From Hypanus sabinus (Eukaryota), in contig NC_082715.1 of assembly GCF_030144855.1 (NCBI RefSeq), forward strand, positions 100,440,001 to 100,504,000: a stretch of DNA of 64,000 bases. Reading direction: 5' to 3'. Below the pieces are notes generated by a model. The model did not search any database. It saw nothing but the letters and a program-made list of their open reading frames with translations, and was not told where the DNA came from. Below, piece by piece: positions 1-64,000 of this stretch. Every line of letters starts with the position of its first letter. Position 1 is the stretch's first letter. The translations under genes and the position numbers were made by a program.

Positions 1-1400
1 AGGGTCTCGGCCCGAAATGTCGACAGTGCTTCTCCCTATAGATGCTGCTTGGCCTGCTGCATTCCACCAGCATTTTGTGTGTGTTGTTGTTTGAATTTCC
101 AGCATCTGCAGATTTCCTCTTGTTTGATCATCCAAAGGAGCTTGATTAAAGATGGATTAGGAGGAGGTTACTAAAAGAGGCATCAAGTAAATAAAGAGCA
201 AGAAAGACTGAAGGAATGAATCCAGTGCAGAGGATTTAGGTGTCCAAGTGTACAGACAACAATGCATGAACTGGAGACCCACGTAGAGGAATGAGCAACT
301 AAGGAGACAGGGCACCACATGGCCAGAAAGAAGGCAGAGGTGGGATGGGTATGCTTGTAGAAGGATTCAAACGCAAGAGAGGGAAGTGCAAGTCTGAGGT
401 TCTGGAGGTCACTGATTTGAATTGAATACAAGAAATGGAACCAGGACACAAGAGACTCTGCAGATGCTGGAAATGTGGAGCAACACTCAGCACTTTGGGT
501 ATAAACGGTCAATGCTTTCAGCTAAGATAAACCCAGGCAAATTCAATTTTGGGTGGGAAAAGATGTTAAAAATTTGGTGAGGCATAGGTTGTGAGGAGGG
601 AGTAGGAAAGGCCAGCTCCAAATGGCTCCTCCTCCTGCTTGGTGCTTGGCTTTGTCATAACCAACAACTCATTTCTGTCACTGAGATTAACACAAGACCT
701 ACTGAAGCAGGCACTGACATCTGTCAATTATATTATCAGCTGGGCAAGAGAACACAAGGACATCCACTGCTAAATACAACTCAGTGGCGAGGAATTTCAC
801 TCACAAATTCATATGTAATAGTGCCTAATCTGATCTGACATCTACGTTGACCTGACCCAAAATACCAGTGTCAACAGAAACAATGCCAGTTGAAAATCAA
901 AGACCCTTCAATGACAGTTCCTCGTAGACAGTACTTCACAGATAAAGGGTCTACTCCAAACTGATGGGAGACTACAGAATGTCCACAGACTACCCAATGA
1001 AGAGATTCTTGGCTTATCCACTAGTAAATACCACAAGTTTGATTACAGCAACCATGAGATCCAGAACCTGATTAACTGCAGACACAAAGTGTTCCTGGAT
1101 TGGAAGCTTTGCACACCTGAAGGGAACAGTAACGGTTCAACAGGTAACTAAAAGCTGAAGTCCAGCAGAAATTCCATGATCTACAAATGCAAAATGAGTG
1201 GAAGGCGCAGCAGAAGGTTCAGAAACTTTAGGGCCGTCAAGGGCATCAACAGCCCAAACACGCCTTGGTGTAGGAATAATGGTTGTTGATAGTTGGCAAT
1301 GGACTCAATGGGCCAAAGAACCTGTTTCTGTGTTGTGTCTCTATGACACGACGACCACTTCATAACTGTCTTCAACATTAACTCAGTGACTTTATCTTAC

Positions 1401-1547
1401 ATGTCTCTATCTGGGCCAGCCTTGTAGCTGCTTCGAAAATACATAAGCCCTACCAATGGGGTAACAAGTCTTTGGGAGTAGACTGCTAGTAACACTCTTC
1501 CGGACAGAGAGAAATCAGTTATATATTTACAATCTCAACTTCCATGT
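1401..1547 (-). other. Candidate 147-nt second exon of the unidentified minus-strand transcript
   Basis: Acceptor atcttttttccag| and donor AT|gtaaga flank apparently non-repetitive sequence. An ATG at 1444 opens MYFRSSYKAGPDRD through to the donor. Confidence 0.4.
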
Positions 1548-2189
1548 CTGGAAAAAAGATCACGCTAGGGACAACAATCGTGATTATCTTCAGAAAATAC
1601 CCATACAGAATTGAAGCAGGATTCCTGGCCCTTTGAGCCTACAAGATGAAGGCTGATCCTATTTCTTCTCTACCTACACATCTGAATGCCTTTTTACCTC
1701 TGGAAATATATCTACTTCCTTGTTAATTTCAGAATCTTGACTTCCACAGCGCTCAATGGTGCATAGATCCACAAGTTCATCATCCACTCGGTAAAGAAAC
1801 TTCTTTTCATTCTAAAACTCCTCCCCACATTCAGTCTCCCATTTTAAGTAAGAATCCGTCCCATTATTCTAAACTAGTGAATACGAACATAAACAACGGA
1901 ACATCACCTCATATTACAGTTCAAATTAGCCAGATCTTTAAGGTTAACGATAAGACCAATGCAAATCCGTTTCTTAAGATGTGTTCCAGTTTTTACTATA
2001 GCTGCAATGCATCTAAATAAGACTTGGATCAAAAGCATATAGCAGTAATGCACTGTCAATTTCCCTTACGTCCAGAAAAATTGCAAACCATAGTCTTTGA
2101 TAGCTTACATAATAAAAAAGAAATCAAGTTACCCTAATACTAAGTGTCCATTTTGCGTGCTGTTCCTTATCTCAAAGAAAACCCCAGGT

Positions 2190-2612
2190 AGGGGCGTTTT
2201 TGTCTCCATTTTCTTGCCGATCCCACACGGCGGGGTGAATGTGACAAAGCTCGGGGCTCGCTCCCCCGAATCCGACTCGGGAGCACACGCACACGTGCAC
2301 GGTCCCCGACCCGAGCCCGGACAGGAGCTGCGCACGCGCACCACCCCCGAATCCCCGACCCGGGACGGCGCACGCGCACCACCCCCCCGAATCCCCGACC
2401 CGGGACGGCGCACGCGCACCACCCCCGAATCCCCGACCCGGGACGGCGCACGCGCACCACCCCCGAATCCCCGACCCGGGACGGCGCACGCGCACCACCT
2501 CAGAATCCCCGACCCGGGACGGCGCACGCGCACCACCCGTACTCACTTGGTAATTGGACATGCGCCTTTCCCCGTTCTCTACCGCGGTCGTTGTGGCGGA
2601 TACAAGGGAAAC
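2190..2612 (-). promoter_or_regulatory. CpG island with candidate first exon (~2598-2547) of an unidentified minus-strand transcript
   Basis: Dense unmutated CpGs; consensus donor CAA|gtgagtac at 2546; ATG TCC AAT TAC CAA (2561-2547) immediately before the donor; E-box CACGTG at 2292-2297. Confidence 0.6.
2331..2538. repeat. GC-rich minisatellite, 38-bp unit, 5 full + 1 partial copies
   Basis: Unit cgcacgcgcaccacccccgaatccccgacccgggacgg starts at 2331, 2369 (40-bp variant), 2409, 2447, 2485 and 2523 (partial). Confidence 0.95.
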
Positions 2613-2792
2613 TGTGGAATCAAACTGACAGTACAAGAACATATAGACCTGCATCTTAGAAACGAATTTGTAATATTTACGGATGGATCAAAAGCTCTGG
2701 CCACACAGGTATTGCAGTCTACATTCCTCAGTGCAGACAGTTTGTCTGTATTTACCTCGATCAAATCAAGAAAATCAGAAAGTAGACTGGAT

Positions 2793-3210
2793 GTTTTTTT
2801 TTGTAATTTATTTTTTTATTGAAGTTCATTATTAAACAAACATTTCCATAAGATGTATTTCAGACATTGTACATATATATCATATAATCATATATATCAC
2901 AAATCTCCACAAAGTATTTATCTGGGTTATACACTTACAGAAAAGAGTGGAAAGAGAAAACAAGCAAAAGGAAAGAACTATGTACAAGTGGGAGTGATCT
3001 TTTTTTTACAACAGATTCATTGATTTGTGAGAATAAAATCAGGCCTATGAGGCATTATGTAATTAAACCATTTTTCCCATGCTTATGATTAACAGATGCT
3101 GTTATCTTTTCCATTTTGTAAATGTCCATTGTAATTTCCATCCATGTATTTAAAGTTGGGCTCTCCTGTGATAACCATTTCCTAATAAGAGTCTTTTTAC
3201 CAGCCACCAA
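2793..3210 (-). mobile_element. L1-clade LINE 3' fragment nested in the Nimb element
   Basis: Poly-T on + at the left end; minus strand encodes WMEITMDIYKMEKITA, resembling an L1 ORF2 C-terminus. Confidence 0.55.
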
Positions 3211-4057
3211 CAGTATATTCATTAAAATTCTAAGCCAGTTATATACACTGACCGAAAATAGGGTGGAAGTAAGCTTCCTTTGGGTTCCTGCTCAGTGTGG
3301 TGTGGAGGGTAATGAAAAAGTGGACATTAAACAATCACCCAAATTGTCTATAATAGAGGTCCAGATCCCTCTAAGTAAAGCAGAAGTCAAAAGCATTATA
3401 AAAACACGTATTGAGGAGACATGGCAGAAGCACTGGGATGAGAGTGAAACAGGGAGACAATTGTACACAATACAAAGGCAAGGCAGATACCAAAGAATAT
3501 CAGGTGGGCATAGAAAGACAGAAGTGATAGAACATAGAATAGTACAGCACATTACAGGCCCTTCGGCCCACAATGTTGTGCCGACTCTCAAAACCTGCCT
3601 CCCATATAACCCCCCACCTTGAATTCCTCCATATACCTGTCTAGTACTCTCTTAAACTTCACTAGAGTATCTGCCTCCACCACTGACTCAGGCAGTGCAT
3701 TCCACGCACCAACCACTCTCTTAGTGAAAAACCTTCCTCTAATATCCCCCTTGAACTTCCCTCCCCTTACCTTAAAGCCATGTCCTCTTGTACTGAGCAG
3801 TGGTGCCCTGGGGAAGAGTCCACTCTGTCTATTCCTCTTAATATCTTGTACACCTCTATCATGTCTCCTCTCATTCTCCTCTCCAAAGAGTAAAGCCCTA
3901 GCTCCCTTAATCTTTGATCATAATCCATTCTCTCTAAACCAGGCAGCATCCTGGTAAATCTCCTCTGTACCCTTTCCAATGCTTCCACATCCTTCCTGTA
4001 CTGAGGCGACCAGAACTGGACACAGTACTCCAAGTGTGGCCTAACTAGAGTTTTATA

Positions 4058-4203
4058 AACACAAAAATACAACTGCAGAAGCTGTGGATCAAAGAATACG
4101 TACACAACGCTGGATTACTGATGAAGGGTCTCGGCCTGAAACGTTGGCTACTCTTTCTCACGGATTCTGCCTGGCCTGCTGAGTTCATCCAGCGTTGTGT
4201 ACA
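4058..4203. mobile_element. Short Penelope-derived foldback element with 12-bp TSD, nested in CR1
   Basis: TSD TAGAGTTTTATA at 4046-4057 and 4204-4215; internal inverted repeat gtacacaacgctggat / atccagcgttgtgtac; contains a hammerhead-like motif. Confidence 0.75.
4118..4145 (+). ncRNA. Minimal hammerhead ribozyme-like core
   Basis: CTGATGA-agggtctcggcct-GAAA-cgtt: conserved CUGANGA and GAAA boxes around a short stem-loop, followed by palindromic ACGT and an NUH triplet. Stem I is disrupted in this copy. Confidence 0.6.
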
Positions 4204-7200
4204 TAGAGTTTTATAGAGCTGCATCATTACGTCGCGTCTCTTAAACTCTATCCCTCAACTTATGAAAGCTAACACCCCATTAGCTTTCTTAACTACCCTA
4301 TCTACCTGTGAGGCAACTTTCAGGGATCTGTGGACATGTACCCCCAGATCCCTCTGCTCCTCCACACTACCAAGTATCCTGCCACTCACTTTGTACTCTG
4401 CCTTGGAATTTGTCCTTCCAAAATGTACCATCTCACACTTCTCTGGGTTGAACTCCATCTGCCACTTCTCAGCCCACTTCTGCATCCTATCAATGTCTCT
4501 CTGCAATCTTTGACAATCCTCAACACTATCTACAACACCACCAATCTTTGTGTCGTCTGCAAACTTGCCAACCCACCCTTCTACCCCAGCATCCAGGTTG
4601 TTAATAAAAATCACAAAAAGTAGAGGTCCCAGAACAGATCCTTGTGGGACATCACAAGTCACAACCCTCCAATCTGAACATACTCCCTCCACCACGACCC
4701 TCTGCCTTCTGCAGGCAAGCCAATTCTGAATCCACCTGGCCAAACTTCCCTGGATCCCATGCCTTCTGACTTTCTGAATAAGCCTACCGTGTGGAACCTT
4801 GTCAAATGCCTTACTAAAATCCATGTAGATCACATCCACTACACTACCCTCATCTATATACCTGGTCACCTCTTCAAAGAACTCTATCAGGCTTGTTAGG
4901 CACAATCTGCCCTTCACAAAGCCATGCTGACTGTCCCTGATCAGACCATGATTCTCTAAATGTCCATAGATCCTATCGCTAAGAATCTTTTCCAACAGCT
5001 TCCCCACCACAGACGTAAGGCTCACTGGTCTATCATTACCTGGACTATCCCTACTACCTGTTTTGAACAAGGGGACAACATTCGCCTCCCTCCAATCCTC
5101 CAGTACCATTCCCATGGACAACGAGAACATAAAGATCCTAGCCAGGGGCTCAGTAATCTCTTCCCTTGCCTCGTGGAGCAGCCTGGGGAATATTCTGTCA
5201 GGCCCCGGGGACTTATCTGTTCTAATGTATTTTAACAACTCCAGCACTTCCTCTCCTTTAATATCAACATGCTCCAGAACATCAACCTCACTCATATTGT
5301 CTTCACCGTCAACGTTCCCTCTCAGTGGTGAATACCGAAGAGAAGTATTCATTGAGGACATCGCTCACTTCCACAGCTTGCAGGCACATCTTCCCACCTT
5401 TATCTCTAATCGGTCCTACCTTCACTCCTGTCATCCTTTTGTTCTTCACATAATTGAAGAATACCTTGGGGTTTTCCTTTACCCTACTCGCCAAGGCCTT
5501 CTCATGCCCCTTTCTTGCTCTTCTCAGCCCCTTCTTAAGCTCCTTTCTTGCGACCCTATATTCCTCAATAGACCCATCTGATCCTTGCTTCCTAAACCTC
5601 ATGTATGCTGCCTTCTTCCACCTGACTAGATTTTCCACTTCACTTGTCATCCATGGTTCCTTCACCCTACCATTCTTTATCTTCCTCACTGGGACAAATT
5701 TATCCCTAACATCCTGCAAGAGATCCTTAAACATCGACCACATGTCCATAGTATATTAACCTGCAAAAACATCATCCCAATTCACACCCACAAGTTCTAG
5801 CCTTATAGCCTCATAATTTGCCCTTCCCCAATTAAAAATTTTCCTATCCTCTCTGATTCTATCCTTTTCCATGATGATGCTAAAGGTCAGGGAGCAATGA
5901 TCACTGTCTCCCATATGCTCACCCACTGTCAGATCTGTGACCTGACCCAGTTCGTTACCTATACTAGATCTAGTATGGCATTCCCCCTAGTCATTCTGTC
6001 AACATACTGTGACAGGAATCCATCCTGGACACACTTAACAAATTCTGCCCCATCTAAACCCTTGGAACTAATCAAGTGCCAATCAATATTAGGGAACTTA
6101 AAGTCACCCATGATAACAACCCTGTTATTTTTGCACCTTTCCAAAATCTGCCTCCCAATCTGCTCCTCGGTATCTCTGCTGCTACCAGGGGGCCTATAGA
6201 ATACCCCCAATAGAGTAACTGCTCCTTTCCTGGTCCTGACTTCCACCTATACTGACTCAAAAGAGGATCCTGCTACATTACCCACACTTTCTGCAGCTGT
6301 AATAGTATCCCTGACCAATAATGCCACACCTCCTCCCCTTTTCCCCCCTCTCTATCCCTTTTAAAGCACTGAAATCCAGGAATATTCAGAATCCATTCCT
6401 GCCCTGGTGCCAGCCAAGTCTCCGTAATGGCCACTACACCATAATTCCATGTATGTATCCAAGCTCTCAGTTCATCACCTTTGTTCCTGATGCTTCTTGC
6501 ATTGAAGTACACATACTTTAGTCCTTCTCTCTTACTACCTTTATACCCTTTATTCTGCTGCTCTTCTCAAAGCCTCTCTATATGTTAGATCTGGTTTTAC
6601 TCCATGCATTTCTTTCACTGCTCTATCGCTCCGGGTCCCATCCCCCTTGCAAATTAGATTAAACCCTCCCGAACCATGCTAGCAAACCTACCAGCAAAGA
6701 TACTGCTCCCCCTCGAGTTCAGGTGCAACCCATCCAATCTGTACAGGTCCCACCTTCCCCAGAAGAGATCCCAATGGTCTAAAAATATAAAACCCTGCCC
6801 CCTGCACCAACTCCTCAGCCACGCATTCAACTGCCATCTCCTCCAATTCTTACCATCACTATCATGTAGTACTGGCAGCAATCCTGAGAACGCCACCCTT
6901 GAGGTCCTGTTCTTCAGCCTTCTGCCTAGTTCCCGAAACTCACACTTTAGGACCTCATCCCTCTTCCTGCCTATGTTGTTGGTCCCAACATGTATCACGA
7001 CTTCTGGTTGCTTTCCCTCTCGTACCAGGATGTCATGCACCCGGTCAGAGACATCCCAGACCCTGGCACCCGGGAGGCAACAAACCATGCGTGTTTCCTT
7101 CTCACGTCCACAAAATCTCCTGTCTGCTCCCCTGACTATAGAGTCTCCAATGATGACAGCTCTTCTCTTCTCTGTCCCATCCTTCTACACCACAGGGTCA

Positions 7201-8400
7201 GACTCAGTGCCCGAGGCCCTGCCACCTTGGGTCACACCTGGTCGGTCATCCTCACCAACAGCATCCAGGACAGTAAACTTATTATTCAGGGGAGTGGCTA
7301 CAGGGGTGCTCTGCACTACCTGTCTACTCTCCTTCGCTTTCCCCCCTCATCAGTTCATCAGTTGTTCATCAACAGTTGATCATTAGTTGTTTAAGAATTG
7401 GACATACAAGTCTTAATTACACATTATATAAAATTGGGAAATATCAAACTGGGTTGTCTTAATACTGTAATCAACCAGAAACAGTTGAACATGTATTGAA
7501 AAAATGAAAGAAGTATCAATGAGAAAGAGTGAAGATGGTAGGAGCATTTAAGATAAACAAAAAAATTGCTGTGGGTATAGAAAACATTTCAAGTGGGAGT
7601 TCAAGAGAAATACGGACCTATATCATGAAGTATCTGAAAGACTCTGGTTCATTATATAGAACTTAGGAAATGCAATTCTTTTCATTCCTCCTGTTTATCA
7701 AATGATCCACACTCCAGTCCAGTAGGTGGCGGTAATGCACCTTAAAGCTGGTTTGCCAACCGCCATAAAACAGCACAAGAAGAAGAAGAAGAAGATACAA
7801 GGGTAACAATGATTTCAGTCGCTGCTATCAAGGTGGCATAGGAGGGGCATTTTTCCATACTGCGTAGGGGTGGCGCAGGAACCTCTGCTGCCTCCTCGTG
7901 CAGAGACCTGAGTCGGATCCTGAAGGGCAGTTTACATGGTGGGCCCCTGGGCTTCTGCTGGAGACTCAAGATTCCAAAAGTGCACTGGACGGGTGGGTTA
8001 ATTAGCTACTGTAAATTACCTCGTGGTGCAAGTGAGAGAAGAATCAAGTTCATGTGTACATAACATTAGCAAAAATACATAGGGTATAAGTGCTATGAAA
8101 ATTAGCTTTTGCAGCACAGTGGCACAGTAAATTACATACTGACAAACATAATTTAACATATACTATACATAACTTACATGGCAAAATAAGCATAACAAAA
8201 CTAATGCAAGTTGAGAGAGAGAAAGAGAGAAACAGAAATATAGTCCAAGGCAGTGTGAGGTTTTTCAGGTCAGTTCAAGAAACTGATGATAGTGGGGAAG
8301 AAGGTATTATTGAATCTTGAGATGTGGGTCTTCAGGCTCCTGCATCTTTTGCCTAATGGCAGTGCCGGGAAAAGGGCATGGTCCAGATAATGGAGATAGT

Positions 8401-11400
8401 TGTTGTGTTCTTTATATTCATACATACTGTGGGTTACTAATAAAGAACCATCTTCTCCGTCTGAAATCAAACTTTTATTTAACAACAACCATAACGTTTT
8501 ACAATACCTTGTTTCTCAATCCTGCACATGCTCAGAACTCTCTCCAATCACATTCTTACACGTCATATTACCACATCGTCCTTTCCTTAAAAAGAAAAAC
8601 AATTAGCAACATTGACCAGAGCAAATGCATAATTTAACATCTCTATCAGTTTCTCTGGGGGTTTACGAGCACAAGTAGACCTTCTAAGTGGTTCACACAA
8701 TTCTTATGTTTTGTTGTTATTTCCATGTTTTGCCTGGTCTGTATCAGTTAACTGAAACTCTGAAGTTAGCTCTTTCTTGAGGTCTTTGTGATTTCTTCTT
8801 ACACTGCTCCTTCTTCTGTTTAGGCCAAGTATGATCTGGGTTGTACTTCATCAAGTACTGTAGCTTTCTGTGTCCATGTGTTCATTTTGTCTTGTATCCT
8901 TACTTCATCTCCTTGGTGCAGGTCAGGTAATGAACGAGAACATCTGTCAAAGTATGTTTTCTGCTTTGCTTTGTGTTCACCTTTCCATCAAGAGCTGAGC
9001 AGGTGAAAATCCACATTCAAGCGGAGTACTGCGATAGGCTAACAAAGCTTTATAAAAATCACCTCCACTATCTTTTGCTTTGTGCATCAATTTCTTGACC
9101 GACTTCTCAACTAATCCATTGGACTATAGGGAAAATGGACTAGATGTTGTATGAACAAAGCCCCATTCATGAGCAAAATATCTCATGCATTCACCATTGA
9201 ATTGTGGACCATTGTCTGTGAAAACTTCATCAGGTACACCATGTCTGGAAAATAACTGATTTCATGTATATAATTATATTTTCTGGAGTTGTTCTGCTCA
9301 GAACACACACTTCAGGATACAAAGAGTAGTGATCTGGTATTGATAGATTATCTTTGTTGTCAGTTACAAAAAGATCAACGCCTACCTACGGATAAAGTCT
9401 CAGGACTAGGATGTGGATGTGGTGACTCCTTAGGGTTGCTAGATTGGTATTTAAGGCATATTCAACAAGAAGACAGCAATTCTGCAATTTCTTGATTCAT
9501 CCTGAGCTAAAACATCACTTCCCACGCCCTTCTCTTACACTTTTCAATACCTAGGTGGCCTTCATGAATTTTCCCAAGCATTTCTTTTCAGAGACTTTTA
9601 GGAGTCACAATTCTACTATCTTTGTACAATATCCCATCACAACAGAAAGTTCTGATCTGTGGTTCCAATATTCTTGTACTTCTGTGGTCCAGTCATGCTT
9701 AGTATCTGGCCATCCATCCGTCACCACTTGCATTACCTGACTGAGAATTTTGTCCTTCTCTGTCTCAAGACGCAGCAGTTCCAACTTCTCAGGAGCAACA
9801 GGTACAGTCTCTATGATCATATCAACAAATTACTGAACATCAACAGCGTCCCTGTGACTGTCTTTTGTTGTTGGATCCACAGCTCTGGAAAGTGTGTCAG
9901 CTGTGTACATGAATTTTCCAGGTGTGTATGACACATTCAATACACATCTTTGCAATTTGATCATCATTCACTGAATTTGCAAAGGACAGTCGCTTAATGG
10001 TTCATTAAACAATGCAATCAGAGGCTTATGATAAATTTCAACATCAAATAGATTGCCCTGACACAAACTGATGAAATCTCTCATAACACTGGGCAATTCT
10101 TTTTCAATTTGGGTATACCTTGTTTCTGGATCAGATAATGAACAAGATGCATATACCACTGGTAGCCATTCCTTATCATGTTTCTGGAGCAATACTGCCC
10201 CTAAGCCTGCTTGAGATGCATCAAGTGAGATTTTGATGGGTCTCTCAGCAGCATAGAATTTCAACACAGGTTCTTTAGTGAGCACTTTCTTGAGATTTTG
10301 CCATGCCTTCTGTTCATGATTCCAGCTCCATTCGTTTTTCTTTTCTGTTGGCTGCCTCAATGGAGCAAGCTGTTCCGAAAGATTGAGTATGAATTTTCTT
10401 ATGTGGTTGACCATTCCCATAAACCTTTGAACGTCCTTTTTACATTGCGGTCTTGGCATGTTCTCAATAGCAGAAACCTTCAATGGATCAGGACGCACAT
10501 CCTCATTGCTGATGATATCACCCACAAAGATAAGTTCAGTCACTCCTAGCTGACATTTGTCTTTATTCAACTTCAGGTTTGTCTTGTGTGTTGCCTCAAA
10601 GACTTGTCTGAGTCTGGCATCATGCTCTTGTTTAGATGATCCCCAAACAATAATATCATCCATGAATGAATCTCTGCCCTCAATGTGCTCATATAGCATG
10701 TGAATGGTTTTATGGTACTCTTCAGGAGCTGATGCAATTCCAAACAGAAGCCGAAGAAAACAATATCCGGCAAAAGCAGTGTTAAAGGAACACAACTTTG
10801 AACTCGGTTCATCTAGGTTAAGTTGCCAGAATCTAGAGGATGCATCTAATTTACTAAAGTACTTTTCATTAGCAAACTGTGACATAATTTCTTCATGAGT
10901 AGACAATTTGAAATGCTCTCTTTTAATGGCTCGATTCAAGTCTCTTGGATCTAAGCAAATCCTCAGTTTTCTATTTTTCTTATCAACAATTTCAAGCAAA
11001 TTCACCCATTCAGTCAGTTCATCAGTTTTTTTTATGACTCTAGCCGTTCCATTCTGTCAAGCTCTGTTTTCAGTTGAAGCCGTAATGCAAAAGGCATTTT
11101 TCTACATGGATGTACTACAGGTGGCACTGTGTTGTCAATTTTAATCGTGTGCTCTCCTGGAAGACAACCAAGCCCTTTGAACAAGTCCTCATACCCTTTC
11201 ATCAAGTCACTGTATTCTGACTCTGTGTCGCTGGCCAGAACTAAGACTCTTTTCACCAAATTCAGTCTCGCACAGGCAGATAAACCCAGTATTGACTGTA
11301 CATTCCCTGGCACCATCACAAATGAAAGTATGTGCACAATATTTTTGTGTGATACTTTTTGCCACACACGTTTCTTTAACTGGAATATCTGCACCTGAAT

Positions 11401-12213
11401 ACCCAGTCACTTTTATATTTATCTGATGTAACTTTGGTCTTGGCTTTAATGCATTAAACTCAGATTCTGCAAGAACATTTACTTGTGCTCCAGTATCAAG
11501 TTTAAACAGTATATTGTTTTGGTTCACTTGCAATGGCATAGTCCAGTCATTCTTACTGTTTGTTTTCAGAAAGCACATTGATATAAAACTCCTTACATTC
11601 ATTTTCAAGCACTGCATTTACTTGTTTTATTTTCTTTCTACTTCTGCAACAGTGTGAAAAGTGATTACTCTTACCACAGTCGTTGCACATTTTCCCACAC
11701 GCTAGACTCTGTTTTGGCCGATGCTGCTTTCTCTCAGATGATGTCTTGCTCTCTGTCGTCTTATTATTTTTTCTAATATGTTCGCGCTTCCTCACAGCAT
11801 CTACGTTGCAGCTCTCAATGAAAAGTTCTTTAGCCTGTGACATCACAGTTTCCGAAGCTTTGCAGAGCATCAAAGCTTTTTCCAAGTCTAAGTCTTGTTC
11901 TCTTAACAGTCTTTCTCTCAGACCATTATCCAGAATGCCACAAACAACTCTGTCTTTAACGAGAGAGTCTGTCAGTTCTCCAAACTTGCATGTTTTACTC
12001 CGGTGTCTCTAACATATTGATCAATGGTTTCACCAGCCCTCTGCTGACATATAAAAAATCTATGCTGCTCATACGTCACATTACGCTTCGGTATACAAAA
12101 TGCTTCAAATCTGTCCATCATCGATTTTAACTTTAAATTTCTCGATCTTTCTATCATCCCTGCACATGCTCAGAACTCTCTCCAATCACGTTCTTACGCG
12201 TCATATCACGGCA
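8401..12213 (-). mobile_element. Degenerate Ty3/gypsy LTR retrotransposon with internally deleted 5' end
   Basis: Gag knuckle CNDCGKSNHFSHCC, protease LDTGA, RT (LDAS..FWQ, FMDD), RNase H (DASQAGLGAVL) and integrase TDNGPQF (~9200) in PR-RT-RH-IN order. 3' LTR 8401-8575 (TG..CA) preceded by a PPT at 8576-8590. 5' LTR remnant 12158-12213. TSD atagt/gtagt. Confidence 0.9.
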
Positions 12214-12890
12214 GTAGTTAATGCTGGAGACACAGAAAAGATGGATACACAGGATACATCCTGTAAGATTGGCAGCACGCTTGATTTCAATGGTCTCCAC
12301 AGGGCCAACCAGACGTGTTACTGTCTTTTTTCAACGTCTTTTTTTACGATGACAAGATACTGCCAAACATTAAGAACTTAAAGTACTACAGGTCTACCCC
12401 ATTAGTGGGCTGCTCTTTGGCCGACGAGCTGGACTACAGAGAGCAGTCGAAGACAGTGTGCAATGTAACAACAAGTGATTGTCTCAGTCATTTCTCTTGT
12501 GATTTCAAGACGCTGTTTGAGTATTGGTAGTATGGAATGCTGCAAGTCCGGTTCACCGATTTATCTGCATGCCCTCAGTTGTAGCGAGGACAAAGCTTCA
12601 TGCCACAGTGCTGCCTGTTTGCAGTCATCCAGGAGAGAGGCATTAGGGTTGGTACTGGAGGCAGTGTGGCACGTTCCATGCTGGCATCAGTGCTGACTAC
12701 CAGCGTTCGCGCGGTGGGAGATAAGTTAGTCTGCAATCAACTGCAGACTGCTGCGAGTTTGCTCTTGCCGACACATTCATGGACTCAAGGACTTCAGCTA
12801 TATTATAATATTGTGTGTTTACTCATATCTTCTATGTTGCTTGTGCTGTTTGACTGTTAGTACTGGGCTCTGCACCTTGACCCCAGCGGT

Positions 12891-13015
12891 CATTTCGGGA
12901 CGAGACCCTTCGTCAGGATTTACAGAGGGTCTCGACCCGAAACATCAACTGTGACTTCTTCCTGTAGATGCTGCTTGGCCTGCTGTGTTCCACCAGCATC
13001 TTGTGTGTGCTGCTG
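12891..13015. mobile_element. Penelope-derived repeat with inverted pair of hammerhead-like motifs
   Basis: Minus strand 12893-12916 reads CTGACGA-agggtctcgtccc-GAAA; plus strand 12926-12946 has a partial agggtctcgacccGAAAcatc. Confidence 0.6.
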
Positions 13016-14460
13016 AATCCCTGTGTTTGTTGCCCCCTACTGATGGAAGTACCTTCCTGAGACATCAGTTTTTATAGATGTTCACAGTGGCGGGGAGAGT
13101 TAAGGCCACAAGACATTCTGGCCCACCATTCCATCATCCCTCTCAACCCCATTCTCCTGCCTTCCACCTGTAACCACTAATGCCCTGCTTAATCAAGAAT
13201 ATATCAACCTCACCTTAAATATACCCCATGACCTGGCCTGCACAGCTGTCGGTAATATTGAATTTCATAGATTCACCACCCTCTGGCTAAATAATAATTC
13301 CTCATCCCTCTTCTTAATGGGCCCAGACTGCTCACAATACTCCAAGTGCAGTCTGACTAATGCCTGATAAAGCCTCAGCATCGCAGCCTTGCATTTTCTC
13401 AGAGAATGGTAGCTGTGTGGAACGAGCTTCCGGTAGAAGTGGTGGAGGCAGGCTTGGTATTGTCATTTAAAGTAAAATTGGATAGGTATATGGACAGGAA
13501 AGGAATGGAGGGTTATGGGCTGAGTGGAGTTCGGTGGGACTAGATGAGAGTAAGCGTTTGGCACGGACTAGAAGGGCTGAGATGGCCTGTTTCCGTGCTG
13601 TAAGTGTTATATGATTATATTAGAATCAGATTTAATATCACCAGCATGTCTTTATGGTATATAACTTTATGGCATCAGCACAATGAAATACATGATCAAT
13701 AAATACAGATTTTTTAAAAACTGAGTTACATTAAGTCTGTCTATTAAATAGTTGTTAAAATAAGTATTGCAAAGTAACAGAAATTAAAGTGAGATAGTGT
13801 TCATGGGTTCGATGTCAATTTAGAAATCAATAGCAGAGGGGAAGAAGCTGTTCCTGAAACACTGAGTGTGTGCCTTCAGGCTTCTACCTCCTTTCTAAAG
13901 GTAACTGTAAAGAGGGCATGTCCTGGGTGGTGGGGATCCTTAATGATAGACACCACCTTCCTAGAGCACAGCTGCTTGAAGGTGTCTTGGATACCTCAGA
14001 GGCTGGTACCCATGATAGAGCTGAATAATTTAACATTTCTGCAGCGTATTTTGATCTTGTGCAGTCGCACCCCTGCCACCCCCCCCCCCCCAACATACCA
14101 GACAGTCAGGCAGTTTTATATTCTAGTCTACTCAAAATTCTACCTTTGTATTTGCCTTTCTTAACACAGACTCACCCTGTAAGCAAACTTCTAGGGAATG
14201 CTGCACAAGGACTCCCAAGTCCCTTTGCACCTATGATTTTTGAATTTTCTCCCTGTTTGGAAAATAGTCTGTGCCTGACTGTGTATTCTATCTGGCACTT
14301 CTCAACTCATTCTCATCATCTGTCTAAGTCCTCCTGCAGACTCCCAGCTTCCTCAATACTACCTATCTTTGCATCATCTGCAAACCTGGTCACAAAGCTA
14401 TCAATTCTGTTAGCCAAATCTTTGACATATAACGTAAAAAGAAGCAGTCCCTGCACCGAC

Positions 14461-14832
14461 TGTCCTATGGAGGGCGTGGCTTATTCTGTTTGTTGAAACT
14501 TGCTTCCATTGTGATTTGTTAGTTTAGAAACTGCTGCTGGTTAGCTGTCTGGTGTCCAGTTTCAAATATACTGGGTATATACAGAGCACCTGTGGGAGGT
14601 TCTTCCTCGCTCCCTTTGTATAAGGCAAGCAGTGCACATGTCCATTGAGAAGGTATGCTCTGCGTTCTTTTAACTAAGTATATTTGTTGAAAGTTCGGCT
14701 TTGTAGTTTCTGTACTTGGGGAACATGAATGGTTGAATTTTTACTGTTTATAAATAAATGATTAATATACTTATTTGCAGTCAGTGTTTTCTGTCCCACT
14801 TGCTAGACCCATGAACCTGATTCAACATTACA
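14461..14832 (+). mobile_element. Probable solo LTR (372 bp) inserted in a CR1 fragment
   Basis: TG...CA termini, 5-bp TSD ccgac/ccaac, internal TATAA (~14618) and AATAAA (~14753). CR1 RT sequence is continuous across the insertion. Confidence 0.55.
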
Positions 14833-15701
14833 CCAACCCCCACAGAACAACACTAGTCACCAGCAGCTAACCAGAAAAGGTTTCCTTTATTCTCATACTT
14901 CGTCTCCCTCCAGGCAGCCAATCTTCTATGCATGCTAGTACTTTTCCTATATTACCATGGCACTTAACTTGTTTAAAGTAAAAATTCAAAGTAAATTTTA
15001 TTACTGGAGTACATGTATGTCACCACATACATTCCTGAAATTCATCTTTCTGCCAGCATACTCTGCATATCTATAGAAAAGTAACTACAAGACAAATTTG
15101 AAAGATCAACCAGAACACAATTAACAGTGCAAATGCAAACATAAATAAATAGCGCTAAATAATCTGATCACGAAATAACAAGATAAAAAGTCCTTAAAAT
15201 GAGATCATTAGTTGTGGAAACATCTCAAAGGATGGGCAAGTGAGTGTAGTTATCCGTTTTTGTTCAAGAGCCTGATGGTTGTGGGGTAGTAACTCTTCCT
15301 GAACCTGGTAGTGTGAGTCCTGAGACTCTTGTACTTTCTACCTGAAGGCAGTAGCAAGAAAGGAGAATAGTCTGGGTGGTGAGGATCTCTGATGGTGGAT
15401 GCTGCTTTCCTACAACAGTGTTTCATGTAGATATACCCAGTGGTTGAGAGGGTTTACCTGTGATGCACTGGGCCAAAATCCACTACCTTTTGTAGATTTT
15501 CTGTTCAAAGGCATTGGTGGTTCCGTACCAGTCCATAACGCAGCCAGTCAATACACTCTCCATTACATATCTATATGTCAAAGTTTTAGATGTATTTCAT
15601 CAAATAATTCCAACAGGTTTGTCAGACAAAATTTCCCCTTAAAGAAATTATGCTAACTTTAGCCTATTTTATCACTGCCTCCTGTACACTGAAACCTCAT
15701 C

Positions 15702-16480
15702 AGTTCGGATTCTGCTGCTGCCTTAGAGACTATAAAAGGGAATAAACCAAAAGCTCGTTCTGACATAGTTTTTGAAATTCTCTCAGCTTTGTTTAAAGTG
15801 GGGAAGATACGTTGTGAAGTCAGATTTACATGGATACCTGGGCATGCTGGGATGGAGGGAAATGAAATTATGGATGGCATTGCAAAGTTTTCCTTACAGA
15901 GCAGGCAAGTAGGAATTAGAATACCCTTAGGCAAAGCAGAATTGAGAAGTAAGATTAAAAAAAAAGGTATAGAAAAGCAATGGCAGGAGGATTGGAAAAA
16001 TGAATTAAAGTGAAGGCATTTCTTTTCTAGTCACCCACTAGTTAAAAAGGTCTCAGACTGTTACTCTTTAAATCGTAGTGATATTGTGAAATTAACAAGA
16101 TTAGGTTGGGACATTGCAGGCTAAGCTATTACTTAAAGATAATAGGAAGACATCCTACTGGATTATGTGACTGGTAGTCCAGCGACAGTTTAGCATGTTT
16201 TGCTGAGTTGTAATCGATATTAAATTGAGAGAAGCACATTGTTCAAGAGGCTATCTGACTTAAATGTATTTTGTTTTTCTGTTAAAACTTTGTTTGGACA
16301 CCAAGAGAACCACCATCTGATTGAAACGTTTATTATTCTGTTTCTACGTGCGGCTAGTGTATACTCAAGAATTTGAGTTTCTTGAAACTCTGTAATTAAT
16401 TATACATCCTGCAGAGGGCAGTAATACGCCTTGATGCGTCTAAACCACCGGAAATAGAAGAAGAAGAAGAAGAAGAAGAA
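15702..16480 (+). mobile_element. Second, divergent Nimb/I-group LINE 3' fragment
   Basis: SDSAAAL..FTWIPGHAGMEGNE RNase H C-terminal half, RL.LGH motif, (GAA)n tail; degenerate TSD gaaacctcatc (15691-15701) / gaaaccccaac (16481-16491); inserted in a minus-strand CR1. Confidence 0.8.
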
Positions 16481-17539
16481 GAAACCCCAACCCTAATAAT
16501 GGACTCCAACATCTTCCCAACCACTCAATTCCAGCTAACTGGCCTATAACTCTTTTTTTCTGCCCCCCCTTCTTAAAGAGTGGAATGACATTTGCAATTT
16601 TCCAGTCTTCCAGAATCTAGTGATTCTTTAAAGATAACTACTGAAGCCTCCACAGTCTCTTCAGCCAGCTTTTGCAGAACCCTGGAGTGTAGTCCATCTG
16701 GTCCAGGTGACCTATCCACCTTCAGATCTTTAAGCTTCCCAAGCATCTTCTCCTTAGCAATAGCAACTACACTCACTTTTTCCCCCACACTGGAACGAGC
16801 CATACTGTTCATGAGTTCCACAATAAAGTCTGATGGAAAGTACTTACTGAATTTGTTCCCATTTCTTTATCCAGTCTCCAATAGCAAGGTATCTGACTGC
16901 CAGGCACTACAAAGGATTGTGAGGACTGCCGAGGTCTCTCTTCCACCCATCCAAGAGATTTACCAGGAGTGCTGTGTACACAGGGCACTTAACATTGTCA
17001 AATATCCTTCCCATCTGTCCATTAGGCAAGTGGTACCATAGTATTAGGGCAAGGTCTGTTAGGATGGGGAAAAGCTTCTTCTCCCGTGCTGTAAAACCTC
17101 TGAACTCTCTGCCACCACCCAGGTCTCACCACATATGAATCACCAGTAGCAATATAATGCTTACTGTTTAACTTGTGACATACTGAATGCAATTAATTAT
17201 TTGTAGTAATACTACTTTATGTGGTGACTGTGAATTATATCTACTGTGTTGTGCACCTTGGAACAGAGGAATGTTGTTTTGTTGGCGATATATATGTATA
17301 CGACTGAAATGACAATAAATGAACTTGAACTTGAATATTTTCCAGTGGTCCAATATCAGCTCTCTGAAAAAAACTTACAGTATTCTCTTTTATATTATTG
17401 GCTGGACTCAAATTGCATTTTGTAAGACGGTGATGATAATGAACATGCAATTACAGAGAGAGTTTGCAACAAACCCAAGTAAAAACCTCACTACACATGG
17501 ACAATGTCACCATCTTCTGCTTGGCTCCCTGGTCAGTTC

Positions 17540-18910
17540 ACAGACTGATCAGCAGCTGCGACAGGTTTGAGTTGGCATCAGGGACCAGAGTTAACCGCGC
17601 AAAGTGCAAAGCCATCTTCTTCGGCAACTGGCCCAATGGTTAACTTGTGTGAAGGTGCTGGGGATCTGATTCAGAGGGGCTAAGGCATGCAACAAGATTT
17701 AGCAGGAGCGGACTGAGAAGGTGAAACAGAAATTCAGACTGTGGGTAGTGTGCTCTTTCACAATAGCTGGGAAGAAACTGGTCATCAGGTGTGATGCATG
17801 CTCAGGGTTACTGTAATTGACGCAGGTGTGGCCCAACTCCCAGTCCTCCAGCTTTGGAATCACCAGAACTGTCTTCAGGTTAATCTGGGGATCCAAGATG
17901 GAATGGGTCAGATGAGTCACAATGCACAAGTCCCTAGACAACAGGGGCAAAACCAAACCTAATGTCACCCTTCCCCCAATTACCACCTCCATGTGCAGCT
18001 GCAGTGGAACCTAACTATGTGGGCACCAGGTACCAATACATGCCGAGATTCTATCAGTCCCCAGTGTTGGGAATGATGTCCCAGTCAGCTGGACGTTGCT
18101 GCACTACCTGTCCTTCATGGAAAAGTTCTTCTGTACCAACGACTTTGACCACAAGGCCATCAGGCAGTGGTCAGCATGGAATGTCCTGCAGACACTGCAG
18201 GAGAAGGACTCGATGGACACAGTGGGTTGGTTTCTTGAGCCGACTGTCCAGACTATCTGGCTGAATGCCATATTGCCAGGCCTCACAACAGACCTTGCCT
18301 GGCTGGCGGTGAGAGGGTCCTTCCCAGTCACGTCTTTCCTGTATGCCTGGAGCATCACATCCACAGTGCAATGCCTGAGGGATGACTGTAGTGGGGAAGA
18401 GACAGTAGTTCACCTCTTTGTGGACTGTGGGTTTGCGAAAAAGGTGTGGAGAAAGATGAAAGGGGCCTCCTGAGCAGCTCCAACTCTCTGATCTACAGCT
18501 GTTCCCAGGGGGACATACAAAGCCACCAAGTGCTGCAGGCAGAGCATCATCTCAGTGAAAGATCCACTCTGGTCTGCCCAAAACCAGCTGGTCGAGATGT
18601 CCGTGGAGGAACGCAGCCAACTGGCACAACTCGGCTACAGGAGTACGTACTGAGGGACGCACTGAAGCTTGGTGCAGCCACTGCTCAGTGGGGTTGGACC
18701 ACAGTGTAGGTTTCTTCTGGAGAGGGAGGGGCCAGGTTGGAGCAAAGAACCCCCACAATGAATTATTGTAGCAGTATACCACCCCAGAGTGTGGTATGAG
18801 AGGCAGATGTGTATGAATGTGAAGGAACAGTGGGGGAGGCATTGAATAAGGGCATTGAATAGCTTATTCTTGTAAATAATGTTTTATTATAAATAAAATT
18901 TATTTTGTAA
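17540..18910 (+). mobile_element. Tx1-like (L1 group) LINE 3' fragment
   Basis: FFGNW..KVLGI motif, DLAWLAVRG, zf-RVT-like CLRDDCSGEETVVHLFVDC, AATAAA and A/T-rich 3' end. Confidence 0.7.
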
Positions 18911-19084
18911 GTCTTTTGTGTATGTGTGTCAGATAGTTGGAACTGCTACTGTACAACTATGGAACTGTGCAGCTGTTCGGGACACCGAAGTGCATCAGTT
19001 TCCCCAGGTTGGTCCAGTTCTCCCCATATATCAAAGATTCAATAGGTTTCAATAGGTACATTTGATGTCAGAGAAATGTATACA

Positions 19085-19657
19085 GTGAGGTAATGTTACA
19101 GCTATAGGACCCTGGTCAGACCCCACTTGGAGTACTGTGCTCAGTTCTGGTCACCTCACTACAGGAAGGATGTGGAAACCACAGAAAGGGTGCAGAGGAG
19201 ATTTACAAGGATGTTGCCTGGATTGGGGAGCATGCCTTATGAAAATAGGTTGAGTGAACTCAGCCTTTTCTCCTTTGAGCGACGGTAGATGAGAGGCGAC
19301 CTGATAGAGGTGGATAAGATGATGAGAGGCATTGATCATGTGGATAGTCCGAGGCTTTTTCCCAGGGCTGAAATGGCTAACACAAGAGGGCACAGTTTTA
19401 AGGTGCTTGAAAGTAGGTACAGAGGAGATGTCAGGTAAGTTTTTATGCAGAGAGTGGTGAGTGCGTGGAATGGGCTGCCGACGACTGTGGTAGAGGTGGA
19501 TTCAATAGGGTCTTTTAAGAGACTCCTGGATAGGTGCATGGAGTTTAGTAAAATAGAGAGCTATGGGTAACCCGAGGTAATTTTTAAAATAAGTACATGT
19601 TCGGCACAGCATTGTGGGCTGAAGGGCCTGTCTTGTGCTGTAGGTTTTCTATGTTCC
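19085..19657 (+). mobile_element. CR1 LINE 3' fragment
   Basis: RPHLEYCAQFWSP...RVQRRFTRMLPGL coding remnant and ttctatgttc tail. Confidence 0.85.
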
Positions 19658-22600
19658 TATATACATCCTGAAATTCTTCTTTCTTCGCAAACAGAGGAGT
19701 GCCCCAAAGAATGAATGACAGTTAAATGTTAGAACCCCAAAGCCACCCCCAACTCCCCTTCCCCACGCACAAACAGCAGCAAAGCAATGACCCCCCTCCT
19801 CCACCAGCAAAAAAAGCATCACCGTCCTCCATCGAGCACTCAAGTGTGCAGCAAAGCGTCAATAAAGACACAGACTTGCAGTACCCCAGAGACTACTCGT
19901 TCACCTGGTAGTTCAACATACCACAGGCTCTCTCTCTCTCTCTCTCTCCCTAACAAGGGAAAAATAGGTGTCCCTGTTTCACAGTGAGAGGGGAGACATA
20001 ACAAACAACTTGCTGATTTATGATGCTAAAAGTCTGTTGCGTCACTTTTTCCACTCCCAGAGAGTTGGCCCCAAGGCTCAGGTCTCTGGACACATACCCC
20101 ACGGCAGCTAACCCGATGTTTTGTGTTTGCCCCTCGATTAATTAGCTACTATGAATTATCCTCATTGTGGGTGAAAATCAGGAGAATCTCAGGGAGTTAA
20201 TGGGAATTTCACTGTGCCTTGGTACATGTGACAATAATAAAACTATTTACCAATATAAGAGAAAATAGGCTACAGGGAAATAAATTTGGGAATGGAACTA
20301 GTGGGAATACTTTTAGTGTTGGCATCAAAATTGCAACATTAGTAACAGATTGTTTAAAGGAGCTTAACTGCCCCTCAGTACCCCATTATTTCATTCTGTT
20401 ACAGAAACTCCCTTTGCTCCACTGCCTTCTCTGCTGCCTCGGCTATCTTGTTTCCTTTCTTTCTCAGTTCTGATGAATGGTTTTTGATCTGATAGTTTCC
20501 ACAAACAAAAAGTTGCTGCATTTTCTGTTTTTAATTAAATGCTCTGTTGGTTTTTATTGGGCAGGATTTTGTATACAGGAAAAGAGATGTTTTTCTACAA
20601 CATTAGCACCCTGTTGAGACCAACAGGAGATTATTGTGCCTTTGACCTAAAATGCTATTTCTGTTTCTATTCCCAAGAATGCAGTCTGAGACAATGAGCA
20701 TTTCCTGCTTTTATTTAAGATTTCCACTATGTTCTCTTATTTTTTTACATTTTCACTTGGTTATTGTGTATCATTTGGTCCCCTTTAGTAATAAAGGATG
20801 TACTTGAGGTTGAGAAAGTCAGCAAGTTTTCGTTTGCAATGGTATTCGGTTCCCTGCTCACAAAGCCCGAAACTCAACAAAAAGATTTTAAGCCCTATCT
20901 GATATAGATATCTACAGGAACCCTCACTATAGGGAGATCATACTGTACCTACCTACTCTTCAAAAACTAGCTTTCTTCCCTGTATAGCCTCTGTGGTGAG
21001 GTTTAGCTGCCAAAACCCACTGCTTGAGTGGTGAGTCCCCCTCCCCACAAAGAAGGTGATGCTTCCAGCTAGCAAAGTAGTTTAAAGACTTACTTTATTT
21101 TTAATGATACACATTTAAATTTAGACAATTAATTCTTAAAACACATCTAACTCTCAGAGTATTTCTAATTTACAAAAGATTTGCAAACTACTTTGGATTT
21201 CCAGCAGAGGTACAATTCCTACAAACTAGAACATACCAATGAGTTGTAGACAAACAAACCATCCATAGCAGAAACTGAAGATTGAGGAATGAATTCTAAT
21301 TCTTCTTTCTGTAATCCTATCTTTCCACTGTTCTCCACGTCATTCCTAACAACAATTGTGTGTATATTCTATTTAATGACATCATCTGCATGCTGGGACA
21401 AAGTAAATTACACAGACGGTTTTAAAAGTTTCTTTTGGCAGAGATCTCAAACATCTACAGTTAATGCTGTGAAGACTGACCCCTGAGTCCACAAACATTC
21501 TAACTTGTAACCATGTTGATGTGCTAAGTGCCATAACCCCATTGTATTGTGCTTGGCTAATGGAGACACGTCTCCTGGTCACTTTACTTTAAAATCTGGC
21601 CTCCAACTTCAAAATAATTGCTGTTTGCAATTTACGTTAAGAACAGAGGTCTGGTTCTTACTACAAAAATTTGAGCAAAAAATATTTGTTAAAAGTTTAA
21701 CTTGATCACCAACAACTCTGACCCTTTGGAAAAGCCATTCCACCATCCTAGAAAGTGAATAGCCATCACACATTGAACTGGTTGATTACCTCCATAAGAA
21801 CTAGAGTTTGTTTTGCATTTCTAATGTCCGAATTTTAGAGAATTTTTTTTTTGTGAATTTATTTTACTGAAGACAAATTAACTCTTGAAAACAGCTATTC
21901 AACAATTTTATCCTATAGCAAATAGACACGGATATTCAAAAGATCACAACTCTAAGAAATATGCTTTGCAAGTATCTTCTAAGTAATTGAATATCTTTCC
22001 TTACAGATTCAAGCTGCTTCAGGAGCCAAACAAATCCCTTAAAAATAGAATCAGACCTTTTTTTTGTCGTGCAGTTTTCAATACAATTTCTCTGATTTAA
22101 AATTGGTAGATTTTCATCATTTTTATTTATACACAGTATGTTCCTTCAAGGGATGTGCACTTCCCAATGAGCCAGCCTTTAATTGCCCATTCCTAAATGC
22201 CCGTGAGAGGTGGTGCTGAGCTGCCTTCTTGAACCACTGCAGTCCTTGAGGTGAGAATAGATCCACAATACTCTTAGGAAGAGAGTTCCAGAATTTTGAC
22301 CCAGTGACAAGAAAGGAACGGTGATTTTTTTCCAAGATAGAATACAATTTGCCTTAGAGGGAAATTTCAACTTGGTCATGTTCCCACGCTTTTCCTGCCC
22401 TTATCCTAGTAGAGGTTGTGTGTGTGGAAAGAGTCATGTGAGTTGCAGCAGAAATGGTATATATGGTACATATAGCAATTATGATTTCTGTATTTTTAAT
22501 ACCTCTTTACTTTTAAATAGTTAGTCATTCTGTAGTGTTTTTTTTAATCCAGATTTGTAAGCTTCCATTCAAACTGCTGCAGTAATTGGTGTTTTCTAAA

Positions 22601-24083
22601 CTGCTCGTGTTCATTTACAAAATCAAAACTGGACAAAATGTCTAATTTTTGTCAGAACAATAGAAAATACTAACATGTTTCAAAATGCACATATCAAGTT
22701 GTGTAATTTCTCGAACTAATCCTGGAATCATTAAATAAAATTGTAATATTTCAAACAGGTTATTTTCATCCTTAAATACAATTGTGCATGTTACAAGTTT
22801 CATCATATCTTATCAATACAACAACTCTTTTTAAAATTAGCAAGTACATAGTTGAAAGGTGGATCAAAGCCCATATTTTTAATTTCTTCAAGGCAATATC
22901 TGTCAGATTGTGTATTACAAAACATAAGTGTGTGTGTATACATACACACATATATCTCTCTATATGTCTATAATTATAATCACAAAGCACAATTGAATAA
23001 AATAGTAAAACTAAATTGCTGTTGAAAACCTAAGAAATTGTCATTTTAGGTAGAACAGTAAACTAATTTATTGAAGTGAGTCTCGCAGTTACAACTATAA
23101 ATTAATGTTCACTGATATCTCAGTTACAGTAATTTGACATCTGTACTATCTTAGCAGTTGTGATGAAATCTCATCATGGTAGATTGTGAATAATTCAAGC
23201 CTGGTCATTTGTTGACTTTTACCACAGATGAGGAACCATGAAATACTCCAGACTGAAGTAAAATCTCAAGGAGATGACTAATGTTGTATGGCTTATTTTG
23301 TGACCAACCTTACATTATATAGGTGATTCTTAATGCCCTCTGAAGGAAGTGTAAATTGCAGCTTTGAAATCATGAAAGTGGAAAATAACTACAAGAAGTG
23401 TTGTGGTGAAAGAAGAGGCAACGTAATAGAATTACTCCACTGAACATAATTTGAAACAGATGAAAGTCCATTGGCTTAAGAGTAGTGTTCAAACACATTC
23501 CATGATTTACATGAACTATCACTTGGTAAAATAAACATTTTAATAACCTATCTAGTTACTTCTCCAATTTTTAAAATATTTTTGTTAGTGGAGAGGAGAT
23601 ACATCTCTACCAAAAGAGGTTTAGCCTACAGGACACCTTAGGTCAGGGTGTAGCACCTGCTTAGCCCCCCCAATCAGGGTAACATGAAGCCATGGGAACA
23701 GGTGTTGGATCATTGTATAAGCAGCTGGTACATATCACAAATCTTGGTTATGCGACCACTGATGCCAAGCAGACAATCTCTGAAGGGTATTGATAATGGC
23801 TGGGGTCACCCGTCTTTTAAAGACTCTCCCAGGAGAAGGCAATGGCAAATCACTTATATAGAAAAGTTTGCCAAGAATAATCATAGTTACCTCTGTCACA
23901 TGACAAGGCTCATGATGATGACGAATATTTCACAAAATTTTCCACTGGACATAAAAGATCAATGGAACCAATTTACCAACATGTTCAGGAATCAGTGTAT
24001 TTTATCTTCAGATTAAGTATGTGGAAGAAATTTCTGTGATTTGCAGAAAATATGTTTATTGTTGTCAACTAGAGAAAATCTCC

Positions 24084-24996
24084 TGTTACATACCCCGTAA
24101 CTGGGTGTCTGACCAGCAGAGAAAGAATCCGTTGGAGTCTGGTGGTACCAAACTAAAAGTAAACTGCACGATACAATATCAAAAATGCAAACATGCATAT
24201 AAAACAAGTTAATAGCAAGAAATCTAAAAGTGTAGGATAATAATAATCAATAATAAACTCTATCGATGTCTAGGGGTAAATGAATTGTCATAGGAAAGTA
24301 TAGAGTTCAGTTCATAAATGCTGAAGTAGTTATGGTTGTTGTGTTGAAATAGTTGGAGAGAGAGAGTGCACGCAAGCGAGATGTAACAGCAACAGTTGCG
24401 GCAGGCAAACCTTTTTGTGGCTTTCTTATTCTGTCGTATCATTGTGGTGATTCAGTTATGACCCCTCTGGTCTTCAGCTAGACCGTTCTTCCATGGTAGA
24501 CTCGTCACTCTGGCATGAGTGGACACACACACACACAAGTCCCCACCGGTCCTGCAGTAACATTGAGTTTTACTGACCGATCTCCTGATTCGGTCTCCGA
24601 AACTCCCACCTTTCCTGTGGGTTCCCAACACTCAGTGACCACTGGTGTGTCTGAAGGGTGTCTCTCCAGACCTGTCTTTTATCCCTACTCACGGGGTCTC
24701 CATCAACTCTGAATGACCATGTCCATCAAATCAGGCCACTCCTGCTATCTCCTGAGGAATATTAACGAGCAAAGTAAAGTCCTTGTAGTGGAAGGTAAAT
24801 AATCCAGAGTCATAATACAGTAAATCAATAGTCTCTCTCCCCCTCTTATCTGTAGCAAATATTCTTGTCTGGGCTTTATCTCTCTCTCTCTCATGAGCAG
24901 CATAACAACAGCAATAGTTCATAGTTCTCAGGAGGGGGTTGGGAATGGTTAACTCCACACCCCATTGACCATCAGGTCTGTTCATCACTCATAACA
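24084..24996. mobile_element. Probable solo LTR (913 bp)
   Basis: TGTTA...TAACA inverted termini; 4-bp flanks ctcc/ctac; no coding motifs. Confidence 0.6.
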
Positions 24997-27115
24997 CTAC
25001 ATAACTAACTGCCATGTTTGTTGGATCATAAATGAGGGAATTTATTTTATGCAACAGGCATGGAGAGTCGGTGATGCAAGGCTGGGTTCATTTGCTGCAT
25101 TCAGATGAATTTGCAGGGAGCTGTGTTGTTCTTACATGAAGCTCATATGGACTTAAAATAAATGACCTCGCTAATGAGAATTATTAAATATTTCCGTGAA
25201 CTTGCATTTGTTAGGCATCTCTAATGAAGTAAAATATTCCAATGCATTTTGCAGAAGTATTATCAATGACTAAAGATAAAGGCAAACAAGTTGGTTATGT
25301 TTGAGACAGTTGACAGAGGATAGATCTGGTAGCTCTGGATCCAAGTTTATGACAGAAGTGAAGACAGTGGTTTTGATTTGGAAACACACGCGACTGCAGA
25401 TAATAGAATCTGGATCAAAGACAAACTGCTGCAAGAACTAAATAGATCAAACAGCATTTGTGGAAGCAAATGGGTCAGGGCTAGTATTGGACTTCCTTGT
25501 CTTTAGTTAGAAGAGATTTCTGCCTACCTATTATTTGATATGGCATAAGCATTTTGACAGCTTAAAGGCAGAAGCAGGAGGCAAAGTGCTAATATTAAGG
25601 TCGAGCTGAGTGTCATTCACATGTGAATGGTGACCCTCTGTTTTTGCATAATGTTGATGAGGGCCAGCAGTTTGGTGAAGAATGAAAGATGGCCATTGTG
25701 GATCTTTGCAGCACACTGGAGCCAACAGTGTGGGGATGGTTGAAACATATTTATGTGTGTGGGGAAAAAGCAGCTCTCTATAATTGGAACATTTCTCTCC
25801 TCGTGAGTGGATACGGAGTATTCTGATAATGGATTTTATGCATTCAAACAATAACCAGTCTTACTCATTATAGCAACTAATTGACCTGAGGCATTTCCTG
25901 GTATCTGACATAATTATTTATAACATTCATTTATTTTGGTTTTACGTTGGCCTTATATACAGTTTTTTTCTCTTTTCTCCTGAAGAAACTGCTTATGTAT
26001 TGAATGTGATTAATATTGGGAGGATGGAGGTCAGCCATCAAGTCACGGCTAAGCGTGATTAGCCTGGGCTGTGATTGACAGCAGGCTCTTTGCCTGCAGG
26101 GCGTGCCACAGGCAAGACAAATTTTATCTTCACTCAGCAGCTGAGTGCTCAACTTCCAATTAGGAGTAATTGGACATGGACAATTGAGATACTCCCAGCT
26201 CTTTGCATTTTAAACCCTTTTTGAAATGGGTGAAATCAGCATGGGCCGAAGTTCAAGGTCTTCCCTTGCCTGTGTGGGCAGGTTGCTCAGTAGGGAAGCT
26301 TATTCAGCTGTTGGTTGAATGACGAAAGGTAAATTCATGCACAGCTGGAAGAGAATTCCACTTCCCACTGTATCTATTTCAGTAGCACAACAGGCAAATT
26401 TATGAAGCGTGTGCTCTGCATGATAACATACACAAAGGCATAAATGATGTTGATGTAAATCCTTTTGTAGGCGTATTTATTTTATACATCCATTATTCAC
26501 CTGTCCTCCCTTGTTTGTAAAATCACAATGCAAACCTTTGATAGGACGAAACATTCTATAAATAGGCATCTCTCAGAGCTGCTTGTTGAACAAGGATGTG
26601 GACCTGAACACAGCTGGATGTGGTGTCGCTGACTTAATTAGGGGTTGGTGTGCATGCTAAGCACTCAAATTGAAAATTTGTCATTCATATGGTTTACTCA
26701 ATAAATGACTAAGGTGGTCTAGAATCCCTGGAATTGCCTTTCTCAGCTGTGTAGTCATCTTAATAGTTGCTGAGTACAAGTTGATTTCACAACTCAGGCT
26801 TGGAACTTAGTGTATTCTGTTTATCGATATGTTTGCACTATTTATAAATAGGCTAAAGAAAAAAATATTAGTGGGCATGATCAATAATCTACTCTATGGT
26901 GGTGACATTTTGCTATAATTGAACCATGATGAAGGCAATGTTCTCCTTCCCCCTGTTTCTGGAGAAAATATAGCACTTAAACAAGGAATATTTCTCCAAA
27001 GGTTCTGCAATGCATCTTTAGTTCATGTTCACATCATATGAAAGCTCGTCTGATGTCCCTCTAAACAGTTTATGTTAGCAGGGAGAGATTGCCCCTTGTG
27101 ATACGTTTTCTGGTT

Positions 27116-27865
27116 TCACATTGAGTGAGTGCTTGGAGCAGCCTTCACAATGCCATTCCTAAATGTGTCTGTATTACAATATCCTGAATCACATTTGCAC
27201 TTGAGCCTCGGCTCTCTCTTGCAAGGCCTCTTCTGCCAGGTATCCCTGAAGTGCTTGATCACCAAGTAACTCATCTCACAGACGTTCAGCAGGACACACA
27301 GCGACGAGGAGACGGCCATGCAGTACAGAAAGATTGTCTTCTCTGTTGGCCGACCGACAAAACAATCCACTGTGTTGGGGCAGGGTGCAACCTCACATTT
27401 CAAAAGGCGGGGAACTGAGAAACCATGAAACATCCAGTGAAAAATTAACAAGGAGCCGATCTCAACAATGGTTTTGAACACCAGGCTAAAGAAGTAGGTC
27501 CACCAGAGACCCCCACCTAAGTCCGCTTTGTCTTTGTACAGTTTCTTATGGAGCTTCTTTTCCCGCCGCTCCCTGTAACCCACATGCATGACAACCATAA
27601 GGGAAGGAGTAGAAACCATGATAAGTTGCAGAGCCCACAGTCTTGCATGTGACACAGGGAAGAAATAGTCAAAACACACATTCTCACAGCCGGGTTGCTC
27701 CGAGTTGCAGGTGAAGTCCTTCTGATCGTCGCTCCAGACTCGTTCTGCTGCCACGACGTAGACTAGGACCCTGAATATGAATACAACACTCAGCCAAATT
27801 CTTCCAACTACTGTGGAGTACTGATTCACCCCACTCAAAACATCTTGCAGCAAACCCCAGCTCAT
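27116..27865 (-). CDS. GJB7: Gap junction beta protein (connexin), GJB7/Cx25-like, 249 aa, single coding exon
   Basis: Intact ORF starting [18 protein letters not shown], with connexin E1 C-x6-C-x3-C ([12 protein letters not shown]), E2 C-x4-C-x5-C ([12 protein letters not shown]), RLWALQLI and RPTEKTIF motifs. The very short cytoplasmic loop ([14 protein letters not shown]) resembles human Cx25. Good Kozak context (gcaaccATG). Opposite-strand neighbour of SMIM8, as for human GJB7. Confidence 0.9.
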
Positions 27866-27888
27866 GGTTGCTCAGTTGCTTGAAGGAT

Positions 27889-27910
27889 CTGTAGAACCTA
27901 GAAAAAAGCA
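27889..27910 (-). other. GJB7: Splice acceptor(s) of the connexin coding exon
   Basis: Minus strand reads tgcttttttctag|gttctacag|atcc. The main AG puts the exon start at 27897, 32 nt upstream of the ATG; a second AG lies 9 nt further into the exon. A 5'UTR intron before a single coding exon is typical of connexins. Confidence 0.65.
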
Positions 27911-28006
27911 ATTCAGGGATTAAATACCACACACTTTTTTGAAATAAAAATATTCTGGGAACTAAAGAAATGATATGCACTCCTTCGCACCTTACTTCCC
28001 ATCATA

Positions 28007-28063
28007 CAGTACTGTGCAAAAGCCTTCGGCATATAGGGTGCCTGTGACTTTTGCACAGTACTG
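28007..28063. mobile_element. 57-bp Tc1-type MITE
   Basis: TA-CAGTACTGTGCAAAAG...CTTTTGCACAGTACTG-TA: perfect 16-bp TIR with TA TSD. Confidence 0.8.
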
Positions 28064-28692
28064 TATTTGTCAACATAGAATTTATAAATCTGGTGGGAGC
28101 AAAGGGTGTTGGGGATGGCGAGGGTGGAGTGCTGTGGGAGAGGTGGCAGAGAAGGAGTGCTGGGGTGGAGAGTGTCCCCGGTGCAGACACACCCAGCCCT
28201 GAGACGCCAGGAAAGGTCATTTGATTCCAAAACAATATGGTTTATTGATCATTACAGAATGCTTGTCTGGTGTTTCCTGTTCCCTCCATTCCCCCTTTCC
28301 CTTTTCCCTACCTTGATTCTCCTCTTCCTGCCCCCTTCCCACAGTCAGTCCACAATAGATACTCATATCAGAATCGGATTTATCATCACTCCCATATGTC
28401 ATGAAATTATTTTTTTTTTGCTGAAGCAGTGCAATGTATAAAATTACTGCACTTACTGATTTAGGAACAGCTTCTTCCCCTCTGCCATCCGATTTCGAAT
28501 GGACATTGAACCATGAACATTACCTCACTACTTTTTTAATTTATATTTTTGCACTACTTATTTAATTTAACTATTTAACTATATATTTATTGTAATTCAT
28601 GTTTTTTCTGTTATTATGTATTGCTGCAAAGACAACAGATCTTAAAATATATGCCAGTGATATTAAACTTGATTCTCATTCCGATTCTGCAC

Positions 28693-28754
28693 CACACAAA
28701 AGTCTTAGGCACCCTAGCTATATGTATGTGCCTAAGACTTTTGCACAGTATGTA
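28693..28754. mobile_element. Second Tc1-type MITE of the same TIR family
   Basis: caaaagtcttaggcac...gtgcctaagacttttgcacagta inverted repeat. Confidence 0.7.
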
Positions 28755-30574
28755 TATAATGCATTGCTCAATTCATGAGATAACAGCATGTTAAATGGGA
28801 GCTGGGTCCCTTAACCTTCCTCTGCCATTTAACAGGACTTGGAGTAACTGAATGATGAGAGACTGCAGATGCTGGAATCCGGAAACATTTAAAAAAAGGA
28901 TGCTGTAAGAGTTCGGTGTGCCAAAGGGCATTTGTGGAGGCAAAAATGTATATCCATAATCTGGGTGGAGGCCCTGCATCAGGGCTGAGAGAGAAGAGGA
29001 AAGGTTGCAGATGTGCTGGGGAGGGTAATGAGATTGATAAGAGGAGAGGGGGAGAGAGAGGCTATTTTCCCAATTTGCAGTCCCATAGGAAAGGAGAAAG
29101 CTGTGGATACTGTAGATAATTCAGTGTGGTAGTGAGAAGGAGAATTGAGGTATTCCACACAATAGTCACCAAATCTATGCCTTGCTTCATAATAAAATGG
29201 ACACATTGTGTGCACCAAATGCAGTGGACTTGGTTAGAAAAGCTCAAATGAATCTCTGCTTCTAAGGGATCTAATCTTTGGGCTCAGCTGTGCTTTGCTG
29301 CCCGAACCCAATAACTCTTCATTCCACAATAGAACAGCAAAAGAAAACTTGATTATTTTTAATGTTTCAGTTTTCATAGCTCTGTGGTTGAGAATTTCAA
29401 AGATTCACAGTCCTCTGAGAGTCAAAACTTCTGCTCATAGTCAGTCTAGATTAGCTAATCACTTCTGAGACTGTGTAAAAGAGAAATGGGGCATCCTACC
29501 CCACCAGCCACCTTATCCTTGAAGCGTCCTGAGAACAGTATGTTTCACTCCAAACCCTTCTTAACTCTAGAGCACAAGCCCGTTCTGCTCAATTTGTCCT
29601 TATGGAACAGCTCACTAACTAGGAATCAAGTTACTGAGCTTCCTCTAAAACCTTGATGAGTGCTGCATATCCTATCTAGGTAAGTAGATCAAAAGCTAAC
29701 CTTGTTCTTTTGTCGAGGACAAGGAATTGAAACAATGTCACTACATTTCTCAGAAGGATTTCAAGTGTTACCTATTATAAATAACTTTGAAATGTAGTGA
29801 GAATGGAAATGTCCAGTACTAGAGAGCATATTTAAGGTGAGAAGAGGGAAGATTAAAGGAAAAATGGTCTCAGCCCAAAATGTCGACTGTTTATTCATTT
29901 CATTAGATGCTACCGGATCTGCCGAGTTCCTCTAGCAGTGTGTGTGTTACACTGAATTTCCAACATCTGCAGAATCTCCTGTGTTTAAGATTAAAGCAGA
30001 TTTACAAGGCATTTTTTCTTACATTGTGATAAGTCCATGAATTCACTGAAATGGCAGATATGACAGGAAGCAGTAGGAGGTATTTAGACAGACACATGAA
30101 CAAGCAGGAAATGGGAGATGTAGACAACCTGCAGGTGGATGGGATTAATTTGGATTAACATCATTGGCAACACAGATATTTTGTACCAAAATCTTGCTCC
30201 TGCTGTACTGTTCTATGTTTTGTGTTGTAATAGTTAATTTCGGAATGATGATGAGATTAATCCTTCTTTTGCCATGAATGTTAATACAAAAATAGTACAC
30301 ATACTTCTAGTATACTCCCTACCCGATATTTAGTCTCATTGGCTTTGGAAGAGTTTTGAAATTGCTCAGTACTCTAATTTAACACTATTGCCCAGACCAA
30401 ATTTCTACTAGTTATAATGTTCCATTTCATCAACATTGGTCTAAGTTTTCATCTATATTTTCCACAGCTGATCGTAAATCGTGTTTCATTGGGCCCCTTG
30501 AGTAATCCTGAAAGGGATGTTTACAATGCTGTAAAAATGCAAAGATTTTTTCTTCAGTTGTCAAGTGTACTCTG

Positions 30575-30792
30575 AGACAAGAAAATCTGCAGATGCTGGA
30601 AGAACCCAGCAGGCCAGGCAGCATCTATGGAAAAGACTAAACAGTCGATGTTATGTGCTGAGATCTTTCTTCAGTACCAGAAAAGAAGGGGAGAAGTCCT
30701 GAAAAAGGGTTTCAGCCTGAAATGTCGACCGTTTACACTTTTTCATAGATGCTGCCTGTCCTGCTGAGTTCTTCCAGAATGTGTGTGTTGCA
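30575..30792. repeat. Penelope-derived foldback repeat (one of >10 related copies: ~1-125, 450-530, 25385-25500, 28860-28990, 29865-29990, 32530-32710, 41500-41690, 53310-53650, 54245-54415, 59030-59200)
   Basis: Shared arms ctgcagatgctgga / gaactcagcaggccaggcagcatcta in inverted orientation around hammerhead-like remnants. Confidence 0.7.
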
Positions 30793-33700
30793 ACTATACC
30801 CTGAAGCCTGGTGCATTTGTGCATTTTAGTTGAAATATCACTAAAAAGAACAGTATCACATTTTTGCATGGGAGGTATGAACTTGGCTGAGGTAACAGAA
30901 GTATGCATCCTGGAATTCAGTTCATTTTCTGGTCCACAGCCAAAATGGACATTATTGTTTTCCAAATGTGGTCTACTCTGAGAAAATAATAATCATAATC
31001 TCAGAAAATGAAATGAGAGTCTTTAAATATTCAATACACCTTGTTATCATCCTAACACCTGCTCTTTTGCTTGCACAGACTCGAGTACAATTAGATCTAT
31101 TAAAGAAACACCTGAAAATTCTAGGACATCCCTGAACTACAAGTTATTTGCCCTTTTACTAAATCCCCAAGTACAGCAAAGTGAATAATCACCGTGGTTT
31201 CTAAATCAATCTTTATAACTCAGTCCCCTCACACTGAGATCAAGCTTATTTATCTTTGCTGCGCCGTTTCAAAACCTTCTGAGTCGAAAATAAAAATTGC
31301 CTTTTCATGGTCTTTTAACAGCAAACTTTCCCATTTGCTACTCACCCTCCAATAATACAAATCGTCATGTAATCCTGATAAATGAGGTTCCAGAACATAA
31401 AGTAAAATTCAAAAGAATTAGACTGTTCTCATGATTTAGTAATATATACACGTTTACCTTTTTGATTGCTATTCTTTAATAAATTAGCAAAGAGTTTACT
31501 CTCACAGATCCCTTTCAAGTGCAGTATTTGTGTGACACCAAAGGTCATGGTTACACTGAAATCAACTGGCTGCAAGAGAGATGCATGCCAATGGGTGGAA
31601 TCTTATCTTGCACAAAGGATGGTGGTTGTGGTTGTCAGAGATCAATCAATCCATTTCCAGCAGATGAGCAGCTCATGCTCAAGACAGCATTCAACATCTA
31701 TGCCTCAATGGTGTCAGGCACTGATCATCACCAACAGGAGAGCTAACTTGCAATCATCAAGTCCACCACCATCAATTTGTTGGTAGCCACCATTAAACAG
31801 GAACTCAGCTAGACCAGCTACGTCAATACTGTGCTCATATGTGTGAGTTAGAGGCTGGGTATTCACCTTCTGATACCCAGGGTCTTTTCACCATCTATAA
31901 GTGTGAAATTATGATAGATTACACTCCACTTGTTTGGGTGAATGCTGTGGCAACAACTCACAAGAAATCCAACACCATTCACAGCAAAGCAACATATTTG
32001 ATTCACAACCTAACAGCCATCCATTCTCTGCACCACCAATGCAGTGTCTGAATTTCTCAAGCCTGTAATCTCTACCATCAGGAACCATGGGAGCAGTGAG
32101 TGCAGAGGATCTCCATTGCCTGAAGCTCCCCTTAAAAGTCACATGCAATCTTCATTTGGAAAGATATCACCCATCCTTCATCATCACTAGCTCTAATTCC
32201 TGGAATTCCTTACCTAACAGCACGATGGGGTGACCTTCAGCTCCTCCTTCTAATAAAATGAAATCTCAAAAGTAAAGAAATGAATCAGTTAGAAAAATGT
32301 TGTGCAACAAGACCATCTTCTTATGTAAACCATTGTTGTCAGAGTTGGGTTGTTTCCTCTCCAGTTCTGAAGTCTGGAAATGCCTGCATATCATACCTTC
32401 CACTGTGCAGTGGCTTTTGCATATCAGCTACCATGTGGTCTTGGCAGAGCAATGACCTCATCTAATATCAAGGATATCCGGAATAATTGGAGAAAGAGCT
32501 GTGATTACATTCACAAAGGTGGACAAAAAGACACACACACAAAATGCTGGCGGAACGCAGCCGCTGATGCAGCATCTTTCCCCCTTTCTTTCTCCCTAGG
32601 CCTCCCATCCCATCATGGGGGGAAAGATGTTGCCCGACCTGCTGCGTTCCACCGGCATTTTGTGTGTGTTGCTTGAATTTCCAGCATCTGCAGATTTCCT
32701 CGTGTTTCCGACAAAGAAACACATTCTGAGCTTCACATTTCCTTTCTCTATTGATTCCTCTCACTGACGGTCACCACTCAGTTTCCAGGCCTGATTATTG
32801 AACACCTCCTCTATCACCTACCACCTGTGCACTCCCCCCCTCCACACTCCCCCCACCCCCCCTGTGGTCTCACCCAGAAATTGCCAAGTGCCTCTCTCAG
32901 AAAAGATCCAGCTGCCTAACCATGCTGGTGGATCACGGTCTCCCAGTGCATTGTGGCAGGGTTGGTGAGTGCCAATGTGACTGAAACAGTTCACAATAAT
33001 CCAGATGTGGCCTGTCCAACATCCCTTCAACTTTTGCAATACTTCTCTATGTCTAAACTCCAACCATTGAGCAATAATTGGAATTATTTTATTATTGTCA
33101 AATGGACTAATAGACAGTGAAAAGCTTGTCTTGCATGCTGTTCATACAAATCAAATCATGATATAGTGCATTCAGGTTGAACAAGGTAAAACAAAAACAG
33201 AATGCAGAATAAAGTTTAACAACTGCAGAGAATATGTGCAAGATCATAACAAGGTATTGAAATTCATGAGGTCATGGGTCCATCTTATTATACCAGGGAA
33301 CCATTCAATGGTCTCATAACAGTGGGGTACAAGCTGTCATTCAGCCTCAGGCTCTGGTGTTTGTACCTTCTGCTTGACAGAAGCTGAGAGAAGAGAGAAT
33401 GTCGGGGTGGGTCTTTGCTGCTTTACTGAGGCAACAAGTAGTATAGACATGGAGGGGAGGGTGGTTTCCATGATGTGATGAGTTGTGTCCCCAGCTCTAT
33501 GCCATTTATCCTTAAAACTACTTGCTAAATCTAGCTGCTAGCTTTTCATCCTTCATGCACAACACCCAGATTCCTCTGTACTCTAGTTATCTGCAAGCTC
33601 CTTCCATCTGATTCCTCCTGATGTGCACAACCTCATATTCTCACACATTACAGTCCATTTGACGAGCTATTCCCCACTCCCTTTGCCCTATCGAGTATAT

Positions 33701-34654
33701 CCCATGGCAGACGAAGATGAGGGGAGAGATTTAGTAGGAACTGGATGGCCAACGTTTTCACCAAGAGAGTATTCTGTGTTTGGAGTAAGCTGTCAGAGGG
33801 AGTGGTTGAGGGAGGCACTTTAACAGCATTTAAAGGGTAAGTGGACACGTACATGGATAGAAACGTTTAGAGGGATCTGGATCAAATATGGGGAAGTGGG
33901 ACAAGCTTAGATCACATATTGGCCATCATGGACTGATTGGGCTGAAGGAGCTGTTTCCATGCTGTATGACTCAATCAGTCTACGATTAAGATGTATCAAA
34001 TACCCAATATGACATTGTCTGTTAAACCTAACACTCTGACAAATGTATTAAACTATTCCATGACATTCCACATTTGCTACAAATTTGCTGGTACTTTATA
34101 TCATTAGTTGGTCCTCTTCCACCAGTGTAAAACAGAAGTTTGGTCATGCAGAGAGGAATTTGTTTATTTGTTGTTGTTCAGGCTTTATTTATAACTTATT
34201 TTCTCTCCTGATCCATTGGCTTTTCAAAGTTATTTACATATGACATAGAAGGGTGCCATTCTGCCCACTGAGTCTATGCTATCTAATGGCACAATCACAT
34301 TCCAACACTAACTTTCCATTTAGCATATTCTTCCCACATTTCCATCAATTCTTTCCATATTCTATTGCCCAAACACACAGTAGGAGCAGTTTACGCTGGC
34401 CAGTTAACTTCCTAATACACACATAAGCAGAGCACTTAGAGGAATCCCATGTGGTCACAAGTGGAACAAACTCTCCAAGTTACAGCACTGTTCAACCATG
34501 TCCTGTCAACTTTAAATCTCAGTGAAGTATGCCTGAAAATCTTTTCAACTATTTACAATTCATGTCTTGCACTGTGCCTTTGCTGCAAAACAACAATTTT
34601 CACAACATACGCTATATCAGTATTAATAAAGCTGATTCTCACATTGATTCTGAA

Positions 34655-35150
34655 GATATTGCATCCGGTGCTCCCGGTGCGGCCTCCTCTACATCGGCAA
34701 GACCAACTCTGCCTCTCATTCCCATCTAGATACGTCCATACATGGTCTCCTCTACTGCCATGATGAGGCCAAACTCAGGTTGGAGGAGCAACACCTCATC
34801 TACCGTCTGGGTAGCCTCCAGCCTGGTGGTATGAACATTGAATTCTCCAATTTCCAGCAATTCCCTCCCCCATCCCAGGTCCCTCTCTGCCCCTCTCCCC
34901 TTTCAACTTTTTGCTTCTTTATCGCTACAGTTCTTTCATGCTTATCCCCTCTCCCCTTTATCTTTCCTCTGATTTTCCACCTGGCACCTCTAGGCCCTAC
35001 CCTCTCCACTATCTCTATTACTGGGCTTCGGCCCTCTCATCTCTCCCCCCCCCGCCCCCCATTCCTGATGAAGGTTCTTGGCCCGAAGCGTTGGCTACTC
35101 TTTTCTCATGGATGCTGCCTGACCTGCTGAGTTCTTCCAACATTGTGTAC
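34655..35150 (+). mobile_element. Penelope-like element 3' end (GIY-YIG C-terminus + pLTR with hammerhead-like motif)
   Basis: EEQHLIYRLGSLQPGGMNIEFSNF, the typical PLE ORF end, is followed by a pyrimidine-rich tract and CTGATGA-aggttcttggccc-GAAG at 35065-35088. Confidence 0.75.
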
Positions 35151-36054
35151 GGATTCTGAAGATATAACAACTAATTTTGGATCCTGCAAGATACTGGAAT
35201 TCCTCATCAGTTAGTATGAAAGAAGACCAATGGAGTGAAAGGACACATTACAAAAGGGGTATTTTCGTGGTGAGAATTTACCTACCCTGATAATACCTCT
35301 TTAAGTTTCCTTGTATCATTCATATGTATGAGTTATCATTGTAACATGTATTTAAGGGTGTGGTTTTCTTATGCTGCTACTTATTTCAGATTCCAATTAA
35401 CTGAGCTGGCAGTTCTGTGTCACATCCCTACTGGCTTTCACTGAATTACTCAAATTACTGTAAATCCCCCAAGGCCAGACACACATATAGTATGTGGTTA
35501 ATTTTGTCTACTCAAAGCTTGGTTACAGAGACCTGGAGCAGTTATTACATTTTCCCTCAGAATTTCTGTTTCGCCTGCTTACTATGTCCCTGCATTATAC
35601 ACGATGAATTAACAACATTTAAACGGCAATTTGGATAGATTGGAAAGGTTTGAAAGAAAATGGGTCAAACAAGCAAATGGTACTAGCCTAGTGGAAATTT
35701 TGGTCAGCATGGACAAGGTGAACCAAAGGGCCTTCTCCTGTCCTTTGTGCCTATTATATTGCATTGAAAGAATTGCATTATTTTTTTTTAAATCTTGCAG
35801 CATTTATTAAAAACAGGTAACTAAAAGTTGGAAAGAATGCATTGGGCTGCTGCACCAATGCATTTAATTTTCAAGTCCTTTGTGCTAAAGCTTTAACAAT
35901 ATGTAAGATTTATATGCTAGATTTAATAGTTAGCAGACACCTTCTTTATCCCAACTAACATTTGCTTGCATTGTGTAGACATCTTAACAGGAACTTCATA
36001 AACAAAGCTAGCTCCAAGCTTAGCAGCAAAGCCTTCCACATGTGGAAAAAAAAA

Positions 36055-36580
36055 GCAGAATGCTGGAAGAATTCAGAAGGTGTGGCAGCATCCCTGGAGG
36101 TAAAAGGTGTATGTTGATGCTTTATGACAAACACCCTTCCTCGGGACTGAGAGCAAAGAGGGAAGTTCGCAAGAGTGGGGCAGAGGCTGGTAGGTGAAAA
36201 CTGGAACCAGATGTGGCTGTGAGGAATATGCAGATTGAATCAGGAGGAGGAGGGGAGGGGAAGGTGAACAAAGAGAGAAGAGACCTAGATGGACAGATGT
36301 GGGAGAAGGGCATCAGGGAGGTAGGTTGCCTAAAACTGGAAAATTCAATTTTTGGTAAAATTGGGTTGTAATCTATCAAACTAGAATATGAGATGTCATT
36401 CTGCCAGTTCACAGTTAACCTCTCTGCAGCAATGCGGAAGGCCACAGGCTAAGTATTATGGGAGTTTGAAGGAGAGTTAAAATGACATGCAACTGGAAGC
36501 TTGAGATGGTCAATGTTCTGCAAAATGGTCACCTGATCTATACTTGGTTTCACCAGTGTTGCGGAGGCTTCACGATCTTC
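36055..36580 (-). mobile_element. Decayed Penelope-like element 3' end
   Basis: Same architecture as 34655-35150 in reverse (PKIEFSSFRQ remnant, purine-rich tract on +, degenerate pLTR). Confidence 0.5.
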
Positions 36581-38359
36581 TAGGTTCTGCCTCCATGCGA
36601 GCTTCTTGAAGGCTGACTTCTTTCAGCAGTCTGTACAGTGCTCCAGGTACCAGCACCTGCAGTGTCTTTTGTCACCCACCTGTAAATCTTGTCACTTGAG
36701 GGCCCAAAACAATTTCGACTTGTGAAACGGACTAACAAAATTTTGACAGCCCACTAAGCTGGTGCCCTTCAAATTTAACGTGGCAAAAGTTTTTGAATGT
36801 TGTCGTTCAAAAATGTACGAAAATATTCAAAAACTGTCATAAATGAATCAATGTGTAAGTTGTTTAAAAAATTGCTTTACAAAAAACAAATTACAAAAAT
36901 TAAACTACCTTAAAACATTTTTTTAATGTTCAGTAAGCTCAACTAAAAATGTCTAAGATATTAACATTTACCTTAATCCTTCAATTATTTTCTTCCATTA
37001 AAGTCACCATGTCTAACTTGGTGCAACGAGTTTGAGCAGATTCCAAAATCAAGTCCTGGAGACTGCTCCAACTACAGGAGTTCTTGGTCTGTGTGTAGTC
37101 AAGAAACTGGTGGTGACCCACTGCCAACAGGCACAGGACACTCCACATGTAAGCATGGATATCTTGCATTTTCTGACATGTATGCAAATTCTAGTCTAGT
37201 ATCTTCACTAAAGGCACAAGCCTCTCACTACCAAGGGTATATTCAGAGGTTGTGCCACAAGAAGGTGTCATCCATTGCACAACACCCTCACCATCCAGGA
37301 CATGACCTCTTCTCATTACTACTATCAGGGGACAAAGTACAGGAAATAAATGTTATGTCTCTGCCCTGTACTACTGCCATAAAACAAATTTTGTATCATA
37401 TATTTCAGTGATATTAAATATGATTCTCATTCTGATCTATTCCTCAAAATTCTGCTGTCCAAATGCTTTCACAAATCCTTGTCTATAACTGCAGCACCAA
37501 CCCTAAAATTCACAAGCTATTTGAGCTCCTTTACTTCGGGCTCCTGTGTATTTCCAGATTTTATTACACTGCAATTAGCAATATTGAACTTGGTAAACTC
37601 CACCCTGAACCCCTCCAGGTCTCTTCTGCATTTTTCTCATTTAGGAAATACTTTAAAGCCAACTTCTTTGTCAAGCTTTTAGCCAGTCTCAATACTGCCT
37701 TAGCAAAGAAAAAATCTCAAAAGCTGGAAATCTAAAATCAAAGAGAAAATGCAGAAAAATTTAAGCAGTGCAGACAACTTCAATGAAGCAGAAGCAGAGT
37801 TGGTATGACAGGTCATAGACTGACTCGTATTTCAAGCATTTTCTGATTTGAATTTTAATACTGCTTTGCATGGGTGGGGGTCAGGTCATTGATAAAAATC
37901 TGTGAAGCTCCTTGACAAATTTTGATAATTCTGAAAGTTTGTCATTATTGTTGAAAATTAGGTCGTTGGACTCCATTTGAAGTTTTGTCTGTGAAACACA
38001 TTGTGCTTTATCCTGATATAGTCCATTGCCCTGAGATTGTTTCATAGATTAACAAACTTCATACTTTAGTTCTGAGCATGTTGCAATGATGAGCACTGAA
38101 CAATGCACAAAGAAATAAACAAACAATTTGTGTTTCTCGTTAAGGTGGATGCACTTAAGAGCAGGGCTGGGAATTCAGTTCACAAGCTTGTCACTTTATG
38201 ATGCGTCGTGAAATATAATTGCTGTAATGAGGATTAGCAGGAATTGGTTTCACATTCAATTACATTCTCTTCATAATTTTAATTCTTACACACAACCCAG
38301 CAGCAAAAATAATTAGCTTGTACCAAGCAACAAATGAGAACAGTGCAAAACGATTCCAT

Positions 38360-39320
38360 AGAGTTCAAAGTAAATTTATTATTAAAGTACATACTGTAGA
38401 TGTCACCATATGCAACCACAAGATTCATATGTATACAGGCATATGTACACAGTAATTCCAAGAAAAATGACAATCAGTGAAAGACTGCATCTAACAAGAT
38501 GGTTAAATAACAGACAAGCTGTACAGGGACAAAAGAGTAAGAATAAGCAAGCAATAAATATCAGAAATGTGAGATGAGATCTTGAAAGTGAATCTAAAGG
38601 TTGTGGGAAAAGATCAGTGATGGGGTGGGTGAAGCTGATTGAAGTTATACCTGGTGGTTTAAGAGCTTGATGGTTGAGGGATAACAGTTCCTGAACCTGG
38701 TTGGGTGGCTCAACTACCTTCTTCTTGATGGCAGCAGTGTGAAAAGAGTGGGAGGGGTGGCAGGGGTCCTTGATGATGTTTGCTGCTTTCCTGTGACAAT
38801 ACTCAATGGTGGGAAGAGCTTTACCTGTGATGGACTGGGCCGTATCTACTACTTTATGTTGGATTTTCTATTCAAAGGCATTAGTGTTTCCATACCAGGC
38901 AGTGATGCAGCCAGTCAAAATACTCTCCATCTTTATCTACATCTGTGGAAGTTTTAGTTAAAGTTTTAGATTTCATGCTGAATCTTTGAAAATGTAGGGG
39001 TGCTTTCTTCATAATTTCACTTTAGTGCTGAGCCCAGAACAGATACTCTGAAATGTTAACACTGAGGAATTTTAAGTTGCTGATCCTCTGTATTTCTGAT
39101 CCCCTGATGAGAACTGGTTCATGGACCTCTGGTTTCTTCCTCCTCCTATAGTCAATAATCAGCTACTTGGTCTTGCTGACATTAAGCGAGAGGTTACTGT
39201 TGTGGCACCACTCAGCTAGATTTTCAGTCTTTCTCCTAAATGATGATTCACGTCCACCTTTGATTTGGCCAGCAAGTGTTGTTGTCAGCTAACTTGTATG
39301 TGGCATTGGAGCTGTGCTTA
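38360..39320 (-). mobile_element. Rex/Babar-type LINE 3' fragment
   Basis: Reverse-complement similarity to the 56440-57962 element (ESILTGCI..WYG, KTK.LIID remnants). Confidence 0.6.
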
Positions 39321-42300
39321 ATTCAAACAAATTTTTCTCAGTGATTACTGAATAATTTCTTCATAATGGTATCCAACTTGCAGAAAATGTGTACATGCAT
39401 ATTAATCCTTGGGTGTGCTTCATGTGCATGCCCACATGTTTGTAATTGCTTGTGCATGTCTGTATCTGTGTATGTGTGTGATATTGTGTGACAACATGAT
39501 TGCTCAATTCTAACCTCATAGAATGAGGGAATTGTACAAATCTCAATGTGCCTAGACTAGCCTTTTGAAGGAGCTTTCTAATTAGTAGCACTTTTTTTCC
39601 CTCTACAAATGATTATTGATTTTTCTTTATCTGTTTTCTACCTGTACTGCTCTTATTTTATTTGATGACATGGAATATTAAACCCAGATATCCAGTTTTA
39701 ATTTCTGGCTCCTGATCTTGAAACAGTTATAGACTGAATGGCATCAATTGTCTCTTAAACGCTATAAAGATTGACTTGGCTCAGAATCACAGGATGTGTG
39801 GTCTTGGCAGTCATCGGGCGGGAAATTAGAGACAATGGTGGAATTTGCACTAGAGTTATCTCCCCCCCCCTCCCCCCTTTTACCTACTGTTGTCATAATT
39901 TTATTAAGGTTTCTGCAGTTCTTCCAAAGTTGATGCAAGAACAGGAAAAATCCCTGCTTATTCATTGTTAGTTTGAGGAAGGACTCAAGTTCCCTACTTA
40001 ATTACAACAGTGATATGACTCAAACGATTCTTGAAGGTAGAAGTCTCACTTTGAGAAGACTGGAATATAAAAACAAGGATGTAAATCTGAGGCTTTTGTA
40101 AGTCACTGGTCAGACACACGTGGAGCATTATGAATAGTTTTGGGGCGCATATCTAAGAAAGATGTGCTGGCATTGGAGAGGGTCCAGAGGAGGTTTACAA
40201 GAATTATACTGAGAATGAAAAAGTTTTTGTATGAGGAGCATTTGATGGCCCTGGGCCTTTATTTGGTGGAGTTTGGAAGAATGGGGGGGGGGGGAGAGGG
40301 GTGGGGAGGGATTTCATTAAAGCTTACTGAATATTGAAAGGCCTAGACAGTGTGACTGTGAAGGTGTTTGCATTAGTTGAGCGCAAAAATAAATCAGTCA
40401 TGATGGAATGGCAGAGCAGACTCAGTGGGCTGAATGGACTAATTCTGCTCCTATGTCTTATGCTCTTACGCCACAAGATTCGTGTCAGCTCAGTGATTTA
40501 AGGCTAATCTTTTGCCTCACCATCTCCTTCCTCAAGTAACCCCACATCCTTTGATTCCTTCAATATTCAAAAATGTATCATTCTCTCATGATAGAACTTT
40601 GGGACTAGCAGAGAGGATACAGTGGTCAGCATGAACCAGGTAGTCTGAAGGCCCTGTTCTTGAACTGTATGATTGTATGGCTCTATGGCTTTGAGAATGT
40701 CCATTATACTCCTGAGTAGAGAATTGTATGGACTGACCATGTTCAGCATGATGCAGTTGCTTCTTTATCATGCTAAATAACTAACTTTTTAGTTTGATAT
40801 TCTGTTCCTTGGTTCTTCTTAACCCAGCCAGGGGAAATGCTATCACTGCACCTAATCTGGTACACCCCTTTAGAACTGTGAATGTTCCAATAAGAACACC
40901 TCTCATTCTTCTAGACTTAACATATAGGCTCAGTCTGCTTCATATCTCCTCACCAGGAATTCCATTGCCCTACTACCACCACCACCCCCAGCAACATTCA
41001 ACCCCTCCCCAATCCCTGGAATTAATCCATTGAACCTTGTGCAGCCCCAAAGTTGCAAGTGCATTATTCCTTAAGTATTGAGATCAAGCCTACACAAAAT
41101 ATTCCAGATGAAATCTCAGTACTGCCCTATGTAATTGTAATGATAGTCTTCTTTAGCAAACTCTGGAAACAATGCCTCGCATTTCCATTTCATTATTTTC
41201 AAAGAGAAATTTGAATTTTGCATTAGAACTGTTGGCTAATGTGGCTAATGTGATAACAATAGGCAAATATTCCAGTAGGTGAGGTTACCCCAACTCTCGG
41301 CGATGGTCTGTAAAACCGGTTTATCTACCATACACTGCAGCCAGCAACCCAGGAAAAATAAGTTATTGGAGACACAGAGAGCCTGACAGAAAAGTGCAGT
41401 GGAAGATGTATACGGGGCAGGTTCCCATTAATGGTTTGGGGTCAGTGTTGAGTGCTCCAGGAAGAAAGTTCCCAAATATCAGATGCTGAGATTTGACTGT
41501 ACCACTAGTTAGGAAAACAAAACGTGCTCAAAATACTCAGTGGATACAGTCACAGTCCATAGAATTAATGCTTCAGGTCATTGATCTTGAAATATTTCCT
41601 CTGACTCTCTTTCCACTGGTGTTGCCTGAAATGCTGAGATTTTCCTGCACTTAATGTTTTTATTTCAGATTGCCAGCATCTGCAGCATTATATTTATACA
41701 GCTGTTTGAGTACTTGATAAGTTTTCTATTATAACTATTTCTTTTTCCTCATTTTCCAGATCCCTCCATGTTTTCCTAAATCAGTGGAGGTAATATCAAG
41801 TCACTTTGTGAGTGAAATATACATTTATTTATTGTTATCAAAGAGACTCTGGTAAATATATTTAATAAGCTCAATCTGGTGCATGTTTAAATTGAGGAGT
41901 GCCAACTCTGTAGTTATGATTAATCAAGATGATGCCAACTGCATCAATGTGTCATTTCAGCATTTTAAAGAGTATTTATCACTGCAGCACTTATAAATGA
42001 TGGAAGATTATTGACAGGTTATGTCACAGCCTGGTATGGAAATATCAATACTCTTGAATGGAAAATCCTACAAAAATGAGTGGAAACAGCCCAGTCCATC
42101 ATGAGTAAAGCTCTCCCCACTGAGCAGATCTACACAGAGCATTGTTGCAGGTAAGTAGCATCCATCATCAGGGACTCCCACTACCCAAAGTCTCGCTCTC
42201 TTCTCATTGCTGCCTTCAGGAAGAAGGTACAAGAGCCTCAGGACTCACACCACCAGGTTCAGGAACAGTCATTACCCCTCAACAATCAGGCTCTTGAACC

Positions 42301-42329
42301 GAAGGGGATAACTTCTCTCAACTTCAAGA

Positions 42330-43420
42330 TGAGGTTGTAAATTGGATTAGATATTGGCTTTGTGGGAGAAGCCAGAGACTGGTAATAGATGGTTGCCTCT
42401 CCGACAGGAGGCTTGTGGCGACTGGAGTGCACAGAGATGAAAGCTGGGTTCATTGTTGTTTGTCATCTATATCAATGATTTGGACAACAATGTAGTTAAT
42501 TGGATCCACAAATTTACAATTGCTACCAAGATTGTGGGTGCAGTGGATAGCAAGGAAGACTATCAGAGCTTAAAACAGGATCTGGACCAGCTTTTAAAAT
42601 GGGCTGAAAATGGCAGATGTAATTTAATGCAGAGAAGTGCAAGGTGTTACACTTTGGTTGAACCATCCAGGATAGGCCTTACACAGTGAACAGGAGGACA
42701 ATGAGGATAGCTGCAGAACAATGGATCTGGGAATACAGGTCCAAAATTCATTGAAAGTGGCATCACAGGTAGATAGGGTCGAAAAGAAAGCTTTTGGGAC
42801 ATTGGCCTTCATAAACTGAAGTATTTAGTACAGGGGATGGGATGTTATATTGAACTTGTATTAATCATTAGGAGGCCTAATTTGGAGTATTGTATGCAGT
42901 TTTGGTCATCTGCCTAAAGGAAAGATGTAAATAGGGTTGAATGAGTACAAAGAAAATTTACAAGGATGTTGCTGGGACTGGAGGACTTAAGTTATATGGA
43001 AAGATTAAATAATTATTCCTTGGAATGTAGAAGATTGAGGGGAGATTTGATGGAGGTATACAAAATTATGAGGGGTATAAATAAGGTAAATTCAAGCAGG
43101 AGTTTCCCACTGAGATTAGGTGGGACCACAACTAGAGGTCATGGGTTAAGGGTGAAAGGTGAAAAGTTTAAGGAGAACATGAAGGGAGACTTCACTCAGA
43201 GGGTCATGAGAGTGTGGAGCAAGCTGCCAGTGCAGTAGAGTTTGCAAACTCAATTTCACCATTTAAAACAAGTTTGAATAGGTACATGGATAGTAGGGAT
43301 ATGGAGGTTTATAGTCCTGTGCAGGTCGATGGGAGTAGGCAGTTTATATGGGTTGGCATAGACTAGTTGGGCCAAAAGACCTGTTTCTGTGCTGTTCTTT
43401 TTGTCTATGACTTTGTTATG
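42330..43420 (+). mobile_element. CR1 LINE 3' fragment nested in a Rex/Babar fragment (42000-43680)
   Basis: LFVIYINDLD, TKIVG, RRLRGDL.EVYKI and TRGH motifs. Confidence 0.8.
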
Positions 43421-44284
43421 ACTTTATAACTTCACTTGCCCCATCACTGAAATGTTCCCACAGTCCATGGACTCACTTTTATCTCATGTTTTCAATATTT
43501 ATTTACTTATAACTTTTTTTGTACTTGCACAATTTGTTGTTTTTTTTCCCCCACATTGGTTGTACACCCAGTTGGTGTAGTCTTTCATTGATTCTATCAT
43601 AGTTATATAGTTATTGATTTTATTGAATATGCCCACTAGAAAGTGAATCTCAGGGTGGTATATGGTAACATACATACTTCAATAATTACTTCGAACTAAA
43701 GTAAATTAACTTTTAAAAAATAAATTTACTTTGAAATAAAGAACACAATTTGTCAAACAGTAACTGACACAATCCTGTTGTATAGCCATGGCTCTTGGGC
43801 CTACTGTAGATGATTAAACCATCAGCTTTCTGCTGCACACCACTTTAAGTATCAAATGACTAAACAGGATATCTAATATCCAGGTACCTGCAAACTCTAA
43901 CTCCTCATTAAGGGGGAATTAACTCAGATTGACTTAGAGAGAGAATAGGCATTTCAGGATTCACTTACACAACAGATAGAATCAAGAAGGAAATTTTAGA
44001 GAGGGCCCTACACAAAAAAACTGAATGCACGCCCGAGTATATAATATGATCAACTTCACTTGCCATGGAAAATCTGGAAGTAGGCTCTCGAAGACTAGCA
44101 AGCAGCTGATAGGAAAGTAAGATATTGTCTGAAAGTGAGTAATTGTTAGAGAACACTACAATGAAGAGTAGTTTCCTATACATTGGACCTTGGTGCACGT
44201 ATCTGGTGAAATAGTGTAGGCATAATTGCAATTTGCATTCAAAGTGATGTGACAAACACCAGGCTACTTGTGAACAATCCTACC

Positions 44285-44945
44285 ACAAACAAGAGAAAAT
44301 CTGCAGTTGCTGGAAATCCGATCAACAGACACACACACACAACACTGGAGGAACTCAGCAAGCCAGGTAGGATCTGTAGAAACGAGTACAGTCGACATTT
44401 TGGGACAAGACCCTTCAGTGGGACTGGAGAAAATAAGTTGAGTAGGTGTAAAAGGTTGGGGAAGGAAGGAGAGAGGTGAAACTGGGAGGGGGTTGAAGTA
44501 AAGAGCTGGAAAGTTGATTGGTGAAAGAGATACAGGACTGGAGAAGTGGGAGAATAGGAGAGGACAGAAGGCCATGCCAGAAAGAAAAAGGGAGCCAGGC
44601 ACCACGGGGAGGTGATGGGCAGGCAAGGAGTTAAGGTGAGAGGGAAAAAGAGATGGTGAATGGTGAAAGGGGAGCGGGGGGGACTTGTATTACCGGAAGT
44701 TCAGAAATTGGTGTTGGAGGCTACCCAGATGGAATACAAGATGTTGTTCCTCCAGCCCGAGTGTGGCCTCATCGTGTCAGTAAAGGAGGCCATGGATTGA
44801 CATCTTAAGCAGGAATGGGAACTGGAATTAAAATGGGAGACCACTGGGAGATCCCACTTTTTCTGGCAGACAGAGCATAGGTGCTCAGCAAAGCCCTGTC
44901 CCAATCTACATCGGGTCTGATCGATATACAGGAGGCCAAACCCTG
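44285..44945 (-). mobile_element. Penelope-like element 3' end
   Basis: FAEHLCSV..DLPVVSHFNS and EEQHL..LGSLQ remnants; degenerate hammerhead with intact stem I (cagtc/gactg) at 44389-44426. Confidence 0.7.
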
Positions 44946-47174
44946 GTGAATTTCACAGGGTGTGGCTCAAATTTCTGTAGGACCACAAGATGAGATCATT
45001 TTAGAACAGCTGCTCTGTGCGTTACCCACTGTCTTGTATCTCTCCCACACACTTGCCACAAGTTCAATGAGGTAGCAACAAATTATTATACCACAGGTAT
45101 TCATTACTCTCGGGTTCTATTGGGTTGATACTAAAATTATATCCCCCCATGCTGATGTTGGGAATGTGCACCTAATACATAGAATTTATCCTTATAACTC
45201 TCAAAATAAGTTTATTATCAGAGTGCATAAATGCCACCATACACAGCCCTGAGATTCATTTTATGTGGGCATTCACAATAACTACAAGAAACAAAAGAGG
45301 ATCAATGAACCACTGCACCCAACGGGATGGACAAACTGTACAGAGAGATAAAATAAATAATAATAAACAAGCAAATAAGTTAGGACAAACCTGCCTCCTT
45401 ATTAAGTACAAGATTACCTCAAAACATGCCACCCAAATTAATTCCTTCCACACACATTTTGCCTTGATTAAAGTAGCTTCAGGTATTGTAAATAATCATG
45501 AAGGTCGACAATATGATCTCCACTTTATTCTGAGTTTGTTAAATAGAATACTAAAATTGATAGGGCCTCAATGGAGGGTAATCCACTGAGGTTCTTATTC
45601 CTAATCTGAGAAAAAAAAGATGTACGCGTAGACATTGAGCAAGAGCAGCATTATACTGGAGAAAGTAGCTGTGATGACAATATAACCAACTGACTATACT
45701 GGCTGGTGTTAAGATCAAATCATTAAACCTAGCCATAGGCTGTTATGCTGACTACGATGAACTATATTCTAGAATTTGTCAACGTGGAAAACATGAAACT
45801 AAGCCATGGTCTGTCGTGCTGACTACTTACAGAACCATATCCTAGAATTAGGCAACAAGTAGAAAAAACTAGATTGAGAACTTCACTAACTTCCAGGAGT
45901 CTGATATCAGATACCTCTTTCAAAATACTCTAAGCTAAATTCAGAGTTGTAGTGGAGCGTAAATGCATCCAGGTGCTGCCGACCTCCCACTCACAATATC
46001 CCTGGAATAGTTTAGTTTGAGAATTGCTGCACAAGACTGTGGTTTATATATGAGCACTTCTAATCCAGATTATTTTTCTGCAGTTATCAACATTCTGCAG
46101 AATGTTGGCCATGAAACATTTTATGAAATCTCAAATACACTTTTGTTTTAAAAAGAACTTCTGCTTCTCTTATAAAGTACAAAATTTGATGTAATTTCTG
46201 CCAATTGTTTTTGATTTATTGAGAACATACATTAAATTAGGAAGGGTAAGTTCATTCCCCTTCCTTTATTTGAACACGATAAAAAGATCGCAGCATGTGT
46301 TTTCTTTTGTGTTCCGAGTTCCTATCTAACTACTCCTTTATATTTAAACAAATCATAGGATTTACCTTGAAACAGTTGATAGTTCAGTCTTCTCCAGATT
46401 CCCTCTCCAACAAATTTATATCCAGCAATCTGAAATGAAGAATTATTTCTTCCATGTAAAAAGAACTATTCACAAAACCATCTGTTTCAATACAATTTGT
46501 AGGTAAGATGATCTCTGTTTGACTTCCCCTATTGTGATCTAAGCAAGTGTAACCTGAGCCTTGGCTCCGCTTAAGTAGCTCCCAGCAATTATTAAAATTA
46601 GAACCACCTACGTCTGTTACAGTTTCAGTTCAATAGTTGCACAAACAATGATCTTATATACTTAGATAGTTTCTCTCAAACAAACTGAAAATGAAAAATA
46701 CCTTTCGAACAGATATAGCTGACATCTTGCATTAATGGACCTCTGTTTCATGCGAAAGTTACAAATATAAGTGCAGTAGGTCTGGTACGGAGAGTTTTTA
46801 CGTGGATTATTGATGGAATATCAATTCCACAGCAATCTTGCCCTTTCCAATGGCTCTGATTTCCTGCAGTCCTGTAGTTCTTTGATACATCTCTGAACTC
46901 CCAATTCAGACATTTTAATTTAAAGTGCACCTACAGTTACCCCAGAAAAGGATAAGAACAGCAAAAGTAAATGTTGGTCTAAGGCAGGGAATCAAAATTA
47001 AACAAAAAATTGGCAAAGTCGTTAAACAAGTATTTTGTGTTTGTCTAAGTATATCAAAGAGTGTGAGCTAAGTTTGGAAGGGGAAAACAAAAGTTAGAGA
47101 CAAAGTAATTAATATAGGAGAGATAATATCAGGTAAACTAATAGGAATAAGTGCTGACAAATTCACTCACCTGC

Positions 47175-47790
47175 CATAATGAAGTATTTCAAGTGGTTGG
47201 TTATGACTGGAATTAACTTCTGCTTGATCAAGGACCTGGACCCACTGCAATTCAACTACTATCACAACAGGTCTACAGTGGATGCAATTTCACAGGCTCT
47301 CCACTCTGCTTTGGAGCACCTAGACAACAAGTCAAACAAACATCAGGCTGATGGTTATCTATTACAGCTCAGACTTCAATACCATAATCCTTTCAGTCCT
47401 AATCACCAAGCTTCTAAACTTGGGCTTCTGTATATCCCTCTGCAGCTGAATCTTCAGCTTGCTCCTTGGAAGACCACAGTCAGTACAATCAGTAACAACA
47501 TCTCCTCAAGGATGCATGCTTAGCACACTCTTCTATTCTCTCTGCTTATGACTATGTGGCTAGGCATTGCTCAAGTGCCATCTATCAATTTGCAGATGAC
47601 ACCACTGTTGTTTGGAAGGTCACAGATGACAATAAGGAGGCATACATTGTGAGATACTTTGGCAATAACCTTGCACCCTATATCACAAGACCAAGGAATT
47701 GATTGTGGATTGAAAGAAGAGAAAACAGGGGAACATGTACCAGTCCTTACTGAAGAATCAGCAGTGGAAAGAGCGAGTAGATTTAAGTTC
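47175..47790 (+). mobile_element. Rex/Babar-type LINE RT fragment
   Basis: LDPLQF..NRSTVDAI..ALHSALEHLD and FADDTT remnants. Confidence 0.7.
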
Positions 47791-49387
47791 AAAGGTTAAT
47801 TTATTAACCAAGTATACAACTGAAATCCTTCATTTCTCCAGGTAGCCATGAAACCAAGAAAGAAAGGATAGCACAATCATCAGCACCCAATCTCTCCCCT
47901 CCCTGCAAAGAAAAATGAACAAAAACAGAACAGGCAGATCAACCCCCAAATCCCTCCTCCCACACAAAAAACAAGCAAAACAGATCAGGCAATGTTAACC
48001 CACAAATCCCTCTTTTCACCAAAAACATTAACACATTGACCCCAAAACCCCCTCCCCATAAAAAAAGCATGAAGACCATGAAAAAAACCAGAGTATAAAA
48101 ACCATAAGACTGAAAAAAAAGAGTGCATAGCCCAAAGTCCAAAACCAAAACGCAGAGAAAACCTGGACAACACTTTCCAAATGCAGCAGCAGGCTTTCCC
48201 CGCTGGTACAGAGGGGCCAATCAAGAGGCATGCAGCTGACACTCACTTTGATGCTTCAATCTCCCTTGTCGCTTTAATCGGTGAACAATGGGAGCTTTAC
48301 TTAACAAAATGGAGTCAAACGTCAGCTTTCACCCCATCCAGCCACCTGCCCACTACAAGATTTGTGCACGTTGCTTCTGCCTCCCAGAATCCTCAGACTG
48401 CAGAGCACTGGAACACCTAAACGATCTCCAAACTACACATAGCCTGAGACCATGCAAGTTCCTATAACTACACCTTTGATCTAGAAACAGGCACTGGAGT
48501 TAAAGGAGAAGTTGTTCAATATGAGAACTTCAGCTAGGTGAAGGGGAACTGTTTGTGTCCTGCGGACTATGGATTAGCACGGGGCACAATATCAGAGCTA
48601 AAGGTAATGTTGAAAATACTCAATCTCAATACACGGCAGGCTTTTTCTGTTCAGATTTCAGAATCTAAAAATATGTACTCCGCTTATTTGTTTGCAGTTT
48701 TACAATGATACTGTTCAGCTTTGCTCTTGCCAAAGCTCCCCCCAAAAAAAACAATTGGCAAATTTAATATGTCATTGGCACTAATTTATTTTATTAGAGT
48801 TTGGATCCTTCTTTTAATTTCATTTCATAGTGAATGCAAAAGGAACATCTTATATTCACTAAAAATCATTTAGATAACATCCCCAAAATCTATGGAGTGC
48901 TTTTGAAGTGTAGCCATGGTTTTGCTGGAATGTCAAATATGATGTTTCCATCATACCTATGTGATTGCACACCCAATAAAAATCTTACCCAGCTGGTCTG
49001 ATGGAATGACTGGAGTTTTCTGTAACCTGAAGCCCAGAAATATCCCTCCCAGTTAACAACAATACAGTAACTGACCCAGCATAAGTCAAAATCACCACCT
49101 CCCGGAGCCTAGCAACACACAAACATACACTCACCTATTGAGCTATTTCATTCCCTTAACAGTTAATGCATAACAAATGTAGTTATTAGTTAAACCCATT
49201 TGACCAACAGTTAATCCACAAGTTACTGATTTTTGTCACAATAAAGTTATGATGTGAAGTTGCTATACTTAGCAGATTGATAGAATATGGATATGGGAGG
49301 GGAAAGTCTGAAAAGAGCTGTGTGACATGTGGAGTCTCCCTTTCTCCCCTTTAAATTGGTTTTTTAACAGTTTACATACAATTTTCT

Positions 49388-52300
49388 TTTCTTTCTTTCT
49401 TTAATTTTTATTAATATTAGTAATATGGACAGAATACAAATGATATATTGAAAATTACCAGCATACAAATTCCATTACATATGAAAAAAACATACATAAT
49501 AGTTACAATATAAATGAGTTTACCAAGACATAAGCCATAAAATATGTATGAACATGGTAAGTCTAAATATTTCATAATATATGATATAAAGAAAAAAAAA
49601 GAAAATAAAAAATATATGTAATGCAAAACTAGCTAATCTAATCACTAATATAGAAGAAAAAAGCAAAAAAGAGAAAAAAAGAGGGCTGTTTATAATATCT
49701 CACAAAAATAAGTATTCATCAATGCCGTCACTTCCGCTCCTCTCAACATACATAAGCTAAAAGCTGGGAAATCAAATGAACTTGGCACAGGGTCATATTA
49801 CATCATATGAAAATGTTGAATAAATGGTCTCCATAACTTTTCAAATTTAATAGAAGTCTCAAAAGTACCACTTCTAATTTTTTCTAAATTTAAACATAAC
49901 ATAGTTTGAGCGAACCAATTAAATACAGTGGGAGGATTAATTTCCTTCCAATTCAACAATATAGATCTTCTAGCCATCAAAGTTAGAAATGCAATCATTC
50001 GACGGGCAGAAGAAGATAAATGCAGTGAATCTAACATTGGTAAACCAAAAATTGCGGTAATAGGATGAGGTTGTAAATCAATATTCAAAACAGCAGAAAT
50101 AATATCAAAAATATCTTTCCAATATTTCTCCAAAAATGAACAAGACCAAAACATATGAGTTAAAGACGCAATTTCAGAATGACATCACAAATAGGACTAA
50201 TATGAGAGTAAAAATGAGCTAATTTATCCTTGGACATATGGGCCCTATGTACGACCTTAAATTGTATTAATGAATGTTTGGCACATAACGATGATGTATT
50301 AACTAATTGAAGAATTCTATCCCAATTCTCACCAGAAATACTAAGACTAAGCTCTTTCCCAATCCTTTTTTGTCATAAAGAGGCTCTGAACGTATCTTCA
50401 TAATTATATTATAAAGTTTTGAAATAAGCCCTTTTTGAAAAGGGTCTAATTCAAATAAACTCTCCAAAATATCTGAAGGCACAAAATTTGGAAATGTAGG
50501 GAGTACAGAACTTAAAAAATGTCTAATCTGTAAATATCTAAAAAAAATGAAATCTAGGCAAGTTATATTTGTTGGATAATTGATCAAAAGACATGAAACA
50601 ATTGTCTAAAAATAAATCAGAAAATCTTAGTAATCCCTTAGTTTTCCAAGCCGAATAAGCTTGATCTATAATGGAAGGGTGGAAAAAACAATTAGATACA
50701 ATAGGACTATTTAAAACGAATTGAGTCAACCCAAAAAATCTCTGAAATTGAAACCATATATGCAAAGTATGTTTAACTATCGGGTTGTCAATTCGTTTCG
50801 GCAATTTAGAAAGAGCAAAAGGGAGAGAAGTCCCTAAAATAGAACCCAGAGCATAAGCTGATACCGATTTAGTTTCTAAACTCACCCAACAAGGTCCGAA
50901 AGATCCACCCCCATCTTTCAGCCAACATAACAAATATCTAATATTAACTGCCCAATAGTAAAATCTGAAATTAGGTAATGCTAACCCACCTTCCTTTTAC
51001 AAACAAAGGGTTGAACTTCAAATGGAACATAGTTTATTACTTACATCCTCGATTGAAAAATCAATTAATGAAAACTAAATCTGATTTTTATATACATAGT
51101 GATAAATCTGGTAAACTGTTAGCTAGTCAATTGAAGAATGTTTTGGTTAAATGTCAAATCACTAAGATTGGTCAGTAGAATGGGAATCTGACAGTTAATC
51201 ATGATGAGATAAATAAGGCATTTCAAGACTTCTATACCTCCCTGTATCAATCTGAATTTCCTCAAGGTCATAATACTATGTCCGATTTTCTTGGGAAATT
51301 AAATTTTCCAAGATTATCATCTGATGATCGTTTGATATTGGATACTCCTATTACGGATTTAGAAATTAAAGGGGCTATTTCCTCAATGAATTCTGGGAAA
51401 GCACCGGGTCCAGATGGTTATACAGTTGAATTTTTAAAAAAAATTTCCGCTACTCTTTCCCCTTGGTTAGGTAAGGTTTTTGAGGAAGCCATTAGATTGG
51501 GGAATTTGCCACAATCTTTTTATAGAGCTTCCATTTCTCTAATAGTGAAGAAAGATAAAGACCCTACTAACTGTGCTTCCTATAGACCTATATCTTTATT
51601 GAATGTAGACTCCAAGATTTTTTCCAAGTTACTGGCATCTAGATTGGAGAAGGTATTACCCAAAATTATTTCAGATGATCAAACCGGTTTTATTAAAAAT
51701 CGTTATTCTTTTTTTAACATTAGGAGATTGTTGAATATTGTTTATACTCCCTCACATGACACTTCAGAATGTGTGATTTCATTAGATGCGGAGAAAGCAT
51801 TTGATAGAGTTGAATGGCCTTACTTATTTAATGTGTTGGATAAGTTTAATTTTAGTCCGATATCTATATCATGGATTAAATTGATTTATCATACTCCAGT
51901 AGCCTCAGTGTTTACCAATAATCAAAGATCTCCCTTTTTTCACCTATTTCGGGGCACTAGACAAGGATGTCCTCTTAGTCCATTACTATTTAACATTCCC
52001 TTAGAACCTTTGGCAATTGCCATCAGACAATCACAGGATATTTTGGGAATTAATCGTGGGACAGATATTCTTAAGTTATCTTTGTATGCAGATGATTTAT
52101 TACTATTCATTTCTAACCCGGAGAAATCCATCCCAGCAGTTTTATCATTATTGGCTCAATTTAGTGAGTTTTCTGGATACAAGTTAAATCTTAATAAAAG
52201 TGAATTGTTTCCTTTGAATAAACGGTTCCCAATTTATGGAAATTTACCTTTTAAATTAGTTAATGATTCTTTTACTTATTTAGGGATCAAAATCACAAAA

Positions 52301-52598
52301 AAACCATAAAGACTTATTTAGATTTAATTTTTTTACCATTAATTGATCAGATTAAAGATTTGTTTACTAAGTGGTCACCTTTATCTTTATCCCTAATAGG
52401 TAGGATTAATGCTATTAAGATGGTTATTTTACCTAAGTTTTTATATATTTTTCAAGCGATACCAATTTTTATCCCGAAATCTTTTTTTTACTAATGTTGA
52501 CTCTAAAATTTCTTCATATATATGGCAGAATAAAAATCCCAGGTTAGGTAAATATATATTTACAGAAGACAAAAAAGGAAGGCGGGTTAGCATTACCT
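49388..52598 (-). mobile_element. L1 LINE with 5' inversion (3' part on minus 49388-~50998; RT part inverted, on plus ~50999-52598)
   Basis: Plus ORF 51278-52309 is an L1 RT (PGPDG, YRPISLLN, DAEKAFD, RQGCPLSP, YADD). The minus strand holds the ORF2 C-terminus (HMFWSC, NLEKI) and an A-rich tail. Candidate TSD AATTTTCT at 49380-49387 and 52599-52606. Confidence 0.9.
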
Positions 52599-54789
52599 AA
52601 TTTTCTAATGATTAATGCAACTTATTTTACTTTCCTCCACCCAAAATGCTACAGGGGCTCTCTCCTCCCTCTTTTTCTCTTTCTCTCCATCATGTGTATA
52701 GCTGGTACTGTTGGGATGGTGTTGGAATATTTATTAAGCAAAACCAAACATTTTACCTCAAAGCTGGGAAGACATAGCACAGGTAGAACATTGTGGATTA
52801 CAGATGTGTTTACATTGTTATTGTCTACACTTCATGGCAAAAAGAGATAACAATCTACCAACCTCACAGAGCAGATTCGTAACCACCCCTCTTCACAAAG
52901 AGAATGGCAATGCAGAGAAGGTAGTCCAACTAGTAGACCTCAATGTCTATCACCAAACGCGAGTCTGTAGCACCAGTACTAAGTGAATTGGCTAATTCCT
53001 CTAAACCAAATCTACAAGACTACTGGCAAGAGTGATAACATGGAGTACCACCTCTACCTTGTCATCAACAATCCATTGGTCACAACTGCACCATTGCCTT
53101 TGCCAATTTGCCCACTGTATCTAGGGGATAGAAATGTAGATAAAGTAGAAATCTGAATAAGTAAGTACTGTCCACAGAAGCAGGACAAATCTAGTGCAGT
53201 TAATTGCCATCCCATTAGACTACTTTCAATTAGTGGTAAATCGATGGTAGGTAGCAACACTAATGTTTGAAGCAAAACTTGCTTGCTAGTAACCTAATGA
53301 CTGGTGCAATACACACAAAGTGCTGGAGGAACTCAACAGGTCAAGTAGTATCTAAGGAAAAGAGTAAACTGTCACCACTTTGGGCTGACACCCTTTTTCA
53401 GGACTGAGAAGGAAGGGGGAAGATTCCTGAATAAAAAGGAGGGGGAAGGGAAAGAGGCTAGTTGGGAGGTGATATGTGAAGCCAGGTGGGTGGGAAAGGT
53501 CAAGTGCTGGAGAAGAAAGGATCTGAGAGGAGAGGAGAGTGGACAGTAAGATAAAGGGAAAGAGAAGGAGACCCGGGGGAAGTAATAAGAGTGTGAAGAG
53601 AAGGTGGAATTTGTTAAACAGTCAACATTTCAGGCAGAGACCCTTTTGTCTGGCTTCTGCCAGAACTAATCAGTTCCAGACATTATTACAACCTTGACAC
53701 AAATGGAATCATAGAAAGGTTACAGCATGAAAAAAGACATCCAGCTCAGAGTCTAAGCCAATTCCTACCCAAGAGCAAGCTAGTGAAAAATCTAATGATA
53801 TAATGATCCAAGTAAGGAGATTTATCTACAGACTTTGTAATACCATGTGTAGTCAATGAAATCCCCTTGGTCAGAATCTCAGACCTCAGATTGTTTGTGC
53901 TTGTGGAAGAGGGTTTTTTTTAATAGTCATTAAAGTACATCCCACACAACTTCAATATTTCAGTAAACAATGAGTAGTGAAGATCTATGTTGGTCAACTG
54001 GACTTTCAAAAGGCGCTGCCTCAAAAAGATGGCATCCGTCATTAAGGACCTCCATGACTCAGGACATGCCCTCTTCTCAGTGCTACCATCAAGGAGGAGA
54101 TACAGGAACCTGAAGACACGGACTCAATGTTTCAGGAACAGCTTCTTCTCCTCCACCATCAGATTTCTGAATGGACAATTAAACCATGAACACTACCTTG
54201 GTATTTTCTTTCCCTCTCTTTTTGCACTGCTTATTTAATTTAAACACAGATTCTGCAGATGCTGGAAATCCAGGGTAACACACACAAAATGCTGGCATAA
54301 CTCAGCAGTTCAGGCAGCATCTATGGAGAGGAATAATCAGTCAATGTTTTGCCTTTGAGGACTTTGGACCTAAATGTCAACTGTTCATTCCTCTTCATAG
54401 ACACTGCCTGACCCATTTGTCACTGTGAGTCATGTGTTCATTATTGGTTTCAATTGAATGTCTGACAATGTTGAAGCTATTCTCGGTACTTCTGGTTGCT
54501 TTTCCATTAATGCAAGACATTATGTTTTAAAGGGCCCTTCACATTGCTGTCAGGGTACTCCAAAAGCCCTTTAAGATATAAATACTATTGCAGGGTAATC
54601 AGTATTGAAATGTGGGTACTGGACACGAAAAGAAATGTGAAGAAGAATAAATAGCCTACTTATTGTGACATTGATTGTCACACTGTTTAGATATCATTAA
54701 TATACTGTAAGGTATCATCAGGTGTCCAGTGCTAACCACATTTTCCTCAAGTAGCTCGGTTGGTAAAAATCAAGTCAAATCAAATCTTT

Positions 54790-56370
54790 AGAAAAAGGTG
54801 ACATAAGGTTGGAAGATGTTCAATCATTGTGGATAGAGCCAAGGAACAGCAAGGGTAAAAAGACCCTGATGGGAGTTATATTGAGACCCACAAACAGTAG
54901 TACGGATATGGTCTCCAAATTACAACAGTAGAAAGAAAATGCATGCCAAAAGGGCAATGTTACAATAGTCATGGGACTTATGTAGGTAGATTTGGAAAAT
55001 CAGTTTGGTGCTGGCTTCCATGAGGGGTAATTTCTAGATTGCCTTCAAGATGGCTTTTTAGAGCAGGTCTTGGTTGAGCCCACCAGGGGATCAGCTACTC
55101 TGGATTGGATGTTGTGTAATGAACCAGAATTGATTAGAGACCTTAAAGTAAAAGAACCATGAGGAGCAAGTGATCATAATATGATCAAATTCACCCTGAA
55201 ATTTGAGAGGGAGAAGCCAATGTCAGATGTACCAGTATTACAATGGAGTAAAGGGAAGTACAGAGGCAAGAGAGGCTTTGGCCAGAATTGGTGGGAAAAC
55301 AACACTGGCAATGATGACAGCAGAGCAACAAAGGCTGGAAAGGAGAATCGGTTAATGTTATGTACTCAAACTTTCCAAAGGCCTTTGACTAAGTGCCACA
55401 CATGAAGCTCCTTAGCAAGCCACAAAGAACATGGTGTTACAGGAAAAATTCTAGCATGGCTGATTGGAAGGAGGAACAAAGGGAGGCTATTCTGGTTGAC
55501 TGCCGGTGACTAGTGTTATTACACAGGGTCTGTGTTTAAACTGATTCTTTTTACCTGATATGTAAATGATTTGGTTGATGGAATTGATGGCTTTGTTGCA
55601 AAGTTTGCAGATGGTATGAATATAGGTGGAGGAGCAAGTAGTTTTGAGGAAGTAGAGAGGCTGCAGAAGGACTTAAGACAGATTAAGAGAAAGGGCAAAG
55701 AAATGGCAGATGGAATACAGTGTTGGGAAGTATATGGTCATGCACTTTGGTGGAAGAAATGAAAAGGTCGACTATGTTAGCATTCATTTTAAGAGGACTA
55801 GAATATAAAAACAAGGATGTAATGTTGAAACCTCACTTAGAGTACTGTGAGCAGTTTTGGGTGAGGCCTCCCTTGGATTACTATGAGCAGTTTAGGGTCC
55901 CTTATTTTAGAAAGGATATGCTGAAACTGGAGAGGGTTCAAAGGAGATTCACAAAAATGATTCTAGGTTTGATGGCTCTGAGCCTGTATTCACTGGAATT
56001 CAGAAGAATTAAGGGTGACCTCAATGACACTTGTGTAATGGTGAAAGGGCTTGGTAGAGTGGTTGTGGAGAGGATGTTTCCTATGGCAGGAGAGACCAGA
56101 GGACACAGCCTCAGAATAGAGGGGCATCCTTTTAGAATGTAGATGAGGAGGAATTTCTTTAGCCAGAGAGTGGTGAATCTGGGGAATTCTTTGCCACAGG
56201 CAGCTGTGGAGGACAAGTCTTCATGTATATTTAAGGCAGAAGTTTATATACATACATATCTTTAAGTTCAGGGCATGAAGGGATTTGGGGAGAAGGCAGA
56301 AGATTGGGGCTGAGGAAAATTGTATCAGGCATGATGAAATGGCCTAGTTCTGTTCCTATATTTTATAGTT
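54790..56370 (+). mobile_element. Heavily deleted CR1 LINE
   Basis: APE remnants (SDHNMI.F), AKFAD, PHLEYCEQFW and TRGHSL motifs. Confidence 0.8.
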
Positions 56371-56429
56371 ATGGGTTAGCATAATAGCAATCGCATGAAT
56401 GACAGCAATGCTTACCATCAGATGAACTC

Positions 56430-57962
56430 AACACCTTCTATGACCGCTTTGAAAGGGAGAATATAACTACAGCTGTGAAGATCCCTGATGCACATGATGA
56501 CCCTGCGATCTCTGTCTCAGAGACCAATGTTAGGATGTCTTTAAAGAGAGTGAGCACTTGCAAGGTGGAAGGTCCCGATGGAGTACCTGGTAAGGCTCTG
56601 AAAACCTGTGCCAAACAACTGGTGGGAGTATTCATCGACATTTTCAACCTCTCTTTGCTACGTGCAGAAATTCCCACTTACTTCAAAAAGGCAACAGTTA
56701 GAGCAGTGCCTAAGAAGAATAATGTGAGCTGTCTTACTATCACATAGTAGCACTCAGATCTACAGTGATGAAGTGCTTTGAGAGGTTGGTCATGACTAGA
56801 ATGAACTCCTGCCTCATCAAGGAACTGGACCTATCGCAATTTGCTCAGCATTTAATACCATCATTCCCACAATCCTGATTGAGAAATTGCAGAACCTGGG
56901 CCTCTGTACCTCCCTCTGCAGTTGGATCCTTGACTTCCTAACCAGAAGACCACTATCTGTGTGGATTGGTGATAACATATCCTCCTTGCTGACGATCAAC
57001 ACTGGCACAGTTCAGGGGTGTGTGCTTAGCCCACTGCTCTTATCTCTCTATACCCATGACTGTGTGACTAAACCTAGCTCAAATACCATCTATAAATTTG
57101 CTGGCAATACAACCATTGTCGGTAGCATCTCAGGTGGTGATGAAGGGCGTACAGGAGTGAGATATGCGAACTAGTGGAGTGGTGTTGCAGCAACAACCTG
57201 GCACTCAACACCAGTAAGTCAAAAGAGCTGATTGTGGACTTCCTGAAGGGCAAGACGAAGAAACACATACCAATCCTCAGAGGGATCTGAAGTGGAGAGA
57301 GTGAGCAGTTTCAAGTTTCTAGGTGTCAAGATCTGAGGATCTAACCTGGTCCCAATGATGCAGTTATAAAGAAGACAACGACTATACTTTGTTAGGAGTT
57401 TGAAAAAAATTTGGTACGTCAACAAATACACTCAAAAGCTTCTATAGATGTACCATGGAGAGCATTCTGACAAGCTGCATCACTGCCTGGTATGGGGGAG
57501 GGGGAGGTACTGCACAGGACAGAAAGAAGCTGTAGAGGGTTGTAAATTTAGTCAGCTCCATCTTGGGTACTAGCCTGCAAAGGACATCTTCGAGGAATGG
57601 TGTCTCAGAAATTCAGTGTCAATTATTAAGGACCTCCAGCACCCAGGACATGCCCTTTTCTCACTGTTACTATCAGGTAGGAGGTATAGCAGCCTGAAGG
57701 CACACACTCAGTGATTCAGGAACAGCTTCTTCCCCTCTGCCATCCGATTCCTAAATGGACATTGAAGCTTTGGACACTACCTCAATTTTTAAATATATAG
57801 TATTTCTGTTTTTTTGCACAATTTTTAATCTATTCAATGTACGTATACTGTAATTTATTATTAGATTTTAGTTTTACTTCTACATTATGTATTGCATTGA
57901 ACTGCTGCTGCTAACAAATTGCCCGTCACATGCCGGTGATAATGAACCTGATCCCGAATCTG
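56430..57962 (+). mobile_element. Rex/Babar-type LINE 3' portion
   Basis: [48 protein letters not shown]; 3' UTR ends ...gataatgaacctgatcccgaatctg. Confidence 0.8.
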
Positions 57963-58203
57963 CCTACTGCGGTCGGTAGGAAGAGGCGTGATGTCTGCCA
58001 GAGGTTGGTGGCGCTGCCGATTCTCTGGGCCCACAGGTGCGGCCTGGGCTCAGCTTGGTTTCTACAGCTTCTTGGCGGGAGGGGACGGCCATCTGTGAAA
58101 GTATACGGGTTAATTATTTGGTATGGTTTTATTTTACATTGCATCATAATAAAAAGTTCTTTAAAGAGGGAAAATAAATTCAGTTGATTCCTGCGAGGTG
58201 AGT
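57963..58203 (+). promoter_or_regulatory. SMIM8: CpG-rich promoter / non-coding first exon region of SMIM8
   Basis: Local CpG/GC enrichment in AT-rich surroundings about 1.6 kb upstream of the coding exon. Candidate donors CAG|gtgcgg (58037) and GAG|gtgagt (58198). Confidence 0.6.
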
Positions 58204-59688
58204 GGAACGTAACCCACTGTGGAGGAGGAATTGTGTACAGCTTGAGGAAGGGCCCTCCTACAACTCAGGGTGTAGTTCCCACTCCTGCATCTGTCTGGGA
58301 AGGTTTATATTAATACAGCATTTGGGAACTGCCGAACAACAAATCCTTCTGTTGATCTTGTTTTGCTTAAATAATTACCAGTGGCCGTTTCTGTTTTAAA
58401 ACTTGGTATAAAAGCGAGAACACTGTTGTTCTAAGTTTTATTGTTTTGCATGGCCATGATTCGCTACTATTACCCGTACATTTTTAAAAAAATCTTCACC
58501 CTTCACTCTCAATTCGTTTTTACTCTAATCATCCTATTTTACTTTCCTCTTTCTCTCTGTCTTGCCATTACATATTATTTCGCTCTCGTTTTATTGCAAG
58601 TTTCTTGAGCCCAATTATTCCCTTCATTGAGCAGACTAGGGGCAAATGATACTGGAGAATGGGGGAGAAGTTTTTTTTCGATCTAAATTCGTGCCCATAG
58701 GCATATTGTTTCAGTCTTTCTCGGGATTATTGAACATGCAAATTTGTGGAAATTGGGTGGGGACTGTTTGGTCAATTTACGAACGATTGAGTTTTTGTTA
58801 ATAGTCAAAGCAACCATAACTCAGATTTTTGCCGCTCTGGATTGAAATACATTGTTAATTAGTGGACTGAGACTAGAGGATAAGACTTCGTCATTGAGTT
58901 TTGGCAAACTGAAGCAAGGCAATATCGACTTAAAGAAAGCACGTGAATTAACTGCTGACGAAGAAAACAACAATTTACTGTACCTTGCACACTCAACTGT
59001 CTCAGATACTAAACAAGTCATACTCAATACAGGTCAAGCACATCTATAGAGGAGAAATAAACAGCTGAGGTTTCAGAGAGAGACCCTTCATCACACCTCA
59101 GCCCAAAATGTACACTCATTTTTCCTCTCCGTAGATGCTGCTTAGCTTGCATTTTATGTCTCTTGCTCTGGTTTTCCAGCATCTGAAGAATCTTGTGTTT
59201 ATATTTATTTTAAGTTTGTTCTTAAGATATGTTAAAGATGCATGCCTTTAGCAAGTTTCTATAATGCAGTGCCCATTTATTGTCCACACACTGCAATTTG
59301 GCTTAGAGGGCTGAGCTGTGATATTAAGGCATCCAGATCCTTTTATTGCTGTAACATTAACATAAAAGTATTGTACATTTATTTGCATCCTACTTTCCAA
59401 CCCTCATCATTACTTGTTTTAATTAACTGCAAATAAACTCTAATAAAATAGGCTTTCCCCTTAAATCTTAGTATTTTTTTCCACTCCAGGAATTTTTAAT
59501 CCCCATTACAAGTTTAAATTTGAGAACTTTCATCACTAGCTGAGTTGACGTCTTTTTAGTGATCACCAATCAATTTATAGCTTCTCATTTATCCAATCCT
59601 AAAATGGCTGCAGAATACATAAAAGCGGGAGAATCAAGAATTAATTTTCCCTTTAAATCATGTACAGGATCAAAAATTGGACTTTGAA

Positions 59689-59823
59689 ATGTCATCTTCA
59701 CCGGACCCTACAGATGCAAAGACAGAGCCTCCAAAGAGTACTGGTTATAAAAGTCCGGGACTGAGGGGAATACGAACCACCAGCCTTTTCCGAGCCGTCA
59801 ATCCAGAGCTCTTCATTAAACCT
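59689..59823 (+). CDS. SMIM8: Small integral membrane protein 8, first coding exon (45 codons); remainder lies outside the window
   Basis: [45 protein letters not shown] closely matches the vertebrate SMIM8 N-terminus ([22 protein letters not shown]). Acceptor tgtacag| gives exon start 59668; phase-0 donor CCT|gtaagc at 59824. Confidence 0.93.
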
Positions 59824-61070
59824 GTAAGCTATTTTCACTTTTATTTGCATATTAATGTTTTAAAAATTTTTTATGGCATTCAGTGTGGATGATTTGGGAA
59901 CCAAGGCAATAGAAGAGTAGGCTCTCAGTATTGTAAATTCAAAACCCTGAGCTATCTTCTATATTTTCAGACACTGATAACCTGAAAATGGAAAATGCTG
60001 GAATGTCCGAGAAGTTAAACACTGTAGAGAATAAAATGGGAATTAATGTTTCATCAGAAATGAGGAAAATCGGAAATCTTAAGTTGTAGGGAAAGGGGTG
60101 ATGAGCAGGGAGAACAAAAGCAAAGGTCTTGCCTTGGATGGAATCCAGAAGGGATTGAATTGTGTGTGATGGTGTCAGCTGAGGGTGATTTAGGTGTGTC
60201 TGAGAAGGTATATAAAACATTAAGTATCAAAAAGGAGGAGAGAATAAATTATGATACAACACTGGCAGTGTAGAGTTCCGGAAATCATTGAATTCGTTTG
60301 AGTTCTGAGTTTCGTAATGTACCAAAAGATTGAGTGCCGTGTCTCAAGCCTTTGTTGGAACAGCGTGGGAGGTTATTCCAGTCATGCATCTCACATTTCT
60401 GGTATTCTTTTCCTTAGGCTATTTCGTAATTCAGATTTAATTTGTCTCTTACCCTCACCTCTTCCTGACATACCTTTACCACCTCTTTCAAACTGGCATA
60501 TCAACCCTATGTCTCTCATCTATCCTGGTCTCCACACTACCTCTTCTTCCTTACTCTCTATATTCAGAAATATTTCATTTTCAAACTTTACTGAGTTCTA
60601 ATGGAATTCAGTTGACGTGAATCATCATCTTTCCTCTCCCCCGTTTCTGTTTTCTGTAATTTCTCTTTTTGTATATTTTTAATCTTTCAATCTTCTACTG
60701 TCAGCAGAATTCCATCAATTGATAAGCTTTGCCTACTTTCCACCTTTCTCAAAACTGAGACTGGGATGAATGTGGGTCCCCTGTATCATTTTGCTGGCTG
60801 TTCATAGAGTGATTTTGGCCAAGTGGCTCAGATCAGACTGACCGTAACTGCTGTGTTGGCTCATGAAGGAATGTAGGCTTGGTCTCCCGAATGCATGAAT
60901 CCTTCTTCTTAGTGCTAGTTGGAAGAACTGGTGTGGATCAGTTTGAGTATGAAATTTTCCCCTCAGTCCTTTTACCGTATTGTGAAAATCATGCATTTTT
61001 GTCAATGTATGTTGTGGAAAATAGAAAAAATTCTGTGGTATGGAAACAGGTCTCCTGATGGTTATATCAA

Positions 61071-62420
61071 TAGTACTGTGTAAAAGTCTTAGGCAATATA
61101 TTAAAAAATCTGAAAAGCAAAGATGCTTTCAAAAATAATGAAATGAAAAGTTTCTAATTGTCAAAAAATTACTGTAAAGAGCAGTAAACTTTTAAAAAAA
61201 CTAAATCAAATCAATTTTTGGTGTGACCACCCTTTGCCCTCCATCAGTTCTCTTGGGTACACTGTCATGCAGTTTTATAAGAAAATCAGCTGGTAGGTTG
61301 TTACAGCCATTTAGGAGAACTTGCCCCAGTTCTTCTGCAGACTTTGGCTGTCTCACTCACTTCTGTTTCTCAAGGTTGTTGAGGACTTCTTGTTTTCAGT
61401 GAAGATAGTTCTTTTTGACCTTAGTCATGTGTTTGGGCCCATTTTCCTGCTGCAGTGGGAAGTTGGGACCAATCAGACACCTCCCTGACGGTATTGCATG
61501 ATAGATGAGAATCTGTACTTCTCAGCATTGAGAATTCCATTAATTCTGACCAAATCACCAACTTCATTTGTAGAAATGCAGCCTCAAACCTGCAGGGAAT
61601 CTCCTCTGTGCTTCACTGTTGGCTGCAGATAATCATCCATCTTGTGCTCCCCAGCTCTTATATGGACAAATTGCCTTTTGTCTGAGCCAGAAATTTTAAA
61701 TTTTGACCTGTTAGTCCAGAGCAGTTGCTGCCATAGTTCAGCAACCCACTCCTTGTGTTTGTGTGTGTAGGTGAGTATCTTGGCTTTGTTCCCACTTTGG
61801 AGGAATGGCTTTTTGGCAGCAACTTTCAAGACCACTTCTGACAAAATGTCTCCAAACCATAGAAGAGTGCACTTCAGTTCTAGTGATTTCTGGGAGTCCA
61901 GAGCTGATAGCAGTGTTGGGCATCTTCCAATTCAGAAGGGGATATCAGTTTGATGTTTCTCTCGTCTGCTGCACTGTCTCCATGGCCGACCGCTGCATTT
62001 CTGGTCCTCATCCTTGCCTGTTACTTTGTGCCTCTTCAAACCTCTTTAAACTCCTGTCTGCTGTGAAATTTCTGCTGGGAGTAGACCTTGCTGATGCAGG
62101 ATGATCACCTTATGTCTTGTTGCTGTGCTCAATTTTGCCATGATGTAAAAATTGATGATTTGAAGGTTAAACTGTCACATCTGCACACCCTCATCTTTTA
62201 GTTTGGTTTCCTTCAAGTTCGACTTAAACACTGATTTCTGTTTCAGTTAATCAGTTTAGTTAATTTAACTCATTTGTTAAATATTTGTTACCTTTGCTTA
62301 ATCACACACTGGGCTATATACTTACAAAATAATTAAGCTTTTATTTGAAAAGTGGTCTAATACTTCATGTTACTCTCTTTAACAAAATACAAAAAATCTC
62401 TAACATACTTTTCTGTTGAA
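61071..62420 (-). mobile_element. Degenerate Tc1/mariner DNA transposon
   Basis: Transposase remnants KKPFL, LWTNRSKF (WTDESKF), TVKHRG and QQENGPKH on the minus strand. TIR tagtactgtgtaaaagtcttaggca at 61071-61095; the second TIR was not found. Confidence 0.8.
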
Positions 62421-64000
62421 GTATATTGATGAGGAGTGTATGGACCAAGGGTTGGAAAGTGGGATTAACTTGAATGTACATCTTGGTTAGCTTAGTTCAT
62501 ATGGACCGAGGAACCTTTTTGTGTTGTAAGCACGATGACCTATTCTCCTTCTTAAGCCCATCAGCCCTACTGTGGCATAGGCTGTCAACACCAGCTTGCC
62601 AGAGTCCTCTGCCTTGGCCTAGTCTTTCAAGTCATCCCCAGATGTTGCCTATCTTTGAAGGTCCTTCCTCTCCTGGGGCTGAGGTCTTTGAAGCCTCTGT
62701 TGGCGTTCCTATAGCACTGGGTTTTTTAAAAAAAAGGATGGGGTTGCTAGCCCCATGCCCAACCTTCTCCTTTTGCGGCCAGGCTTGGGACCATCCATGG
62801 TGGGATTGCTGTGATCTATTAAGCTCTATTAAATCCTCCAAAGGTAATGGAAGTAAACTAAATCAATGTCACTATCCGCTCCCTACTAACACCCAGCAAT
62901 GAGCCCAGGTTGCATTCTGTTAACTCCATTGGACAGACCATGTCATTCACATGTCTGGGTCCAGACCCTAAACCAGATATTCTATTCCAATCACTGTCAT
63001 GGGAAGACATTAGCCAATTAATAGCGGAAAAGCCCCTTTGAATTTCACAAAATTCTCATTAGCTCCTAGAAATATCTGGCTCACAATCACTCAAAATGGA
63101 AGACTATTCACCTTGATGCTTAGAACCTCATGCCCTTTTAATTGGGATCACACAGGAGCACTGAATAAGCAGAAAAGGAATGCACCACCTCACAAACTAT
63201 CCACCTTCCTCCCCCATCACACATCCCTGGTCCCACCAGCAGAAGAGTCTGTGGCTCTTACATTGGCCTCATTAGTCATTTCAGAATCTACATGACATGG
63301 AGTGAAAGCAAGTCATCATTGATCCTGGGGGGGGGGGGGAGAGAGAGATGGTCGAAAGAGCCTATACTTCCACAGAGCACATTCATTAGTATAAACTGTC
63401 AATAGCTTGGAACTCAATACTAACACTTGTGCTGACTTCTAGGAATAATTTGCAACCCTAAAAATGGTCTTATTTAATCCTGTTATCATAGTGTTTTAAG
63501 GACAGAAACCACTTTCTGCTTTGTCCTGAAATTAAAATATTATCTATCAGCATCTTAAACCTAAACCTGTAAACCCTTATTTACTGTAACAATTTTTATT
63601 GTGATTTATCAATTGCCTTTTGAAAATTTAGGTATTTAATAAACATTAGTTCCACTTGAAGTAACTTGCTGCTTGAATTCTCAAAACTCTAATAGGTTTG
63701 TCAAAAATATCCTCTCATAAAATTATGACTGCTCTCATCAATCTGTTCTCTTGCCGCTCTGTAACAATATTGATAACACTGGATAGAGCATTAGGAGAGC
63801 ACAAAGCATCATAGGACTGACTGCAGGCCAAGAAAGAACAAACTAAGCAATTTTTTAAATGACATGGTGAAGGAGCCTACAAAAGGTAAGTGACCACATC
63901 ATAAACACAAATGTGAGCACTGAGGACAAATACAAAGAAAACACTTTGTAATTTATAAGTGAAGTAGTCTTCCTAATTTTAGTTCAGACCACCAATAATA

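Follow-up and report, generated by a model that had tools for sequence, protein, structure and literature searches.

A putative 3' recognition hairpin of an I/Nimb-like LINE, conserved from ray to teleosts, whose DNA form is a CTCF consensus

The 3' end of a LINE in the genome of the ray Hypanus sabinus carries a string that agrees with the CTCF core consensus at every position, which raises the question of whether that string has been kept and spread as a site for CTCF or as part of something that the element itself requires. We addressed this in a window of 64,000 nucleotides (contig NC_082715.1, positions 100,440,001 to 100,504,000, forward strand; all coordinates below are positions within it). 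The original prediction for this locus proposed that nearly every copy of the LINE, truncation being from the 5' end, would deliver a CTCF site, as rodent B2 SINEs do, named conservation as an RNA stem recognized by the reverse transcriptase (RT) as the alternative, and set down beforehand that conservation following base-pairing rather than the CTCF matrix would count against the first of these.

The host LINE, its nested insertion and its 3' module

The region from 2.5 to 7.8 kb is a composite in which a minus-strand CR1-like LINE is nested, and the reading of this 5.3-kb stretch as a single LINE was therefore ruled out. A Pfam scan of nine plus-strand ORFs in 2–7.4 kb produced no match at an E-value of 0.01, which led to our recognizing that the large ORFs within 3591–7184 lie on the minus strand and derive from the nested element, which is nearly full-length. 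The plus-strand host is 5'-truncated and consists of the last ~200 codons, the 3' UTR and the tail. The features of the two elements upstream of the 3' module are as follows.

3212–3541, plus strand: part of LINE ORF2 that covers the C-terminal half of RNase H (residues 1048–1159 of P0017)
~3531–7376, minus strand: nested CR1-like LINE splitting the plus-strand LINE, recognized by its ORFs and tail repeat (boundaries approximate)
near 3531, minus strand: CR1-type tail repeat of the nested LINE
3770–4114, minus strand: CR1-type C-terminal end of the nested LINE
4258–5364, minus strand: RT of the nested LINE
5962–6566, minus strand: endonuclease of the nested LINE
6657–7184, minus strand: esterase-type ORF1 of the nested LINE
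7370–7552, plus strand: C-terminal part of LINE ORF2, interrupted by stops and containing RIGHTSLN, a Cys motif and ETVEHVL (residues 1152–1212 of P0017)

The RNase H piece, which contains FLWVPAQCGVEGNEKVD, and the C-terminal piece, from the end of which the 3' UTR runs up to 7707, were joined using the relative P0017 (1251 residues) as a tblastn query. Contigs from related genomes show the junction uninterrupted: they leave the window sequence at 7377 with a loose end, GGCATAGAAAGATAGAAG, that agrees with 3506–3524. Judged by these alignments, the two pieces are parts of one plus-strand LINE that was split by the nested insertion. The only repeat at the nested-LINE junction that could be a target-site duplication is the 4-base TGAT, and a short tandem TCATCAGTTCA-like filler occupies 7347–7388, between the 5' end of the nested LINE and the resumed plus-strand LINE. 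Just upstream of the truncated LINE, at 2330–2538, there is a GC-rich minisatellite of 38 bp in 5.4 copies with a 95% match.

The P0017 product contains Exo_endo_phos, RVT_1 and RNase_H in that order, and the homologs P0002, P0003, and P0005 also carry RNase_H (PF00075). The layout of endonuclease, RT and C-terminal RNase H is thus seen in the full-length relative P0017, the window copy itself aligning only to residues 1048–1212 of that protein. The named relatives of the plus-strand protein are teleost proteins (Danio, Xiphophorus, Corythoichthys, and Synaphobranchus). Membership of the Nimb clade is defined by RT phylogeny. The host fits an RNase H-bearing, I/Nimb-like LINE, "Nimb" being used as a label since the 5'-truncated copy has no RT; the Nimb clade is I-like and is present in fish (PMC4758252). 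The earlier placement of the motif at the 3' end of a LINE was borne out. The best profile-search match to the RNase H/C-terminal region was P0006 (GFT33358.1; E 2e-76), which is annotated in an assembly of the spider Trichonephila clavipes and could represent contamination or a closely related arthropod element.

Downstream of the 3' UTR the LINE ends in a module of ~70 nt, composed of an unpaired block, a two-tier hairpin, a TAAAA linker and a (GAA)n tail. Its parts are listed below, together with those of another such LINE in the window.

7708–7718, plus strand: conserved single-stranded block CACACTCCAGT, the 5' edge of the module (depth rises ~10-fold here, and other upstream sequences join at 7703/7707)
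7719–7734, plus strand: CTCF core consensus match CCAGTAGGTGGCGG plus TA, by pattern match and position weight matrix (PWM; 19-mer 7716–7734)
7727–7733, plus strand: 5' arm of the outer helix, TGGCGGT, coinciding with the 3' half of the CTCF match
7737–7756, plus strand: inner helix and variable apical loop, with 7737–7739 pairing with 7754–7756 (RNAalifold)
7759–7765, plus strand: ACCGCCA, the 3' arm that completes the outer helix and is not part of the CTCF motif
7766–7776, plus strand: A-rich linker from hairpin to tail, with TAAAA conserved in the alignment
7777–7795, plus strand: (AAG/GAA)6 microsatellite tail and LINE terminus, an (AAG)6.3 tandem repeat
15696–16483, plus strand: second LINE of the same kind, divergent and decayed, with RNase H to C-terminal end at 15696–16373
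16384–16472, plus strand: homologous 3' module of the second LINE, CCTGCAGAGGGCAGTAAT, matching the CTCF consensus at 13/14 positions and followed by an (AGA)9 tail

The single-stranded block reads CACACTCCAGTCCAGTAGG and the letters at 7719–7734 of the plus strand are CCAGTAGGTGGCGGTA. Re-reading of the sequence upheld the claim that these match the CTCF core at 14/14 positions with TA following, and on searching both strands of the 64 kb the pattern CCASYAGRKGGCRS matched at 7719–7734 only. Shuffling gave an expectation of 0.02 matches, with 2 of 100 shuffles containing any, and composition alone predicts 0.008 occurrences of the strict consensus per 64 kb, or ~120 per Gb. On scoring with an approximate MA0139.1-type (JASPAR) matrix for CTCF, which makes all scores in bits approximate as well, the 19-mer that begins at 7716 had the top score in the window, 21.2 bits, a value reached by none of 2 million random 19-mers. 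The runner-up, with 18.2 bits, is at 16405, the homologous place in the second LINE, meaning that the two best PWM scores in 64 kb are the two LINE ends, while the third-best score is 15.8 bits. That third match is at 13028 (minus strand), and a further one at 4700 (minus strand, 15.3 bits) lies within the nested CR1-like LINE.

The distance from the end of the motif to the (GAA)n tail is 42 nt, close to the ~45 nt first estimated, and the reported overlap of the motif with an inverted repeat was also confirmed: TGGCGGT at 7727–7733 and ACCGCCA at 7759–7765 are exact complements and this inverted repeat occurs once in the window. The resulting outer helix has 7 bp, with an invariant AAUG sitting just within it, and the 5' half of the motif (CCAGYAGG) falls outside the helix. 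There is no obvious poly(A) signal ahead of the GAA tail. A scan of 7000–8200 against Rfam at E-values up to 10 returned sub-threshold chance matches only and no matching family. The folding energies of six copies were not significantly different from those of shuffled sequences (z of −0.4 to −0.7 for the hairpin alone), and since stability alone is not unusual the reality of the hairpin rests on the comparison between copies.

Recurrence and abundance of the module

The second LINE in the window has the homologous module, which a covariance model built from ten aligned module sequences found at 16384–16472 with 33 bits. The hairpin of this second copy has lost pairing via CpG decay on both arms. 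Five of the 14 core positions differ between this second family and the copy at 7719, four of them at degenerate CTCF positions and with letters that the consensus allows. Searches of the window with a 3-mismatch pattern, a gapped pattern and blastn-short gave no module copies besides 7700–7795 and 16384–16483.

Copies from other sources were collected in an alignment of ten rows that represent nine independent copies, as two rows are one duplicated Corythoichthys copy. Fish are represented by three assemblies at chromosome level: L010, L039 from Xiphophorus maculatus and L040 from Corythoichthys intestinalis. Metagenomes contributed L003 and L004, both from one GenBank project (MDSQ01), L037 from the Tara marine data and L047 from JGI, and L001 is a small genome contig. 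The two Corythoichthys rows (L040:3088-3190 and L040:3827-3920) are 740 bp apart and have identical upstream sequence and identical bases after the tail (TCCTTTGCTA), resembling a local duplication rather than two insertions. Several of the metagenome contigs (L005–L008, L037, L047, and L003/L004) hold fish-type LINE fragments, some of these with the module; such fragments in Tara, JGI and GenBank MDSQ01 are eukaryotic DNA in contigs labeled as metagenome, and some of them have been called as genes.

Identity to the window copy is 53–58 of 63 positions for L004, L037, L010, and L039 and 39–48 for the others, whereas the RNase H/C-terminal proteins of the relatives have 36–54% identity to that of the window; the stem-loop adjoining the short-repeat tail is thus better conserved than the coding sequence. 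At the homologous place the motif string recurs in copies from six or more other sources, as well as in a second family. Of 11 copies (the ten alignment rows plus the second LINE of the window), 7 have a PWM score of at least 17 bits, e.g., 23.6 bits in L010, 21.5 in L040, 21.2 in both L003 and L004, and 17.0 in L001. L009, which belongs to the second family, scores 9.2 bits. The CTCF-consensus string is therefore real and present at the level of the family, and not an accident of one decayed copy.

Some related lineages of the wider group lack the module: L002 ends in (AGA)3 and L041–L046 end in (GAAA)n, all of them without it. A candidate at L004:2117-2195 with 22 bits in the covariance model resembled a very old copy at best and was excluded. 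An 18-mer scan of bacterial and archaeal genome contigs gave 26 matches, where ~17 are expected by chance, and none of these extends into the module; they are embedded in bacterial sequence and were discarded as chance. A scan of viral contigs gave 0 matches, and a contig search via a spurious minus-strand ORF across the module (7666–7824) provided no candidates.

To gauge abundance we aligned Logan contigs of four related genomes on 7300–8300 at 80% likeness, noting that the summed depth is not a copy number. These contigs cover the unique flank 7763–8210 with few differences, indicating that the organisms are close relatives of the source of the window; over 7810–8210 the identity to contigs from three organisms is ~98–99%, and none of the runs contained more than 30% of the sampled words, which marks them as coming from close relatives rather than the source individual. 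Summed depth was 6–23 in the unique flank, 170–3,900 in the LINE 3' UTR (7368–7707), 4,200–18,100 at 7708–7741 and 1,900–10,100 at 7742–7775 of the same runs. The highest summed depth of the stretch, 22,000–86,000 in the four genomes, is that of the 5' end of the nested CR1-like LINE (7300–7348).

Positions 7708–7741 are thus ~10 times deeper than the 3' UTR of their own LINE. At 7703/7707 the module is entered from upstream by two or more other consensus sequences, and at 7743/7744 variant versions of the loop and 3' arm diverge from it. A shared 3' tail would give both the depth excess and the upstream joins at the module start, and these two observations suggest that the module is common to other elements, which may be SINEs or sister LINE families. 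The depth points, to within an order of magnitude only, to very roughly several hundred module copies per genome. Variants of the motif above 5% of summed depth are C>T at 7720, C>T at 7730 (~10–12%) and G>A at 7731 (~20%), and the 3' arm shows matching CpG decay at 7761/7762. The CTCF motif has therefore been dispersed as DNA. The proposal that truncated copies deliver it is supported in that the motif is present in most of the copies and lineages recovered and the module far outnumbers the LINE body.

What the conservation of the module follows

Conservation from copy to copy does not track the information content of the CTCF matrix. In the nine independent copies the invariant positions are 7722, 7725–7726, 7728–7731, and 7733–7737, a run comprising most of GGTGGCGG and then TAATG, the final bases of which fall on the weak margin of the CTCF matrix or past it. 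Upstream of the motif and outside it, CACACTCC is conserved in 6–9 of 9 copies per position, vs. 7–9 of 9 for the 5' half of the motif. On the other side, the block at 7755–7770 that includes the 3' arm is identical at 16/16 positions between the window and either L010 or L039, vs. 15/19 and 14/19, respectively, for the CTCF 19-mer.

Three lineages have lost critical positions of the CTCF match and retained the hairpin. In L039, from Xiphophorus, CCAGTA has become CTGGAA, lowering the PWM score to 5.0, and the helix is perfect; in L037 there is an A>T change at the near-invariant A of the CTCF motif; and in L047 the first C is replaced by A and an A occupies the last S position, for a score of 12.7 bits. 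The substituted positions carry 1.1–1.9 bits of information in the matrix. The outer (7727–7733:7759–7765) and inner (7737–7739:7754–7756) helices were predicted independently by RNAalifold, and some pairs have changed on both sides, namely pair 38:66 of the outer helix, G-C to A-U in L047, and pair 45:60, A-U to C-G in L040, where the inner helix has been rebuilt as CCCC/GGGG. A further pair, 37:67, has changed on both sides in the second family, although these changes are of the CpG-decay type on both arms and could be due to chance. Several other helix changes are one-sided and give G-U pairs. L001 has a loop 13–14 nt shorter with both arms kept, L009 keeps GCAGU/ACUGC, and the second family has an inner helix of its own, ACGC/GCGU.

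These comparisons make a moderately strong case that the module is conserved as an RNA hairpin rather than as a CTCF site. The case is not stronger because the independent copies number nine, private mutations are possible and each lost CTCF match is a single copy; because changes on both sides affect two pairs among 10 sequences and one more in the second family, with most pairs invariant and a covariation term of −0.19 kcal/mol; and because folding energies are like those of shuffled sequences. Conservation of the motif as a CTCF site was not supported, in view of the invariant TAATG and 3' arm and the CTCF-critical positions broken in three lineages. Instead the alternative of conservation as an RNA stem is favored by the compensatory changes and the conserved 3' arm, with recognition by the RT a further step that we infer; in the nine copies the data lean toward base-pairing rather than the CTCF PWM, the outcome that had been named in advance as counting against conservation for CTCF.

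Two observations sit less simply with a helix. The 5' half of the motif is unpaired and still conserved in 8 of 9 copies, and the differences between the two families of the window at degenerate positions are the pattern that a CTCF-type constraint would produce. A single-stranded site on the RNA that contacts protein would also explain both of these. On the less likely reading that CTCF binds the copies, dual coding, as a hairpin in RNA and a motif in DNA, would likewise explain the conservation of the half that lies outside the helix.

Readings of the module and known systems

RTs of stringent-type LINEs, such as UnaL2 of the eel and ZfL2 of the zebrafish, SART1 and R1Bm, recognize a conserved stem-loop at the 3' end of their RNA, adjacent to a tail of short repeats. 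By analogy with these we consider it probable that selection on the element maintains the module, whose RNA hairpin and flanks would serve as the handle for the element's own RT. The enzyme would pick its own transcript through the hairpin and flanks, and target-primed reverse transcription would start on the GAA repeats as in the stringent LINEs. Every insertion would then carry this 3' end, including short 5'-truncated copies and elements that use the same tail, and as a consequence of the 3' end being obligatory a strong CTCF-type DNA motif would be scattered as a by-product. An RT handle is the best-supported reading as it accounts for how deeply the module is conserved, for the conservation of its 3' arm, for the pairing that has been retained and for the apparent sharing of the tail.

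The DNA copies may in addition, or instead, be real CTCF sites, with the LINE family and the elements that share its tail spreading such sites in elasmobranch and some teleost genomes; this can hold as a by-product even if the hairpin serves the RT, while in a stronger form the match would be kept because binding benefits the element or the host. The 14/14 match at ~21 bits, with the two LINE ends the two best PWM scores of 64 kb, is consistent with binding, as are the match being kept or improved in several lineages (L010, L040, L003, L004, and L001), the four of five core differences between the window families that fall at degenerate positions, and the contrast between very roughly several hundred module copy-equivalents per genome and the ~120 strict matches per Gb predicted by composition. 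The only CpG of the match is at a position where, according to structural work, methylation has little effect. TAD boundaries of the skate are marked by CTCF motifs that lie in ATAC peaks and show an orientation bias (PMC10115646), from which it follows that elasmobranch CTCF reads this motif. However, conservation reaches well past the motif and three lineages that have retained the hairpin carry substitutions at critical positions; the copies are in repeats, which are usually methylated and compacted; the CpG of the motif is decaying, with 10–20% of summed depth having T or A at 7730/7731; and several hundred copies is a small number beside rodent B2. We therefore regard the reading of the copies as real CTCF sites as unlikely, although it deserves consideration, and would give substantial CTCF occupancy of module copies about the same low chance. 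Slightly more doubtful still is the full proposition that an ancient I/Nimb-like LINE lineage of rays and teleosts has a near-optimal motif in its obligatory part and that its copies are bound by CTCF in vivo, and an equally tentative status applies to its corollary, that the family and its tail-borrowers would be a source of new CTCF sites, as loop anchors or boundaries, in non-mammalian vertebrates.

The block might alternatively be read, as DNA or as RNA, by another factor, for instance as the target of a host zinc-finger repressor, as a site for second-strand priming or as a signal for 3'-end formation in a transcript that has no poly(A) signal. The stretch at 7708–7726, upstream of the helix, is conserved yet unpaired, and the absence of an obvious poly(A) signal before the GAA tail would suit such a role, but nothing specific points to any one factor, no Rfam family matches and the target of a repressor is expected to be lost rather than kept, making this very improbable. 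Least probable of all is a chance resemblance in one decayed copy with no meaning for the family: a search for any motif over 64 kb does offer many opportunities, but chance is already refuted by the recurrence of the string, identically placed, in six or more other sources and a second family.

On the preferred reading, that of an RT handle, the locus provides a concrete and deeply conserved putative 3' recognition module for I/Nimb-like LINEs of fishes, almost identical in ray and teleosts though the proteins are ~40% identical. To our knowledge no 3' handle has been described for I/Nimb-like LINEs. What appears new, as judged by sequence comparison, is a putative LINE 3' recognition hairpin in this group that is conserved from ray to teleost and whose DNA form is, unusually, a CTCF consensus. 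Our literature search gave no earlier description of such a motif for CTCF in the tail of a fish LINE, which is weak evidence of novelty and no proof of absence, and we know of no earlier case of CTCF-site dispersal that is borne by a LINE tail or is non-mammalian; if CTCF does bind, this would be the first known. A top-scoring motif in roughly hundreds of copies, where ~120 per Gb are expected, means that motif-based maps of CTCF sites and of boundary orientation in elasmobranchs and module-bearing teleosts may be noticeably colored by the repeat, and CTCF motif maps of such fishes should mask or model the module.

Among known elements, the I/Nimb LINEs are the nearest in body, in the domain order of P0017, the relatives in zebrafish and other teleosts and the microsatellite tail in place of poly(A). 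The 3' UTR elements of UnaL2/ZfL2 (L2 clade), SART1 and R1Bm are the nearest in the form of the tail, a conserved hairpin directly upstream of a short tandem-repeat tail; as in UnaL2/ZfL2, the hairpin is far better conserved than the protein, appears to be common to elements with different bodies and is present in every 5'-truncated copy. The host of the module differs from these in being an RNase H-bearing I/Nimb-like LINE and not an L2, with another hairpin sequence, a two-tier shape and a (GAA)n tail, and in that the DNA form of its putative recognition hairpin happens to be a CTCF consensus. The likeness to rodent B2 and other mammalian SINEs is that a strong CTCF core motif lies in the body of a retroelement, one per insertion. 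In B2, however, the carrier is a tRNA-derived SINE body rather than a LINE 3' end, and the copies number tens of thousands rather than ~hundreds; the hosts here are cartilaginous and ray-finned fishes, the CTCF site is a predicted one, and the conservation of the motif is better explained by a role in RNA. The module thus resembles the B2 case only in carrying the motif, and would work like the tail of UnaL2.

Follow-up and report, generated by a model that had tools for sequence, protein, structure and literature searches.

A CTCF-like motif at the 3' ends of two I/Nimb-like LINEs appears to be part of one inherited terminal module

Introduction

The 3' untranslated regions (UTRs) of 'stringent' LINEs contain stem-loops that are recognized by the element's own reverse transcriptase, as in eel UnaL2, zebrafish ZfL2 (L2 clade), R2 and SART1. 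Among the LINEs related to the elements described here, Nimb families are reported from insects, molluscs, teleosts and a turtle, with relics in tetrapods and the coelacanth (PMC9004415).

In mammals, retroelements are also known as carriers of CTCF sites, SINE B2 and others among them (Schmidt et al. 2012, PMC3368268; PMC9902604). The same CTCF motif is used by skates, with an orientation code, at TAD boundaries; the study that described this called CTCF motifs inside ATAC peaks with the matrix MA0139.1 and a threshold of 8 (PMC10115646).

How do the LINE ends of the present locus compare with these systems? The window, by which we mean the whole 64-kb stretch of DNA that was analysed, contains two LINE ends on the plus strand, elements 1 and 2, both with a CTCF-like motif shortly before a microsatellite tail. 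A preliminary description had taken the two motifs as a sign of selection for protein binding at the DNA level. The comparisons reported below point instead to a module of the LINE itself, inherited by both elements.

Results

The features that define the two LINE ends are the following.

15693–16010, plus strand: RNase H remnant of element 2 ORF2, an open stretch of 106 aa; Pfam RNase_H, E 4.2e-5
16239–16376, plus strand: C-terminal end of element 2 ORF2, with the stop codon at 16374–16376; 52% identical to residues 206–249 of P0001
16377–16455, plus strand: complete 79-nt 3' UTR of element 2, between the ORF2 stop and the tail; alignable with the UTRs of L001 and L052
16456–16483, plus strand: (AGA)9.3, the (GAA)n tail with which element 2 ends; 100% matches by Tandem Repeats Finder
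7777–7795, plus strand: (AAG)6.3 tail of element 1; tandem repeat

Judged by their domains, both elements are 5'-truncated, I/Nimb-like non-LTR retrotransposons (LINEs) with an RNase H remnant. The window copies keep the RNase H and the C-terminus and are missing the RT domain; the full-length relatives P0036 and P0068 have Exo_endo_phos, RVT_1 and RNase_H, which is the architecture of the I/Nimb type. For the RNase H remnant of element 2 there were 1345 library matches, the best of them 54% identical, while the protein Atlas returned generic RNase H clusters only and a word-indexed protein search with the 74-aa ORF gave zero candidates. Since this remnant is only 42% identical to that of element 1 (3122–3619), the two elements belong to different families. 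The preliminary description was thus right to speak of a second, divergent family with a strong CTCF-like motif at the equivalent place.

Where does the UTR of element 2 begin? ORF2 runs to 16373, which aligns with the last residue of the 249-aa relative P0001, so the true 3' UTR is 16377–16455 only, and the CTCF-like motif lies in the middle of this very short UTR. The upstream sequence, in which the two elements had been called otherwise very different, is by the same alignment mostly diverged ORF2 coding sequence and not UTR. The ORF2 stop of element 1, read from the sequence, is at 7664–7666, and its 3' UTR measures 110 nt.

Other repeats surround and interrupt the two elements. Element 1 is split at about 3767–7300 by a minus-strand CR1/L2-like LINE, which contains an esterase-like ORF1 (6654–7088), endonuclease pieces (5959–6512) and a 368-aa RT ORF (4255–5361). 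Just upstream of the element 1 RNase H remnant there is a 38-bp GC-rich minisatellite (2330–2538; 5.4 copies, 95% identity). Behind the tail of element 2, the segment 16484–16700 is a hyper-abundant repeat with many internal deletion joints; its summed contig word depth is 4–5.6e5 in three species, about 100 times the LINE depth. An open 343-aa RT fragment of another LINE, L1-like by eye, lies at 51278–52309 on the plus strand.

How closely does the motif resemble a CTCF site? Both strands of the 64 kb were scored with a matrix of 19 columns that approximates JASPAR MA0139.1, and every score in bits given for CTCF here refers to this approximate matrix.

16405–16423, plus strand: CTCF-like 19-mer of element 2, containing CCTGCAGAGGGCAGTA; 18.2 bits, p 3.9e-7
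7716–7734, plus strand: CTCF-like 19-mer of element 1, for comparison; 21.2 bits, p 4.6e-8, the best in the window

The 16-mer CCTGCAGAGGGCAGTA occupies 16408–16423 on the plus strand and has no second exact copy within the 64-kb window. It agrees with the CTCF core CCASYAGRKGGCRS at 13 of 14 positions, the mismatch being T for A at position 3. It stands 33 nt from the (AGA)9 tail and is directly followed by TAATACGCC, with which it shares its final TA. In element 1 the motif CCAGTAGGTGGCGGT at 7719–7733 is followed by TAATGCACC at 7733–7741. The element 1 site ranks first in the 64 kb and the element 2 site second, ahead of a third match at 15.8 bits; matches of at least 18.2 bits are expected 0.05 times per 64 kb, both strands included. 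With its 18.2 bits element 2 lies above the thresholds usually applied to the core matrix for vertebrate CTCF sites, and both LINE tails would be called CTCF motifs in the skate study because their scores exceed its threshold of 8. Near-matches to the motif at 4700, 23331 and 56907 were also inspected; none is a LINE tail.

We conclude that the CTCF-like motif of element 2 is real and strong, and that it is no coincidence of random sequence. Its position and letters, a 13/14 match upstream of the (GAA)n tail, stand as first described, and the statement that chance does not explain it holds for random sequence. The common orientation of the two motifs, which had been remarked on, reflects only two LINE insertions on the plus strand. 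An intact connexin ORF of 249 aa, GJB-type by sequence, lies on the minus strand at 27116–27865, and both LINE tails are on its 3' side.

If two divergent LINE families both possess the motif, what else do their ends have in common? From TCC through GGCRGTAATRCRCCTTRAWGC the ends of elements 1 and 2 form a block at coding-level identity, and the remaining UTR is unalignable. This block belongs to a larger module, composed of the motif as its 5' part, GGCRGTAATRCNCC, a loop, a return arm, an A-rich linker and (GAA)n, which was found again at about 40 further LINE ends on Logan, ENA and JGI contigs. Its deepest-conserved core in element 2 is the following.

16417–16439, plus strand: GGCAGTAATACGCC, loop and GCGT, with a candidate inner stem ACGC 16426–16429 / GCGT 16436–16439; from comparison

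Four of the relatives were fetched via protein similarity, the motif not being used. In L003 (JGI metagenome) and L053 (Logan) an element-1-type end comes directly after the stop codon; in L001 and L052 (both Logan) an element-2-type end does. The core of element 2 is found also in L001 and in a variant form in L052, and the GGCRGTAATRCNCC core in element 1, L003 and L053. In elements 1 and 2, L001 and L003, four protein-anchored ends obtained ahead of the scan pattern described below or independently of it, UAAU is invariant; L053 has AAAU and L052 CAA in its place. The block is absent from another protein-anchored relative, L050, whose tail is (TTTAG)n; seven protein-anchored contigs (L002, L004, L048, L049, L051, L054 and L055) ended before the UTR and are uninformative. 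L050 is an RNase-H LINE about 40% identical, and its segment 2185–2260 has a hairpin, GUGCC-UGUU-GGCAC, then GTTAGGTGGCTGC and the (TTTAG)n tail; the octamer TAGGTGGC recurs in this segment, with the TAAT core missing.

The other ends came from a metagenome scan in which GGCRRTAATRCNCC had to be accompanied by four GAA units 15–45 nt away, nothing else being fixed. It gave 43 loci, seven of them unrelated (chance or prokaryotic) and about 35 LINE ends; a LINE ORF2 lies immediately upstream in nine of these ends. The approximately 35 ends share an upstream CACACTCCAGTCCAGTAGGT and a return arm TTGCCAACCGCCAT, neither of which the pattern required. Most element-1-type copies are from one metagenome project, and their conservation is partly recent common descent. 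Beyond the motif, the element-1 type conserves GTAATRCNCC downstream, the return arm ACCGCCA, and CACACTCCA upstream, in which a search by eye for the CTCF 'upstream motif' gave no convincing match. The conserved stretch thus exceeds any CTCF footprint, by about 10 nt on the upstream side and about 40 nt on the downstream side. A third family (L006:2759–2818, L009:72–123 on the minus strand, and L035:323–376) keeps TGGCAGTAATGCACC without the CTCF-like 5' half and has no return arm, its core running almost straight into the GAA tail. Viral contigs scanned for the element-2-type core gave 0 matches; Rfam has no family for the module, and a literature search for the core string found unrelated primers only.

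On the evidence of these alignments, we conclude that the CTCF-like similarity of elements 1 and 2 is the shared descent of one LINE 3'-terminal module. In element 2 this module extends over 16405–16449 and ends 6 nt from the tail, the position at which stringent LINEs have their 3' stem-loop.

Is the UTR constrained within the family of element 2? Logan contigs of three other species were compared with the window copy over 15700–16700, dozens of contigs per species covering element 2. There are 33 fixed differences between the window copy and the three species' contigs in 15747–16353 (5.4%), as against none, among the differences listed, in 16354–16445 (P about 0.007 by hand Poisson arithmetic). 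Nor does the motif, among the differences listed, depart anywhere from the family majority; in the three species it is thus present in the majority form and in many copies, as a CTCF site dispersed by a transposable element should be. Because the 33 differences fall in the ORF part and none of those listed in the UTR part, the UTR of element 2, motif included, is by this comparison the family majority form and more constrained among the masters than the ORF. Stronger constraint on the UTR is what is expected of a cis-acting end.

But is it the likeness to CTCF that is conserved? The motif might be a working CTCF site, kept in the LINE masters since binding helps the element, or used by the host, which would have co-opted copies as oriented insulators or loop anchors. 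Several observations fit. The two top matrix matches of the 64 kb coincide exactly with the two LINE tails, and the element 2 motif is kept in the family majority of three species. Most element-1-type copies score 12–20 bits in register, as against −24 to +6 for chance matches to the search pattern. At the 12 positions left unconstrained by the search, LINE conservation in the element-1 type tracks the information content of the CTCF matrix (Spearman 0.66, p 0.02), the direction predicted for CTCF. Skates read the motif at TAD boundaries (PMC10115646), and CTCF sites borne by transposable elements are well known in mammals (PMC3368268).

On the other hand, conservation for the sake of CTCF would keep the critical positions and let the degenerate ones vary across families, and the reverse is found in several places. 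In register, L053 and L003 score 12.9 bits each, L001 9.3, L052 −7.2, and the third family, whose 5' half is missing, −4 to −12. L001 and L052 are the nearest relatives of element 2, and in both the core of the module is kept while the CTCF-like half is weakened or lost: in L001 the near-invariant A is replaced by G and an R position holds T, and L052 has a 2-nt insertion in the core. Matrix position 9, which is 93% A for CTCF, is divided almost evenly in element-1-type copies, with A in 16 and T in 14, T being found throughout a subfamily that has CCAGTTGG at the motif. Conversely, matrix positions 7, 11, 12 and 17–19, degenerate for CTCF, are near-invariant in the LINE. The conserved stretch continues 20–40 nt past any CTCF footprint, and a complementary return arm lies within it. 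Finally, a site at the 3' end of copies that are mostly 5'-truncated and dead brings the element no benefit.

We consider it doubtful, on these sequences, that the motif is a working CTCF site in either sense, and selection for CTCF binding at element 2 is unsupported and improbable. The case made for such selection in the preliminary description was that the differences between the two motifs fall mostly at degenerate positions. Four of the five differences do so, but with 7 of 15 positions concerned the hypergeometric p is about 0.10 (by hand), and the argument is weak because three of the four are transitions, which are unable to leave the Y/R class. The two motifs are homologous parts of one module that is conserved well past the footprint, and families without the motif, named at the outset as evidence against selection, are in part supplied by the third family. 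The tempting inference that convergent retention shows CTCF selection is removed.

Does the module fold as RNA? The sequences of elements 1 and 2 suggest the following parts of a hairpin.

7726–7766, plus strand: predicted two-tier hairpin of element 1, outer stem 7726–7733 / 7759–7766 plus an inner GC/CC stem; MFE −17.6 kcal/mol, z −1.95
16444–16449, plus strand: candidate return arm ACCACC of element 2, with two central mismatches to GGCAGT at 16417–16422; from comparison with L001 and L052

The motif of element 1 pairs through its 3' half, GUGGCGGU (7726–7733), with ACCGCCAU (7759–7766), and the two arms enclose a small inner stem and a variable loop. The two-tier hairpin is the MFE fold also of L003 (−14.9 kcal/mol, z −2.75) and of L053 (−15.4 kcal/mol, z −1.94). 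When 32 element-1-type ends are aligned, 88% of cells are in standard pairs, compared with 20–62% when the partners are slid. G:C to A:U compensations occur among these ends at two pairs; the covariation is modest. One of them, GGCGA/TCGCC, is diagnostic of an entire subfamily and lies outside CpGs; the second involves paired CpGs, which could give the appearance of compensation by decaying independently. In alignment A2 (columns 24/44) the A/T split at matrix position 9 and the first loop base that follows GCACC vary together, the counts being U:A 12, A:U 9 and A:A 6; this may mean genuine pairing in another, local fold or no more than linkage between subfamilies. A CCAG–CUGG (loop) pairing, checked by eye, proved inconsistent across copies.

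The element-2 type behaves less uniformly. L001, the closest relative of element 2, has the same architecture in other letters, with GCAGU/ACUGC as the outer and ACGC/GCGU as the inner stem, and the first inner pair is G:C in the element-1 type and A:U in the element-2 type. At the position of the return arm L001 has ACTGC and L052 GCTGCC, each complementary to its own 5' arm, and the fold favoured in L052 is another hairpin, of 7 bp. For the window copy of element 2 the two-tier hairpin is not obtained (z +0.65); in the comparison with the three species the family majority was read on both sides of 16446–16496, a stretch passed over as repeat that takes in most of the return arm. A covariance model made from element-1-type ends gave element 2 no more than 9.7 bits (E 0.017 over 361 nt) and failed to detect L001 and L052. 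Across the families the picture of a conserved stem-loop with compensations is therefore mixed: the element-1 type and L001 show it, the window copy of element 2 does not, and L052 forms a different one.

Could the module act in cis without the long-range hairpin? It might form a local GNRA-type hairpin (GCG-GUAA-UGC closed by GG/CC), the return arm being used otherwise, or be a site for an ORF1 or ORF2 zinc-finger protein on the RNA or the first-strand cDNA. RNAalifold selects the local hairpin in preference to the long-range one. A G-to-A change, frequent in the 5' arm, makes an A:U pair out of G:U in the local fold, but in the long-range fold 6 of 9 copies have no compensation for it. The recourse of L052 to yet another hairpin also fits, as does the invariance of UAAU and GC-N-CC in a set whose search partly required them. 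However, the local hairpin is broken in the element-2 type, where UAAUAC introduces a C–A mismatch and where the inner stem of the long-range fold is compensated. In most copies the return arm of 8 nt is both conserved and able to pair; moreover, the MFE folds of three independent element-1-type ends are the long-range fold. We hold these versions of a cis-acting module to be rather unlikely.

Discussion

Our preferred explanation, to which we assign a probability of roughly 0.6, is that the motif is the 5' part of a conserved 3'-terminal cis-element of these LINEs, kept most likely for a role of the RNA in reverse transcription. The 3' UTR would be almost wholly one module, composed of a G-rich arm that reads GGTGGCGG or GGGCAG, UAAU, a short inner stem enclosing a variable loop, the return arm and the A-rich linker, after which (GAA)n begins. 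In the transcript the module would fold into the two-tier hairpin beside the tail; the element's own reverse transcriptase would recognize this hairpin and start target-primed reverse transcription, as in the 'stringent' LINEs, with the (GAA)n tail serving priming or slippage. That recognition by the reverse transcriptase is the role of the module is probable by analogy with the 3' ends of the L2 clade and of R2 and SART1.

What, then, is the origin of the resemblance to CTCF? It may arise from the G-rich arm together with the CCAG or CCTG just upstream. Elements 1 and 2 would share their CTCF-like letters because both inherited the module, and each inserted DNA copy would carry a predicted CTCF site as a by-product, the module being in every copy. 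That the block has no function at all, and is a leftover of common ancestry whose CTCF resemblance was a coincidence noticed afterwards, is highly improbable: a single ancestral event would suffice, so that the two motifs are not independent, and many transcription-factor motifs could have caught attention, but the block stands at coding-level identity between elements whose proteins are only 42% identical and whose flanking UTR is unalignable, it recurs in several subfamilies and in contigs of many unrelated samples, and the UTR has no fixed differences among those listed against 5.4% in the ORF.

A cis-element kept for reverse transcription may still have consequences for chromatin. The tails of two I/Nimb-like LINE families may have seeded many oriented, high-scoring CTCF sites in rays and skates, of which a fraction would be bound and act in loop extrusion; such sites would be a non-mammalian counterpart of the SINE B2 waves, unusual in that the site doubles as the RNA hairpin of the element. 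From the sequences at hand we think this unlikely. In CTCF motif annotation of cartilaginous fish, these LINE tails rank as top-scoring sites; analyses of TAD boundaries and motif orientation should mask them or test them explicitly, and if some copies are bound, they are a ready source of new oriented boundary elements. The module itself is a concrete, testable object of roughly 45–75 nt, common to RNase-H-bearing LINEs in many hosts and not in Rfam.

Three known systems may be compared with the present one. As in the mammalian SINE B2 sites, a retroelement contains a strong matrix match within its body, and each insertion adds a copy of it in the same orientation. The carrier is here a LINE 3' UTR and the site a predicted one; in addition, the motif of the window overlaps an RNA-level cis-element, and its CTCF-like half is lost in sister families.

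As in LINEs of the Nimb/I clade, endonuclease, RT and RNase H are present in the relative P0036, and the window copies keep the RNase H, a C-terminal tail and a microsatellite tail. The label I/Nimb-like follows from this domain architecture.

The closest parallel is with the stringent LINEs. The elements of the window differ from these in clade, being APE-RT-RNase H elements of I/Nimb-like type; their module, as read from DNA, has another sequence, a two-tier architecture and a (GAA)n tail, and the hairpin of element 2 is disrupted in the window copy. In both, on the other hand, a hairpin, here a predicted one that is clearest in the element-1 type, closes a short 3' UTR and is followed at once by a tail of short repeats, and in both the loop is variable, the stems are conserved and the element is common to related families.
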